Shown one piece after another: positions 1 to 64,000 of a DNA stretch of 64,000 nt; the stretch's first letter is position 1, and each line of letters opens with the position of its first letter. Origin of the DNA: Candidatus Hydrogenedentota bacterium. Lineage in GTDB: Bacteria; Hydrogenedentota; Hydrogenedentia; Hydrogenedentales; SLHB01. Made by a program: the position numbers and the translations under genes. The notes beneath the pieces are model-generated. The model did not search any database. It was not told the origin of the DNA and worked only from the letters and a program-made list of their open reading frames with translations. The stretch spans positions 512,001 to 576,000 of the forward strand of contig CAXXTH010000010.1 in the NCBI GenBank assembly GCA_963668025.2, written 5' to 3'.

Positions 1-140
1 GTTTATTTCATATTTGTCGTTTGGATGGCGATAAATTGGATTCCAGCATATGGATTCTGATACACCTTTGCATGATCCATGGCTTGAATCTGTTCTGCTA
101 ATGGGGTATGGATAGCATAAAGCGCGCCAAATGGCCTGGA

Positions 141-587
141 ATGAATGATATGGAAAACACAACGATGGAAACGATGGATATATCCGAGGCGGCGCATCCG
201 GCTGCCGCCCTGTGCATTCGCGATTTTGAGAAAAAAGGGCGTGGAGTCGTTGCACTGCGCTCGTATGAGCCTGGCGAGACTATCGAAACCGCACCGGTTA
301 TTGTCATCCCGAGCGCCCAATGGCCCGCCCTTGAGGGCACCGTGCTGTATGATTACGGATTCGCATACGGGCCGGAACTGGAAGATATGGCCATCGTGCT
401 GGGATTCGGCTCGCTATATAATCACAGTTATGAACCCAATGCGAAGTATGTGCGCTACACGGAAGAGCGTTTGATCGAGTTCCTCGCCATCCGCCCCATC
501 CAGCCGGGGGAAGAGATCACGGTGAATTACAACTGCGACCCGAATGACCGTTCGCCGTTGTGGTTTCCCTGTGATGAGCCGGAATAA
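141..587 (+). CDS. SET domain-containing protein (lysine methyltransferase family)
   Basis: KGRGVVA, GSLYNHSYEPN and GEEITVNY are the SET motifs; start uncertain (108/141/150). Confidence 0.9.
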   Translation: MNDMENTTMETMDISEAAHPAAALCIRDFEKKGRGVVALRSYEPGETIETAPVIVIPSAQWPALEGTVLYDYGFAYGPELEDMAIVLGFGSLYNHSYEPNAKYVRYTEERLIEFLAIRPIQPGEEITVNYNCDPNDRSPLWFPCDEPE

Positions 588-632
588 GTGGCTGTAAAGC
601 AATCGCCTCTTGGCTATAAGGAACCGACTCTC

Positions 633-702
633 GTAGCATGGGCGTCCCGCCCATGAAACGGACGCTATAGCCATCGCTTCATGGGCGAGACGCCCATGCT
701 AC
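633..702. repeat. REP doublet (REPIN-like, GTAG-type)
   Basis: gtagcatgggcgtcccgcccatg, 24-nt spacer, catgggcgagacgcccatgctac: two inverted palindromic units between convergent genes; related 70-bp copy at 46220-46289. Confidence 0.75.
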
Positions 703-882
703 ACAAAACTTGAGCAGAATATCTGGCGAACGCGCTTCCCTGCGAAAGCAGGAGCGGATTATTGCACGTGATGGTGATAACCGGAGGCACGGAGTCGGTT
801 TCGGTATACGGCGCGTAAGAAACAATACGTGTCTCGCTGGTGGCAACCTGCACGGCGTACAGGGCAACAGGAGCAAAGCGAG

Positions 883-1893
883 CTATTTCGTTCGCACCAC
901 ACGGAAGCCCCGCTCTATGGTATAAAGGCTTGGTGGCCAACTGTCGCGATTTGCTGATCGGCATAAGTCGGGGCCACTGTACCATGAACCACCCCTCGCT
1001 ATCCGGAAATTCCCCTTGGCTGGTCCTTTCGGATCCTTCACTGGGCGAGGAGAATAGTTTTCATTTTGGTAAGGGTCTTCGCACCATTCCTGTACGTTTC
1101 CCTCCATATCGTACAACCCCCAAGGATTTGCATGAAAGCTTCCCACTGGCGCCATGCGCCAATAGCCGTCGGAAAACGGAAACCTTCCCTCAAGATCCCG
1201 AGTTTTCCCGTCTGGCCACGCCGTCAAATCCGAGCCGTTGATTTTGCCCTGGCCATCCTCGATCCTATCGCCCCACCAGAACTCCGTGGTCGTGCCTGCC
1301 CGGCACGCATATTCCCATTCCGCCTCCGTGGGCAATCGATAGGCGTTTCCCGTTTTCTTGCTCAACCACGCGCAAAAGGCTTTTGCATCGTTCCAACTCA
1401 CCTGCACTACTGGTTCATCGGCCTTTATTTCCCAGCCAAGCTTTCGCCAGTTTGCGCCAGCGGTCTTTTCGAATTTCAACGAGCTTGGATTGAATGTATA
1501 GGCATATCCACATTTTTCGGCAGTCGTCTGGTAGTTGGTTTCCTGTATAAACCGCTCGAATTCATGGTTCGTCACCTCTTTCACGCCCATCCAGAAACCG
1601 TTGGTCAAGGTCACCGTGTGCTGCGGGTGTTCATTTTCGAAAGAATCCTTTTCGCCACCATAAGCTGCTGCGGTCTCCTCCGGACTCAGCTTGGAGCCCA
1701 TTTGGAAGGTGCCAGGTGGAATCCACGCGAACTCGCTTCCGTCGAATTCACGCACCTCGCCCGGTTTCGGCTCCGTGGGCGCGTTCTCCCCAACATCAGG
1801 GGATGGAGCCGCCTGTTCTTGGACGGATGGAGCGGAAGCACCCAACAGAATCAACACGGCTACAAAGAGCATGCATCGTTGTTTCCCATGCAT
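883..1893 (-). CDS. Formylglycine-generating enzyme family (SUMF1/FGE-sulfatase domain) protein, secreted
   Basis: IPPGTFQMGS, PVVQVSWNDA, RLPTEAEWEYACRAG, NPWGLYDMEGNVQEW, RGGSW, GFRVV; N-terminal signal-like segment. Confidence 0.9.
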   Translation of the reverse strand: MHGKQRCMLFVAVLILLGASAPSVQEQAAPSPDVGENAPTEPKPGEVREFDGSEFAWIPPGTFQMGSKLSPEETAAAYGGEKDSFENEHPQHTVTLTNGFWMGVKEVTNHEFERFIQETNYQTTAEKCGYAYTFNPSSLKFEKTAGANWRKLGWEIKADEPVVQVSWNDAKAFCAWLSKKTGNAYRLPTEAEWEYACRAGTTTEFWWGDRIEDGQGKINGSDLTAWPDGKTRDLEGRFPFSDGYWRMAPVGSFHANPWGLYDMEGNVQEWCEDPYQNENYSPRPVKDPKGPAKGNFRIARGGSWYSGPDLCRSANRDSWPPSLYTIERGFRVVRTK

Positions 1894-2235
1894 ATGCACA
1901 TCCTCCTTCTGCATTAGTCAAGCATAACACCCCGAACGCGCCTCGCGCAAGCATTAATCCGGCTTCCGCAGCCAATACGCGCCGGGATTGCCAACCGGCG
2001 CTGAACTAGGCCCCCGTTTTTACCACAGGGAGCACGGGGAGGCGCGGGGAACGCAATAGCTCTCAAGAACGCATGCCTAAGAAGCATGGGTACACTATCA
2101 AAGAAAGGCCATTCGCGACGCGAAAGCCGTTGCAGGGGAAGCAGGCGCGCCTGTATGCTGAAATACGGTGCAACGCAACCGTGTTGTAGAACCAGACGTC
2201 TTTGAAACCGTACACAACCAGGGATAGGGGACAAT

Positions 2236-3144
2236 ATGGTTACACTCAAGCAATATCTTGCCTACTCGCGCGCTCCGTTTGTCACGTCGTCGGCGGTGCC
2301 GGTGGTCTTGGGCGGCGCGGCGGCGTGGTGTTTCAATCATACTTTTAACCTGCTTGCGTTCGCACTTACCATGGCGGGCATGGTCTTTGTCCACTTCGCC
2401 GTCAATCTGTTCAACGATTATTACGACAGCCTGCAAGGGGCCGATCAATTCAATGAAAACCGGAATTCATTGGGCGGCGGCTCAGGCGTCATCGTGCGAG
2501 GAGAAGCGCCCGCGCTCCTGATATGCAACTTGGGCATCTTCAGCCTCACCATGTCGCTGATATGCGGCGTTACGTTGATGTGCTGGATTGATGGCGGTAT
2601 CGGGCCGATTTTTTGGTTCATGATCGCCGGATTCATTGGCGGATTTTTTTATACGGCGCCGCCATTGAAATTCGCGTATCGCGGATGGGGTGAAGTGGAT
2701 ATCTTCATCGCCTTGTGCGTGCTTCCTGTCGCGGGAACCTACTATGTCCTCACCTCGACGCTTTCATGGACGCCGGTGATCGTTTCGCTGCCCATCAGCT
2801 TTCTGATGACGGACCTGCTGTGGATAAACCAGTTTCCGGATTATCCCTCAGACAAAGCCTCTGGCAAGGGCACGATGGTGGTCCGCATGGGCACATCCCG
2901 GGCGCGCTATGTGTATCCGGTTTTGGCGGTTTGCGCATATATTTGCGTGGCAATTCCGCCGCTCTTGATGGGATGGCCCAAGGCATATTTGCTGGGGCTC
3001 GTGGGTATTATCCCTTCGATATGCGCCATGCGCATCATCATGCGCCATCACAACGAACCTAAGCGCATTATCATGGGCCAGATCATGAGCATCACGGCTC
3101 ATGGGCTTACGGGAATCTTTTCCGCCATAGGACTGCTCTCGTAG
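2236..3144 (+). CDS. menA: UbiA-family prenyltransferase, MenA-like (1,4-dihydroxy-2-naphthoate prenyltransferase)
   Basis: NDYYD..GAD, FYTAPPLKFAYRGWGE, NQFPDYPSDKASGKGT; multiple TM helices. Confidence 0.75.
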   Translation: MVTLKQYLAYSRAPFVTSSAVPVVLGGAAAWCFNHTFNLLAFALTMAGMVFVHFAVNLFNDYYDSLQGADQFNENRNSLGGGSGVIVRGEAPALLICNLGIFSLTMSLICGVTLMCWIDGGIGPIFWFMIAGFIGGFFYTAPPLKFAYRGWGEVDIFIALCVLPVAGTYYVLTSTLSWTPVIVSLPISFLMTDLLWINQFPDYPSDKASGKGTMVVRMGTSRARYVYPVLAVCAYICVAIPPLLMGWPKAYLLGLVGIIPSICAMRIIMRHHNEPKRIIMGQIMSITAHGLTGIFSAIGLLS

Positions 3145-3178
3145 CGGCAGCCCCATGGCGGAAATGGCGCAGGAACGG

Positions 3179-5179
3179 TTATCGCTCCATGTCCGTCAGC
3201 AACACGAACGAGCGCGCGGGCAGAGCGACGGTTACTGTTTTGCCTGCTTGAGCGCGCAATACGCCGGAAGCGCCTATCATCATCCCTTCCGGCGTGGGTA
3301 CGGTCTGTTCCGAGTATTCATACCGCCGTAGCGTCCTGTCATGGGAAGCGCCTGCTTGCAGGTTCACTTGTATATCTTGCCCGCCCCGGTTGGCCATCAT
3401 CACCGTAAGCTCGCCTTGAGGCGACAGGAACGCCACCGCCGGAACGGATTCCGCTTGAGGCTGCACATCGACCGCAATCACCTTGCTATCTGGCTTCGTA
3501 TAGCGGTTCACCAAGGACCAGGAGAAGTATCCCGGACGTGGACGCCAGCCTTCATCCCGGAAACGCCATAGGCCATACAGTTGCTTAGGCTCGTCACCGT
3601 CTGGACGCTCCACCGGGTAATACGTGTCCATCAGGCACCACATCAACACGGCGGAAGCGCCTTCGCGCGCGGCGACAATCCCGAAATCCGCCAGGAACAG
3701 GCCGTATTCGTACTTGTGATTCTCTGTGTTTTCAAATGTCCCGCCGCCATATCCAAATTCCGCAATCATCAACGGCTTGGCGGGCTTGGACGGTTCGAGC
3801 TGCTTGAGGTAGTCCATACGGCTGCGCAGCCAATACGGCAGCAGGCGCGTATCTTGATGGGAATACGTATGCACCGTCATGACATCCATGACATCTTTGC
3901 CCAAGGGCATCGTTTCCTTGATATAGCGGCTAACGGAGGTGGCGCCGCCGCCGCTGGCGTGGGGGCCGAGGAGCTGCACATCCTCGCGCAGATTCCTCGC
4001 GCGCAGTTCTTTGTCCAGCATGCGCAGCATGCCCACGAATTCCTCGGGGTCCGTCCGGCGAATGTTGTCATTATCCGGCTCACAGCAAATGGATATATAT
4101 TTTAGGTTTGTAACGCCCACATCTTTTCGAAGATATTGCACCGCATCCGCCAAGCTCCGCATCACGGCGGGCTGCTTTTCCGCTGGCGGGAGCTTGGGCG
4201 CTAGGGAAGCGCTCGGCCCGCCTTCACGCGATGGGAATTTGGATAGATCCCAGCCCATCCAATCCGCGTACGCGAAATTGTCGCCCCAAGGCGTCAACAC
4301 CACGGTGGTTCCGATGCTCTGTAAAAACCTCAGCCAATACGCCAAATCCTTCATCTCGTCGGAGTCCGGCGTTTGTTTGCCTTCTTCCGGCTCCCACCAT
4401 TTGAAATTGAAGAACACGAGGATCACGCCAGGCCGCATGCTTTCGATGCGGCGGTTGATCATTTCCCGGTCGCGGTCATCCACACCCCGTTTTATATTGC
4501 GCGGCGTGGTGAGAAAATAATCGCCATGCGCTCCAAAACCGATGAAGTGCTCGTTGAGCACTTTATCCTCTTGGACCGAGAGGCTGAGTTCAGAGCCTTC
4601 GTATAGGGCATGCATTACATTGGTGCGGACCACTGAGACATCATCAAACCAAGCCGTTCCTTCGCCATAGAGGCCCATGACTACGAGCATCCGGTCGGCT
4701 TCTTTCGGCGCAATCGCCAGCGTGTTTAACTGCGTCCAGTCGCGGTCTCCGCCTCCGATGTCATCGCCGCTGATATCTGGTTCCAGGCGTTTATCGCCTT
4801 GAAAGAAAATCACCGTCATGTTTGGGCCCCAGTTGTTTTTTACGCCCTGGCCTTTCACCCAGACAGAGACACTATATTCCTCACCTGGCTTTACCTGCTC
4901 GAACATATAGTTGAAGCTGGGAAAACCTGCCGCGCCCTTGGGGCCAACAATAATCCGGGCGGAAGCGCTTCCGGTATGCCCCACCGATGCGTCGCGGGCA
5001 AATGTGGTGTCGTCGTTCGTGAAATGATTCCATTGATTGGGCATTTCGCCGCCTTCCTCCGCGGAAGGATTGGGAAAGAGATTCGTAGGCGGCGCATCTT
5101 CAGCGGCTGCCCAAAGGGGCATGCACGCGGTAAATATGAATGCCAGCGCGATGGTTAATCGTCTCATCTGATTCCACAT
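3179..5179 (-). CDS. Secreted clan GH-A glycoside hydrolase with N-terminal CBM4/9-like domain
   Basis: Signal peptide; NLFPNPSAE...WFDDV CBM-like module; CEPDND (acid/base) and IAEFG (nucleophile); paralog of 7685-9259; AGGAG RBS upstream of 5179. Confidence 0.7.
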   Translation of the reverse strand: MWNQMRRLTIALAFIFTACMPLWAAAEDAPPTNLFPNPSAEEGGEMPNQWNHFTNDDTTFARDASVGHTGSASARIIVGPKGAAGFPSFNYMFEQVKPGEEYSVSVWVKGQGVKNNWGPNMTVIFFQGDKRLEPDISGDDIGGGDRDWTQLNTLAIAPKEADRMLVVMGLYGEGTAWFDDVSVVRTNVMHALYEGSELSLSVQEDKVLNEHFIGFGAHGDYFLTTPRNIKRGVDDRDREMINRRIESMRPGVILVFFNFKWWEPEEGKQTPDSDEMKDLAYWLRFLQSIGTTVVLTPWGDNFAYADWMGWDLSKFPSREGGPSASLAPKLPPAEKQPAVMRSLADAVQYLRKDVGVTNLKYISICCEPDNDNIRRTDPEEFVGMLRMLDKELRARNLREDVQLLGPHASGGGATSVSRYIKETMPLGKDVMDVMTVHTYSHQDTRLLPYWLRSRMDYLKQLEPSKPAKPLMIAEFGYGGGTFENTENHKYEYGLFLADFGIVAAREGASAVLMWCLMDTYYPVERPDGDEPKQLYGLWRFRDEGWRPRPGYFSWSLVNRYTKPDSKVIAVDVQPQAESVPAVAFLSPQGELTVMMANRGGQDIQVNLQAGASHDRTLRRYEYSEQTVPTPEGMMIGASGVLRAQAGKTVTVALPARSFVLLTDMER

Positions 5180-5376
5180 CGGAATGCTCACTCCTATCGC
5201 TTGACTGTATCTGCACAGGGGGCTATCCCCAGATACTCCCCACTCGTACGCAAACCGCCTTGGCTGCCTGAACACGCTTCAGAACAGCCGCCATCCTTTA
5301 AAGTGGCAACAAGCTGCCACTTTGATTTCCTCTTTCGTATATTCCGCCGATATATCTTCGCTTTGGCTTACCAGCC

Positions 5377-7647
5377 TTATTTACAGTAAATGACACTTCC
5401 CGCTTCGGGGTCCAACGTTCCTTGAATGGAGGTGCTTGCGGTCTGTTTCCAAGCGGGACTATCCGGCCATAGAAGCTCTTCAGCCGTCGCCGTGCGCCCA
5501 AAGTCCAGCACGAATTCGGCAGGTGTTTGGCCTTCATTGAGGAGGATATACAACTCCCCGTCTTTACTCGTTAACCGGCGGCATATGATCGTGTTGGCCG
5601 GAGCGCCAAGCTTCCACGGATTGGCTTTGATGAACGGACGCACGATATCGGCCACGGCGCGATACCGCTCGGGCGGCGTATCCGCATCCCGGCAGGAAAG
5701 CCCCAGCAATGTGCCGGTCCAAATCGCATGGCCTTTTTGATAATCATTCACGGTGATGAGCGGACGCCCCTCGGAATCCCGGTGCGTGGTGCGGGCGGAT
5801 AGCGGCTCGACGGGCTGGAGGAATTTCACTGCGGCCAGCGGCGTAGCCGCGCCTGTTTCATCGAAAATAGGCTTGCTTTCATCGAGCTGGTTGTGCGAAG
5901 TGAACCGGTCAAAGTATTGCTCAGCTTGTTTGCTGGTGATGTCCGTCCATCCACCGTAGGCTATTTCCGGACTGAGCGCTTTCACGCCCAGCACTTCTTG
6001 AAGGCCGAGGCCAGGCTGCTCATCAAACGGCATATGCCACGGAGTGGTGAACGCCGTCATGCTGTCCACGAGTATCGTACCGCCTTGGGCGGCGTACTCG
6101 CGCAACGCCTTTGCGACATCTTCCGTCATGCACATGGAGAACGGCACATAAATAACGTCGTACTGGCTGGCTTGGCCGTTCAGCAAACCCAATTCATCAA
6201 TGAAATCGCATCCAAGCTGCTCTTTTCGCATGGCTTTGTAGAAGCCATATTGGTTCATGACATACCACATCGACATGGCGTGATAACTGGATGAACGCCG
6301 GTACAGATAAATCGAGGCGTCCATGGAATCGAAAATCGCCACCCGCGTATCCGCCGGGCGCATTTCATAGAGAAGCGCATTGTGTTTTGCCGCCATTTCG
6401 CCAAAATGGGAAAGCAGCCGCGATTTGTCACTGGGAGAGCCATCGAGTTGGCGGAAATTCCAAGCGCCAGCGTTGGGGCCTTCTTTGAGCGGATTCCATA
6501 TCCATATGAAATATCCTTTCGAGCCTTCGGCCAAGTGGCACAGCGCCATGCCCAGCAGATCCTTCGCGGTGGGCGATTGCAGCCGCGTGCTCTCGCCGAG
6601 GTCCAGCCCGCCCAACACTTCGCCGGTGTAGGAAGCATCGCGGCCGCGTGTGGAGCAGTAGATTTTTCGGACCGTGGCGCTGATGGCGATGCGGGTGTCC
6701 CTTGGCATATCCGCCGTTTCGAAATGCCAGTGGGCATGGGCTTGCGCGCTTGGGCAATCCACGGCGTCCGCCAGCCACCACATGTTCCGGCCATTCTCGA
6801 TAGGCTGGTTGTGGAGCACATCCGGCGGCGTGCAACTGGTGGGATGCGCCGGATCAAGCTCTTTCACGTAATCGGCGACAAAACGGACTTGTTCCGCCAG
6901 GGCATATGCGGTGAAGGTAATATAATCGTTCAATCCTTGGAAATTGTTCCATCCGCCCATGGATGGGTTATTGATGGGAAACGCATTGGCGAACGAGTTT
7001 TGCGTGGACGATAGCGCGCTCTCCGCACCCCAATTACGCTGAAGGAATTGCGCTTCGGACTCGTACCGGCTGGGCAGCCAGCTCCGGTAGAGCACCAGTG
7101 TTTCCGGGCAAGGCTCGGCTTTCCAACTGCGGGACGGCTCGATGTCCACCGTCCACATGCCCAGGGCGGGTTCGTCTTTATACCGGGAAACCAGTTTTTG
7201 GATATGTTCTTTATACGCTAGCCGGTTTTCCGGCTTATCCGCCTGTCCATCCAGCCATCCGGGAAGTTGCGGCAGCACGGGATTGAGTTTGACGCCATAC
7301 TGGGCGGCGGCTTTGAAGCACACATCAAATTTCTTCAGCTTAGGTTCCGGATCGATGCCCACGGGCATGGTCCAAAACGCCAGGCGCGCGCCGTTGATTT
7401 TGTCTTCCTGGGCCATTTTCCTGAAATCTTCCATAATGGATTCATCGGACACCCCCGGATTCACCCAATACTGGACGCCATGAATGAATCCCATGGATGG
7501 AGTTCGGTATTGACTGGCAGGTTTGGGATAATAGGCGGGGCGGCTCAATTCTTCCTGCCCGTTTACGATAAAAGACACGGAGAACAATAGCGCAACAGAC
7601 AAGCTTAGCGTCTTGGAAAGAATGCGCGTGGTGCGATATGGTTTCAT
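5377..7647 (-). CDS. GH42-like beta-galactosidase with trimerization domain, secreted
   Basis: LVSRYKDEPALGMWTVDIEP, ELDPAHP, GYFIWIWNP, ALREYAAQGG class-I GATase-like middle domain; signal peptide. Confidence 0.75.
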   Translation of the reverse strand: MKPYRTTRILSKTLSLSVALLFSVSFIVNGQEELSRPAYYPKPASQYRTPSMGFIHGVQYWVNPGVSDESIMEDFRKMAQEDKINGARLAFWTMPVGIDPEPKLKKFDVCFKAAAQYGVKLNPVLPQLPGWLDGQADKPENRLAYKEHIQKLVSRYKDEPALGMWTVDIEPSRSWKAEPCPETLVLYRSWLPSRYESEAQFLQRNWGAESALSSTQNSFANAFPINNPSMGGWNNFQGLNDYITFTAYALAEQVRFVADYVKELDPAHPTSCTPPDVLHNQPIENGRNMWWLADAVDCPSAQAHAHWHFETADMPRDTRIAISATVRKIYCSTRGRDASYTGEVLGGLDLGESTRLQSPTAKDLLGMALCHLAEGSKGYFIWIWNPLKEGPNAGAWNFRQLDGSPSDKSRLLSHFGEMAAKHNALLYEMRPADTRVAIFDSMDASIYLYRRSSSYHAMSMWYVMNQYGFYKAMRKEQLGCDFIDELGLLNGQASQYDVIYVPFSMCMTEDVAKALREYAAQGGTILVDSMTAFTTPWHMPFDEQPGLGLQEVLGVKALSPEIAYGGWTDITSKQAEQYFDRFTSHNQLDESKPIFDETGAATPLAAVKFLQPVEPLSARTTHRDSEGRPLITVNDYQKGHAIWTGTLLGLSCRDADTPPERYRAVADIVRPFIKANPWKLGAPANTIICRRLTSKDGELYILLNEGQTPAEFVLDFGRTATAEELLWPDSPAWKQTASTSIQGTLDPEAGSVIYCK

Positions 7648-7684
7648 ATGTCGTGACTCCTTTTTGGATAAAAAACAGACGTTA

Positions 7685-9259
7685 TCAGGTCATATCCGTC
7701 AGCAAGAAGAACGAGCGTCCAGGGAGTTCCAGCGTAGTGGTTTGCCCCGGATTGACTACGATGACTTCTCTCGCGCCAAGCATTTCATCCGTTCCCGTTG
7801 GAATCGTTTCTGGGGTGAATGGATAAAGCCGCAAGGCCACAGGATGCGTAAGCCCGGAAGTGAGATTGACGGCGAAAGGCTGTTCCGAACGATTCACCAT
7901 GGGAAGGGTGACGCGGCCTTCTGGTGTAACAAAGAGCACCGCCTTGATGGAGTCATTCGCTGGCTCAATGGCTACTTTGTATACATTGCTGCCCGGTTGC
8001 GTATACCGGGTGAGGAGCGACCAGGAATAGAAGCCTGGCCGAGGTTTCCAGCCTTCATCCAGCCAGCGCCACATGCCATATTCCTGTTTATGCTCGGTGT
8101 CACGGCTTTCCCGGTCATAATAGGTATCGAACATGCACCACGCCAGGGCGGCCGTTGCGCCAGCCTCCACCGCCGTGATGCCGAAATCGGGCAAATAGAG
8201 GCCATATTCATACTTGTGGTTTTCCAGGTTTTGGAAAGTCGAGCCGCCATACCCGAATTCCGTGATCATGAGCGGTCTCTGGATTTGCAGTTTATCCAGC
8301 ACCGCCTGCCTCGATTGGATGAATCCGGGCAGCTTGGGCAAATCCTCCGGCTTATGCACGTAGGTATGCGAGGACGTGGCGTCAAACAATTCCTTATCCA
8401 ACGAGATGGTCGCTTCAAACCAAGGATCCACGCTGTCCAGCGGGCCGCCGCTGTCATCAGGCCCCAAGAGCATGACGCCCTCACGCAAGCCTTGCGCCCG
8501 CAGTTCTGTATCCAGCAGGCGGGTAAGCCGCATGTATTCTTCCGCAGGCACGGGCCGCTGTGCGTCGTTATCCGGCTCGTTCATGAAACATAAATAGCGG
8601 ACGTTATCCAGCCCTTCGTCCACGCGCAGATATTTCACCAAGTCCACCAGCGAGCGGACCGTGGCGTCGCGTTTTTCCGGGATCGGCAGCTTGGGGGCCA
8701 TGGACCACGAGGATATCGAAACCTCTTTTTCCCCTCCCCCTTGAAAACGTTCCTCGAATCCTTTGGAAGGCAGCATCCATTCGCTATAAGCGAAATTCTC
8801 GCCCCATGGCGTCAACAGCACCGAAGCGCCGATACTCTGTAAGAACCGGCACCACTTGACGTAATCGCGCATTTCTTCGCTGTCGGGAGTTTGCTTGCCT
8901 TCTTCGGGCTCCCACCATTTGTAGTTGAAGAATGTGCGGATCAGTTTCGGGCGCATTTCTTCGACCCGCCGGAAAATGAGTTCGAGGTCGCGCTCGGCCA
9001 CGCCGCGTTCCGCATTACACGAACGGGTCAGGAAGAAATCGCCATGAAAACCAAAGCCAAGAAACGGGCTGCATGCGATGGCTTGCTCATCCATGTGCAT
9101 GGAAAGCGGATGGGCCGCGCCGTATTCCGCCGGCGCGGCCTGCATCACGACACATAAAAAAATGGCCAAGGCAAGCTGGCCGTATAATCGGAAATAGCAG
9201 GTCACCGTGGAAATGCCTAGATTCGCGTGTCTCGTAACCATCTCTATGAACACCTCCAT
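7685..9259 (-). CDS. Secreted clan GH-A glycoside hydrolase (paralog of 3179-5179, no CBM)
   Basis: MNEPDND and ITEFGYGG motifs; long shared blocks with the paralog (KWWEPEEGKQTPDS, ENHKYEYGL, PRPGxxSWSL). Confidence 0.7.
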   Translation of the reverse strand: MEVFIEMVTRHANLGISTVTCYFRLYGQLALAIFLCVVMQAAPAEYGAAHPLSMHMDEQAIACSPFLGFGFHGDFFLTRSCNAERGVAERDLELIFRRVEEMRPKLIRTFFNYKWWEPEEGKQTPDSEEMRDYVKWCRFLQSIGASVLLTPWGENFAYSEWMLPSKGFEERFQGGGEKEVSISSWSMAPKLPIPEKRDATVRSLVDLVKYLRVDEGLDNVRYLCFMNEPDNDAQRPVPAEEYMRLTRLLDTELRAQGLREGVMLLGPDDSGGPLDSVDPWFEATISLDKELFDATSSHTYVHKPEDLPKLPGFIQSRQAVLDKLQIQRPLMITEFGYGGSTFQNLENHKYEYGLYLPDFGITAVEAGATAALAWCMFDTYYDRESRDTEHKQEYGMWRWLDEGWKPRPGFYSWSLLTRYTQPGSNVYKVAIEPANDSIKAVLFVTPEGRVTLPMVNRSEQPFAVNLTSGLTHPVALRLYPFTPETIPTGTDEMLGAREVIVVNPGQTTTLELPGRSFFLLTDMT

Positions 9260-9300
9260 CTAAATCCGGTTATCGCATGCCTTGGCCGTTTTAACCTCTT

Positions 9301-10719
9301 TTAACAGCAGGATTGCGGTATGCAAACCTCCATGCCGAGATAGTATTCTAGCGCTTCACGAATTGGTTCGAGCACATAGCCCGGGGCCATGCTGACGTGA
9401 TGGCGGTAGCCGTTGCGGCAGACATACAGCAGCACATCCTGGAGGCGGTCGATCTTCGCTACGCCTGCGCATCCGAAGAATTCCGCTGGAATCGAGTCGT
9501 CCGTGATCTCACCTTGGCCGAAGTAGAACCGGGGATGCCCGTCCCAGGTCATCATGCTGCCGAACGTCATGGGCATGGGTTTGATGCGGCCTTGGTTGCA
9601 GCCATATGTGCAGCCCGCCTCGACGGAGTTCGAGATGATGGCGTGCGGGGTAATGGTTCCTTTGCCAGCCATGAGGCTCGGCGGCACGGGGCCGCAATGG
9701 AACAGAATGCACTTGTCATCGTCGTCGCCATAGTTGTTGTTCCAATCCAAGCAAGTCGGCGGCTGGTACGACGCCAAGCTGAGGGCGTGCATCGCTACGG
9801 CGTTGCCCACATCCACCTCACAAGCAGCGGTGATGAGGCGCTCATTGAGTTCGCCCAGCAGCATGCATGGCGACACATGGAAGATCTCCTCCATTTCGTT
9901 CCAGCACCGGAGTGCGATGGCGTCGAGCGCATAATTGTTAATGACGCGGTCGAGCGCAACCCCCAAACGCGCCAGTTTTTCCTTGGCTGGATTCGGCGTA
10001 TCACCCCAAGACGCACATTCATCGAGATGGGCCATTTTGTTTTTGTACTCGCTGCTGTCTTTATCCACATTGATCGCGCTATCAAATATCTGGCTCAAAT
10101 CGAAGGTTTCGACAGTGATGCCATGGCGCTGCAAGGCCACTTCATCCACGCGGACTGTTTTGAAGGCGGTCACCCGTGCGCCCACCGAGCCGATGCGCAT
10201 CTTGCGGACGCCGTTATACACCTTGCAGATGCGGTCGAAGGTATCGATATTCTGCTTGAACCGTTCGCTCGTAGGATGGACCGTGTGGGGCTTGAGTACG
10301 GTGGCTTTAATTCCCGCTTGGTAGAGCACATCCGTGATCGAGCACTTGCCGCAGAAGGAATCGCGGCGGACCGCAGGCCCCATTTTGTCGAATTCATCGG
10401 GATAGGCTTGCACCAAGATGGGCACGTCAATATCCGCAAAAGCCGCCAGTGCGCCATTCTCATCTCCGAAGTTCGGCAGGCTTATAATGACGCCGCCGAA
10501 TTTTCCCTTGTTGGCGTGCAAGAAGTCCGCGTAGATTTTTCCCTCTTTCGGCGTTTCGATAGCGCCCAAGCGGGTGGCTTCTTCATCGAGCACCAGCACG
10601 TCATGTCCCAGTTCTTTGAGAATGCGCGGCACTTCCTCACGGGCGCTCTTCATGAGGCTTCCCGGGAAAACGCCCCTGTTCCCAAAGAAGACCGCAAAGG
10701 TTGTTTTTTTCTGCTCCAT
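9301..10719 (-). CDS. L-fucose/L-arabinose isomerase-like protein
   Basis: NFGDE, RRDSFCGK, ACEVD, LDWNNNYG, LFHCGP, GYRHHV; GAGGAG RBS before 10719. Confidence 0.85.
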   Translation of the reverse strand: MEQKKTTFAVFFGNRGVFPGSLMKSAREEVPRILKELGHDVLVLDEEATRLGAIETPKEGKIYADFLHANKGKFGGVIISLPNFGDENGALAAFADIDVPILVQAYPDEFDKMGPAVRRDSFCGKCSITDVLYQAGIKATVLKPHTVHPTSERFKQNIDTFDRICKVYNGVRKMRIGSVGARVTAFKTVRVDEVALQRHGITVETFDLSQIFDSAINVDKDSSEYKNKMAHLDECASWGDTPNPAKEKLARLGVALDRVINNYALDAIALRCWNEMEEIFHVSPCMLLGELNERLITAACEVDVGNAVAMHALSLASYQPPTCLDWNNNYGDDDDKCILFHCGPVPPSLMAGKGTITPHAIISNSVEAGCTYGCNQGRIKPMPMTFGSMMTWDGHPRFYFGQGEITDDSIPAEFFGCAGVAKIDRLQDVLLYVCRNGYRHHVSMAPGYVLEPIREALEYYLGMEVCIPQSCC

Positions 10720-10797
10720 CTTTCTTATCTCCTCTTTTTGCAATTAGGCTGGATTGCCTTGTACGGCGTATTGTAACCTGCCGGACATGTGGAATAA

Positions 10798-11955
10798 CTA
10801 TTGGTATTGTTTTGACGGCAGCCAGGGTTCTTCTTCCGCATCATCCATGGCTATCTGGGCGACGGCAGTCCATCTTCGAATGCTATCAATAAACTCGCCG
10901 GCATTCGCCGAGAGGGGAGTAAGGCCAGAAGTGACGATGTAATAATCGCGCCCTTGGCATTTTCGGATTATGGAGCGCATTTTCCGATCCATTTCCGCGG
11001 AGGTGGCGCATAGCACATCATTCGGATGCAGGCTAATAGCCAGCCGCTTGCTGGGCGGGATGTTGCGCAGCGATTCATCCAGGTCCGTCCAGGGGCTCAC
11101 CTCGAGCACCGGAAGGGATTGTATTTCCAGAAGATACTGCTGCACCGGAGCCTGGTTTCCACAGGAATGAATATACGAGATCCCGCCATGAAACGCCTCG
11201 ATCTCTAGGTATCGCGGCAAGACAAAATCCGCGAACATGCCCGGGGCGATGAACGGGATATTGATCCAGTCATCGCCGATATTGGCTGGTTGAAGGCGCA
11301 CGCCGAAATGACGGGCGTATGCTTCATGCCATTGGCATCGCTGTTCGGTTAAGAAGCGCAGCAAATCATGTACAAATGTGGGGCGTTCCATGGTATCCGC
11401 CAGAAATGCCGTGTAGCCGCGAAGCTGGATGGCAAGATCAAGGCAGCCGCGCCACCAGAACATATTGAACAGAACCGGCAGCCGCTCATCCACCAGCGCC
11501 CGAATGTCGTCGTACCATTGCAGCACGCGCGGCATCCAGCCGCTGTCGTAAAAATCCACCGGATGGAGCAGGCTTAAATCCGCTTCGCGGGATAAGGGGT
11601 GGTCTTCCTGCAAACAGGGCACGCCTTCCGCGTTGAACTCCACCTCCATGCCGGCGTAGGTATATTCGGGATAGTGGGAGAGCCATGCGGGCATATCCAG
11701 CGTCAACGGCGCTTGATCAAGCGGGAAATGCTCCCATCGCCATAATTTTTGTCGCAGGGTTTGCTCCACATAAAAAGCGGGGTCGGTGAAATATCGATGC
11801 ACGTCATATGAGAAGAGCTTGGCCCATGCGATGGGCTCTTCTATATTGAAGACGGCGCGGCGTTTCCGCTCAAACCGTTTCTCATTGGCCTCACTGGAAG
11901 CGGCCTCTTCTAATCGGTAAATGAGTTCATCAATTCTCGCCGCTGCATCCGGCAT
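10798..11955 (-). CDS. Uroporphyrinogen decarboxylase/MtaA-like (URO-D fold) protein
   Basis: LRG...F..D..E.P..VH.LL, GDD, P.MF.DFVLP.Y, YIHSCG, VSPWTD motifs. Confidence 0.75.
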   Translation of the reverse strand: MPDAAARIDELIYRLEEAASSEANEKRFERKRRAVFNIEEPIAWAKLFSYDVHRYFTDPAFYVEQTLRQKLWRWEHFPLDQAPLTLDMPAWLSHYPEYTYAGMEVEFNAEGVPCLQEDHPLSREADLSLLHPVDFYDSGWMPRVLQWYDDIRALVDERLPVLFNMFWWRGCLDLAIQLRGYTAFLADTMERPTFVHDLLRFLTEQRCQWHEAYARHFGVRLQPANIGDDWINIPFIAPGMFADFVLPRYLEIEAFHGGISYIHSCGNQAPVQQYLLEIQSLPVLEVSPWTDLDESLRNIPPSKRLAISLHPNDVLCATSAEMDRKMRSIIRKCQGRDYYIVTSGLTPLSANAGEFIDSIRRWTAVAQIAMDDAEEEPWLPSKQYQ

Positions 11956-11994
11956 GGCTTGCGCTCCCCGGGTTTAGATGAATGCGACACATCC

Positions 11995-12489
11995 TCAGAC
12001 TGGAAGAGAAAATTCGAAGGGGCCGATTTTCCTCACATCAATATCATCACTTGGCGTCCGCTCCTCGAGTGCGAGCAGAAAACCGGCCGTTGGGCCTACC
12101 GGAAATGACGGGGTGTGCCATATTCCCCTTCCCACCACAAGGGCCTTGGCGCCATCCACAAGAAACAAACGCAGCGTATCCAGATCGGGCGACGCATGAG
12201 GATCATTCCAATCGCCGCCTGCCGCGATCGGCATGATGGAAACGCCTCCCATGGGAATGAATACCTCGTGGGAACGGCAATGGCGCTCAAGCTCTTCCAC
12301 GATGGGTTGACGCTGATGCATCTCCAGAAATCCCCATACGGGATTGTCGTGAAATCCTATCTCCGCCAACGTATGCCAATATCCCAGCCAGCCTTTATCG
12401 ATATCGGCCGTTCGAGAGGGACGCCCCAATACACGGCCATAGGGCCTAAATGCCTCTTCACTCAACGGTTCGATCTGTAGCGTGCGCAT
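11995..12489 (-). CDS. Ureidoglycolate lyase (AllA)-like cupin protein
   Basis: EPLSEEAFRPYG, LERH..SHEVFIP, GIWH motifs. Confidence 0.75.
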   Translation of the reverse strand: MRTLQIEPLSEEAFRPYGRVLGRPSRTADIDKGWLGYWHTLAEIGFHDNPVWGFLEMHQRQPIVEELERHCRSHEVFIPMGGVSIMPIAAGGDWNDPHASPDLDTLRLFLVDGAKALVVGRGIWHTPSFPVGPTAGFLLALEERTPSDDIDVRKIGPFEFSLPV

Positions 12490-12689
12490 GAATCAACACC
12501 TCCGCCGGCCATGCCGGTGTAAACAAGAAAGGCAGGGCGCATGAGTAGAAAACGTTTGCTATGCCGCGGCCATCCCTCTCACCTGCTATTTCCACCAGTA
12601 GATCACTACCCGATACCTTCGCTCTATGCTACGCCGTTCCCGGCTGCCTATTCCATAAACACACCGCCAGACCCCAGAATCGAGCGAGA

Positions 12690-12710
12690 GCAAGAAAGCG
12701 CTTTCCTTGC
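12690..12710. promoter_or_regulatory. LacI-family operator-like palindrome
   Basis: gcaagAAAGCGCTTTccttgc just downstream of the promoter; a second weaker site gaaaacgtttgc near 12548. Confidence 0.65.
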
Positions 12711-12715
12711 CGCGT

Positions 12716-12744
12716 AGTATACACCCCTCCGCAAAGACTGTCAA
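12716..12744 (-). promoter_or_regulatory. sigma70 promoter of the sugar operon
   Basis: TTGACA (12739-12744), 17 bp, TATACT (12716-12721) on the minus strand. Confidence 0.8.
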
Positions 12745-12850
12745 TGCCCCGCGAAACGGGTGTTTCGGATAGCATTATTGGATGGTTTTCAAATGCGTGG
12801 CCTAGCCGCAGCCAAAGAGCCGGATTTTGAGACCACTAAATAAAATTTAT

Positions 12851-12874
12851 GTAGGGTGGGGCTTGCCCCACCGC
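12851..12874 (+). repeat. Single GTAG-type REP-like unit
   Basis: gtagggtggggcttgccccaccgc; relatives at 23921-23943 (reverse) and near 34587-34610. Confidence 0.55.
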
Positions 12875-13245
12875 TCAAGGGATACACCTATATAGTGGCT
12901 GGCATATCTATTTGATATGAAATTGTTTCTCACGAATATCCTCGCAAGAAAACAATACTTTCATTGATAGTAGTACAAGAATAAACTCTCTGTTTTTGTG
13001 TCTCTTGAGTCTTCTGAGGCCAGTTCTCCGCATTTTTATGGCATGCGTTTTCAAGCGATAAAGAGTGAAAATATGGGCATTTTATGCAATTGCCCTAATC
13101 GGGGGCCTATGGTGCTGAAGTTTTCCTTATGTTATTATTGAAACCGTACTACTATCTGGCAAAAAACAATCGTTCGCGAGGGTATATTCTGGATTTTTCA
13201 TCACGGAGACACGGTACGTTGTACGTATGATTGAGGGAAAACGAT

Positions 13246-14139
13246 ATGCACGATCAGAAAATATGCGCCGAACTAGATCGGGTCGTGGACAGCGCCAGTC
13301 ATGGTGATCCCAACGCATTCTCTCAGGCATCAAACGCGTTGGGCGAGTTATTGTATCAACAGGAAGGCCCGCTCGATTCAACCAGTTTTGATGCCATATT
13401 GCGCGTATTCCGACTTCCTTCGGTAAGGTCCATGGAGGATTTCAATTTTCTATGGTCCAGCATTGCATATTTGTCTCAATGCAATCCTGAAAGAAAAGAA
13501 GAAATAGAATTATTTGTACGTGATGAGCTGGAGCGCTCCTTCGCGGAAATCAGGTCCACTCTTGAACAAGGCTCGTCGTTTTCAGCCGGGACTATTGAGC
13601 CGTTTGACACCATTTTATCGGTGGCATTGAGCATGGGAAAGGAAAACGCGGAGCTCCGGGCGGAATATGAAACATGCATCGTCGAAAACCTGCGGGCCAT
13701 ACTTGAACCTGGCTTGATGAACCAGTCCACGGAATCATCGAAAGTGCTTGATGAATTGCTCTTCCACGGAAATGGCCTTAGCCAGGAAGCACAACAGAAT
13801 ATCGGCGAAATGTTGGGTGAGCTTTTCATGCATTCCTACAGCGTCATTGCCGAGGGGGCCGCTTATTTCATCGCGGAGGTGATGCAACCGGAAGAGACTC
13901 TTCGCCTGTTTTCCCAACTCGCGCGGCAATGCGTCTTCAATAAAGAACGCCTATCTATCCTTTCCTTTTCCTTGGGAGATACATTGGGTCGATATCAGCC
14001 AGGTTTGGGAAACGCCATTCACCAGGCCTGCGCGCCGAAACGGGAAGAGCCGGTGTACGTATTCGTGTTGCATACTCAAATGATGCTGGCGCTATTGGAA
14101 ACGTTTATCCGGCGTGGCATATCTTGTGGCGCTCACTAA
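13246..14139 (+). CDS. Hypothetical acidic, helical protein
   Basis: 298-codon ORF with GAGGG RBS, followed by a hairpin plus T-run; no recognised motif. Confidence 0.65.
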   Translation: MHDQKICAELDRVVDSASHGDPNAFSQASNALGELLYQQEGPLDSTSFDAILRVFRLPSVRSMEDFNFLWSSIAYLSQCNPERKEEIELFVRDELERSFAEIRSTLEQGSSFSAGTIEPFDTILSVALSMGKENAELRAEYETCIVENLRAILEPGLMNQSTESSKVLDELLFHGNGLSQEAQQNIGEMLGELFMHSYSVIAEGAAYFIAEVMQPEETLRLFSQLARQCVFNKERLSILSFSLGDTLGRYQPGLGNAIHQACAPKREEPVYVFVLHTQMMLALLETFIRRGISCGAH

Positions 14140-14154
14140 AACTGCGAGCGGCCT

Positions 14155-14178
14155 AGGCCTTATCAAGAGGCCTTTTTC
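14155..14178 (+). terminator. Possible intrinsic terminator
   Basis: aggcct-tatcaag-aggcct followed by a T-run. Confidence 0.45.
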
Positions 14179-14384
14179 ATCTAACATGCACTCGTTTTAA
14201 TATATTTAACATCTTTATGGAACGAAATGAAAAAATAAACATACTATATGGCGGTATGTCTGGCGCGAGATGGTGTCTAGTTGTGTTTACATGCCTCAAT
14301 TAATTCTTGACAAATTTTCCGAGTTTCATTACTATGGCTATGGCATAGAGATCCAGATGGGGATGCTCTCGTAAAGGACCGGCC

Positions 14385-17045
14385 ATGGAGAACACAGAAC
14401 TTCGAGGCCTGATCGATGCGCTCGATGATCTGCCCACCCTGCCATCGGTAGTGGTGCAGTTGCTCGAGTTGACACAGGACGATTTTGCCGATGCGGCGAG
14501 CATTGCCCGGGTCATCGAATCGGACCAAACACTTACCGCCCGCATTTTGCGCCTTGTAAACTCCTCGTTCTACACCTTTGATAGCGAGGTGACTACGGTG
14601 TCCCGGGCGGTGGCGGCCATCGGGCTTAATTCCATTCGTTGCATCGCCTTAGGCATGGGCGTCGCGCGCATGTTTCCCAAACACAGCGGGACTGGCGCGT
14701 TTCGGATGGAGGATTTTTGGAAGCATTCACTGGCCTGCGCCGTAGCCTCGAAACTGCTCGCGGAGGGAAGCTCGCGCTCCATCGATCCGGATGAAGCGTT
14801 TGTGGCGGGCCTTCTGCATGATATTGGCAAGCTCGTGCTGCTTTCTTGCCGCAGCGAGTTGTATGATGCCGCCGTGGCGAGGGCCAAGGAAAACGGTTTA
14901 TCGCTGCTGGAGTCGGAACGCCGCTCGCTGGGCGCAAGCCATACGGAAGCGGGAAAATGGTTTAGCGAACGCTGGGGCCTTCCCGATGTGCTCACGCAGG
15001 CCATTTGGCTTCATCACCAGCCCACGGGGTCCGTGGGGAAGGAATTTCGCGCGCCGCTAATCTATACCGTCCAGGTGGCGGATGCCTTGGCCCATTTGCT
15101 TCGGATCGGCGCGAGCGGCAACGACAAGGTGGTGGGCATTGATGATGCGCAAATCGCCGAGATTGGCGTCGCCCATCAGTATATTGATGAGTTGAAGCGG
15201 ACGCTTTGGGATCGCGTCGAAGAATACTCATGCGCGGTGGACCTTGACCTGAAGAAAGCGGATTTATATATCGAATCGCTGGAACGGGCCAATCAAAAAT
15301 TATCCAAGCTGTCCCTCAAGTTCGAGGAACAAAACCGCCAGCTCACACGGCGCGAGCGGCGTTTTCGCGCGCTGCATGAAATAAACACCAAGCTCATACT
15401 TGGGCAGAGCATGCCGGAGGTGATGAGCCTGTTGTCGCAAGGGCTTCGGGATGGTTATGACATCACCAATGGCTTGTGCTATGTCGCGAACACCCAAAGC
15501 TATATGCTGCATGGCGTGATGTGGAAAGCGGGCGCACGCAGCCAGGAATTCTCGCTTGCGGTGCAGAGTGATGGCCGCATTGACACCTCGAAAGCCGCCG
15601 TACTAGACCCGGGCATGCAAATGTTGCTGGCGGAAACGGCCCTCCAGTTTGACGGTTTCGGCTGGCTGGGGCGGACGATGACGGAGATCATGCGGCGTAA
15701 AGAGCTTCTGATCGTGCCCATGGTCAGCGAAGGGCGCAGCCTGGGACAATTGGTGCTGGATTTTCGCGGCGAAAAGTGTCCGCCGAATTTTGATCCCGGC
15801 ATGGGCGAGATCATGGCGTTCGCGTCGGCGGCCGGACTTGCGGTGTCGCGGGTGCAAGTGCATGAAACCTTGCGCCGGCGGTCAGAAGAGCTGGCCGGCG
15901 CTATCCGGAAAAAGGAAACGGCTTACAAGGAATTGCTGCATTCCGAGCGTCTAGCGGCTGTAGGCAAAATGGCGGCGGGCGCGGCCCATGAGGTGAATAA
16001 TCCGCTCGCGATCATTTCGGGCCGGGCGCAAATGATGCTCCAGCGGGAACGGAGCGACGATGAGTCCAAGCAGCTTCAATTGATTGTCGATCAATGCAGC
16101 CGTGCGTCGAAAATCCTCAACGATTTGATGCGGTTTGCCCGCCCCGCCCTGCCAAAGAAGGAAGTGGTGGGCGTCAATAGCGTCGTGTATGAAGTGCTGG
16201 ATATGTTCGATCACCGGTATGAAAAACAGGGTATCTCCCTGCAACGGGAATTCGCGACGGACCTGCCGAAAGTAATGATTGACAAGCATCAGATCCAGCA
16301 AGTGCTGGTGAACCTCCTGATTAATGCCGAGCATGCCATCACGGCCCCTGGAACGGTTACGGTGCGCACCAGCCTGCATAGTTCAGGAAGCAAAGTGTGC
16401 ATTGCGGTAGGCGATACGGGTTGCGGCATTCCTCGAGAGCACCTGCACAGCATATTCGAGCCGTTTTTTACGACAAAAGAAGAAGGCCAAGGAACCGGGC
16501 TGGGCTTGTCGCTCGCGCATGGGATTGTCACCAGCCATCAAGGCGTGATCACGGTCCAAAGCGAAGTCGGCAAAGGCACGACGTTCACGATTTCACTGCC
16601 GCCCGCCGTGGATGTGGCGAACGTGAAATCGGATGAAACGCCCCCCGAGACTAAGCCTGCCGTGCAGGCCGCACCCATGCGGAAACGTATCCTGGTCGTG
16701 GATGATGAACAGGAAGTGCGTTCGCTGATTGCGGAGGCTATGTCGCATTCGGGCTATGAGGTGACACAAGCCGAGAACGGCTTGGTGGCCCTCCAGCTCG
16801 CGCGGCGGATGGTCTTTGACCTAATGACCGTGGATATCCGCATGCCGCGCATTGACGGCATGGCTATGCTCCGGGCATTGCGTGAACGCGGCGGCAAAAC
16901 CCCTGTCGTTGTGATAACCGGCATGGCTTCTGACGAGGAAATCGATGAAGCCCGTGCGCTGGGAGTGGCGGTGGTGATCCGTAAGCCGTTTGAAGTAAGC
17001 GAGCTGCTGAGCGAAGTGTCTAAGGCCCTCACCGCGAAGCGATAA
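14385..17045 (+). CDS. HDOD-domain hybrid histidine kinase (HDOD-GAF-like-HisKA-HATPase-REC)
   Basis: LPTLP/DQTLTARILRLVNS/GLLHDIGK (HDOD); AHEVNNPL; NLLINA; FFTTK..GQGTGLGL; ILVVDD..DIRMP..KPF. Confidence 0.92.
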   Translation: MENTELRGLIDALDDLPTLPSVVVQLLELTQDDFADAASIARVIESDQTLTARILRLVNSSFYTFDSEVTTVSRAVAAIGLNSIRCIALGMGVARMFPKHSGTGAFRMEDFWKHSLACAVASKLLAEGSSRSIDPDEAFVAGLLHDIGKLVLLSCRSELYDAAVARAKENGLSLLESERRSLGASHTEAGKWFSERWGLPDVLTQAIWLHHQPTGSVGKEFRAPLIYTVQVADALAHLLRIGASGNDKVVGIDDAQIAEIGVAHQYIDELKRTLWDRVEEYSCAVDLDLKKADLYIESLERANQKLSKLSLKFEEQNRQLTRRERRFRALHEINTKLILGQSMPEVMSLLSQGLRDGYDITNGLCYVANTQSYMLHGVMWKAGARSQEFSLAVQSDGRIDTSKAAVLDPGMQMLLAETALQFDGFGWLGRTMTEIMRRKELLIVPMVSEGRSLGQLVLDFRGEKCPPNFDPGMGEIMAFASAAGLAVSRVQVHETLRRRSEELAGAIRKKETAYKELLHSERLAAVGKMAAGAAHEVNNPLAIISGRAQMMLQRERSDDESKQLQLIVDQCSRASKILNDLMRFARPALPKKEVVGVNSVVYEVLDMFDHRYEKQGISLQREFATDLPKVMIDKHQIQQVLVNLLINAEHAITAPGTVTVRTSLHSSGSKVCIAVGDTGCGIPREHLHSIFEPFFTTKEEGQGTGLGLSLAHGIVTSHQGVITVQSEVGKGTTFTISLPPAVDVANVKSDETPPETKPAVQAAPMRKRILVVDDEQEVRSLIAEAMSHSGYEVTQAENGLVALQLARRMVFDLMTVDIRMPRIDGMAMLRALRERGGKTPVVVITGMASDEEIDEARALGVAVVIRKPFEVSELLSEVSKALTAKR

Positions 17046-17096
17046 AGCGCGCATAAGCGTACAGCAGCATAACTGCAACCAAAGATCCGGATTTTG

Positions 17097-17199
17097 CACC
17101 ACGAAGAAACGAAGAACACGAAGATTTTCCATAGATGGCGCAGATGACACAGATGTAAATATAGAATTGATATCTTTTTGCTTCGTGTTCTTCGTGGTG
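17097..17199. repeat. Inverted pair of ~9-bp-period short repeats
   Basis: caccacgaagaaacgaagaacacgaag ... cttcgtgttcttcgtggtg enclosing ccatagatggcgcagatgacacagat. Confidence 0.6.
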
Positions 17200-17357
17200 G
17201 AAACCTGGTCTCTAACGAGTTTATGTATATTGATTTATACAGAAAATCCATGCAAAGAAACAAGATTTCGCAAATAGTAGTATGGATTCAATGCCTTTAC
17301 GGGCTTATTGCATCGACGTCGGCCCCAAACCGCAGTGTTCATACAAACACGGGATAA

Positions 17358-18449
17358 CTACATCCGCGCGATTTCCTCCTGGTGTTTCCGGTAAAGACCC
17401 CTAAACTGGTGGTACGTAAGGCCAAGGAGTTCGGCAGCGTGCCGCTGATTGAATTGGGCCTTGCGGAGCGCCTGCCGGAGCAACCTCAATTCGAGCTGGC
17501 ATATGGCCTCATTGAAAGGCAGGTTTAAGAGATCGCTGGGAGCGCTGGGCGGTCGTGAGGGCGGTTCAGGTTCCGGCTGTCCGGGAATGGGTGAGACGGG
17601 TTCAATCGCCGTGGACGATGCATACGGCGGCTCGAAGGGATCGAACACCACTTCCTCCGCCGTAATGAGGTTGTCGTCGGAGCGGTATACGGCGCGTTCG
17701 ATGACGTTCTTTAGTTCCCGCACATTGCCAGGCCACTGGTACTTTTCGAGGAGTTGCGCCGCTCCTTCGGTGAAAACCGGCATTTCATCCAGCTTGAGTT
17801 CATATGCCATGCGGTTGGCGAAATGGGACGCCAGCAGCATAATGTCTTCGCTCCGTTCCCGCAACGGCGGCACAAAGAGCACTTCAAAAGATAAGCGGTC
17901 CAGCAGGTCGCTTTTAAAACGCTCCTGGCGGACCAATTCGCGCAGATCGGCGTTTGTGGCTCCAATGATCCGCACATCCACCTGCACGGATTGAGAACCG
18001 CCCACGCGCTCGAACGCGCCATATTCAACGGCCCGCAGAATCTTCTCTTGGGTTTCTATGGGGATATTCCCGATTTCATCCAGGAAAAGGGTGCCCCCGT
18101 TCGAAGCCTCGAAACGCCCCACCCGGCGCCGCGCCGCGCCCGTGAATGCCCCTTCTTCATGGCCGAATAATTCCGATTCGATGAGCGAGGCCGGGAGGGC
18201 GGCGCAATTCAGCGCTACAAACGGCTCCTGCCACCGGCTGGATAGAAAATGGAGCCGCGCCGCCGCAAGCTCTTTGCCGGACCCCCGTTCGCCAATAATC
18301 AATACCGAACGGTCCACGCGCGCCACACGCGATAGGCATTCCTGAAAGGTGAGGAATACCTCGGATTGCCCCAAAGCCTCTCGTATCTCGGTAGGGGGTT
18401 GATTAGGCGTCTTATGGTTGTGAGAGGAGCCGTTCATGGAATTTGCCAT
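17358..18449 (-). CDS. pspF: Phage shock protein transcriptional activator PspF (sigma54 bEBP lacking a regulatory domain)
   Basis: [69 protein letters not shown] tail; divergent from pspC. Confidence 0.92.
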
Positions 18450-18504
18450 AGCAAACCTCGCTAATATGTTGCTTCTTACGCCACAGGATAGCATTTTTCG
18501 CCAA
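18448..18504. promoter_or_regulatory. Two PspF-type upstream activating sequences
   Basis: ATAGCA-aacc-TCGCTAA (18448-18464) and ATAGCA-tttt-TCGCCAA (18488-18504), 40 bp apart, resembling the E. coli psp UAS as recalled (TTAGTGTAATTCGCTAA). Confidence 0.65.
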
Positions 18505-18580
18505 CATTTTGCAAGGGCCTTTTTTAAGCTATTCTGGCGCAACCCATTCATTTCATTGTTGTTGCAAGAAAATCGGCTGC

Positions 18581-18596
18581 TTGGCATGCGATTTGC
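18581..18596 (+). promoter_or_regulatory. sigma54 (-24/-12) promoter
   Basis: TTGGCATGCGATTTGC: GG at 18583 and GC at 18595, canonical spacing; next to pspF. Confidence 0.88.
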
Positions 18597-18607
18597 CATA
18601 GAGTAGA

Positions 18608-18846
18608 TATTGAAGGGGAATCACAGAGGTGGTTGAACGGCCCGAGCAGGAAGCGCGGGCGATACATCAACACCCCGGTTCCTTAACTGCGCACGGAGCG
18701 GAAGCGATTTGGAGGCGTGGAAACTGTGGACCAATGGGAGGTCCGCAACCCGAACCCTGAACCCGTCCACGCTTCGAGAAAGCCAACGCTCCGTGCGCGT
18801 CATCTCAGTAAACACTGCGCGGGCGAAAAAACAAACCCCGCGCGCA
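18608..18846 (+). ncRNA. Candidate structured ncRNA or long 5' leader transcribed from the sigma54 promoter
   Basis: Nested stems: 18615-22/18677-84, 18628-36/18667-74, 18640-44/18656-60; perfect 12-bp 18689-700/18787-98, 18712-21/18766-75, 18725-32/18740-47; 18817-23/18837-43. No convincing ORF. Confidence 0.55.
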
Positions 18847-18892
18847 AAAGAATAGAGAATGGAATCTGCGCATAAAAGGAGGGAGTACAAAG

Positions 18893-18976
18893 GTGCGCGG
18901 CGCGGACAGGAAACTTAATGAGCTATACAGGGATTATTATTACAACGTAGCCGGATGCGGAAAGCTTGCCGAGTGA
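18893..18976 (+). CDS. Putative 27-aa small protein (MRGADRKLNELYRDYYYNVAGCGKLAE)
   Basis: AGGAGG RBS at 18878-18883, then GTG...TGA; no homology recognised. Confidence 0.3.
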   Translation: MRGADRKLNELYRDYYYNVAGCGKLAE

Positions 18977-19018
18977 AAAGGCTGGGCGCGGCGCAAGGCA
19001 TGGCGGCAGGAGGTGGGC

Positions 19019-19249
19019 ATGTCGATGGAATATGGATACGAGCATAAGGGGCTCTACCGCTCCCGCACGGGTATGCTTTTTGGCGTGTGTAAAGGGCTGG
19101 CGGAGTATTTTGATCTATCACTGTTTTGGCTGCGGGTGATTGTGCTGGTGTTGTTTGTCAGCACGGGATTCATCCCAGCGGGTCTGGCATATATTTTAGC
19201 GGCGCTGTTGATGAAGCTTGAGCCGCGATATTCCGCCTATACGGAATAA
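19019..19249 (+). CDS. pspC: PspC domain membrane protein
   Basis: LYRSR.GM.FGVCKGLAEYFD...LRVI...AYI.AAL.M; AGGAGG RBS. Confidence 0.9.
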   Translation: MSMEYGYEHKGLYRSRTGMLFGVCKGLAEYFDLSLFWLRVIVLVLFVSTGFIPAGLAYILAALLMKLEPRYSAYTE

Positions 19250-19360
19250 AGGCCTCTCTCCGAGAGCGGAGCCGCACACCCTCATGGTATGTTTCCTCCC
19301 ACTCCCCCCTGGCAGCATCCATGGCGGCTCCGCTCCTTCCTTGTACTCCACTTGGCCCGT

Positions 19361-21049
19361 TCAGCGCAATTCCATAAAGCCGGGCGGCTTGGGCGGGGCG
19401 GGGCGCTGGTTGCCGTATCCGGTTTTCGCTAGGTCATACACGGGGATACGGCGGGCGCGCTCGAGCTCGAGGGCGCGGACATATGCGATGCCTTGTAAAG
19501 GCGATGCAAAGGGCGGCAGGTATTCCGCCTCCAATAAAATACGTCCGAAGGATTGTTTGAACGCACGCACAGGCTGGGCGTTCTCGGGGAGCATGGGCAG
19601 GTCATCGGGATATTCGCCAAAATGCAGACGGGTCGAATCAGCCGCCAGAAAGCGCGGCGGAGTCTCGCCTGTGGCGATTTCCATGTTCAAATCATCCGCT
19701 TCGACGCCTGCTTCCATGGCGTAGCAGGTGAGAAGCGCCGGATACACGCCGCACACCCGCGTCTCACCCTGGCTTTTAACATAGGCCAGGGCCTCGGGAT
19801 AGGCCGAACGGATGGACAAGACTTCCCGGATATTCCATAACGTGGAACACGCGCCCGCCGCAAGCAGCGCAACAAGCACTGCGCGCACGAAGGATTGCCG
19901 TTTCGCATGCGTATGCCAGGCGGCGTCCACGGCTACGGCGAATAGGCCCGCCCAGTACGGAAGCAAGAAAATATAGGGGCGCGCCGCAGGCATGCCTTTC
20001 ACGGCGATGACCCAGTAGGTGGCGAGCAGGCCCGGCAGCAGGTAGCTCCATCGACGATAGGCACCCGGCCCGCGCTGGAAAGCGCCCATTAGGCCGAGAG
20101 CCGCACTTAAGACGCCCAATCCCGCCGCCATTCCCGCCGCGCCCCATCCCTCGAAGCGCCAGAATAGGTAGGGGAAAATCACCAGGCCAGACCAATGTGA
20201 GTGAATCGAGGTGTGGAAGGTGACGCGAGGCCATTGCATCTGTAAAAAGGTGCGGTGCGGATACGTGAGCCCTTGCGAACGGAACAACAGGATGGATGGA
20301 TAGGTCGAGGCTTCCGCAACGGCCACGGCCAGCAAAAATCCAACACCCAGCGCCGTCCACCCTCCCAGGCATAGGCCAATGCACCGCCGCCAGCCGGTTT
20401 CCCGCGCGCACAGCAGCGCATGGGTGATCAACAATCCAGGCAGCACGACCGTCGCTTGATAGGAGGCCCAAAACGCCATGCCCAGGCTGAATCCGCCCGC
20501 CAGCAGCCAGCCATAACTTTTCCGCTCCTCGCTCCATCGCGCGTGGCAGGCCATGGCCATCAGGGCGAAGCAGCCAGGCAGGCATTGGGGATACGAATTG
20601 CGGGATTGATAGACATGGAAACAGGATATTGCCATGATGGCCGCCGCGATGAGCCCGGCGCGCGGCCCCGCGATGCGGCGCATCCAGAAAAAGAAGACCG
20701 CTACACTGAGCAGGCCAAAAGCAGCCTCGGTGGCGTTTCCCGCCCAGGTGGTGAAGCCGGTGAAACACATGATGCCGCCCGCGCAATAGTAGAACAACGT
20801 TTTCGGCCAGAATACGCCATAGGTTTCCAGCGTGGCCGCCATGCGCGGGACATATTCGGACAGCAGAAATTCGCGCCCGCCGAATGCTTCTCCCGCTTTT
20901 CCCATGAAAATGCCCGCCCATCCGCGCAGCTCGTGGCTCTTCGCGAGGGCGTCAAGCAGATAACGTCCTTCGTCAATGGAATACATACCGGTGTGGCGAA
21001 TGGCGTAAAAGCGCAGCGCCGCCGCCACGAGCAAAATGGCCGCGAGCAA
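19361..21049 (-). CDS. GT-C membrane glycosyltransferase (ArnT/PMT-like, GT39/GT83 type)
   Basis: LRFY...SIDEGRY first-loop DE motif, AGLIAAAIMAIS.FHVYQSR, many TM helices; start uncertain. Confidence 0.75.
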   Translation of the reverse strand: MLAAILLVAAALRFYAIRHTGMYSIDEGRYLLDALAKSHELRGWAGIFMGKAGEAFGGREFLLSEYVPRMAATLETYGVFWPKTLFYYCAGGIMCFTGFTTWAGNATEAAFGLLSVAVFFFWMRRIAGPRAGLIAAAIMAISCFHVYQSRNSYPQCLPGCFALMAMACHARWSEERKSYGWLLAGGFSLGMAFWASYQATVVLPGLLITHALLCARETGWRRCIGLCLGGWTALGVGFLLAVAVAEASTYPSILLFRSQGLTYPHRTFLQMQWPRVTFHTSIHSHWSGLVIFPYLFWRFEGWGAAGMAAGLGVLSAALGLMGAFQRGPGAYRRWSYLLPGLLATYWVIAVKGMPAARPYIFLLPYWAGLFAVAVDAAWHTHAKRQSFVRAVLVALLAAGACSTLWNIREVLSIRSAYPEALAYVKSQGETRVCGVYPALLTCYAMEAGVEADDLNMEIATGETPPRFLAADSTRLHFGEYPDDLPMLPENAQPVRAFKQSFGRILLEAEYLPPFASPLQGIAYVRALELERARRIPVYDLAKTGYGNQRPAPPKPPGFMELR

Positions 21050-22070
21050 GCCGACATGCCGCGTGCGACTGGCCGGCGTTTGGGATGGCGCAGCTATGAT
21101 GAACCTCTTTTCGTTTTTGGTGTGCTTGTATATTCATTGTACAGCGTCTTGGCGGATGAAATATAGCTGTAGCGGTGCTCTTTCAGGGCAATCGCATTAA
21201 AAAGACCATGCTTCGGCACTTGACGCCGCCGCCCGACCTTAGCCGAAGTTCTTTCTGCAGTTTTTTGCCTCGCACTGTTCCCATTTCTTTCTCTTCGTAG
21301 TCAAGCTGGGTATGTTTTATCAGTAATATTAGTTAGATATTTATCTAATTATATGATATTTTGCGTCCATGGCTCACCGAAAGGAGAATGGACCCATGAA
21401 CGCGAATCAAAGCCTATTTTTCGTTCACTTTGGACAAATCGATGACCCTCGCCTTGAGCGCAAGAAGCGGCAGAGCCAAGGAACAGTGGCTGCGCACATT
21501 CCTCAAACTCGAAAATGGCATTCCTTCCCACGATACCTTCGGGCGCTTCTTTTCCCTGCTCAACCCCGCGGTCTTCCAGCAGTGTTTCATCAACTGGGTT
21601 CGGGCGCTCCAGCCACAGGTGGAAGGCGTTGTCGCGATTGACGGCAAGACGGCACGCCGCTCGCACGACCAAACCCAAGGCAAGAAGGCCATCCACGTGG
21701 TGAGCGCTTGGGCCACGAGCAATGGGCTGTCCTTGGGGCAGACCAAAGTGAACGATAAGTCCAACGAAATCACCGCTATCCCTGAATTGATCAAGCTCTT
21801 GGAACTGCGAGGCTGTCTGATTACCATCGACGCCATGGGCTGTCAACGGGAAATCGCCCAGACGATTGTCGACGCCGGTGCAGACTACTTGCTGGCGGTC
21901 AAGGGCAATCAGGAAACCCTTGCCGAGGATGTGGAACAGGAGTTCAAAGAGGCAATGGCCCAGGATTTCGCCCACATGGACCACCAGTATTACGAAACCC
22001 TCGAAAAGAACCACGGGCGCACGGAAAAACGCCAGTATTGGCTCACAAAGGATATTGCAGGATTAGGCCC

Positions 22071-23416
22071 CATAAGCGCTAACCTTATTTGATGTCTCCT
22101 GACGAATCTTCTATACTGGGTGCATGGAAGCAGCGTGGAATGAGAATTGGCAGTGTTTACAGCGTTTTCTCCCTGCTGGATGGGAGGACAAGGCTCGTGA
22201 ATTGGGCGCGTGGCACCGCAAGCCTCGTTCTATATCGTCGACGGAATCGCTCCTGCGCTTGCTGTTGATCCATTTGGCGGATGGGTGTTCTCTGCGTGAG
22301 GCTGTCGTTCGTGCTCGAGAAGGGAATGTGGCGTCCGTGTCGGATGTGGCACTTCTTAAGCGGTTGCGTGCTTCGGGGGAATGGCTGCGGTGGATGGCCG
22401 TAGAGATACTTCAACGTCGCGCGGGACCGTGCGTTCGGCCTGCATGGCTGGAGTATTACCGTGTTCGCGTCGTGGATGCGAGCGTTGTCTGCGAACCGGG
22501 AAGCACGGGAACGGACTGGCGCGTTCACTACAGCCTATGTTTATACGGTCTTCAATGCGATGAGTTTCATATTACCGGCCCGAAGGTTGGAGAGAGTTTC
22601 GCGCGATTCCGAGTCTCGCCTGGCGACCTATTGCTCGGAGATCGTGCTTATGGGCATCTCAAAGGTTTTCGTTATGTGCTCGGCCATAACGGGAACTTTC
22701 TGACGCGTCTTAAGAATAAAGCCTTCAGTCTTCGGAATGGCGCAGGGAACACCTGTCCACTGGCTGGATTGGTGGCGTCTCTAGAGGTAGGGGAAGTGGG
22801 TGATTGGGCCCTGATTGGCCAGGCAAAGGGGCAGGAGGAGCTGGCGCTACGGATCTGTGCGCTGCGTTTGAGCGAGGAAGCCGCCGCGCAAAGCATCCGC
22901 CGGGCGAAGAAAGAGCTAAGCAAGAAGCAACGGAGTCTGGATCCCGAAACGCTTGTGCTGCATCGCTACGTCATACTGGCCACATCCTTGCCGGATTCAA
23001 TATCGCCGCACCAGGTTATCGAGTTGTACCGGGCGCGCTGGCAGGTGGAGTTGGCCTTCAAACGGATGAAGTCGATTATGGGATTGGGACACTTGCCAAA
23101 GGAAGACGAGGAGTCGGCCAAGGCTTGGCTCCACGGCAAAATGCTTGTCTCCTGCCTTGCCCAGGCCATTGTTGATGAGGGGCGCTTTTTTTCCCCCTGG
23201 GGATATCCACTGTGACGATATCTACCGCGAGGCCTCCTTGTGGCGCGAACTCTCTTTCGCCTTGCACCTCCTTCGCCAAGCGGTCAATCCGACGCTTGGA
23301 TTATCCGAATGCATCAGCCAGTGGCGGGAAATCGCGAGAGATCTGGCAGAGCCCCCAAGGAAGCGAATGCAACAGTTGCGTGGTTTGATGGAGGCAATAT
23401 AAGGTTAGCGCTTATG
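22071..23416 (+). mobile_element. IS4-family element, IS186/IS421-like
   Basis: Perfect 18-bp TIR cataagcgctaaccttat; 11-bp TSD ggattaggccc (22060-22070, 23417-23427); removing it restores the ISAs1 sequence. Confidence 0.95.
22124..23215 (+). CDS. IS4-family DDE transposase
   Basis: VVDAS, LGDRAY, YRARWQVELAFKRMKS (YREK motif). Confidence 0.93.
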   Translation: MEAAWNENWQCLQRFLPAGWEDKARELGAWHRKPRSISSTESLLRLLLIHLADGCSLREAVVRAREGNVASVSDVALLKRLRASGEWLRWMAVEILQRRAGPCVRPAWLEYYRVRVVDASVVCEPGSTGTDWRVHYSLCLYGLQCDEFHITGPKVGESFARFRVSPGDLLLGDRAYGHLKGFRYVLGHNGNFLTRLKNKAFSLRNGAGNTCPLAGLVASLEVGEVGDWALIGQAKGQEELALRICALRLSEEAAAQSIRRAKKELSKKQRSLDPETLVLHRYVILATSLPDSISPHQVIELYRARWQVELAFKRMKSIMGLGHLPKEDEESAKAWLHGKMLVSCLAQAIVDEGRFFSPWGYPL

Positions 23417-23943
23417 GGATTAGGCCCCCTCGAACGCTGGCCCCAGCTGGCTGCCATGGCCATGTGCCGGGCCACCCGCACCGTCAAAGGCGAAACCTCC
23501 ATCGAAGATCGCTTCTTCATCACCAGCAACACCCATGGCAATGTGGAGAAAATCGCCACGGCCATCCGCGCTCACTGGCAAGTGGAGAATTGCCTGCACT
23601 GGGTGCTCGACGTCGCCTTCGACGAGGACCAATGCCGTATTCGGGCCGGCTATGCCGCTGAAAACCTGGCCACCATACGCCGATTGGCATTGAACGCCCT
23701 CAAAGCCGATAAGACCACAAAGGTCGGCGTAAAGACCAAACGAAAACGAGCCGGCTGGGATACCGACTATCTCTGTAAAACCCTTATGGTAACCTGAGTT
23801 TTAATGCGATTGCCCTGCCGAAGAATGCGCGAAGAATGACAGGCGAGGGGATTTTCATCCACGGATGGCGCTGATGATCGCGGATTTCTAAAAACCGTTG
23901 TGTGGCGCTTACCGTTTGGACGGCGGTGCAGGCCCCACCCTAC

Positions 23944-25765
23944 GAGGCATTTGCGAAATAGCGTGGTTTGCGAACGCGCGGACGGTGCGGGCACACGCGG
24001 AGCGGTTTTCGCCTGTGGCAATGGGATTACGCCTCCGCTACGGGTGCAATAAATCATGCAGGAGGTTCGCGTGTAGGACCCTTGCGGCCCGAATGGGCAT
24101 GGTTTGCCCTTGATTCGGGCCATCATTGCTTGTGCGGATTCGATGTGATCTATGCGGCGCGGGGCTGTCCGAGGAGCGAGCGCATGCGTTCTGCCTGGCC
24201 GGCTTCGAGCCATCCCAGGGCCATGCCGAGCATGACGAGGAGGGCTAATCCGGTGCGGGCGCGCATCTTTTTCATACCGCGGATGTAGTGGCGCTCGAAT
24301 CCGTATGCGCCGTCGAGTCGGCTGTTGACTCGCTCGATGGCGGTGCGGTGTTTGTATTCGCGGCGCCAGGATTTGGCGCTGCGGGGCAGGGGGGTAAAGA
24401 TGCGCCGGTCGATAGCGATGGGCACGCGGACAATCCGTCCGTGTTCGGGCTGGCATCCTTGGTTGCAGAGGTCTTGCTGGGTACAGGCGCTCCCGCGTGC
24501 CTTGGCTGGGCAACGGTATTTCAAGGTTCCCCGATCTTGCTCGAATCCTTGGTAGGCCATGGAATCATAGTTGTCGCGTTCGTTTGGGGCGCCGTTACGA
24601 CACCGGCAGAGGACTTCACCTCGTTCGGTATGGAAGATCGTGTCTACCCGTTCGGGATATAAAGGGCGGGGCCGTTCCGGTTCTTCTTTCCAGGTCGCCC
24701 GGATGTCCACGATGGGCCGGATTTCATGTTCCTCGAAGAGGCCCTTGTTGTTGGCTTCGGAATCATAGCCCTTGTCGGCGCTGAGGTACTCGGCGCGTTG
24801 GACGAGTTCGGGGTGGCGCGCGTCGAGAGCCGCCACGAGGGGCAGCAGAAAGGGCGAGTCGTTGGCGCTGGCTTTCGTGACCGCGTAGCCCAGCGGCAAT
24901 TCGTATTTCGTGTCCACGATGAGGTGCAGCTTGTAGCCGAACCACCGTTTGACCTTCTCCCAGGGCGTGCCGTCCTTGTGAACGCCCTTGTAGGTTTTCG
25001 TGCCCCAGTCTGCGTCGCGGTCGCGCCGCCCGTCCGGCTCTTCGTTTTCCAGGACCGCGTCTTTGCGCGGAGGCTTGGCGTGGGTTTGGATGGCTTTCGA
25101 GTCTACGGCCAGACGCACCCCGAGATCCGGCAAGCGTTCCATCAGCCGGACGATGAGCGCGTCGAACATCCGGTCCACTTCTTTCCAGTGGCGCAGTAAT
25201 CTGGCGAAGAACCGCGTGTACACCCATTCGGGCGGGACCGCCTTGGCGCCCCGCAACACGTCGAATCCGCACAACTGGCGCAATTGCCCGTTTCGGGCTA
25301 GTTCGCGGCGCAGGCTTTCGACGCCGTCGTGCTGGAAGACGATCCCCGCCAGTATGCTGTTCCACATCGCGCGGATAGGATAATCGTCGCGCCGCCCCTT
25401 GCGTTCGGCTTCCATCGCCCGCATCAAATCTTCATCCGGCAGCGCCGCCAGCAACAGGTTCAGCCGATCCAGATCCGACGCCGCGTCGACCTGGTTCCAC
25501 GAGAACAACCCCATTTGGTGTATAATGGCCATCGCAAACGTCTCCTTGGTGTGTGCGTGGTTATGTGGTCAACTATACTACAATCACACACGGGAGACGT
25601 TACGCCTTTTCCCGCTCGCCGAGGGCATTTGGGGTGATTTTTCACAAAAAATCCTTATTCATGCCCCCGCCAAGCCCCTTTCCCCGCATTCTCCGGGGTA
25701 GGCGCCAATTCCGCCGCTTTGTAAACCCTTGTCAATACGGATTTTCTTTATTTCGCAAATGCCTC
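23944..25765 (-). mobile_element. IS1182/IS5-like insertion sequence
   Basis: Perfect 17-bp TIR gaggcatttgcgaaata; 5-bp TSD cctac (23939-23943, 25766-25770). Confidence 0.9.
24150..25532 (-). CDS. DDE transposase (IS5/IS1182-like)
   Basis: GRRDDYP, AVDSK, D.DADWG, WFGYKLH, SADKGYD, YKHRTAIERVNSRL. Confidence 0.9.
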   Translation of the reverse strand: MAIIHQMGLFSWNQVDAASDLDRLNLLLAALPDEDLMRAMEAERKGRRDDYPIRAMWNSILAGIVFQHDGVESLRRELARNGQLRQLCGFDVLRGAKAVPPEWVYTRFFARLLRHWKEVDRMFDALIVRLMERLPDLGVRLAVDSKAIQTHAKPPRKDAVLENEEPDGRRDRDADWGTKTYKGVHKDGTPWEKVKRWFGYKLHLIVDTKYELPLGYAVTKASANDSPFLLPLVAALDARHPELVQRAEYLSADKGYDSEANNKGLFEEHEIRPIVDIRATWKEEPERPRPLYPERVDTIFHTERGEVLCRCRNGAPNERDNYDSMAYQGFEQDRGTLKYRCPAKARGSACTQQDLCNQGCQPEHGRIVRVPIAIDRRIFTPLPRSAKSWRREYKHRTAIERVNSRLDGAYGFERHYIRGMKKMRARTGLALLVMLGMALGWLEAGQAERMRSLLGQPRAA

Positions 25766-25881
25766 CCTACATGCTTCAGTGTATTTCGAAGTCGAAAAAA
25801 ACCGTGGTGAATACCCGGAAGGATTCACCACGGAGATATAAAGACCACGAGGGGGACATTCCCGCTCCACTATGCCTGCAA

Positions 25882-26346
25882 TCAAGCCTCTGACGTAACG
25901 CGGTTCTTGAGCTTGTTAAACAGTTGAAGCGACAAGATTAATAAAACCACTACGGCGATGAAGAGAAGAAAACTAATACATGTGACCCAGCACAACCCCC
26001 AATAACAAGCCGTGACAATGCAATACGCCATGGCAAGCCGCTCTCCGCAATCTCCCACATCCGGCTCGCCTTTTTCGGCAAAATAGGCTTGATATGATTT
26101 TGCAACTTTGGGAAACACAAAGAAATTCCAAACCGCACTGAAAACGGGTATAAGCAACAGCCATATGAGATTGATATCCGCCTGCCGATACCTTTCAGGT
26201 AAGCTCTTGAGATCGGCTTGCAAGAATAGAATTGCTGCAAGCGAGATGCAGGTAATTATAAGCAGCTTTATTCCCCATGCAATTAAACTAATCAAAACCG
26301 CATTAGCCGCAACCATCGCCGCAACATTCGCTCCATTCGCTTCCAT
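25882..26346 (-). CDS. Hypothetical membrane protein
   Basis: 3-4 hydrophobic segments, IWLLLIP.F..VW motif, GGAG RBS. Confidence 0.7.
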   Translation of the reverse strand: MEANGANVAAMVAANAVLISLIAWGIKLLIITCISLAAILFLQADLKSLPERYRQADINLIWLLLIPVFSAVWNFFVFPKVAKSYQAYFAEKGEPDVGDCGERLAMAYCIVTACYWGLCWVTCISFLLFIAVVVLLILSLQLFNKLKNRVTSEA

Positions 26347-26431
26347 GTTTCCATCTCCTTCCGTTCACCTTCCCCTGAACACTACGGCTGAGTATAGTGC
26401 TAAATGATTAGTAAGTAAACGCCTGATTCTG

Positions 26432-26535
26432 CGAAAGATCCCCCAAAATTCGACAAGGACACTTCTATAGACGGGTAACTCTATTCAATACCATTAGTTG
26501 CAGTTATAAACCCCCATTTCTTGGGGAAACTCCTG
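26432..26535 (-). mobile_element. 104-bp MITE-like copy of the left end of the IS4-like element at 62086
   Basis: Near-identical to the reverse complement of 62086-62189; its inner end is an imperfect copy of the TIR. Confidence 0.8.
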
Positions 26536-26639
26536 CTCCTGCACCAGGGGGCATGCGTCAGAAAAAGGGGAAATAGAGTATAGGAGTTTGTTTTTGGCGG
26601 GAGATGTAGTAATATATACTACATAAGGAGGATTTTCCC

Positions 26640-27020
26640 ATGAATTCAAGCACCCTGAATCCACGCCAAAACCAAATTCTCGTCGAACTGAGTCAAATCC
26701 CCATGATGAAAAAAGGTTCCGTTACGCAACAGTGCATGAAGATTCAGCATCCATCGAAAGGCGAAACCGTCCGCGGGCCATATCCGCTGCTGACGTGGAA
26801 GGAAGCGGGCCAGACGCGCAGTCTCCGCCTTAAGACCAAAGAAGAATTGGCATGGGCCGAACAAGCCATCAGCAATTACAAAAGGTTTGCCGCTTTATGC
26901 CAGGAGTATGAGCATCTCGCGGAATTGCGCGCCTTTGATGAACGCCAGATGCCTGGGAGCGCATCCCCGGAAGCGCAAAAAAAAACGCGGAAATCGCCGA
27001 GGAGCAATCCACCGAAGTAG
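26640..27020 (+). CDS. Small IS ORF (DUF6788-like), probable -1 frameshift N-terminus of the transposase
   Basis: M.KGS...GPY.LLTWK..G.T.S motif; A9 run at 26977-26985 joins into the transposase frame. Confidence 0.75.
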   Translation: MNSSTLNPRQNQILVELSQIPMMKKGSVTQQCMKIQHPSKGETVRGPYPLLTWKEAGQTRSLRLKTKEELAWAEQAISNYKRFAALCQEYEHLAELRAFDERQMPGSASPEAQKKTRKSPRSNPPK

Positions 27021-28161
27021 CGCGGGTGCTGGATATGGCGCTACGGCGTTCCGAGCATGATCTGGAAGCCTTGGAGAGTGCCGTGCGGGACGCGGTCCTT
27101 GCGCAAGGCGCGGCCATGCTGGGCAAGTTCATGTCCGCCGTGGACGCGGCCAAGCCCGATACGCCGCACGTGTGCCCCAAATGCCGCCGCGCCATGCACT
27201 GCAACGGACCACGCGCCAAAAAAATACTCACCTTGCTGGGCGAAGTGGAGTATTCCCGCTCCATGTATCAATGTCCCGCATGCGGCCAAACGCGCTATCC
27301 CAGCGACGAGGCCTTGGACATCCAAGGCGCTTCCCGCTCTCCCGGAGTCCGCCGCCAAACGGCCCGCCTGGGCTCCAAGGAAACCTTCCAGGAAGTGGCC
27401 GAGGATTTGCTGGAGCTGGCGGGCATACGCCTTTCACGCAAGGATGCGGAACGAATCTCCGAAAGCATCGGCTCGGACATCGAGGCGCGGGACTGCCGGG
27501 AACGGGAACGCATGCGCTTCCAGCCTCCCCCGGCCTTGGACACGCCCAAGACCATCGAGACGTTGTACATCGAGATGGACGGCACGGGTATTCCCATGGT
27601 TCCTTGGGAACTCGAAGGGCGCAAAGGCAAGCAGGAAGACGGCAAATCCAAAACTCGAGAGGTGAAGCTCGGCTGCGTGTTCACCCTAGCCACATGCGAT
27701 GAAGAAGGCCGCCCCATCCGCGATCCCGCCTCCACCACCTTTACTGGAGCCATCGAGGACGCCGCCACATTCGGGTGGCGCATGTATGGAACTGCCTTTA
27801 GACGAGGCCTATTCAACGCCAAGCGCGTGGTGGTGCTCGCAGATGGAGCCGAATGGATCAAAAACCTCGCCGACACCCATTTCCCGATGGCCCTGCGCAT
27901 CGTGGACTTCTATCACGCCAAAGAACACGTGGCCAACTTATGCAAGGCCCTCTTCCGAAAACCGGAAGACATCGGACGCCACCGTGAAGCCTGGTGGGAC
28001 TGGCTTGCCCAAGGCCGCATCGAAGCCATCCTCGAAAACGCCGCCCTGTATCTCCCCCGAGATACTGATGCCGCCAAAGACGCCCAAAGAGAACTGAACT
28101 ACCTCGATAAAAACAAAGAACACCTGCGCTACCAAAAATTCCGGGAACAAGGACTATTCAT

Positions 28162-29852
28162 CCTAAAAACGCCAGTTGAATCTTGAGTGTCGAGCAGGAA
28201 GTAGTTCAAGATAAAGAACATGGAAACAGAATCGCAACAGCAAGATGCTCCCCCATTGGGAGAGGAGGAATGGTTGTCTTTGGAGGCGCCGATTTTCGTA
28301 GATAGCTACGGGGGCCGGGTGCATGTGGAATGGGACCGGGAGGCGGCAACGACGCCGTTTGGCCAGTTGGCGTTCTTTATCGATTTCCTCAAGACGGCGG
28401 AGCTTTTTGAAGCGTGGGTGGAGGACTGTCCGCTGGCGTACGCCAGCAATAATGCGCCGCGCAAGAGGGATGTGCTGGGCACGCTATTTTTATCAGTGCT
28501 GGCGGGCCACACCCGCTATGCGCACATTGACGCGGTCCGTTACGACGCGGTGAACCCGGGCTTGCTGGGTATGAGCAAGATCATGAGCGCCTCCTCGGCG
28601 CGGCGGGCATTTATACTGGCGGACGGGGAAGCCTGCGCGGGCTGGCTACAGAAGCACCTGCGCCGCTGTTATGAGCCGTTGCTTTATGAGCCTTGGATTT
28701 TGGACGTGGATACAAGCGTGAAGCCCCTGTTCGGCCATCAAGAAGGGGCCGTGCTGGGCTACAATCCGGCGAAACAGGGCCGTCCTTCTCATGTGCTGCA
28801 TACCTATTTTATGGCGAACACGCGCTTGGTGCTGGACGTGGAAGTCCGGCCGGGCAACGAGACGGCGGCGAAATACACCATGCCTGGATTGTGGCATTTT
28901 CTCGATGGCTTGCCGCGCGCGGCCTGGCCGGGCATGATTCGCGGCGACTGCGCCTTCGGCAACGAACGCGACATGAGCGAAGCCGAAGCGCGCGGAGTGC
29001 CCTATCTGTTCAAATTGCGGCAGACCAGCAACGTGAAACGGCTTATCCAGCAGGCCTTTTGTTCTAAGGACTGGACGCCAGCAGGCCAAGGCTGGGAAGG
29101 TTTGGAAGACCGTCTGGAGCTTATGGGATGGACGAGCAAACGCCGGATAATCGTTCTGCGGCGCAAGCTCAAAGGGAGTATCGTTCTGGAAACGGAGCCG
29201 CTATTGCCTGACCCCTCCCCCCAACTACAGCTCATTGAGATCCAAGCGGGAGCCGTGCAGCAGTATGAATACGCGCTGCTGGCCACTTCGCTGACAGACC
29301 CCCTATCGGCCTTGGCCCAGCATTATCGCGACCGGGGCGATGCGGAAAACATCTACGATGAACAGAAAAACCAGTGGGGGTGGGGCGGGTATACCACCCA
29401 CGATATGAAGCGCTGCCAAATCATGGCGCGAATCATAGCCCTGATTTACAATTGGTGGTCTTTGTACGTGCGCTTGGCCATTCCGGAGCGCCACGCCGAA
29501 GCGATCACAAGCCGCCCTCTGCTGCTGTATGGTGTGGGACAGCAGACCCGCCACGGAGGCCAAACCACGCTCACCATCACCCCCGTGCATGCGCAAGGAC
29601 ATGCTATGGAACAAGTTCTGAAATCCGTAAACGCCTTTTTATTGGAGGTGAAAGCAACTGCGCGGCAGTTGAACTGGAACGAACGATGGCGGACGATCCT
29701 CAGCCGGATCTTCGCCAAAATACTCGAGGGAAGGCCGCTGGCCACCCCCAACCTGCTGTCGGCGCCAACGTAAAGAGCGGGCCAGGACAGTTATTTCTTT
29801 ACAAAATTGGGCCGGAAAAATCCCAAAGCAAGCTCTTACTGCCTTTTTTAGG
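28162..29852 (+). mobile_element. IS1380-like insertion sequence
   Basis: Ends cctaaaaa... / ...ttttttagg; 5-bp TSD ttcat (28157-28161, 29853-29857). Confidence 0.88.
28220..29773 (+). CDS. IS1380-like DDE transposase
   Basis: ILDVDTS, GHQEGA..GYNP, RPGN, RGDCAFG, YRDRGDAENIYDE.K. Confidence 0.9.
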   Translation: METESQQQDAPPLGEEEWLSLEAPIFVDSYGGRVHVEWDREAATTPFGQLAFFIDFLKTAELFEAWVEDCPLAYASNNAPRKRDVLGTLFLSVLAGHTRYAHIDAVRYDAVNPGLLGMSKIMSASSARRAFILADGEACAGWLQKHLRRCYEPLLYEPWILDVDTSVKPLFGHQEGAVLGYNPAKQGRPSHVLHTYFMANTRLVLDVEVRPGNETAAKYTMPGLWHFLDGLPRAAWPGMIRGDCAFGNERDMSEAEARGVPYLFKLRQTSNVKRLIQQAFCSKDWTPAGQGWEGLEDRLELMGWTSKRRIIVLRRKLKGSIVLETEPLLPDPSPQLQLIEIQAGAVQQYEYALLATSLTDPLSALAQHYRDRGDAENIYDEQKNQWGWGGYTTHDMKRCQIMARIIALIYNWWSLYVRLAIPERHAEAITSRPLLLYGVGQQTRHGGQTTLTITPVHAQGHAMEQVLKSVNAFLLEVKATARQLNWNERWRTILSRIFAKILEGRPLATPNLLSAPT

Positions 29853-30047
29853 TTCATCGGTTCCGGCGTCATCGAGGCCGGATGCAAACACCTCGTCGGA
29901 AAACGCCTCAAACAATCCGGCATGCAGTGGACCGTCAGGGGAGCCAACAACATCATCGCCCTGCGATGCGCCACTCTCTCCAATCTCTTCAACGAATACT
30001 GGGATAATCGCGCCTCCGCTTGATTCCTACTTTTTGGACGCAGGCCC

Positions 30048-30089
30048 TTTATTTCCACCTTGTTTCCACCTTGTTTCCACCTTGTTTCC
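30048..30089. repeat. 11-bp tandem repeat (ttgtttccacc, about 4 units) between two ISKra4 right ends
   Basis: tttatttccacc ttgtttccacc ttgtttccacc ttgtttcc. Confidence 0.85.
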
Positions 30090-30114
30090 GGGCCTGCGTC
30101 AAAAAAGTGGGTTT

Positions 30115-31460
30115 TCATCCGGTTCTTTGTTCCCAATACTCCTCGAAGCGATTGGATTGAATAAGGCATCGCAACGCCGTAATGGCATTTGCGCCACGGA
30201 CGGTCCATTCCATACCGGAGTGCTTCATACGCTGGCCAACGACCGTCCTGCACGCCGCTTCAATGACTCCCGAGCCAACGAATAGTCCCTTGGCAAAAAA
30301 ATCGTTGTAGCGCATGCGTTCTTTGTTCGTCTCAAAATAGCCGATGGCGGTAACGGCTTCTTTGGCATCCGGCCCATTGTTTGGCAACAGCACGGCGGCT
30401 TCTTCCACGATGGTTTCGATCTTTCCCTCATCCAGATCGTCCCACCATTTGCCCTTGTACAAGGCCAAACGTTTTTCGTCGCGTCCAAACAACAATTTGC
30501 ACAGGTTCCCGAGATGCTCGCGCGCGTGATACAAGTCGACTACGTGGATGGCGGCGTGAAAATGGGTTTGTACGATGTTTCGTATCCATTCGGCCCCATC
30601 GGTGAGGCATACGACGCGTTTGGCCCTGAACAATCCGCGGCGGACGGCCTCGGCGTAGATGCGCCATTGAAACTGTTCGGACGTCTCGATGGCGCCCACG
30701 AAACTGGCGGAGCCCCTATCCCGGATGGGGCGGCCTTTTTCGTTGAAGGCGGTTTGAGAAAAAACGCATCCGATTTTCACCTCGCGGGTTTTGGGCTTGC
30801 CGTTTTGATATTTTCCCTTGCGGCCTTCGAGCGCCTCGGGCACCATGGGAACGCCGCTGCCGTCGAACTCGATGTAAAGGGTCTCGATAGTTTTGGCGGC
30901 ATCGGGAGGCGGCGGTTCCTGGAATCGGATACGGTCCCGTTCTTGCGCGAACCAGTGGGCGGCTTGCTGGCCGGTCTGTTCCGCGATACGCTCACAGTCC
31001 TTGCGGCTGATCACGAGTCCGGCGGCTGCTTTCAGTTGTTGCGACACCCTTTTGAATGGGGCGTCGCTGGCGAAATCCGCCACGAGACGCCGCACGCCCG
31101 GCGAATAGCGCGTGTTGGCGACATCGAGCTCCTCGTCGCCGGGATACCGCCATTTGCCGCACCGGGGGCACCGGTAGGCGGTGCGCGTAAAGCGGATCTT
31201 GCCCAAAAGAGTGACGATGGTTTTTGTCTTCAGGCCACGGCTTTTCATTACCGCCATGCATGAGCAACGCGCTTTTTCCCCGCGCCGGCCCACGCCCACC
31301 TTTCTTAAAAAGGCATCGAGCGCCTTGGCCCCTCCCATGAGGGCCGCGCCGCGCAGGGCTTGTTCCAATGCTTCGAGATCCGTTCCCGCCGCGCGTTTTG
31401 CCGCGTTGAAAATCCGCGTTACTTCGGCGTCTTTTTCGATGGCGGCTTGCGTTTTTTTTT
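30115..31460 (-). CDS. ISKra4-like transposase (C-terminal frame, reached by a probable -1 frameshift)
   Basis: EFDGSG, REVKIG, DGAEWI, DLYHAREH, GSGVIEAAC, RMKHSGMEW. Confidence 0.88.
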
Positions 31461-31799
31461 GAGGGCGTCTTGTTCGGCGCTCTGCATCCGTTCCAGTTCG
31501 CCCAGTTCTTGGGCCACCGACTCGAATTGTCTGCATACATCCCGGAAACGTTTATAGTTTTCCTCATCCTGACGCGCGCGGTTCAATTCTTGCTCGCCGC
31601 AAATGCGTTCGCTCACGGTCTTATTGTTTTTCTTGCTTGTCCATAAGTAATAGGGTCCGCGTAACTCTCGCGTTTTTTTCCCGTCCTTGATAGAGGGAAA
31701 CCATTGTTCATTGAGGGATCCTTTTCTCAAGGTTCGTATTTCGCCCAATTGTTCGAGCAAGTCCAAGCGTTTTTCTTCCAGCGTGCGTTTATTGGCCAT
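31419..31799 (-). CDS. Small IS ORF (DUF6788-like), N-terminal frame
   Basis: LRKGSL...GPYYLWTSKKNNKTVS; A9 run at 31452-31460. Confidence 0.75.
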   Translation of the reverse strand: MANKRTLEEKRLDLLEQLGEIRTLRKGSLNEQWFPSIKDGKKTRELRGPYYLWTSKKNNKTVSERICGEQELNRARQDEENYKRFRDVCRQFESVAQELGELERMQSAEQDALKKKRKPPSKKTPK

Positions 31800-31950
31800 G
31801 ATTGGTTCTCCTCTCTATTTATTGTAGTAATCTTACTACATACATCGGGCCAAAAAAAGGGGGGGGAACGAAAACCCACTTTTTTGACGCAGGCCCCCCA
31901 CAAGGGGCGAAATATGCACACAGCCGCCCTACACGCTATAATGCCTCCCC

Positions 31951-34590
31951 ATGGCGTCCATAAAAAACTGGAAAAAACTGGGGGATCTCGGCTCGAACGA
32001 GATCACGCCCATGTTGCGGCAGTACCTCGAGGCGAAGGCCGAAACGGGGGACTCGCTCCTGTTTTTCCGCATGGGCGATTTCTACGAGATGTTCTTCGAG
32101 GACGCCGTCGAGGCCTCCGAGTTGCTGGGCATCGCCCTCACGTCCCGCGACGCCGTCAACAAGGACGACCGCATCCCGATGGCAGGCGTGCCGGTGCGTG
32201 CCGTCGAGACGTATCTCGCCAAGTGCATCAAGGCCGGGCGCACCGTGGCCATTTGCGAGCAGATGGAAGACCCGAAAGAGGTGAAGGGCATCGTCAAGCG
32301 CGCCATTGTCCGCACCATCACGCCGGGCACGGTCATGGAGCCGAACCTGCTCGAGGAAACGGCGAACAATTACCTAGGGGCGCTCGTGGCGCGCGATGGC
32401 AAGGCGGGCATTGCTCTGGTTGATGTGACGACCGGCGAATTCCTCGCCGCCCAGATAATGTGCGATCTCGGGCGTGTGCTCGTGGATGAACTCACCCGCA
32501 TGGCCCCGGCGGAACTCCTCGTCGCCGAAGGCGGCGAGACCGTGGCGCGGCTCCGGCAGCGGTTCCCGAATATCGCCTTCACGGCGCGGGGCGAACATGA
32601 ATTTGACGAGGACCACGCCCGCGACTTGCTCAAAACGCATTTCGGACTGGCGACGTTGAAAGGCGTAGCTCTCGATGACGCCCCCGAGGCCCTCACGGCG
32701 GCGGGAGCCGTGCTGGCCTACGTGCGAGGCACGCAGCGTGACGCCATGCCCCATCTGCGCCTGCCCCGGCGCTACAGCCCATCCAGCTTTGTGGTGCTCG
32801 ATGGCAACACCCAGCGCAATCTCGAACTGGTCGAGTCATTATTCGACAAATCCAAGCGCGGCACGCTTCTAGGAGTTCTTGACCACACACGCACGAGCAT
32901 GGGCGGGCGCAAGCTGCGCCAGTGGATTCTCCACCCGTTGGTGGAGGTGGACGCCATCCGCGCCCGGCTCGGCGCCGTCGAGGAGCTTCACGACAGCGCC
33001 GAGGCCCGCATGCGGCTCACGGAAATCTTGCGCGGCGTGGCCGACATCGAGCGCCTCATGGGGCGCATCTCCGCCCGCGCGGGCAATGCCCGCGATGTGC
33101 AAGCGCTTGGCCGTTCCCTCGAACGCGCACCGGAGCTTCGCGCCCTGCTGGCGGCATCGAATGCGCCGCTGCTGCGGCAATTGCACGATGGGCTGGACGA
33201 ACTGAAGGACGTGGCGGACTGGATCGCCGGGGCCATCGTGGACGAACCTCCCCTGGCCATCCAGGAGGGCGGCATCATCCGCGACGGCTACGACGCGGAA
33301 CTGGACCGCCTGCGCGATTTGGTGCGCGGCGGCCGCGACTGGATCGCCACGCTTCAGCGCGAGGAAAGCGCCCGCTCGGGCATCCCGAACCTGAAGGTGG
33401 GCTACAACAAGGTCTTCGGCTATTTCATCGAGGTGTCCAGGTCCTACATCGGGCAAGTCCCGGCGGATTACGAGCGTAAACAGACTCTTGTCAACGCCGA
33501 GCGCTATATCACCCCGACGCTCAAATCCCGCGAAGAGGAGATTGTCACCGCCCAGGAGCGCATGCAGAAGCTCGAGTACGAGCTGTTCACCGCACTGCGT
33601 GACCGCATCGCCGCCGAGGCCCGGCGCATCCAGGAAACGGCGGACGCCATCGCCACGGCGGACGCGCTGTTGTCGCTGGCGGAAACCGCCTCGGCCAAGA
33701 ATTACAGCAAGCCAGACATCAGCGCCTCGGGCGCGTTATTCATCCGCGAGGGGCGGCATCCGGTCGTCGAGGATTTGATGTCGCGGAACGATTTCGTGCC
33801 GAACGACACCCTCCTCGACCCGGACAAGGCGGGCCTGCTCATCGTCACGGGCCCCAACATGGCCGGTAAATCGACGTATCTGCGCCAAGTGGCCCTCATC
33901 ACGCTCATGGCGCAGATCGGCTCCTTCGTGCCCGCCGCCGAGGCCCGCGTGGGCGTCGTCGACCGCATCTTCACGCGCGTCGGCGCTTCCGACAACCTCG
34001 TGCGGGGCGAGAGCACGTTCATGGTCGAGATGATCGAGGCGGCAAACATCCTCAACACCGCTACGGACCGCAGCCTCATCGTCCTCGACGAGATCGGGCG
34101 CGGCACGAGCACCTTCGACGGCATCAGCATCGCCTGGTCCGTGGCCGAACATATCCACGATCACGTACACGCCAAGACGCTCTTCGCCACGCACTACCAC
34201 GAGTTGACGGAATTGGGCAACAAGCTCGAACACGCGAAGAACGTGAATGTGGCCGTGCGGGAATGGGGCGGCAAGGTCGTGTTCCTCTATCGCATCGTGG
34301 ACGGCGGCGCGGACCACAGCTACGGCATCCAAGTGGCGAAACTGGCGGGCCTACCGCCGAAGGTCATCACGCGCGCCCGGGAGATCCTGGAATCGCTGGA
34401 ATCCGGCACCCCAGCCGTCTCGGGCCTGCCCGAGCAACTCTACCTATTCGGCCCCTCGTCGCCGCCCCAGCCCAGCCGCGTCGAGCAAGAATTGGAGAGC
34501 GTCGACGTGGACGCCCTAAGCCCCCGCGACGCCCAGGATTTTCTGTACCACCTCAAGCACTTGCTCAACAAACCCCGCCACGAAAAGTAG
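31951..34590 (+). CDS. mutS: DNA mismatch repair protein MutS
   Basis: TPMLRQY, FFRMGDFYE, TGPNMAGKSTY, STFMVEM, LDEIGRGTST, FATHYHEL, SYGIQVA. Confidence 0.99.
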   Translation: MASIKNWKKLGDLGSNEITPMLRQYLEAKAETGDSLLFFRMGDFYEMFFEDAVEASELLGIALTSRDAVNKDDRIPMAGVPVRAVETYLAKCIKAGRTVAICEQMEDPKEVKGIVKRAIVRTITPGTVMEPNLLEETANNYLGALVARDGKAGIALVDVTTGEFLAAQIMCDLGRVLVDELTRMAPAELLVAEGGETVARLRQRFPNIAFTARGEHEFDEDHARDLLKTHFGLATLKGVALDDAPEALTAAGAVLAYVRGTQRDAMPHLRLPRRYSPSSFVVLDGNTQRNLELVESLFDKSKRGTLLGVLDHTRTSMGGRKLRQWILHPLVEVDAIRARLGAVEELHDSAEARMRLTEILRGVADIERLMGRISARAGNARDVQALGRSLERAPELRALLAASNAPLLRQLHDGLDELKDVADWIAGAIVDEPPLAIQEGGIIRDGYDAELDRLRDLVRGGRDWIATLQREESARSGIPNLKVGYNKVFGYFIEVSRSYIGQVPADYERKQTLVNAERYITPTLKSREEEIVTAQERMQKLEYELFTALRDRIAAEARRIQETADAIATADALLSLAETASAKNYSKPDISASGALFIREGRHPVVEDLMSRNDFVPNDTLLDPDKAGLLIVTGPNMAGKSTYLRQVALITLMAQIGSFVPAAEARVGVVDRIFTRVGASDNLVRGESTFMVEMIEAANILNTATDRSLIVLDEIGRGTSTFDGISIAWSVAEHIHDHVHAKTLFATHYHELTELGNKLEHAKNVNVAVREWGGKVVFLYRIVDGGADHSYGIQVAKLAGLPPKVITRAREILESLESGTPAVSGLPEQLYLFGPSSPPQPSRVEQELESVDVDALSPRDAQDFLYHLKHLLNKPRHEK

Positions 34591-35004
34591 GGTGGGACAT
34601 GGCCCAACCGGTAGCGCCGGAAGCCCTACACAGTGAGATTGGAAAATCATTTTCATCTGGGTTGTGGGCATGTGCAGAAACGTAGTAGAACTGCCCACAT
34701 AATGTGCAAGAGACACAGAAAAAATTATTTCTGCGTTTCTTGCGCTTTTTGTGGCGTAAATATTGTTTCTTTTCTTGTTTTATCCGCAATTGACCTGGCC
34801 CCATCTTGCGTTGTCTAGGATTTTCGGATATTTTCAGTACACGGCCATTCACCGCATGTTTGGAATGACTGGTGATGTGGCGGCTTTGTTTCGGTAGTAG
34901 GATTTTCTTCCATTCCTTGTTGCGTCTCGATGCATTGGCGCATAGAATCCTTCCTTCGTATAGTTTTAAGTGGAAAGTGTCGTTGTTTAAAAAACGAGGT
35001 ATAA

Positions 35005-37251
35005 ATGAACACAGTACATCTATCTAGAATTGCTGGTGAGATGAGCTTGGCGGCGCGGCAAATCGAGGCGGTAGCGGAGCTTTTTGCAGGCGGGGCGACG
35101 ATACCCTTTATTGCACGATATCGGAAGGAAGCGACGGGCACGCTGGATGAGGTGGTGCTGGCGAAAATTCGTGACCGGATGGACCAACTCGAGGAACTAG
35201 ATAAACGGCGCGAAAACATTCTGAAATCGTTGGAAGAGCGCAATTTACTCTCGGATGACCTTAAAGCCCAGGTGATGGGCGCGGAGACGCTGGCGGCGCT
35301 GGAGGATATTTACCTGCCCTTCCGGCCGAAGCGGCGGACGCGCGCCACGGTGGCCCGGGAAAAAGGATTGGAGCCGCTGGCGCTGGTGTTGCTGGCTCAG
35401 GAAATCACGGATGTGCTGTCTGAGGCAGGGCAGTTCGTGGATGCGGAAAAAGGTGTGGCGGATGTGGAAGAAGCCCTGGAGGGCGCACGGGATATCATCG
35501 CTGAGATCGTCAGCCAGGATGCCCATTTGCGCGCCCAGATGCGAGCGATGTTCTTGGAGCAGGGTGTGATTGAGTCGAAGGTGGTCAAAGATAAAGAGGA
35601 AGAGGGGTCGAAATTCAAAGATTATTTCGACTGGCGTGAACCAGCCGCCAAGATCCCTTCCCATCGCCTGTTAGCCATGTTTCGCGGCGAAAACGAGGGA
35701 TTCCTTTCGCTTCAGGCTGCTCCGCCGGAAGAGGAGGCCATGGCGCTGGCGCACACCTCATTCGTGAAGAGCAAAGGTGCGGCGGCGGACCAGGTCTCTC
35801 TTGCCGTGGAAGATAGTTATAAACGGCTCTTGCGCCCTTCCATGGAGACGGAGCTTCGGGCTGAATTGAAGCAGCGTGCGGACGTGGAGGCGCTGCGTGT
35901 GTTTACCGAGAATCTTCGGGAATTGCTGCTGTCCCCGCCGCTCGGCCATAAAAACGTATTGGCCCTTGACCCAGGCTTCCGCACGGGGTGCAAGCTGGTA
36001 TGCCTTGACCGGCAGGGCAAGCTGCTGCACGATAGCGTGATCTACCCCCATACCGGTGAACGCGCGGCCCAGGATGCGGGCGCAAAAATGCGCGATTTAT
36101 GCGCCCGTTTTGATATTGAAGCCGTGTCGATAGGAAATGGAACTGCCAGCCGTGAAACAGAGGCCTTTGTGCGCGCATTGGACTTAGGCCCGTCCATTCC
36201 GATTGTGATTGTGAATGAATCCGGCGCTTCCATTTATTCCGCTTCGGATGTGGCCCGCGAGGAGTTTCCAAACCATGATCTCACCGTGCGCGGAGCCGTC
36301 AGCATCGGGCGGCGCTTAATGGATCCGCTGGCGGAACTGGTCAAAATCGATCCCAAGTCCATTGGAGTCGGCCAGTATCAGCATGATGTGGATCAGACGG
36401 CGCTGAAACGCAGCCTGGATGATGTCGTGATGAGCTGCGTGAATGGTGTCGGCGTCGACGTGAACACGGCCAGCAAACAATTGCTCATGTACGTATCCGG
36501 CTTAGGGCCGCAATTGGCGTCGAATATCGTGTCGGTTCGCGATGAGAATGGCCCATTCGAGACGCGCGCCCAACTCAAAAAAGTCCCCCGGCTTGGGCCG
36601 AAAGCGTTTGAACAAGCCGCCGGCTTTCTGCGGATTCCCTCGGGCAAAAATCCGCTCGACGCCAGCGCCGTCCACCCGGAGAGTTACAGTATTGTCGATG
36701 CGATGGCAAAAGACCTCGGATGCTCCATCACGGATCTGATGCGCGACGAATCCTTGCGCAAACAAATCCAACTCGAACGGTATGTGACTGACACCATCGG
36801 CTTGCCCACGCTGCGCGATATCCTGGCGGAGCTGGCCAAACCGGGACGGGATCCCCGGGAGCAATTCGAGCCGTTCAGCTTTGTCGAGGGCGTCAAGACG
36901 CTGGAAGACCTGCACGCAGGCATGAAACTGCCCGGCATTGTTACAAATGTTACCGCGTTCGGGGCCTTTGTCGATATCGGCGTCCACCAAGACGGACTTG
37001 TTCATATCAGCCAGCTTGCGGACCGTTTCATCAAGGAGCCCAGTGAAGCCGTTAAGGTCCACCAGAAGGTGATGGTGACCGTCTTGGAGGTGGATCTTCC
37101 TCGCAAACGGATCTCCCTTTCCATGCGTTCTGAACCCGAGCAGCAAGCGCCCTCCGCGCCAAAACCAAAAACGACTCCTCCGGAGAAGAAAAAGGCGGGC
37201 GAACTGGAAGACTTCAAAAAAGCCTTGGCGAGCCGTTTTGGCCGCAAGTAG
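35005..37251 (+). CDS. tex: Tex (YhgF) RNA-binding transcriptional accessory protein
   Basis: GATIPFIARYRKE, DPGFRTGCK, GNGTASRET, IGVGQYQHD, C-terminal S1 domain. Confidence 0.96.
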   Translation: MNTVHLSRIAGEMSLAARQIEAVAELFAGGATIPFIARYRKEATGTLDEVVLAKIRDRMDQLEELDKRRENILKSLEERNLLSDDLKAQVMGAETLAALEDIYLPFRPKRRTRATVAREKGLEPLALVLLAQEITDVLSEAGQFVDAEKGVADVEEALEGARDIIAEIVSQDAHLRAQMRAMFLEQGVIESKVVKDKEEEGSKFKDYFDWREPAAKIPSHRLLAMFRGENEGFLSLQAAPPEEEAMALAHTSFVKSKGAAADQVSLAVEDSYKRLLRPSMETELRAELKQRADVEALRVFTENLRELLLSPPLGHKNVLALDPGFRTGCKLVCLDRQGKLLHDSVIYPHTGERAAQDAGAKMRDLCARFDIEAVSIGNGTASRETEAFVRALDLGPSIPIVIVNESGASIYSASDVAREEFPNHDLTVRGAVSIGRRLMDPLAELVKIDPKSIGVGQYQHDVDQTALKRSLDDVVMSCVNGVGVDVNTASKQLLMYVSGLGPQLASNIVSVRDENGPFETRAQLKKVPRLGPKAFEQAAGFLRIPSGKNPLDASAVHPESYSIVDAMAKDLGCSITDLMRDESLRKQIQLERYVTDTIGLPTLRDILAELAKPGRDPREQFEPFSFVEGVKTLEDLHAGMKLPGIVTNVTAFGAFVDIGVHQDGLVHISQLADRFIKEPSEAVKVHQKVMVTVLEVDLPRKRISLSMRSEPEQQAPSAPKPKTTPPEKKKAGELEDFKKALASRFGRK

Positions 37252-37340
37252 ATGGCTCCCGTCCACAACATAGAGCTGGATAGGGGAAGAGCGGTTCAAG
37301 ATCATTTAGAGCGGTTTGAAAAATTGTGTGGCCGATTTCC

Positions 37341-37373
37341 GGGGAACCCTTTCTTTCGCAGAAAAGGTTCCCC
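37341..37373. terminator. Hairpin between convergent genes
   Basis: ggggaacc-c-tttct ... agaaa-a-ggttcccc. Confidence 0.45.
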
Positions 37374-37431
37374 ATACCCCTCCTAAAGAGCTTCCATTCG
37401 CTTCGCACCTACAGCAAAATAAGGAAACGCT

Positions 37432-38106
37432 CTAACGCAACGTGACGTTTGCGTCGGTCGTACCGATACCGATATCTTTGAGTTCCCCCTTCCCAGCGCC
37501 TTTGAACCAGATCGTTTCCGCCACGTCCCCCGCGATGCCCTTTATCGTGTAGTGGCCCTTACTGTCGGTGGTGGTGGAAGATCGAGAGTAGTCCGTGCGG
37601 CCCATGGCGTCCACCGCCACGTCGGCGGCAGGATTGCCTTGTGCGTCACGTACGTAGCCGCCCACAGAGTGGAACTCGAGCGATGGCGCGACAATGGCCA
37701 GTTCAGAGACGGTGGCCCCCGGCGAAACGTCGAGCCAGAATTTCTGGGCGTCGAGGTAGAGGTTTCCCGTGTCCGCTCCTTCCTTCCAATAGAACTGCAC
37801 CGTGTAGGTGCCCGGATTGACATTGCTGAAGGAGAACTTGCCCTCTGCATCGGTCTCCGTATTCCGCATGGGCATGCTCGCGCGGTCCTGTCCCTGCTTG
37901 TCAGGATGGCCAATGGCTGGATGGAGATAGACGACCGCGTCGGAAAAAGGTTTTCCATTCGTATCCACCAACCGCGCGGAGAACGACGACGCGACCACTG
38001 TGTCCCCGACGCTCGGCTTCTGCTCGCCCGACGCCACGTGTGCAATCACTGGTAGCAACAAAAGAGCCACAAACAGCACAACCACGACGATCAGCACATG
38101 CTTCAT
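37432..38106 (-). CDS. Exported protein with two carboxypeptidase-regulatory-like (prealbumin-fold) domains
   Basis: TDAEGKFSF.NV.PG.Y and TTDSKGHYTI repeats; signal/TM N-terminus; AAGGAG RBS. Confidence 0.75.
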   Translation of the reverse strand: MKHVLIVVVVLFVALLLLPVIAHVASGEQKPSVGDTVVASSFSARLVDTNGKPFSDAVVYLHPAIGHPDKQGQDRASMPMRNTETDAEGKFSFSNVNPGTYTVQFYWKEGADTGNLYLDAQKFWLDVSPGATVSELAIVAPSLEFHSVGGYVRDAQGNPAADVAVDAMGRTDYSRSSTTTDSKGHYTIKGIAGDVAETIWFKGAGKGELKDIGIGTTDANVTLR

Positions 38107-38496
38107 ATTTGGTCTCCTTCCAGATGGTTCTATTGCCTCTCCGTGATACGGCATCGCCTTCCGCACCGCTTGGCCAATGCTCTCGCCTCGATGTTTCGTT
38201 CTTGACCTATCACATACATTGCTTTCCATGCGCGAGAACGCCGACCCCAGCATCAAATATATACGAGCGCCTATTTGGTGTCAAGAAAATATACGGGTGT
38301 CTATTTATCCAAGTTTCCCTTGAAACTGAATGATTCGGCTGGGCAGGGCTTAGAGCGGTTCCAGATAGGATGCAATACGTCGGATGGTTTGGTGCTGCGG
38401 GAGAACCCATTTATACCAAGTTGAGATCGAAAAGTTGCTAAAGCTTTATAACCCAGATGCAGAAGCTTTATCTATTGCATTATCCGGGATAAATAC

Positions 38497-38524
38497 GAAG
38501 GGCGCACCCGAAAGTGCGCCCTTC
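38497..38524 (-). terminator. groEL terminator
   Basis: 11-bp stem gaagggcgcac / gtgcgcccttc just past the groEL stop. Confidence 0.75.
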
Positions 38525-38565
38525 TTTATAGCAACGCGCGCGCATGGCGCGCGGACTGGACTGGC

Positions 38566-40230
38566 TTACATCATGCCGCCCATTCCACCCATTCCGCCCA
38601 TGCCTCCCATTCCACCCATGCCGCCATGGCCGCCACCCGCAGGGGCTGGCTTTTCCTTTTCAGGAATATCGCTGATCATGCACTCAGTGGTGATGAACAT
38701 GCCTGCGACGCTTACGGCGTTCTGGATGGCGGTGCGCAGCACCTTGGCGGGATCGATAATGCCCGCTTTCACGAGGTCTTCATATTCGCCCGTAGCGGCG
38801 TTATAGCCTATGCCAGCCTTGTGGGTCTGTACATGCTGCACGACCACATTGCCTTCCGCGCCCGCGTTTTCCGCGATATTGCGCAGCGGCGACGCCAAAG
38901 CGTCCGCCACGATTTTCGCGCCGATGGCCATGTCGCCATCAAGGCTGAGCGCCTCGATCTTCTTAATAGCAGACAAGAACGCAATGCCGCCGCCAGGCAC
39001 AAAACCCTCTTCGATGGCCGCACGAGTCGAGTTCAGCGCGTCATCGGTGCGAGATTTCTTTTCTTTCAATTCGATTTCCGTAGCCGCGCCGACTTTGATA
39101 ACCGCAACGCCGCCCGCGAGCTTCGCCAAACGTTCTTGAAGCTTCTCGCGGTCGTAATCCGACGTGGTAGTCTCGATGGCCCGGCGGATGGTTTCGCAAC
39201 GGGCCAAAATCTCTTTCTTCGCGCCCGCGCCCTCAATGATGGTCGTATTGTCTTTTGTGATCTCGATGCGCTTGGCGCGGCCTAGGGAATCCAGCTTCAC
39301 ATTCTCGAGCTTCGTGCCCAAGTCTTCCGAGATGAATGTCGCGCCAGTAAGCGCGCAAATGTCGCGCATAATCTCTTTGCGGCGGTCGCCGAAGGCCGGG
39401 GCCTTCACGGCGGCGACATTGAGGATGCCGCGCAGACGGTTCACCACCAAAGTGGCCAGCGCTTCACCCTCGATATCTTCGGCAATGATCACCAGCGGCT
39501 TGCCGCATTGGGCGATGGCTTGCAAGATCGGGAGCATTTCCTGTACGGATGAGATCTTTTTCTCACAGCATAAAATATAACAGTCCTCAAGAAGAGCCGT
39601 CATGGTCTCGGCGCTAGTCACGAAATAGGGCGACATATAGCCGCGGTCGAACTGCATGCCTTGCACGACTTCCAGTTCGTTCGCCAGGCCTTTGCCTTCT
39701 TCGATGGTGACGACGCCGTCTTCACCCACCTTATCGATGGCGTCAGCGATCATTTTACCGATCTCGAGGTCGCCGTTGGCCGAAATCGCACCCACATGCG
39801 CGATGTCGTCTGAATTGCGCACCTTCTTGCTGGCGGCTTTCACCTCCTCCAACACCACGGCCAAAGCTTTCTCCATGCCCCGCTTCAGGTGCATGGGATT
39901 CGCCCCCGCGATGACTTGGCGCATGCCGCTGTGAATCATGTCTTGCGCCAGCACTGTCGCCGTCGTCGTGCCATCGCCCGCGATGTCTTGGGTCTTGCTT
40001 GCCGCCTCACGCAGCATACGCGCTCCCATATTTTCGAAGGCATTAGGCAGCTCGATCTCTTTCGCGACGGTAACGCCATCCTTCGTGATCTTCGGGGCGC
40101 CATAGGACTTCTCAATCACCACATTGCGGCCCTTGGGGCCGAGAGTAGCCTTAACCGCATTCGCAAGCGCATCCGCGCCGCGCAGCATCGCTGTACGTGC
40201 TTCTTGGTCGAAAGCCAACTGTTTGGCCAT
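38566..40230 (-). CDS. groEL: Chaperonin GroEL
   Basis: [38 protein letters not shown] tail. Confidence 0.99.
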
Positions 40231-40290
40231 GGTAATATCTCCTTTGCGACAAAGTGTTTATCCGCTTAATACCGGCCGGGCCGGATACTA

Positions 40291-40317
40291 GTAGCACTCT
40301 GCTTGATTGAGTGCTAA
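40291..40317 (-). promoter_or_regulatory. CIRCE element (HrcA operator)
   Basis: TTAGCACTC-N9-GAGTGCTAC upstream of groEL. Confidence 0.93.
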
Positions 40318-40326
40318 CAAGCGCGA

Positions 40327-40355
40327 ATGTTACCACACTCTGTATTCCCTGTCAA
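40327..40355 (-). promoter_or_regulatory. sigma70 promoter of groEL
   Basis: TTGACA (40350-40355), 17 bp, TGgTAACAT (-10 at 40327-40332). Confidence 0.75.
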
Positions 40356-40436
40356 GACCTCCTACACCAGGATCAGGGCTTACGCATCTAATAGTGCTCA
40401 AGAGTCGATTTATCCTGTTGTGCATGATTTTTTCTG

Positions 40437-40736
40437 TCAACGTGGCCTGGGATTTTTCGCTTGGGGGAAGGTCTTTGCGCGCTCACGGCGGGTTTGCTTG
40501 ACGACTTCGTCCACGTAGCGTTCAGCCAGCTTCATGAAAGCCTGGTAGCCATTGATGGCCTCTTTTAGGAACTCGGTTTCGCGCGCCGGCACATAGCGAA
40601 CCACGTTCTTCTCGTTCTCCCAGCTCTGGTGGTTAAAGTGGGGACGCCCGCCCATTTGACAGAGCTTTCCGCGCTCCATCCGCTCAATCTGCGCCATGCG
40701 CTCCAGCAATGCTTGCATCTTTTTGGTGTGCTTCAT
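40437..40736 (-). CDS. Small basic protein inside ISAs1 (DUF6788-like)
   Basis: MERGKL...HQSWENEKNVVRYV...AINGYQAF..L..Y resembles the ISKra4 small ORFs. Confidence 0.65.
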   Translation of the reverse strand: MKHTKKMQALLERMAQIERMERGKLCQMGGRPHFNHQSWENEKNVVRYVPARETEFLKEAINGYQAFMKLAERYVDEVVKQTRRERAKTFPQAKNPRPR

Positions 40737-40807
40737 GGATTTTAATATATAGAATTCTATATACTAGAGTCAACAGTGCTTCGGCGCATGAATGAAAGGA
40801 GCACCCC

Positions 40808-41965
40808 ATGACCGCTGAAAAGAAATCCCTGCCCAAGCCCAAGCCTATTATCGAGTGTTTCGCGGGCCTGCCTGATCCCCGCATGGACCGGACCCGCAGG
40901 CACAACTTCATTGACATCTTGATGATTGGGCTATGCTCAGCCCTCGTGGGCGGGGAGAGCTTTTCGGATATGGAGCGCTTCGGCTGGCTCCGGGAGGATT
41001 GGCTGAAGGGCTTCCTGGAATTGCCCGGCGGCATCCCCTCGCACGACACCTTCAACCGGGTCTTTTCCGCCCTCGACCCCCATGCCTTTCTGGAATGCTT
41101 CGGCCAATGGGTGCAGGGCATTTGCCCCAATCTGAGCGATGAGGTCGCCGCCATTGACGGCAAAGCCCTGCGGCGCGCCTTGAATCAGGGGGAGGCCATC
41201 CCCTACATCGTCAGCGCATGGGCTTGCGAGCACGGCCTGGCGCTGGGGCAGGTCAAGGTGGACGAGAAATCCAACGAAATCACCGCCGTCCCCAAACTCC
41301 TCAACGCCTTAAAGCTCAAGGGAGCCATCGTCACCCTGGACGCCATGGGCTGCCAGAAGGATATCGCCTCCCACATTATCCAACGGCAGGCCGACTACGT
41401 GCTGGCCCTCAAAGGCAACCACGCCACCGCCCTAGAAGAAGTGAAGGCCTTTTTCAAGGACGCCGTTCCCCCTTGCGCCACCCAGTGCGCGCCAACAGCC
41501 GACGCCACACGGATGGATTTCCACCAGACCATCGACAAGGGGCATGGCCGCATCGAAACCCGCCGATACTGGCAATCCACCGACTTGGGCTGGTTCGAGG
41601 ACAAAGGACTTTGGAAGGGCCTCAAGAGTTTCGGCATGGTCGAGTCCATCCGCAAGGAAAAAGGGAAGAACACCATCGAGCGGCGCTACTACTTGAGCAG
41701 CCTGCCCCTCGACGCACGACGATTCGCCCACGCCGTGCGTGGACACTGGGGCGTGGAAAACAATTTGCACTGGCGCCTAGACATTATCTTTCGCGAAGAC
41801 GACAACCGCGCCCGAACAAGAAACGCCGCCCAGAATCTCGCCTCCTTGAGGAGAATTACACTCAACCTCCTCAAGAAAGACAAGACCAACAAAGATTTCC
41901 TCAGGGGCAAGCGCTTCGCTGCTGCACTCGACCCCGAATACCTTCTACGTTTACTGGGAATTTAG
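40808..41965 (+). CDS. ISAs1 transposase
   Basis: DPR, GIPSHDTF, IDGK, KSNEITA, DAMGCQ, HGRIE, HWGVEN.LHW. Confidence 0.97.
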   Translation: MTAEKKSLPKPKPIIECFAGLPDPRMDRTRRHNFIDILMIGLCSALVGGESFSDMERFGWLREDWLKGFLELPGGIPSHDTFNRVFSALDPHAFLECFGQWVQGICPNLSDEVAAIDGKALRRALNQGEAIPYIVSAWACEHGLALGQVKVDEKSNEITAVPKLLNALKLKGAIVTLDAMGCQKDIASHIIQRQADYVLALKGNHATALEEVKAFFKDAVPPCATQCAPTADATRMDFHQTIDKGHGRIETRRYWQSTDLGWFEDKGLWKGLKSFGMVESIRKEKGKNTIERRYYLSSLPLDARRFAHAVRGHWGVENNLHWRLDIIFREDDNRARTRNAAQNLASLRRITLNLLKKDKTNKDFLRGKRFAAALDPEYLLRLLGI

Positions 41966-41988
41966 ATGCGTAAGCCCTGGGACAGGGG

Positions 41989-43350
41989 TAGGGCAATCGC
42001 ATTAAAACTCAGGTTACCATAAGGGTTTTACAGAGATAGTCGGTATCCCAGCCGGCTCGTTTTCGTTTGGTCTTTACGCCGACCTTTGTGGTCTTATCGG
42101 CTTTGAGGGCGTTCAATGCCAATCGGCGTATGGTGGCCAGGTTTTCAGCGGCATAGCCGGCCCGAATACGGCATTGGTCCTCGTCGAAGGCGACGTCGAG
42201 CACCCAGTGCAGGCAATTCTCCACTTGCCAGTGAGCGCGGATGGCCGTGGCGATTTTCTCCACATTGCCATGGGTGTTGCTGGTGATGAAGAAGCGATCT
42301 TCGATGGAGGTTTCGCCTTTGACGGTGCGGGTGGCCCGGCACATGGCCATGGCAGCCAGCTGGGGCCAGCGTTCGAGGGGGCCTAATCCTGCAATATCCT
42401 TTGTGAGCCAATACTGGCGTTTTTCCGTGCGCCCGTGGTTCTTTTCGAGGGTTTCGTAATACTGGTGGTCCATGTGGGCGAAATCCTGGGCCATTGCCTC
42501 TTTGAACTCCTGTTCCACATCCTCGGCAAGGGTTTCCTGATTGCCCTTGACCGCCAGCAAGTAGTCTGCACCGGCGTCGACAATCGTCTGGGCGATTTCC
42601 CGTTGACAGCCCATGGCGTCGATGGTAATCAGACAGCCTCGCAGTTCCAAGAGCTTGATCAATTCAGGGATAGCGGTGATTTCGTTGGACTTATCGTTCA
42701 CTTTGGTCTGCCCCAAGGACAGCCCATTGCTCGTGGCCCAAGCGCTCACCACGTGGATGGCCTTCTTGCCTTGGGTTTGGTCGTGCGAGCGGCGTGCTGT
42801 CTTGCCGTCAATCGCGACAACGCCTTCCACCTGTGGCTGGAGCGCCCGGACCCAGTTGATGAAACACTGCGGGAAGACCGCGGGGTTGAGCAGGGAAAAG
42901 AAGCGCCCGAAGGTATCGTGGGAAGGAATGCCATTTTCGAGTTTGAGGAATGTGCGCAGCCACTGTTCCTTGGCTCTGCCGAATTCCTCGACGTGTGTCC
43001 ACCCATCGGCTCCCGCGATGACCGCACATATGGTGATGGCGATGATGTCAATCAGGCTGTGCCGCTTCTTGCGCTCCAGACGAGGGTCATCGATCTGTCC
43101 GAAGTGAAGGAAAAACAGGTTTTGATTCGCGTCCATGGGTCCATTCTCCTTTCTGTGAGGCCATGGACGCAAGATATCATATCAATAGATTATTATCTAA
43201 CTAATAATACTGAGAAAATGTACCCCTTGACTACCAAGAGAAAGAAATGGGGACAGTGCGAGGTACAAAGGACTGCAGAAAGAACTGCGGGCTTAGGTCA
43301 GGCAGCGGGGCCATATACCGGAGCATGGTCGTTTTAATGCGATTGCCCTG
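41989..43350 (-). mobile_element. ISAs1-family element (type a), intact ORF
   Basis: TIRs tagggcaatcgcattaaaa (terminal C>T) and ttttaatgcgattgccctg; only 9 bp from the type b element. Confidence 0.93.
42009..43136 (-). CDS. ISAs1 transposase
   Basis: Full ISAs1 motif set; AAGGAG RBS. Confidence 0.96.
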   Translation of the reverse strand: MDANQNLFFLHFGQIDDPRLERKKRHSLIDIIAITICAVIAGADGWTHVEEFGRAKEQWLRTFLKLENGIPSHDTFGRFFSLLNPAVFPQCFINWVRALQPQVEGVVAIDGKTARRSHDQTQGKKAIHVVSAWATSNGLSLGQTKVNDKSNEITAIPELIKLLELRGCLITIDAMGCQREIAQTIVDAGADYLLAVKGNQETLAEDVEQEFKEAMAQDFAHMDHQYYETLEKNHGRTEKRQYWLTKDIAGLGPLERWPQLAAMAMCRATRTVKGETSIEDRFFITSNTHGNVEKIATAIRAHWQVENCLHWVLDVAFDEDQCRIRAGYAAENLATIRRLALNALKADKTTKVGVKTKRKRAGWDTDYLCKTLMVT

Positions 43351-43541
43351 CTTGTATAGGCGAGGCAAAGCGGTTGCATCTTCAAATTCTGATAAAATGA
43401 ACCACTACACGGTAGGCTCCACCATAAGACTGCCCCAAAGGGACAGCCATCTGTGTAATTCCAGGATCTTCCCCGTTCCCGATACTCAGTGCTATGGTGA
43501 ATCTTGTTCATCATGCAAATCTTCGCCTAAACAAATAGCCT

Positions 43542-44087
43542 TCATTCGCATGCGCCCATCAGCTTTAGCCGCCAGGACGAAATGGGCTTTGTCTCTTGTA
43601 TGGCCATCGCGGATTTGCGTTGTTTCTCCGAAGGATGAAACAGATCAACCAAATCACTCGTCACATCGATTTGCGCGGCCCTTGAGTGTTTGGCCAGCTC
43701 TCGTTTGTCCCATTTGGACACCAGCGCATTAATGTCCTTCGCCTGTTTGAGTGCAACTGTTTGGTCCGCAATCAGGCTCAGGATCTCATCGACGGGAGCC
43801 GTGCCGAAGCCTTGCAGATGCATCTGGCGCTGGCCTTCGCGCATGGTGTTCTCGAGCTGGGCCATTTTCTTTTTATCGCCCGCCTGGCGCGCCTGCTCCA
43901 TTTCGTCGCGGACCGCCTTCAAACGCGCTTCATGAAACGCGCTGCCGCAATACGCGACGGCAATCGCTCTCGAGTCGTATATGCCGATGCGCTCCGCAGC
44001 TTCTTGCGGCGCATGGCAAGTAGTGCATGCGGATACCGTGGCAAACAGCGTAACGAGCGCTCCTAGGTAAACTAGCTTCGTACCCAT
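43542..44087 (-). CDS. Hypothetical lipoprotein, weakly OmpH/Skp-like
   Basis: Lipobox-like VSAC; RIGIYDSRAI followed by a coiled-coil; AGGAG RBS. Confidence 0.6.
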   Translation of the reverse strand: MGTKLVYLGALVTLFATVSACTTCHAPQEAAERIGIYDSRAIAVAYCGSAFHEARLKAVRDEMEQARQAGDKKKMAQLENTMREGQRQMHLQGFGTAPVDEILSLIADQTVALKQAKDINALVSKWDKRELAKHSRAAQIDVTSDLVDLFHPSEKQRKSAMAIQETKPISSWRLKLMGACE

Positions 44088-44194
44088 GATTGTTTCTCCT
44101 TGTATGCGAATTGCCCCGCCTTTAAGTTTACAGGTATAACGTACACACATGAACTACAAGGGCGGCAAAACCCCGCTTTCGTTTCCTCTTTTTC

Positions 44195-44665
44195 CTACCG
44201 GATATTGGCGCGCAGGACTTGGAGGGCGTCACAGACTTTACGCAACCGCTCCGCGCTTAGGCCCTTTGTGGCTTGGAGCACGCCATCCATATAGGCGTTG
44301 TCGGCGCTGTCGATGAGCGCACAGCCTTTTTCGGTCAGGGCCACCAGATTATAACGGCGGTCATTGGCCACCGCTTTGCGGCACACAAGCCCATCACGCT
44401 CCATGCGGTCCACCAGGCCCGTGACATTGCCGCGATTCACCAGCAGCATGCGGCTTAACTCGACTTGCGTCAGGCCGCCCTCGTCGCCGCACTGGTGCCG
44501 CAGCAGACTCAATACATTGAATTGGGTGTCCGTCAGGCCATATTGGCGCAACACCGAGGCGGCGTCTTTTTGGAGCATGCCCGCCGTATAATAAATGGAC
44601 AACAAGGTCTCGTGTTCGAGATTGGTGAAGTCCTTGCGCAGCCCCAATTCCTGCTTCAAGCCCAT
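44195..44665 (-). CDS. MarR-family transcriptional regulator
   Basis: GLTDTQFNVL, NVTGLVDRME.DG.V.R...DRR...V.LT.KG. Confidence 0.93.
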   Translation of the reverse strand: MGLKQELGLRKDFTNLEHETLLSIYYTAGMLQKDAASVLRQYGLTDTQFNVLSLLRHQCGDEGGLTQVELSRMLLVNRGNVTGLVDRMERDGLVCRKAVANDRRYNLVALTEKGCALIDSADNAYMDGVLQATKGLSAERLRKVCDALQVLRANIR

Positions 44666-45025
44666 ATTTCGCCTCCTGATCCGCTCATATGTAAACTATA
44701 TAGCAGGAATCGGATTTTGTCAAGAAAAACTCGTTGCTTGTTTGGTCTTATTATGGTTTTACCACGGTGGCGGCTCCGGGCTTTACCGTGTTTGGGGCCG
44801 GCGCAATGCAATGTAGTCGTAGGTAGAGGAAGAAGCCTTGCACGAAGTCCTGCGGGACGATGTGTCACTTATGAGTTCGTGTCTGGCAATGAGGAGGCAT
44901 ATTCAGGGATCACAACGGAATTGAGAAGTACAGAATTGCCAGCATTTTAGGTCTATCTGTAGCCACTTGAAGCCCCCCGTCCGTATTATTGGCGCGCCAA
45001 CGACAATAGTTTTGCTAAAAATGCT

Positions 45026-45913
45026 TTAGTCCAGTTCAGTTCCGCCCCATTCGACCACCGTAAATCCGTGCCGGGTTATTGGTTTGAGCGTCGGTGGGCT
45101 GATGTCGATGGGCGCGGCAACAGGCTTGAATACCATGAAGACCCGAATGAGCGTATCCGGAGTGGGTGTGATTTGCAGCCGCGCATAATGCGAGTATTCC
45201 TCGGATGGGAAAGAGATAACATTGAAGGCATTCCTCTCCAAACGAGGCAGCCAATAGATGATGAATTCGTTCGCCTCGCGTTCCGATAACCCGAGCGTTG
45301 CCAAGGTCAATTCGAGAAAGCAAGCAGTATCTTTCCCGGCAACGACAAAACCCTCATTCAATCGATATTCGTGGTTATCAATGCCCTCCCAAAAGAGGCA
45401 ATAGTGGGATCTTCCGGTCTGCGCGTTGACTAACTCACCCGAAGGCTTCGCAATCACTTGCCAGGCTTCCGGGGGATAATCCGGATAGGCATGAAGGAGT
45501 TGTCCATCGTATGACAGTCTCACATTGACCAGTTGTTCCGTTGTGGGGTAGAGGTAGATGACTGGCTTCTCGCGCGCGCGTGCAAGAAAAGGAGCGAACA
45601 ATACAAAGAATGCGGCCCACGCGCCAAGACAGACAAGAACCCAACGAACGATCTTCCAGTAACCTCCTATGGCGGCGGCAAACGAAAAGAGCAAGAGAAG
45701 ACCGGCGGTTATCAAGGAGCTCATAATCATAAAGCCAGACAACGTGGCGCAAGTGGCTATCATTACACGCGGAATCTGGCAGCCGTGGTACCACCCGTAG
45801 CGAGAGACGAATTCCGCTGCAAAAAGGAGAATTGTAAAAAGCAGAAGGCAAACGACAAGAACAGTGAAAACGGCTCGAACCCACTCTTCCGTCGTTTTCG
45901 GCCACATCTTCAT
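45026..45913 (-). CDS. Membrane-anchored conserved hypothetical protein (KPVIYLYP family)
   Basis: Three N-terminal TM segments, then KPVIYLYP, LFWEG, EFIIYWLP, PDTLIRVFM, VVEWGG. Confidence 0.75.
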   Translation of the reverse strand: MKMWPKTTEEWVRAVFTVLVVCLLLFTILLFAAEFVSRYGWYHGCQIPRVMIATCATLSGFMIMSSLITAGLLLLFSFAAAIGGYWKIVRWVLVCLGAWAAFFVLFAPFLARAREKPVIYLYPTTEQLVNVRLSYDGQLLHAYPDYPPEAWQVIAKPSGELVNAQTGRSHYCLFWEGIDNHEYRLNEGFVVAGKDTACFLELTLATLGLSEREANEFIIYWLPRLERNAFNVISFPSEEYSHYARLQITPTPDTLIRVFMVFKPVAAPIDISPPTLKPITRHGFTVVEWGGTELD

Positions 45914-46219
45914 CGGTTTGGGCTCCCTGGACGGTTGCACACCAAGGAATATTGTAGAAGCCTTGCATGGTGCAATCAATGGGTACATCGCCAAATCAAG
46001 GATTTTTCGAAAGGGGTGCGGAGAAAGCCTTCTTGCAAAGAGATTTTCCAAGCCCTTCCTGTTTTCGACGCGCCAAGGACGGGCTCCATGTGTTCTAGAG
46101 CGGTTTAAGGCAGTATGCACGCATGTTGCTGAATGGGATACGTATGGGAACAGATGACCGGCGAGGGCGCCGGTCATTCTTCACCACTTGGCTAACATGT
46201 GGCTTTTTTAAAGCCTCCT

Positions 46220-46289
46220 GTGGCATAGACGCCCTTCCCATGAAGCAGAAGCTATACTGCTTGCTTCATGGCCGGGACGGCCATGCTAC
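46220..46289. repeat. Degenerate REP doublet, same family as 633-702
   Basis: Same 70-bp length, 24-nt spacer with gctata...gctt, ends in ccatgctac. Confidence 0.65.
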
Positions 46290-46306
46290 GATAATACAAG
46301 GCCGAG

Positions 46307-48049
46307 TCAGTAAGCGTCCGCTTTGGCGTTGATATCGGCGATAGCCTGTTCGATCCATCCCTTCACCGTGGCCACGGCTTCCGCAAGCGGCATGACGCCT
46401 GACTCGCCCGTGTCGCGGCGCTTCCATTCGACCTGGCCTTCTTTCAGGTTGCGTTCACTTACGACGAGCCGGAAGGGAATGCCCAGCAGGTCGGCGTCGG
46501 CGAATTGAGCGCCGGGACGTGCGTCACGGTCGTCGTAGAGCACTTCGAGGCCCGCCGCTTGGAGTCCAGCATACAATTGTTCGGCGGTGTCAGCGACACC
46601 GGGGGCTGCGAGCTTGATGGCGTTGAGGTGGACTTGCCACGGGGCGATGGTGATAGGCCAGATGGGGCCGTATTGGTCGCGGTAGGCTTCCATGGCGGAA
46701 CTCATCAGGCGGCCGACTCCGATGCCGTAGCAGCCCATGATGGGCGTGCAGGCCTTGCCCGCCTCATCGTTGTAGGCCATGCCCATGGATTCCGTGTATT
46801 TCACGCCGAGTTGGAAGATATTGCCCACTTCGATGCCGCGCTTGAAGATAAGCGAACCTTTCCCGTCGATGGAGGTATCGCCTTCTTTCACCTCGATGAT
46901 GTCGCAGGTCTCGACGCCGGGGAGGTCGCGGGACAGGTTGAAATAGATATAGTGGTAATCCGCTTCATTCGCGCCCGTGACGAGGTTGTTCGACGCGGCC
47001 ACGGTATCATCAATGATAATACGCACGCGGGCGCGGTCGAGTCCCATGGCCGAGGCGAAGCCTGGCACGGCCCCCACCGCGCGGATGCGTTCATCAGTCG
47101 CGGGCACGGGCTCGGCCTTGATCACTTTTGCGAGCTTCATCTCGTTTACATCGCGGTCGCCGCGCACGATGGCGAGGACCAGCTTGCCTTCGGCGTCCTG
47201 ATCATAAAAGACCGCTTTGGCCGTCCGGCGCGCTTCGACGCCCAGGAAACCCGCCACTTCTTCGATGGTCTTGCAGCCGGGCGTATGGACTTTTTCGAGC
47301 GGCTTTGGCTCTTCGGGATAGGCCTGTACGACGCCCTTCGCCACTTCGAGATTCGCCAGGTATCCGCTCTCTTCGCACACGACAATCGTGTCCTCGCCAG
47401 CGTCCACGAGCAGCATGAATTCATGGGCCACCTTGCCGCCCATCATGCCCGAGTCGGATTCGACGACGGCCACTTGCGGCACGCCCGCCCGCGCGAAAAT
47501 GCGCTGGTAGGCTTTGTAGCATTCCATGTAATAGCGTTCGAGGTCTTCCTGGCTGGCATGGAACGAATAGGCGTCTTTCATGGTGAATTCGCGCACGCGG
47601 ATCAGCCCGCCGCGCGAACGGGGCTCGTCGCGAAATTTCGTCTGGAGCTGGTAGACCATGAACGGCAACTGGGCGTGGCTGCTGATTTCATTGCGGCACA
47701 GGTGGACAACCGCCTCTTCGTGCGTCATGCCGAGCACCATGTCGTGCCCGGTGCGGTCGGAAAAGCGCACCAACTCGTTGCCCACGGACTGGTAGCGGCC
47801 TGATTCCTCCCACAGTTCGCGGGGCATCACCACCGGCATCAGCACTTCCTGGCCGCCGACGCGGTCCATCTCTTCGCGGAGGATGCGCTCGATCTTGCGT
47901 ACGACCCGCAATCCGGGCGGCAAGAGCGAATAGATCCCGTTGGCCACTTGGCGCGCATAGGCCCCGCGCAGCAGGAACGCGTGGCTATCCAGTGTAGCCT
48001 CCGCCGGACGCTCTTTGTACCGTGAACCCACCAATTGACTGAGCCGCAT
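46307..48049 (-). CDS. proS: Proline--tRNA ligase (bacterial type with editing domain)
   Basis: THEE, KFRDEPR.RGGLIRVREFTMKDAYSF, IEVGNIF.LG, MGCYGIG. Confidence 0.98.
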   Translation of the reverse strand: MRLSQLVGSRYKERPAEATLDSHAFLLRGAYARQVANGIYSLLPPGLRVVRKIERILREEMDRVGGQEVLMPVVMPRELWEESGRYQSVGNELVRFSDRTGHDMVLGMTHEEAVVHLCRNEISSHAQLPFMVYQLQTKFRDEPRSRGGLIRVREFTMKDAYSFHASQEDLERYYMECYKAYQRIFARAGVPQVAVVESDSGMMGGKVAHEFMLLVDAGEDTIVVCEESGYLANLEVAKGVVQAYPEEPKPLEKVHTPGCKTIEEVAGFLGVEARRTAKAVFYDQDAEGKLVLAIVRGDRDVNEMKLAKVIKAEPVPATDERIRAVGAVPGFASAMGLDRARVRIIIDDTVAASNNLVTGANEADYHYIYFNLSRDLPGVETCDIIEVKEGDTSIDGKGSLIFKRGIEVGNIFQLGVKYTESMGMAYNDEAGKACTPIMGCYGIGVGRLMSSAMEAYRDQYGPIWPITIAPWQVHLNAIKLAAPGVADTAEQLYAGLQAAGLEVLYDDRDARPGAQFADADLLGIPFRLVVSERNLKEGQVEWKRRDTGESGVMPLAEAVATVKGWIEQAIADINAKADAY

Positions 48050-48210
48050 ATTCTTGTCTCCTATATACTTGAAGTATCGGAAAATTCCTGAAAACCGGCG
48101 ATAAGCAGAAGGGAGCATACGCGCTGGCGGAATCAAAACGCAACCTTATGGATAGGAATCATAGGCCTCTTCACCCTTGCTTGCGCTCCATCGGCAAAAC
48201 CGCCCAATAA

Positions 48211-48238
48211 TAAAGAAGGCGGAGCCGAAGCCCCGCCT
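48211..48238 (-). terminator. Intrinsic terminator
   Basis: GC stem with a c(TTCG)g loop on the minus strand, followed by tcttta. Confidence 0.7.
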
Positions 48239-48264
48239 ATGGCGTTAGAGCATGATCGCCGGGA

Positions 48265-49257
48265 TTACTTGCCTGTGGTTTTTTGAACCAGCGGCAATAC
48301 CTGTTTATCGATATCGGCGTCGGTGGTTCCCACTTGCGCCTTGAAAATATACCAGTCTTCCTGATGCGAGGCGCTGCCGCCGCTGGCCGGTATTTTCGAA
48401 ACTGGTGCGAGCGACTCAATTTCGAGCATGTCTTTGTCCACATACATCTCATTGTTTACGCCATAATCCAAATATTCAGCGCCTTCCTGGTAGGCAAATC
48501 GTTTGATAAACACATCACCCTCGAGCGTATAGGCCGCCCAGCCCTGCTTATTCAAGAAGCCGATTTTCTGCTTGGCGGTTGATTTTGGATCCTGGCGGCA
48601 TTGAACATATTTTTCGCTCCATGTCCAGCGCGGATCGGCCATATTCGTGTAATGCCATAGCACCAGCGGCCGGGCAGGCAGGAGATAATCCGGATGGGGG
48701 CGGTAGGGCTCTTGCGGGAAGATGACCCGGCCATTCCCGGCCATTACGGAAATAGACCACGGCGCGGTTTCGACATCCCACAGGTTGTGGTTGATAAGGG
48801 TATGGTTGATGGTCACATGGTCCTTGTCAGCCTCAAGGCTTATCTCAATCACTTTTTGCAGGCCGGTAGTGCCTTCGACAGGCTGCGTGAGTTTGAGCAC
48901 TTTGCCATCCCACGTATTTTCGACGGGCCCATTATCCGGCCAATACGTGCGCGGATCAGACTCCGGGGCATGCCAGAAACGATGGCCGCCGTAGTTGCAC
49001 CATTTATCGCCGCCCGTTTTGCCCAGCGCTTCAGGATATTCGTGGAACAGGTTCGGGCCGCCTACAAAACCAACCCGGATCACCCGTGGGCCTACATCCG
49101 TTGTCACGATGAGTTCGATGGAACCATTTGTCAGTTTAATACAGTTATTCCAGCCGCCATACGGAACTTTTTCCATTTGCACCTCCGCTGCCTGGGCCGC
49201 ACCAAACGATACAAGCGCCAGAACTGATACACACCATATTCCTGTTTTCCAAACCAT
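48265..49257 (-). CDS. Secreted galactose-mutarotase-like fold protein (DUF4380-like)
   Basis: Signal peptide; DVGPRVI, YGGHRFWHAPE, LEIESLAP. Confidence 0.65.
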   Translation of the reverse strand: MVWKTGIWCVSVLALVSFGAAQAAEVQMEKVPYGGWNNCIKLTNGSIELIVTTDVGPRVIRVGFVGGPNLFHEYPEALGKTGGDKWCNYGGHRFWHAPESDPRTYWPDNGPVENTWDGKVLKLTQPVEGTTGLQKVIEISLEADKDHVTINHTLINHNLWDVETAPWSISVMAGNGRVIFPQEPYRPHPDYLLPARPLVLWHYTNMADPRWTWSEKYVQCRQDPKSTAKQKIGFLNKQGWAAYTLEGDVFIKRFAYQEGAEYLDYGVNNEMYVDKDMLEIESLAPVSKIPASGGSASHQEDWYIFKAQVGTTDADIDKQVLPLVQKTTGK

Positions 49258-49366
49258 TATACGAACCTCCCTTTGCTCATGCCATAGAGCATCTTACTAG
49301 ACCACAGCAAGGACACATCTCAGGCAAATTACGTATCCGCATTAGCACCGCACCCCACGGCGCACA

Positions 49367-50191
49367 CTAAAACCGATGCCGCACAAAGAATTCGAGCATG
49401 GCTCCATTATACTCCGGGCCGTGCTGATGCATGATAGTATATCCAACCAGCACATTAAGTGAATCTTTATCGGTAATAGGGGCTTCCACGCCAATCCTTG
49501 GGCTCAACCAAAATAGATGATACCTTTTTTCATCCTTAATGTGCAGTATATTTCCCGCCAGCGGTAAAGACGCTTTCACATCACCTATGCTAATCTGATA
49601 TGTATAGCCTAGATTGATTTCCGCCACGGGACGTGCAGCCTTTAATGAGGCAACGAAACCCGGCTCTTTCTTTACCGGCCTTCCCCAAGGGTAATAGGAA
49701 ATCGAGGAACCCACAAGGAGCGATTTTCGCGTAAAGTCCGCATCGAGCCGCAATGGAATCCCCAATGGAAAATAGCGTTTCCCATTGGGGATGGTCCCGA
49801 TGCCGCCGCCCGTATAAACCGTCCAGGAGGAATAGGCGTTGATATCGCGCCCATATCCTCCCCATAGATCCCAGACACGCCAGTCTTCGCACCAATCCTT
49901 GAATGTGGTGGGGCGCTCCCAGCGGGGCAACACTTTGCCCAGCGTATTGTTGAGCATGCCGTCAATGCGTTTTTCCGATTCCTCGAGCCGCAGATGGTAA
50001 TTCGATGTGCCCATGAACCAGAAAGAATCTTGGTTCTCCGAATCGGGATTGTCCTGCTCTTCCACTGCCGGCGCCTCTTGCGCCAGAAGCGATGGCGCGT
50101 CCGTATTTGTAGATTCTTCCGCCGAACAGCAAAACGCCGCAGAAGCAAGCATTATGGCTGGCAGCCATGAAACACCATGACGAAGTGTCAT
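49367..50191 (-). CDS. Hypothetical exported protein, probable outer-membrane beta-barrel
   Basis: Signal peptide, alternating beta-strand pattern, terminal Phe. Confidence 0.55.
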   Translation of the reverse strand: MTLRHGVSWLPAIMLASAAFCCSAEESTNTDAPSLLAQEAPAVEEQDNPDSENQDSFWFMGTSNYHLRLEESEKRIDGMLNNTLGKVLPRWERPTTFKDWCEDWRVWDLWGGYGRDINAYSSWTVYTGGGIGTIPNGKRYFPLGIPLRLDADFTRKSLLVGSSISYYPWGRPVKKEPGFVASLKAARPVAEINLGYTYQISIGDVKASLPLAGNILHIKDEKRYHLFWLSPRIGVEAPITDKDSLNVLVGYTIMHQHGPEYNGAMLEFFVRHRF

Positions 50192-50275
50192 GTTACTTCC
50201 CCCCCCCCCAGGATGTGCCGCTCAATCTGAAAGGCTTATGCCCGCATGCCTATCTGCTTGTCCATTTCGTACATA

Positions 50276-53200
50276 TTATTCCATGAGGCCCTTGGCCGCA
50301 AGGGCATCCCAGTCCACGTTATCAAAAGCGTCGGTAAGATCATGGATCAGGGCATCAAGCCCAACCACTTGCCCGCTGGCTTCATCCATTCGCCCCTCCT
50401 TTGCCGCTAACTCGACCTTCTGAGCGGCTTCGCGCAGGCGTTCCGCGCACACGGTCGCGGCTTGGCCCTTGATGGTATGGGCATGCAGCGCCACGGCGGA
50501 TGAATCTCCTGTCTCAAGCGCGGCAATCAGCCGCTGGAATTGAAGGGGCATATCTTGCGCCATGAGGCTCGATAGCTTTCGGAGCCGCTGCACATTGCCT
50601 CCAACAATATCGAGCGCTTTATCTAAATCAAGCGGATAAGGTATCACGGGCACGAGTATCGGCGGGGCGTCCTGCTCGATGGGCATTTCTTCTCCCATGG
50701 ATGAAAAATCTGGCGTGTTAGATCTCCGCCCGCCCCGAATGGATGCGAAAAGCGGTTTGGTATCTGGTTTTCCAAACACAATACTGGCGCCAGCTTCGCG
50801 TATCTCATTAACTATAGGATCCTCACGGGACAAAGCAGTCCACACAATCACTCGAGTACGCGCATAACGGGTTTGGCTGCGAACAAAACGGACAAATGCG
50901 GGGCCGTCCAGTCCAGGTACGCGGGCTTCCATGACAACCAGTTCGGGAAGGAAACTGCCGAGAAATACCTGGGCTTCGAGCGCATTCTGGGCGATTCGGG
51001 GATTGGATTGCGGCAGATTCTGCCGAACCTGCCCCATTAGTAAGCTTGCAATCTCCGAATTTTCTTCGATGATCAGCAGCCGGGCCATGTCGGCAACGGG
51101 TGCGGCGTTGATTTGCGCATTCACATACTTGCGGAGCATCTCGGTCACGCCCGCTATCCGGATAGGTTTTCCCAAATAATCATCCATTCCCGCCTCGATG
51201 CATTTTTCCCGATCACCTTGCATGACATTGGCGGTCATGGCCACGATGGGCACGCGGCGCACGGGCACATTCTCAAGAAGCAAGCGCTGCTCATACTCGC
51301 GTATCTGGCGGCAGGCGGTGAGGCCATCCATTTCCGGCATTTGGACATCCATGAAAATGAGGGCGTATTCGCCATTTTGGCGCATTTCAACCGCTTCCAG
51401 GCCATTCGCCGCGCAATCCACGCTGCATCCGGCTTCATGCAAAATCTCGCGCGCCACGAGGCGGTTTACTTCATTATCTTCCGCTAAAAGCACATTCGGC
51501 GAGCTGAAGCTGTCCCCCTCTGTTTTCTCATTAAGCTTCGTGGCGGATTCGCCCTCGATACGGATATCCTGCTTCCCTTCGGGCGGCGTTTCCTTAAACA
51601 GCGGCAATTGCTTGCCTTGCCGGTACATGTGCCAGAGCCGGGACATCGTGTCATATAGCCGGGATGGAGTCACCGGCTTGACAAGGCACTCGGCTACCCC
51701 GATATCAGCCATTTGTCGGGTATCCGACAAACGGCTCATGCTGGTCAGTAACACTAAGAACGAATGCTTTGCCGCGGGTTCGCTGCGCAAGGCTCGAGCT
51801 ACCTGCTCCCCATCCATGTCCGATGTATGGTGGTCAATGAGAATCAACCAATTTGGTTCATGGCGGTTAAAGGCTTCACGGATTTCCTCGATGGCGTGCT
51901 GGCCGGAATCAAAGGCCTGGCTGCGCATGCCCCATGATTCGATCTGCTCACTCAAAATGCTCTGGGAGATGGCATTCGAGCCGACAATTACCACCCATGA
52001 GCCCCGCATGTCCGCCACTAGAGAGCTGCGCGCCACTGGACCGCGCTCCGTGTCTTGCATGCGCCTATCAATCGGCAGCCGGAGGGTGAACGTAAATGCG
52101 GAGCCTTCGCCTATGCGGCTCTTCACACTGAGTTCCCCGCCCATGTTTTCCACGAGGCGCCTGCTGATGGCAAGCCCGAGGCCAGTGCCCCCGTACCGGC
52201 GCGTGATGGAGCCATCTGCTTGCGTGAAAAACTCAAATATGCGGTCCAGCTTGTCTTCCGCCATGCCAATGCCTGTATCCACGACGCTAAGCCGCATCAA
52301 GCAGGTGTTGTTTTGCGTTTCTTCTGGCTGTTCGATACAGCCCACATCCAGCAGAATATAGCCTTTTTCGGTGAATTTGACGGCGTTTCCGATGAGGTTA
52401 GTAAGAACCTGCCGCACACGCCCGACATCTCCCAGGAAAAAGCGCGGCGCATGCGGGGCGTACCGCGTGATCAATTCCAGCCCTCTGTTCTCCACGCCAA
52501 CGGAAAAAAGCTGCGCCACGCTGGAGACCGCGGCTTCTAGATCAAAGGGAGCGCATTCGAGCGGGGCTTTGCCTGCCTCGAGTTTTGAATAATCCAGCAC
52601 ATCGTTAATGATGCTCACGAGTGCTTCACCCGAGCGCACCATCGTTTCCGTATATGTACGCTGCTCTTCCGTCAAATCCGTTCGCAAGAGCAACTCCGCC
52701 ATGCCCAGCACCCCATTCATGGGCGTGCGGATTTCATGGCTCATATTGGCCAGGAAATCTCCTTTGGCGCGGGCAGCCGATTCGGCGCGCTCCTTTTCAA
52801 GCTGCAAGGCCGCTTCGACCGCCTTGCGTTCCGTAATGTCGCGGGCGGTGGCCAGAATCAAGCACCGGCCCGCCGTCTCGACCGTGCTTAATAAAATCTC
52901 GATGGGGAACTCATGGCCGTCTTTATGCTTGAATACCGCTTCCGCCCGCCCATATTGATCCGAAAACCCACTCGATACCGTCTGCGACGGCCAAGAGGGC
53001 TCCACGACCAAGCAGGTCCACAGTCCCATTGGCCCCATGGCCAAGATCTCATCACAAGAAAAGCCGGTCAAAACAGATGCCGTAGCATTAGTATCTAAAA
53101 AGCAGAGCGCCTCGATGTCGATGATAAAGACCGCATCCGCGGAATTGTCCAAAGCCGAACGGAACCGCATGAGCGCTTCTTCCGCAGCCAGGCGGGAAGT

Positions 53201-54835
53201 GATATCCATCATGGTGAGTAAAATATAGGTTTGGCCGGAGCGTTCGAGCACGGCCCCTTGCACCGACACGGGCGCTTCACTGCCGTCCTTACGCAGCAAT
53301 GAGGTCTCATATCCTGCGGAGCTGCCGCTACGAAGCAGATCCTCGAGCCGGGCGCATTGGGCATCCCGCATATCTTTGGGCGAAAAATCCCACAAGCATT
53401 GCAAGAGCACCGTCTGCACACTGCGGCCGGTTATCCGGGCGAAAGCCTCATTCACATCCACAAAGCGGCCATCCGGCAGCACAAGCGCCATTCCTACGGG
53501 AGAGTTGGCAAAAAGGCTGCGGCTGTATTGCTCGCTTTCTCGAAGCGATTCTTCCACTTGTTTGCGCTGGGTGGCGTCGAGCAGCATATTCAGACGGCCA
53601 AGGCGGCCATCCGGCAGCGGCAAGGGAGAGCTAGACGCATAAAACCACAGGCATGTTTTGGGATCACAAAACTCCCAGCGCGCCGTCTCATCCGGCGGCA
53701 AATCGCAAAACGAACCGGATGCTTGCATCATCACATCACAGGGGAAAATATCTACAATATCAAGCCCGGAGGTATTCCTGCCTGCATATTCATTGAACAA
53801 GGCGTTGGCGTATTCCACGCGGTTTGCGTCATCCGTTACAAACATAAAGCCATCAAAAGAGTCAAACATCGCCCTCAAACGCAAATCGAACTCCTCTTTT
53901 TGGCGGGATTCCATGCGCTCCGCCGAGATGTCGCGGCTAATCGATGAAAGCCCAATGATAATCCCGCCAGGATCGCGGATAGGCGAAACCCTCGTGTTGA
54001 CCTCGATTCGCACGCCATCCTTGCGCACCCGTACCGATTCGCGGCTCACCGCTTTTCCAAGCCGGCACACCTCATCGAACAAGATGCATAGCTCTTCCCG
54101 GCGCTCTTCCGGATATATCATCGCGACAGGCTGGCCGATGATCTCAGAAGCGGCGTATCCATAAATCCGCACCGCGCCGGCATTCCATTTGATGACCGTG
54201 CCCTCGGGCGAGCATCCTATAACGGCATCATCGGTAGATTCGATGAGAAACTCGATCTGGCGCGCATCTTCTTCCGCCTGCCGCGCATCCGTCACATCAA
54301 TCAGCGCCGCCAACACAAGGCGGGGCTCCATTTCGAGTGCGGGAAACAAGGCGCATTCCGCATGCGCCCAGCGGTTATGCTGGTTTCGCAGGGAGATCTC
54401 GAGATCACAAGCCGCCCGCTCACTGCCTCCGAGCACATCCCGGATGCATTGGCCTAGCAATTCTCGGCTTGGTTCCGTCAGGAATGTATAGACAGACCGC
54501 CCCTTGATGTGGGAACGTTCGATGCCCAGCATGCTCGATAGCGCTAGATTGGCCTCGGAAATGATGCCATCATGATCCGCGGAGAGGCACGCCACGGGCG
54601 CTAAATCGAACAGCTCATAATATCGATTCCGGGAAACCTCGAGTTCCGTACGCGATAAGCAAAGCTCCTCATTTTGGATCTCGAGTTCGGTTTGATAAAT
54701 GCGGAGTTCTTCGATTAATTCATCCGCGGATGCATAACACTCTTCATCGGGCCTCGCTTGACTCTGCGAGAGCATTTCTCTAGCTTTTTGGCGGAGTTCT
54801 TCCTCATGTGGTTCGCGTTTTGCACTGTCTGACAT
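50276..54835 (-). CDS. Multi-PAS hybrid histidine kinase (about 5 PAS-HisKA-HATPase-3 REC-Hpt)
   Basis: FLANMSHEIRTPMN, NLIGNAVKFT, GGTGLGL, LLAEDN..MDVQMP, AHTIKG. Confidence 0.95.
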   Translation of the reverse strand: MSDSAKREPHEEELRQKAREMLSQSQARPDEECYASADELIEELRIYQTELEIQNEELCLSRTELEVSRNRYYELFDLAPVACLSADHDGIISEANLALSSMLGIERSHIKGRSVYTFLTEPSRELLGQCIRDVLGGSERAACDLEISLRNQHNRWAHAECALFPALEMEPRLVLAALIDVTDARQAEEDARQIEFLIESTDDAVIGCSPEGTVIKWNAGAVRIYGYAASEIIGQPVAMIYPEERREELCILFDEVCRLGKAVSRESVRVRKDGVRIEVNTRVSPIRDPGGIIIGLSSISRDISAERMESRQKEEFDLRLRAMFDSFDGFMFVTDDANRVEYANALFNEYAGRNTSGLDIVDIFPCDVMMQASGSFCDLPPDETARWEFCDPKTCLWFYASSSPLPLPDGRLGRLNMLLDATQRKQVEESLRESEQYSRSLFANSPVGMALVLPDGRFVDVNEAFARITGRSVQTVLLQCLWDFSPKDMRDAQCARLEDLLRSGSSAGYETSLLRKDGSEAPVSVQGAVLERSGQTYILLTMMDITSRLAAEEALMRFRSALDNSADAVFIIDIEALCFLDTNATASVLTGFSCDEILAMGPMGLWTCLVVEPSWPSQTVSSGFSDQYGRAEAVFKHKDGHEFPIEILLSTVETAGRCLILATARDITERKAVEAALQLEKERAESAARAKGDFLANMSHEIRTPMNGVLGMAELLLRTDLTEEQRTYTETMVRSGEALVSIINDVLDYSKLEAGKAPLECAPFDLEAAVSSVAQLFSVGVENRGLELITRYAPHAPRFFLGDVGRVRQVLTNLIGNAVKFTEKGYILLDVGCIEQPEETQNNTCLMRLSVVDTGIGMAEDKLDRIFEFFTQADGSITRRYGGTGLGLAISRRLVENMGGELSVKSRIGEGSAFTFTLRLPIDRRMQDTERGPVARSSLVADMRGSWVVIVGSNAISQSILSEQIESWGMRSQAFDSGQHAIEEIREAFNRHEPNWLILIDHHTSDMDGEQVARALRSEPAAKHSFLVLLTSMSRLSDTRQMADIGVAECLVKPVTPSRLYDTMSRLWHMYRQGKQLPLFKETPPEGKQDIRIEGESATKLNEKTEGDSFSSPNVLLAEDNEVNRLVAREILHEAGCSVDCAANGLEAVEMRQNGEYALIFMDVQMPEMDGLTACRQIREYEQRLLLENVPVRRVPIVAMTANVMQGDREKCIEAGMDDYLGKPIRIAGVTEMLRKYVNAQINAAPVADMARLLIIEENSEIASLLMGQVRQNLPQSNPRIAQNALEAQVFLGSFLPELVVMEARVPGLDGPAFVRFVRSQTRYARTRVIVWTALSREDPIVNEIREAGASIVFGKPDTKPLFASIRGGRRSNTPDFSSMGEEMPIEQDAPPILVPVIPYPLDLDKALDIVGGNVQRLRKLSSLMAQDMPLQFQRLIAALETGDSSAVALHAHTIKGQAATVCAERLREAAQKVELAAKEGRMDEASGQVVGLDALIHDLTDAFDNVDWDALAAKGLME

Positions 54836-54994
54836 ACTCACCCTCTCCACAGCATGTCTCTCATGGCGCACCATTGGCGATTTTTGCCGCAATACCCATT
54901 GCGGCAAGCCAGACTATGTATCAGACGCCACGCAGTATTCTACGCTAAACCAGTATTCTTCGCATCATAAAACGAATACCCAGAAAAATAGCCT

Positions 54995-57868
54995 CTATAA
55001 CACCTCAAATTCGATTGTAGAGATAGCATAGGACTGCACGGTGAATGTTAGCATGTGCGGGGAATCCAACGAAAGCTCCTCCACTCGCTGTTCATTCAAA
55101 TCCGTCCGCCATGCGCGGGCCACTGGGGTGTGGAAACGAATACGCCCTTGAAGCGTGTCATGGGTGGGATTATATACGCGCAACACATAGGAACGGGCCG
55201 GAACGCCATTCGTGGGCTGCGCTTTCTTGAGGGCGGAAAAACGCAACTCAGGCGTCTCAATCACAAATAAAGAACCTTGCTTCGCGGGAAAGACGCCTTC
55301 ATGGGCTCGAGTTTGCACAAGCCGCACGGGCGCATTGAACCGTTCGGCAGCCAATGGCGCTTGCGCCGCCCGCCAATCGCCCTCATGCGGATATAAGGCG
55401 TACCGGATCTCATGGCCGCCCAGGCATTGCCCGCCTTTTTGAGAGGGGAAGCTGGAGGAGCAGCGCATTTCCGTGCAGATCCAATTGCGCATGGAACGCA
55501 ACAAGGATAACGCCACGGTCCGTTCGGCGTTGTCCTCCACCTCGTATTCGGTGAGGCTATCGTTCAGGAAGGCGATACCCATTTCACCATCGCTTACATC
55601 CACGAAATTATTCTGGGGCAATGTCGCCATATCGGGCCACACGATATCCGGCGATGGACCTTGGGGCCGGATGGGCCGCCGGTCCACGATAAAATGGCCG
55701 CCCGCATCGGCGTACATGGCTTTCGAGAGATGCGTGGGGAACATGGCCCGGAGATAATGGTCTTCATGGCGGTTCTCGAATGTCACCCGGACATCCACTT
55801 GGCGTTGCCCCGCGTGCAGGGTCACAGCAGTGCGAATGGTGAGTGCTTCGAGCGCATCACCCCGGCGCTGCTGCTCACGGATGCCCCGGGCCGGGAGCCG
55901 CATCGTGATTTCGCTGAGCAAAGTGGCCTGCAAGGGGCCAGATTCCTCGGTCCAAATCCGCGCCGAACAGCCCAGGCTCGTATGGACTTGATCAAACATG
56001 GGCTTTTCGTTGATCCAATAGTCGCCATGCTCGCCCCGGTCTTCATAATAATTGAGCGAGGGGAAAGTATGGCCCAGGGATTTGTCCGTAAGATCGAATG
56101 TGCCATTGAGATTCATCACGACGCGCAGGTATTCGTTCTCGATGGTATGCGGATTCGTCCGCAAGGTGTTGGTGCGTTCATGCAGGTCGGACCAGGCGGC
56201 CGCCTTGCCCCGGTCTTCGGCGGGCTTTCCAGCACGAAACAGCTTATAGCCACACGCGGGCACCTCGCCCGTATCGAAATACACCAAATGCCGCTGGCAG
56301 GCAAGTGGCAGCGCGCGGGTATGAATCTCGGTGACACAATACGTCTCCTTGCTCATCCCTTGCCATTGCGTACCCACCGGCTGGCCATCCGCGTCATACA
56401 TCTGGATACGGTCGCCCGTGGAGCCCCACATGGCGGCGCTTTCGTGCTTGCATGGCATATTGACGAAGGCTTCCACAATCTCCCGGCGGGGATACGGCAG
56501 CGGATTCACGACCATGATGAGGACATCGCCATCGTCGAAGTTGCTCATATCCACCCGCTTAACGAGTTCTTGCATGGCGCGGTTGCCCAGCACTTCCGAC
56601 AGCTCGATCACCTGGTCCAGACGGTATAAGACATCCCGCACGAGCTTGTCTTGGGTGACACCGTTAATCGAGTCATGCGGATGCGATTCGAGCAGGAATT
56701 GCCACGCTTTTTCGAGCAAGGCGTCCTGCCCTGGCGCTCCCGCCATTTCCAGCAACATCGTCAACGGCTCCGCATACCGGATCAACAGGTTCTGCGCCTG
56801 CTTGTTCATGCGCTTGATATACAGGCGCGTCGCAAGGGCATTGGCCGTGGCCGCGCTCGCGGGACCATCCCGCAGTTCGCCCTCGACCACCGTGAGCGCC
56901 GAACGGTCCAGCTTCTCTTTCATGAGCTGGACGTATTCGGCCATGCCCGTGTGAATCCATTCATGTTCGGGATCCACTTCATTGAGCCGGGCCACCATCT
57001 CGGGAAACAGGGGCTGAGCCGAAGTGTAATCGCAGCCATTCATCATCAACCGGTCATCCGCCAGGAGGCTGTCGTCCATGGTGCGCCAGTTGAGCTCCGC
57101 CATCTCTTTGGTGACGATTTCCGGATGCCATGTGGCGGGCGGATCAAGCCGGGCGTGATCCTGCTCCATCTGCCCTCGGTCGGCGCGGTGATAGGCAATT
57201 CCACCGTTGGCCCAGTCATACGCCCACTGGCCGCCCATATGGTCAACGCCCCACAGCGCCGAAAGGTGCATATAAAAATAGAAATTGTGCCGTCCCGCCG
57301 GGCCAAACCGCGTACACAAGAGTTCCGAGCCATCGGGACCGCGCCAGATAAATTCGGCATTCGGAGCGCGGCGGACAGGGTCCACCCGTTTGCCCACCAT
57401 GGCCACATCCATTCCAAAACCTGCATAGATCTGCGGCAATTGGGCCGTCTGGCCCCAGCCAAACGAGGTGTAGCCCAACAAGGTTGCGCCTCCCAAGGCC
57501 TCCGCTTTGCGGCAGCCCCATAACAAGTTTCGTACCAAACACTCGCCATCCACGGGATATTCATCCGGCAAGGTGTACCATGGCCCGATGAGCAGCTTGC
57601 CGCTCTTCACCAGCGCATCGAGCCGCTCCGCCATCTCGGGGCGGACTTCCAGATAATCCAATAGCGGAATGACTTGGCCATCCAGCAGAAAACTGGGATA
57701 TTTCCCCGATTCGAGCACATCGATGAGTTCGTCCATGAACGCCACCAGCATCAAGCGCGTCTCCCAAATCGGATACCGCCATTCGCGGTCCCAATGGGTG
57801 TGAGAGACAATATGGGCGGCAGGTTTCCGGCTGGATTCAGGCTGTGTATGCATGTGGGAATGCTCCAT
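54995..57868 (-). CDS. GH38 alpha-mannosidase (MngB-like)
   Basis: SHTHWDREW, LDGQ, IGPWY, HDSING; start uncertain. Confidence 0.92.
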   Translation of the reverse strand: MEHSHMHTQPESSRKPAAHIVSHTHWDREWRYPIWETRLMLVAFMDELIDVLESGKYPSFLLDGQVIPLLDYLEVRPEMAERLDALVKSGKLLIGPWYTLPDEYPVDGECLVRNLLWGCRKAEALGGATLLGYTSFGWGQTAQLPQIYAGFGMDVAMVGKRVDPVRRAPNAEFIWRGPDGSELLCTRFGPAGRHNFYFYMHLSALWGVDHMGGQWAYDWANGGIAYHRADRGQMEQDHARLDPPATWHPEIVTKEMAELNWRTMDDSLLADDRLMMNGCDYTSAQPLFPEMVARLNEVDPEHEWIHTGMAEYVQLMKEKLDRSALTVVEGELRDGPASAATANALATRLYIKRMNKQAQNLLIRYAEPLTMLLEMAGAPGQDALLEKAWQFLLESHPHDSINGVTQDKLVRDVLYRLDQVIELSEVLGNRAMQELVKRVDMSNFDDGDVLIMVVNPLPYPRREIVEAFVNMPCKHESAAMWGSTGDRIQMYDADGQPVGTQWQGMSKETYCVTEIHTRALPLACQRHLVYFDTGEVPACGYKLFRAGKPAEDRGKAAAWSDLHERTNTLRTNPHTIENEYLRVVMNLNGTFDLTDKSLGHTFPSLNYYEDRGEHGDYWINEKPMFDQVHTSLGCSARIWTEESGPLQATLLSEITMRLPARGIREQQRRGDALEALTIRTAVTLHAGQRQVDVRVTFENRHEDHYLRAMFPTHLSKAMYADAGGHFIVDRRPIRPQGPSPDIVWPDMATLPQNNFVDVSDGEMGIAFLNDSLTEYEVEDNAERTVALSLLRSMRNWICTEMRCSSSFPSQKGGQCLGGHEIRYALYPHEGDWRAAQAPLAAERFNAPVRLVQTRAHEGVFPAKQGSLFVIETPELRFSALKKAQPTNGVPARSYVLRVYNPTHDTLQGRIRFHTPVARAWRTDLNEQRVEELSLDSPHMLTFTVQSYAISTIEFEVL

Positions 57869-58065
57869 GTGTTTTCGGGGCAAACCGCCCGCCGATTTGA
57901 TTCCTATACATGCGGCCAAGGCTTGTACAAAACCTTAAGCGCAACACCAGAAGCATAGCAAAATTTGCATCATAAATGCGAATATTATCAGGCAAATATT
58001 TGCACGTGGAGCCATTATATGAGGCCATACGCCATAAAAAGCGCAGCAGAGGTCTTGCTTTATCT

Positions 58066-58095
58066 AACCGCGAATAGACGCGAATGAACGCGAAT
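58066..58095 (+). repeat. 10-bp-period repeat (cgcgaat x3)
   Basis: aaccgcgaat agacgcgaat gaacgcgaat. Confidence 0.65.
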
Positions 58096-58373
58096 GAATC
58101 AGCTCGAGGTTTTCATGGCATTGTGGTTTTGCCATTCGGATATAGGATGTGCAGAGATATTTCTGGCGTCCGTTTTCTAGCCATATTTGCGTCTTAGCGG
58201 CTTTGCGTAAAATAAGAGTCAAGATAAACCTTCTGACGTGGGCGCTGTCCACCACCCAATGGAACATCATGAATCTGGCGTTTTTCGCGCCCTATAAACC
58301 ATTGCAATAACGTTACTTGCGACTGAAGTCGAAAAATTTTCTTGTTCTTTTGTAGAAGCTGGAGCGTGAGGTG

Positions 58374-59345
58374 CTAGTCGCCCAAGCCTAAGCTTTGGTA
58401 TACCTCATCGACGATTTCCGCGCTCCGGAGCAAGGCGGAGCGTTCATTCGCGGATAGATCAAGCTCGAAATGGGTATGCGCGCCGTGCCGGCTCACGAGC
58501 GTGGGTATCGACAGGCAGACATTTTGCAGGCGGTAGCTGCCTTCCATGCGCCTGCTCAGCGTCAGAACGGAGTCTTGCGAAAGAGACAAGCATTCCGCGA
58601 TGCGCACTGTCGCAAGGCCGATGGCGAAATGCGTAGCGCCTTTCCGTTCGATGATGCGGTAGGCGGCCTGCCGCACATCCTGCTCGATGCGCTCGGCCAC
58701 TTCGGGTGTAAGCGAGAGGTCACGCTGCTCGGCATATTCCGAGATATGGAAGGGGCCAATCATGGCGCGGCTCCATACAAGCACTTCGCTATCGCCGTGC
58801 TCGCCAATGACATAGGTATGCACATGGCGCGGGAGAATATTAAAAAACTGGCTGATGAGATTGCGGAACCGGGCCGTATCGAGCACTGTCCCTGAACCAA
58901 ATACTTGCCTTGCAGGCAAGCCCGAGAGCTTCAACGCCACGCGTGTCATCACATCCACCGGATTGGTGACGATCATGAAGGCGGCATCTGGATTCCGTTC
59001 GGACAGGAGCGGGAAAAATCCTGAGTAGATGCGGGTGTTGCGCTGGACCAGATCGAGGCGCGATTCGCCGGGCTTTTGCGCGGCTCCCGCCGTGATGATG
59101 ATCAGGCCGCACTGTTCGACTTCATCCAAATCCGCGACGGAGAGTTTGGCGTGCTCCGTGAAAGGCAGGCAGTGTTGCAAATCCATCATCTCGCCTTCGG
59201 CGCGGCGGCGATCGAGATCGACCAGCACAATCTCTGAGGCGGAACCGGCTTGCAGCATGGCATAGGCCGTGGTAGCGCCCACCGCGCCTACGCCGATGAT
59301 GGCCACCTTGTCAATGTGAAATAAGTGTGCTTCCACTTGGCTCAT
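58374..59345 (-). CDS. ldh: L-lactate dehydrogenase
   Basis: GVGAVG, AGAAQKPGESRLDL (Gln specificity residue), TNPVD, GTVLDTAR, GEHGDS. Confidence 0.93.
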   Translation of the reverse strand: MSQVEAHLFHIDKVAIIGVGAVGATTAYAMLQAGSASEIVLVDLDRRRAEGEMMDLQHCLPFTEHAKLSVADLDEVEQCGLIIITAGAAQKPGESRLDLVQRNTRIYSGFFPLLSERNPDAAFMIVTNPVDVMTRVALKLSGLPARQVFGSGTVLDTARFRNLISQFFNILPRHVHTYVIGEHGDSEVLVWSRAMIGPFHISEYAEQRDLSLTPEVAERIEQDVRQAAYRIIERKGATHFAIGLATVRIAECLSLSQDSVLTLSRRMEGSYRLQNVCLSIPTLVSRHGAHTHFELDLSANERSALLRSAEIVDEVYQSLGLGD

Positions 59346-59383
59346 GGGCGTCTCCTCCGGAAATAGCGGACATGCCGCGGTTC

Positions 59384-61735
59384 TCATGGGGTGGTGGTGT
59401 CTGGTCCAGGCGCATATGGGTCAAAGGGACTCATTGAAAAGCCCAGCAAGTCGTTAAGATTGGGAAACGCGGGGCTGGTGCGGCTGATGCGCCATACCCC
59501 CTCTTGATTGACAAATGAAAACAAGACCTCGCCATTGCCCATATAGGGAAACCAAACGGGGAGATCCGCCGTCCGCCCCGTGCTGTCGGATAGGGCTACA
59601 CCCGAGACATAACAATACACCGAGACATCCAATTGGCCGGGAGCTTCTTCCGGGCCAATAGACCAGCGCCGCACTTGCCAGCCCATCCGGCAAGACGTAT
59701 ACCGCTCGAAAAAACCACTTGAAGGCCCGCTGGACATATTGCCGCCGCCATCCTTGCGGGTCTTCGTAGTCGGCGGCATACAAATCCATCACACTGGTGA
59801 GATCCTTGGCCGCCACCCGCCTGGGCCATGGCCTCTACACGCTGGACTATGGCTCCGGCAATGGGCCTCTGGGCCTCCGCGAGGGTTTCCACCTGGGTTT
59901 GCCAGGATTGCTCTTTTGGCCGAGGATCTTCGGGCTTATCGATGGGCGCGCTCTTGGCGTAATCCAACACAGGCCCTAAAAAGACTTCCTCATCTATCCG
60001 GCTTTCCACCGCGCTCAGCACCAGGTAGTCGCCGTAATTGACCACCCCCTTCGAAAGGTTCCTCTTCGTTGGTGAGCGCGGTAACGGCATACGCCACGGC
60101 GCTTTGGGCGTCAGGAGCCGTATCAGTCCATTCCTGCCCGCCGATATCATCCGCCGCGAGCGCAAACCGCAACTGGGGCGGCACGCGCTTATACACGCGA
60201 TAGGCCACATCGCCCGCGCGCGCCGGCCATGTGAGGGCAACCACGCCATCCTTGCGCGTGGCCTCGACGCCGCGAACCGGCTTGGGCAGGCTGGGCAGCC
60301 GGAAAGTCTGCTCCTGGTATACATTTTCCCGCGTATTCATGACATATACGCCCCGGCCTGCTTGAACGATAAACGCGCTGCCGATGCCGTCAGGGACGTA
60401 ATACTTGTCCAACAGAGTGGTCCATTCGGCGGGGGAATTGACCATTCCCTGGCCGGACAATCTGCTCGATGCCGGGCAGGCTTTCTTTGACTACATACGG
60501 TGAAATGATCGGCACCCCAATAAGTGGCGCCCCCGTATTGAGAATGAGTTCGGGCGCGAGTGCAAGGTTATCGAGGCTATATGCGCCTTGAATCATGAGG
60601 CCCCCGGTCATACACGGCATCAATATCACGCAGATTGAAATGGAAATCCTGCGTATTGCGGGAAGGTGCGAGCTGAAACGCCACTTTGGCTTTCTTGGCC
60701 ACGAATTCCCGGCGGGCGATGGCATGCCGGTTTTGAATATCATCTAGGGCGGGATAAATGGCTTCATCCCACATATTGCGCCCGACGCCCAGCCATAAAT
60801 CCTGGCTGCGCTCGAATACATACACACACGCCCCCCGTCATGGCCCCATTGAGAATCATGGCGCGGTATAGGCTGGGAGGCATGGCCTCTGGCCCTTTGG
60901 GCACGCCATAAACACCGGGCATAACAAAACGGGCGTCTACATACCAATTGGCCGTGGGGGCCACGCCCCACTGTTCCGCGGCGCCTTCGAGCCATAAGCC
61001 CATGACGGAGCTGATCTGCTGGATGGCGTGGGAGCCACGGAATCCGGCAATCGGGATGACATAGCGGCTTGCGCCGCGCATCTTCTCATAAAGCGGTTTG
61101 CACCAGACATTGGACATGGCGCGCGCCCAGCCCAATTCGTCCAGCCGGATGGCCACGAATTTCCCATACCGGGGGGCAAGATCAAGCAAGCCCATCAGCC
61201 AGCGCACAGGAGGAGGCTCGCCTAATGTAGCCGCCGCCGCCGAATTCGTAGTATTCATTAAATAGGAAGCCACCCGCCGTGACTCCTTTGATGCACGAGA
61301 ACTCGCGAAGCAGCTTTTCGGCCAATTCGAGGGGGCTAATCCGCCCGGGCGCGCCATCGGCCAGTTGAATCGCCACCGGCACTTCGGCTTGCTGGAGTTC
61401 AACTAAAAGCGCCCGCACCTGGCGTTCCGTTTCATCGGGAGCAGGGCCGGCGCAAGGAATCTCGAGCACGGAAAAAGGCTTGAGCGTCTCTGGGATAGCC
61501 GTCCACATGGCCAAGATATTACGGGCGGGGCGACTCCACCCCGCTGGGGCCGAGCCCCGCCGCGGAGAATATATACAAAGGGTGATCCGCGCTGATCTCG
61601 ATGCCTAATGGCGGCAGCGAACCAGCTTCGGGCGGGGCTTGCTCCTGGGCCGCCAAAACAGGCCCAAGCGCCACCGCCCAGACAGAAAACCGCGGCTAAT
61701 CTTTTCCCCGTGTATCGAGTCCACAATGCATGCAT
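59384..61735 (-). pseudogene. Multiply frameshifted secreted GH98-like protein with FN3 and NTF2-like C-terminal modules
   Basis: Consecutive overlapping minus-strand fragments; GLWLEG..EQWG, NGAMTG..VY.FE and IARREFV..KAKV resemble GH98; VALTW..YRVY..YAVTA resembles FN3. Confidence 0.55.
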
Positions 61736-62085
61736 AACGGAGATTGTATGAAAATAGGCAGGAATGCACAAGAGCGGACATCTTTTTAATAAGGACACTA
61801 CTGGTTCATCTCTTTTGATTTCTATAAATGCCTAGCCATTCTGGAAATCTCGTATTGGCTAGGGCGGTTCAAGATTGGATATAGCGGAAACGAGACATAC
61901 AGTGTCAAAGCAGTCGAAAGGCATGCGTAGTATCGCTGGCAATAGAAAACCACCACCATGATGGAATCCAATAAAGGTGTCTCGAAGGGCCATTCACTAC
62001 TGCTGACTTATGGAATTGCGGTTTAAACACCCAAACCTAAAATGTTACACATTTTTCCACAAGTCCGTACTATAGACAGAATCAG

Positions 62086-63230
62086 CAGGAGTTCCCCCAA
62101 GAAATGGGGGTTTATAACCGCAATTAATTGTATTGAATAGAGTTACCCGTCTATAGAAGTGTCTTTGTCGAATTTTGGGGGATCTTTCGTTTAATTGAAA
62201 CGGTCTCCTTGGTGCGTCAGAATCTTGGTGTCAAAAGCCCCAACTCCAACGCAATCAAGGAGGACCGCCGATGAATGCTACCAGAGTTGCTCGAAACTTG
62301 CGAGTTCGCATAGGGCGATTTTCGGGGGATCTCTCGAAAGGCCTTTGTGTAGCGGCCCAACGCTTCGTTTCCCAGATGGTGTACGGCATTCAGGCTTCCG
62401 AATCGGTGCTGCTCACGGAGATAGGACGAACCCTGGAGGAGGATATTCCCCTGCGCAAAACGCACAACCGCCTATCGAGGAATTTGCAAACGGCCCGAGC
62501 TGGAGAAAACTATCCAGGAAAACGTACTGCGCATGGCCGCGAGCCGGGTGGGACAGGACACGCTGCTCATCATTGACCCTTCGGACCTTTCCAAGAAGTA
62601 CGCCAAAAAGATGGAGTATCTGGCCACGGTGCATGACGGCAGCGCGCACGATTTGGCCCAGGGGTATTGGACGCTTCACATCGCCGGGTGCGGGGTGGAT
62701 TCCGATGGCATCATTCCCTTGTATCAGCGGTTATGGTCCGCCGATGCGCCGGGCTTTACCAGCGAGAATGACGAGATTTTTGCGCGGGATAGATGCGGTG
62801 GCGGCCCACGTGGGCCGCCGCGGCCTGTGGCGCATGGTCCGCGCCTACCTCAAACGCTGGAGTATTGAAGAAACCATTCGCTACGCCCAAAACCTGTTAT
62901 GACATCGAGAACGTTCGGGTGTTGAATTACCAAGGCCTGCAAAACTTAATGCCGCTGGTGTTGGCGGCGATGTATTTCGCGGCTTGCGTGCTCGACCAGG
63001 ATTCCCGCCTGCGCGTGATGGCTGGTTTCGTGGAAAAGGCCGCCAAACGGCTCTTCGGCATTCCCGACTTCAAGTACTACGCCCTTGCAGACGGATTACG
63101 AGCGATCCTGACCCGATGCCCAGGCGCCCCTGTGACGCCCAAACAACTCTCCAAATCGTCCCAGATGACCCTGTTCGCTTTCGATTCCCCATGAAAGCAG
63201 TTTCCTCTGTAAATTCTGGGGGAACTCCTG
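62086..63230 (+). mobile_element. Degenerate IS4-superfamily element
   Basis: 14-bp perfect TIR caggagttccccca / tgggggaactcctg. Confidence 0.85.
62271..63194 (+). pseudogene. Transposase pseudogene (frameshifts plus probable internal deletion)
   Basis: Fragments IIDPSD..K.YAKKME and YLKRWSIEETIR (YREK-type); the second catalytic Asp region appears missing. Confidence 0.8.
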
Positions 63231-63243
63231 GTGTAGGAGGTGT

Positions 63244-64000
63244 CAGGGCTTACGCATCTAAATTCCCAGTAAACGTAGAAGGTATTCGGGGTCGAGTGCA
63301 GCAGCGAAGCGCTTGCCCCTGAGGAAATCTTTGTTGGTCTTGTCTTTCTTGAGGAGGTTGAGTGTAATTCTCCTCAAGGAGGCGAGATTCTGGGCGGCGT
63401 TTCTTGTTCGGGCGCGGTTGTCGTCTTCGCGAAAGATAATGTCTAGGCACCAGTGCAAATTGTTTTCCACGCCCCAGTGTCCACGCACGGCGTGGGCGAA
63501 TCGTCGTGCGTCGAGGGGCGGGCTGCTCAAGTAGTAGCGCCGCTCGATGGTGTTCTTCCCTTTTTCCTTGCGGATGGACTCGACCATGCCGAAACTCTTG
63601 AGGCCCTTCCAAAGTCCTTTGTCCTCGAACCAGCCCAAGTCGGTGGATTGCCAGTATCGGCGGGTTTCGATGCGGCCATGCCCCTTGTCGATGGTCTGGT
63701 GGAAATCCATCCGTGTGGCGTCGGCTGTTGGCGCGCACTGGGTGGCGCAAGGGGGAACGGCGTCCTTGAAAAAGGCCTTCACTTCTTCTAGGGCGGTGGC
63801 GTGGTTGCCTTTGAGGGCCAGCACGTAGTCGGCCTGCCGTTGGATAATGTGGGAGGCGATATCCTTCTGGCAGCCCATGGCGTCCAGGGTGACGATGGCT
63901 CCCTTGAGCTTTAAGGCGTTGAGGAGTTTGGGGACGGCGGTGATTTCGTTGGATTTCTCGTCCACCTTGACCTGCCCCAGCGCCAGGCCGTGCTCGCAAG
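63244..64000 (-). mobile_element. ISAs1-family element (type b), second copy, cut by the window edge
   Basis: Same TIR and near-identical transposase to 40808-41965 (L>P and R>C changes). Confidence 0.93.

Follow-up and report, generated by a model that had tools for sequence, protein, structure and literature searches.

The stretch of DNA analysed here (the window) comprises 64,000 nucleotides from a Candidatus Hydrogenedentota bacterium (assembly GCA_963668025.2, contig CAXXTH010000010.1, positions 512,001 to 576,000; genome G000 in what follows) and contains a Psp locus organised around two divergent transcription units. On the minus strand, pspF (17358-18449), recognised through Pfam and NCBIfam matches, codes for a sigma-54 enhancer-binding activator that carries Sigma54_activat (Pfam, 1.2e-60), AAA_lid_14 and HTH_8 domains, and whose score against the NCBIfam equivalog TIGR02974 (470.8 bits) exceeds the cut-off of 443.55. 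Since its AAA+ domain begins at residue 27, this PspF is devoid of a receiver domain, and the match to TIGR02974 is in line with the preliminary description of the locus, which had presented the protein as lacking a regulatory domain. The two boxes resembling upstream activating sequences that had been pointed out are recovered by a repeat search as 25-nt direct repeats (18448-18472 and 18488-18512) with 72% identity and a spacing of 40 nt, and their position, 70-135 nt 5' of the promoter, makes them candidate PspF sites. The promoter itself, TGGCAT-N5-TTGC, was read from the sequence on the plus strand at 18582-18596, practically where it had been placed before (18581-18596). It combines a -24 GG and a -12 GC element, is divergent from pspF and has an equivalent in other relatives, including genome G007, which belongs to the same family but to another genus. 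This promoter is predicted to direct transcription from a start near 18608.

Between the promoter and pspC lies a gap of ~416 nt (18597-19012) in which no open reading frame of at least 60 aa with a family match was found. The absence of pspA and pspB before pspC, claimed previously, therefore holds, as there is no PspA-like frame in this interval. A decayed gene was likewise rejected: tblastn searches of the gap with 18 PilZ, 2 PspA and 1 PspB proteins yielded nothing above noise (best score 19.6 bits, in a two-sequence database), and a PilZ HMM run by hmmsearch on the six-frame translations of the G000 and G007 leaders did not go beyond 0.2 bits. The small open reading frame of the preliminary description is present, its limits being corrected to 18893-18976 on the plus strand, where the translation gives 27 codons with a GTG start, preceded 10 nt upstream by AGGAGG; no family was found for it in a scan covering a shorter range. 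It is followed on the same strand by a short pspC of 76 aa (19019-19249, with ATG at 19019 and an alternative GTG at 19013; Pfam PspC, 4.9e-16), which is 62% identical to that of G007 and reaches 59.9 bits against TIGR02978, under the equivalog cut-off of 104, and is thus to be regarded as a short PspC-domain protein. An IS-like gene is located 2.5 kb from the locus. In the rest of the G000 genome, pspA, pspB and pspC are all present, and the main pspA operon is located away from this locus; the search for pspA that had been proposed places it on contigs C11 (134.8 bits) and C18 (38.5 bits), unlinked to pspF. The locus is clearly rearranged, both PilZ and pspA being missing here.

The first part of the predicted transcript adopts a marked secondary structure. 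When compared with shuffled sequences, as had been suggested, the RNAfold minimum-free-energy fold of 18608-18850 on the plus strand (-107.5 kcal/mol) corresponds to a z-score of -5.90, none of 200 shuffles being as low, whereas the minus strand of the same stretch folds worse (-101.6, z -3.62). This fold reproduces the nested stems that had been outlined earlier, namely two domains, a C-rich strand and a third hairpin. Domain 1 (18615-18684, plus strand), common to the minimum-free-energy and centroid folds, is a stack of helices with a GC-AGGAA-GC hairpin at its tip; a different hairpin occupies this position in G007. Domain 2 (18689-18798, plus strand) is a long irregular helix with a perfect 12-bp closing stem, and encloses what is hereafter called the core. 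The latter starts with a hairpin (18725-18747, plus strand), delineated by the fold and by comparison with G007, with a stem of 6-8 bp whose nucleotides remain unpaired with a probability of 0-0.1, and a loop of 6-7 nt; the last nucleotides of this loop, on its 3' side, belong to a GGAGG that extends into the beginning of the stem. It continues with a C-rich strand containing three AACCC repeats (18748-18765, plus strand), defined by the fold and by its identity in G007, with unpaired probabilities of 0.6-0.99 in G000 and mostly of 0.7-0.99 in G007, where a few 3' positions are paired. Hairpin 3 (18815-18843, plus strand) has a GC-rich stem and no U tract after it, and a terminator scan of 18300-19500 on the plus strand detected no intrinsic terminator. 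The G-U mismatches previously noticed in the stems are real, 9 of the 75 pairs of the fold being of this type, and the Shine-Dalgarno sequence of the 27-codon frame is left accessible, with an unpaired probability of 0.7-0.99. Finally, the statement that the RNA belongs to no known Rfam family is sustained by a scan of 18300-19400 on both strands (Rfam 15, 0 matches at E <= 10), and the idea of a dispersed repeat is countered by the finding, from both BLAST and the covariance model, of a single copy in G000.

An argument for a selected function comes from G007, in which pspF and the sigma-54 promoter are followed by a ~300-nt leader, pspA and pspC, the RNA lying directly 5' of pspA. The leaders of the two genomes can be aligned at the promoter and over a core of 37-39 nt only, within which a run of 29 nt is identical. 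This core consists of the short hairpin, in which GGAGG occupies part of the loop and the positions next to it, and of the subsequent strand with three AACCC repeats; the stem TGGACC...GGTCCG is the same in both genomes, and the loop varies in length (7 versus 6 nt) as well as in sequence. Given that the PspF proteins are just 64-80% identical, neutral sites are expected to be saturated. In addition, the sequences on either side of the core, although dissimilar between the genomes, pair with each other into a long helix in each of them, their complementarity being supported by z-scores of -6.2 and -5.9 in G000 and of -5.3 and -6.8 in G007 (0/300 shuffles equally good in each test). The strand asymmetry of folding is also found in G007 (sense -148.4, z -3.96, versus antisense -124.3, z -0.78). 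The pattern of an invariant core within variable complementary flanks is therefore observed in two genomes, a sample that precludes formal column-by-column covariation statistics; the consensus that RNAalifold derived from the pair of domain 2 sequences is poor and uninformative, because the alignment loses its register outside the core.

The same comparison changes the way in which the locus has to be read. The RNA had been described as standing where pspA should be, which is not tenable: it is located upstream of pspA in G007, and in 25 of the 29 other relatives it is a PilZ gene that directly follows the promoter, pspA coming next. Since the same RNA is found 5' of pspA in a relative, it is better seen as a leader coexisting with pspA than as a substitute for it. 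Nor is it a simple replacement of PilZ, given that G007 also carries a PilZ-pspA operon elsewhere; in G000, no close orthologue of the PilZ protein of this slot was found. Across lineages, the head of the operon is thus of three kinds, a PilZ gene, the RNA, or neither of them.

The element appears to be rare. Among 135 genomes of the phylum, both a pattern search allowing up to 3 mismatches and a covariance model recovered 2 genomic copies only, the next-best match to covariance model R1 scoring 26.6 bits versus 79-82 for the two copies. Those of the weak matches to the model (21-27 bits) that were inspected were judged non-homologous, one lying in a coding frame and one being a GC hairpin between genes, accompanied by AAACC repeats. 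Applied with the same tolerance to 133 genomes at the level of the order and to the 135 of the phylum, the pattern search gave a sole extra match, within a 455-aa open reading frame of G069, which was rejected. A scan of genome contigs with an 18-mer retrieved 93 stretches, and the full motif was present in L123 only, which is the G007 sequence; many of the other stretches share conserved surroundings that look coding-like by eye. The 10 stretches obtained from metagenomes with a 20-mer of the C-rich strand were discarded as well, as none has the hairpin and 7 of them lie in runs of similar repeats of 6-7 nt. Two reading frames overlapping the element were also considered and rejected: in G000 and G007 alike, plus-strand frames read through the core in the same phase, with an agreement confined to the nucleotide-identical part, which argues against a leader peptide, and an 89-aa frame on the minus strand has no homologue at E <= 10.

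The core is, besides, present in RNA libraries. Three metatranscriptome contigs from two studies, two in X16 and one in X9, contain it, the matching stretch being 62 nt long with 1 difference in one case, 39 nt long with 3 differences in another and 93 nt long with 5 in the third; these contigs of 168-239 nt come from relatives and are assemblies rather than reads, in which strand, ends and level cannot be read and to which DNA carry-over may have contributed. They cover the C-rich strand, and all three continue into unlike sequence. In one of them (X9), a loose end of 30 letters resembles by eye the 3' half of domain 1. In the DNA runs X4 (43% covered) and X6, no piece across the core was found.

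Taken together, these data support in part the proposal that the main output of the promoter may be an envelope-stress non-coding RNA or a regulatory leader. The part of this claim that stands is that a structured RNA, which may be a leader or a non-coding RNA and may act in cis or in trans, comes first from the promoter, as indicated by the core, the pairing of its flanks, the preferential folding of the sense strand and the RNA-library contigs. As the core is identical in a distant relative, the element is likely to be a new regulatory RNA acting in the Psp response to membrane stress. It may be a leader, possibly also the source of a stable RNA, that is recognised through its invariant core. 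In the reading that we prefer, to which a probability of about one half can be given, it is a new, rare and cis-acting structured leader whose core is read by a trans factor that sets the PspC output of the transcript started by PspF. Under this model, 18608-18850 would be a selected structured RNA forming the 5' part of a PspF/sigma-54 transcript starting at ~18608, and this transcript would continue into the 27-codon frame and pspC. The working module, that is the GGAGG hairpin and the ~20-nt strand with its three AACCC repeats, would be displayed on a long helical rod and be read by a trans-acting factor, more likely a protein than a small molecule. This putative factor would determine the share of the transcript that becomes PspC, plus PspA in G007, by acting on the stability or the processing of the mRNA or by causing premature termination, and processing may leave a stable RNA of ~170-240 nt. 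That the RNA is a leader rather than a separate gene is suggested by the lack of an intrinsic terminator before the downstream genes and by its position directly before pspA in G007. What counts against a leader is that, in G000, it precedes just a tiny frame and pspC. No expression platform was found either, the Shine-Dalgarno sequence of the 27-codon frame being unpaired and the plus strand having no terminator. Rho loading at the C-rich strand is unlikely, given that this strand offers just ~20 nt inside a stable rod.

Among the other explanations, a trans-acting small RNA forming the non-coding arm of the Psp response, released from the 5' part of the transcript as a stable species of ~200 nt and pairing through its C-rich repeats with G-rich regions of target mRNAs, as C-rich small RNAs do in Firmicutes, is unlikely. 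It would account for the fact that conservation is highest in a single strand exposed on a stable rod, for the shortness (168-239 nt) of the RNA-library contigs and for the retention of the RNA in G000 though the pspA behind it was lost. Small-RNA arms also exist in other envelope stress responses. However, while such an RNA would have its own promoter, neither a terminator nor a defined 3' end was found, and Hfq was not found in G000 (93.75% complete). The C-rich strand, moreover, is not complementary to the local Shine-Dalgarno sequences of the GGAGG type. Trans targets with long complementarity were searched for in G000 and discarded, as the complements of at least 13 nt to this strand amount to one 14-mer, antisense to a coding region.

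The slot shared with PilZ invites explanations based on signal reception. It is doubtful that the PspF/sigma-54-driven RNA, by means of an invariant hairpin and AACCC module that would sense a signal or capture a factor, is a new riboswitch class or a protein sponge that would have taken over the input of the PilZ c-di-GMP receptor; such an RNA component is not known from any Psp system. More narrowly, the hairpin and the C-rich strand could form the ligand pocket of a riboswitch, for instance through a pseudoknot between loop and strand, with a signalling nucleotide as a possible ligand, since a c-di-GMP receptor of the PilZ type holds the slot in most relatives. The invariant unpaired nucleotides amid variable helices, the position in a 5' leader, the presence of PilZ in the same slot in 25/29 of the relatives' loci and the lack of a close orthologue of it in G000 would all fit. 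This is nevertheless improbable: no Rfam riboswitch, both c-di-GMP classes included, matches at E <= 10, no expression platform is seen, the PilZ-pspA operon still exists elsewhere in G007, and the possible pairing between loop and strand, judged by eye, is of merely 3-4 bp.

An element acting as DNA, such as an operator, a roadblock or a recombination site ~120 bp 3' of the promoter, is highly improbable. Although the inverted repeat GGACC...GGTCC and the direct AACCC repeats of the core could be read by DNA-binding proteins, the spacing of the half-sites is unequal between the genomes (7 versus 6 nt), the long-range complementarity of the flanks is kept, a feature not required of a site bound by protein, folding is strand-asymmetric and makes use of G-U pairs, and the core is present in RNA libraries. 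Equally hard to sustain is the absence of any function, the RNA being then a lost-gene remnant or a chance fold in a GC-rich spacer, as might be imagined from a rearranged locus missing pspA and PilZ close to an IS-like gene and from the 2 genomic copies, given the 29-nt identity between genera with leaders that otherwise defy alignment, the z-scores of -5.9 (G000) and -3.96 (G007), the lack of a detectable protein remnant and the recurrence of the core in RNA-library contigs from two studies.

If the preferred reading of a cis-acting leader is true, a conserved RNA heading a PspF-dependent transcript would represent a post-transcriptional layer undescribed for Psp, in a phylum for which experimental genetics is scarce or lacking. 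Our literature search, supplements such as the motif lists of PMC5737381 lying outside its scope, found no RNA element in Psp control and no PilZ-psp operon. Because the element is rare, its general importance would be limited unless more members appear.

Several known RNAs resemble it in part. It shares with 6S RNA a rod-like helix that ends in a hairpin and carries a large, asymmetrically placed unpaired region, but is unpaired on one strand only, spans 110-138 nt, is part of an mRNA leader and gives no Rfam 6S match. As in leaders and sponges bound by CsrA/RsmA, GGA occurs in the AGGAA loop of domain 1, at the end of the core hairpin loop and, in G000, in the Shine-Dalgarno sequence, and G000 has a CsrA gene (91 bits); among these GGA hairpins, however, that of the core alone is common to G007, and nothing in CsrA recognition accounts for the invariant AACCC strand. 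RsaE/RoxS are C-rich small RNAs of Firmicutes, and several unpaired C-rich motifs on a stable scaffold are found here too, although the motif is AACCC instead of UCCC, the phylum is different, the present RNA has neither terminator nor Rfam match, and target complementarity of at least 13 nt was not found. Qrr, GlmY/GlmZ and CrcZ are sigma-54-dependent regulatory RNAs; in the same way, an enhancer-binding protein and sigma-54 would drive here a structured RNA with repeated short unpaired motifs, which differs from them in giving no Rfam match at E <= 10, in being without a terminator of its own and in being continuous with coding genes. Finally, Psp control is understood as relying on proteins only, PspF being held by PspA while PspB and PspC sense membrane damage. 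The locus conforms to the canonical enterobacterial Psp system by its receiver-less PspF, its divergent sigma-54 promoter with upstream repeats and its downstream pspC, but departs from it in that the promoter leads into a ~290-nt structured untranslated RNA instead of pspA, that pspA is unlinked to pspF in G000, and that a PilZ gene comes first in most relatives. The three operon heads, PilZ, the RNA or neither, offer a clean natural comparison between lineages, which points to second-messenger or RNA-based signals being linked with the control of membrane stress.

The pspF gene of the window (17358-18449, minus strand) encodes a 363-aa sigma-54 activator with an AAA+ domain from residue 27 and a Fis-type HTH at its end, and therefore without receiver domain, which scores 470.8 bits against the NCBIfam PspF equivalog, above the cut-off of 443.55. 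Its upstream region holds a pair of 25-nt direct repeats (18448-18472 and 18488-18512) and, beyond them, a textbook -24/-12 promoter, TGGCAT-N5-TTGC (18582-18596). No recognisable gene was found in the 416 nt 3' of this promoter; then come a 27-codon ORF with a good Shine-Dalgarno sequence (18893-18976), pspC, which encodes a short PspC-domain protein (19019-19249), and a convergent gene for a PMT_2-type glycosyltransferase. An exact 11-nt direct repeat (18441-18451 and 18591-18601), whose copies overlap the pspF start codon and, at the divergent promoter, the -12 element plus predicted start site, respectively, may be due to chance. Further out, a large hybrid sensor (HDOD, HisKA, HATPase_c and receiver domain; 14385-17045, plus strand) is located just past the 3' end of pspF. 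In addition, the translation of a 220-aa ORF (21430-22092, plus strand), about 2.2 kb 3' of pspC, appears to resemble an IS-family transposase (ISAs1/H-repeat type), and this ORF could be tied to the rearrangement of the psp locus.

The preliminary description had placed a three-part folded RNA, with G-U pairs and not recognised as a known Rfam family, where pspA would be expected. The minimum-free-energy fold of 18608-18850 (plus strand) bears this out, with domain 1 (18615-18684), domain 2 (18689-18798) and hairpin 3 (18815-18843) at the positions proposed and G-U pairs making up 9 of the 75 pairs. This leader folds at -107.5 kcal/mol, compared to -78.8 +/- 4.9 for 200 dinucleotide shuffles (z -5.9), none of which is as stable, and its antisense strand is less stable (z -3.6). 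Inside domain 2, the core comprises a hairpin (18725-18747) and a C-rich strand with three AACCC repeats (18748-18765), whose unpaired probability is 0.6-0.99. A cmscan search of Rfam 15 returned zero matches at E <= 10, and the stretch is single copy in the 6.1-Mb genome (G000). A dead-gene origin of the leader was rejected, as neither a PilZ HMM nor queries with PspA, PspB and PilZ proteins detect a remnant in it.

The missing pspA does exist elsewhere in G000, on contig C11 (134.8 bits) and, as a weaker match, on contig C18. The main psp operon, on C11 (L014:4111-8310, minus strand), consists of a sigma-54 promoter and a leader of about 60 nt, followed by pspA, a PspB-like gene, two unassigned ORFs, a DUF4097 'toastrack' protein gene and a 129-aa pspC, longer than that of the window. 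Since no pspF adjoins this operon, the window PspF probably activates both loci. Tandem ATAGCA-containing repeats, loosely like the boxes beside the window pspF, occur about 430 nt upstream of the C11 promoter.

Within a phylum set of 135 genomes, orthologue-level PspF (>= 428 bits) is present in 46 of the 53 other genomes of the family, the copy of G007, a relative from another genus, being split across two contig ends. Among 29 pspF loci examined (L028-L056), pspA is divergent from pspF in 27, and in 24 of these the two genes are 708-824 nt apart, the gap being occupied by a PilZ-domain ORF. By a purpose-built PilZ HMM, this ORF, which has about 165 aa and opens the PspF-dependent operon before pspA, is found in 25 of the 29 loci (L029-L046, L049, L050, L052-L056), including one cut at a contig end; Pfam confirmed PilZ for the two ORFs submitted. 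Three loci have pspA immediately 3' of the promoter, one is without divergent operon, and none of the 29 shows similarity to the window leader. These PilZ-first operons suggest a c-di-GMP input into the Psp response of this family; no close orthologue of the psp-linked PilZ was found in G000, and literature listings and a full-text term search turned up no mention of psp operons that begin with a PilZ gene.

The one homologous leader in a relative is that of G007, where the order is pspF, sigma-54 promoter, a leader of about 300 nt, pspA (217.5 bits against TIGR02977, under the equivalog cut-off) and a short pspC, 62% identical to that of the window. The two leaders can be aligned only at the promoter and over a core of 37-39 nt, made of the hairpin TGGACC/loop/GGTCCG and the C-rich strand and including an identical run of 29 nt; the hairpin loop varies in sequence and length (7 nt in G000, 6 in G007). 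As PspF identity is only 64-80%, a non-coding run conserved to this degree points to selection on the core. The 45-60 nt on each side show no similarity between the genomes, yet pair with each other in both (z -6.2 and -5.9 in G000, -5.3 and -6.8 in G007; 0 of 300 shuffles as good per test). Besides, the sense strand of the G007 leader reaches -148.4 kcal/mol (z -3.96), against only -124.3 for the antisense (z -0.78; 20 of 100 shuffles as good). This is the pattern expected for an RNA with compensatorily kept helices and a fixed recognition module, two sequences being short of a formal covariation test and RNAalifold on the pair being uninformative. G007 also has a second, unlinked sigma-54/PilZ/pspA operon, whose pspA is 74% identical to that of C11; both genomes therefore carry an RNA-led operon beside pspF and the main pspA operon elsewhere, and G000 has also lost pspA behind the RNA.

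With regard to distribution, a 26-mer search (up to 3 mismatches) of the 135 genomes for further copies gave a single extra match, within a 455-aa ORF of G069, and a covariance model of the core scored 82.4 bits in G000, 79.2 in G007 and 26.6 for the next match. Among 185,579 species genomes, an exact 18-mer occurred in 93 stretches, of which the only one with the full motif is the same sequence as G007, and 0 of the 10 metagenome stretches sharing an exact 20-mer had the hairpin. On these searches, the element is rare among assembled genomes, with two apparent genomic members. Locus L155 (G106:C774:559-618; 23.1 bits), an intergenic GC-rich hairpin followed by AACCCG/AAACC-type repeats between two convergent genes, was rejected as a homologue, the likeness being superficial. 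Metagenome contigs L017-L019, L022-L024 and L026 contain heptamer-like repeats in arrays, related to GAACCCT and in several cases close to contig ends; these resemble telomere-type repeats, are unrelated to the psp RNA and share the C-rich 20-mer by chance.

Twenty public runs share words with the stretch, four being RNA libraries from four studies; two of these (metatranscriptomes X16 and X9) and two DNA runs (X4 and X6) were compared with 17300-19500. Core-bearing contigs occur in both RNA libraries: in X16, 239 nt covering 18711-18772 (1 difference) and 219 nt covering 18727-18765 (3 differences), and in X9, 168 nt covering 18685-18777 (5 differences), preceded by 30 letters that by eye look like the 3' half of domain 1. 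Each of the three continues into non-window sequence and thus comes from a relative; the element accordingly has at least three further variants. The remaining RNA-library matches, short pieces over pspF (17694-18209; 2-7 differences each), are interpreted as conserved AAA+ motifs from other organisms, and no piece over the core was found in X4 (43% read) or X6. These data are consistent with transcription of the leader RNA, at fair abundance, in related organisms from sludge, the contigs showing neither strand, ends nor level and DNA carry-over being possible.

In neither genome was an intrinsic terminator found between the RNA and the ORFs that follow it; a 5' leader is therefore the simplest reading of the RNA. 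The strictly conserved portion is an exposed module on a helical rod and looks like a candidate docking site for a factor that would bind the core; a cis-acting, factor-bound leader ranks first (probability about 0.5). A CsrA gene is present in G000, with GGA lying within two hairpin loops of the leader, but CsrA would leave the invariant AACCC repeats unexplained. A processed trans-acting sRNA is possible but clearly less probable, neither Hfq nor a long complementary target for the C-rich strand having been found in G000. A riboswitch is doubtful: the Shine-Dalgarno sequence of the 27-codon ORF is open in the fold, though its GTG start is paired, and no classical expression platform was found at the window leader. 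A DNA-level site, next to folds more stable on the sense strand, and an element devoid of function, next to the conserved core, are both very improbable.

Literature listings and a full-text term search turned up no description of RNA elements in the control of Psp. Taken together, the locus is classed as a Psp operon whose leader RNA is structured and novel, an element that is real and new, but rare; the protein components are those of an ordinary Psp system, rearranged.
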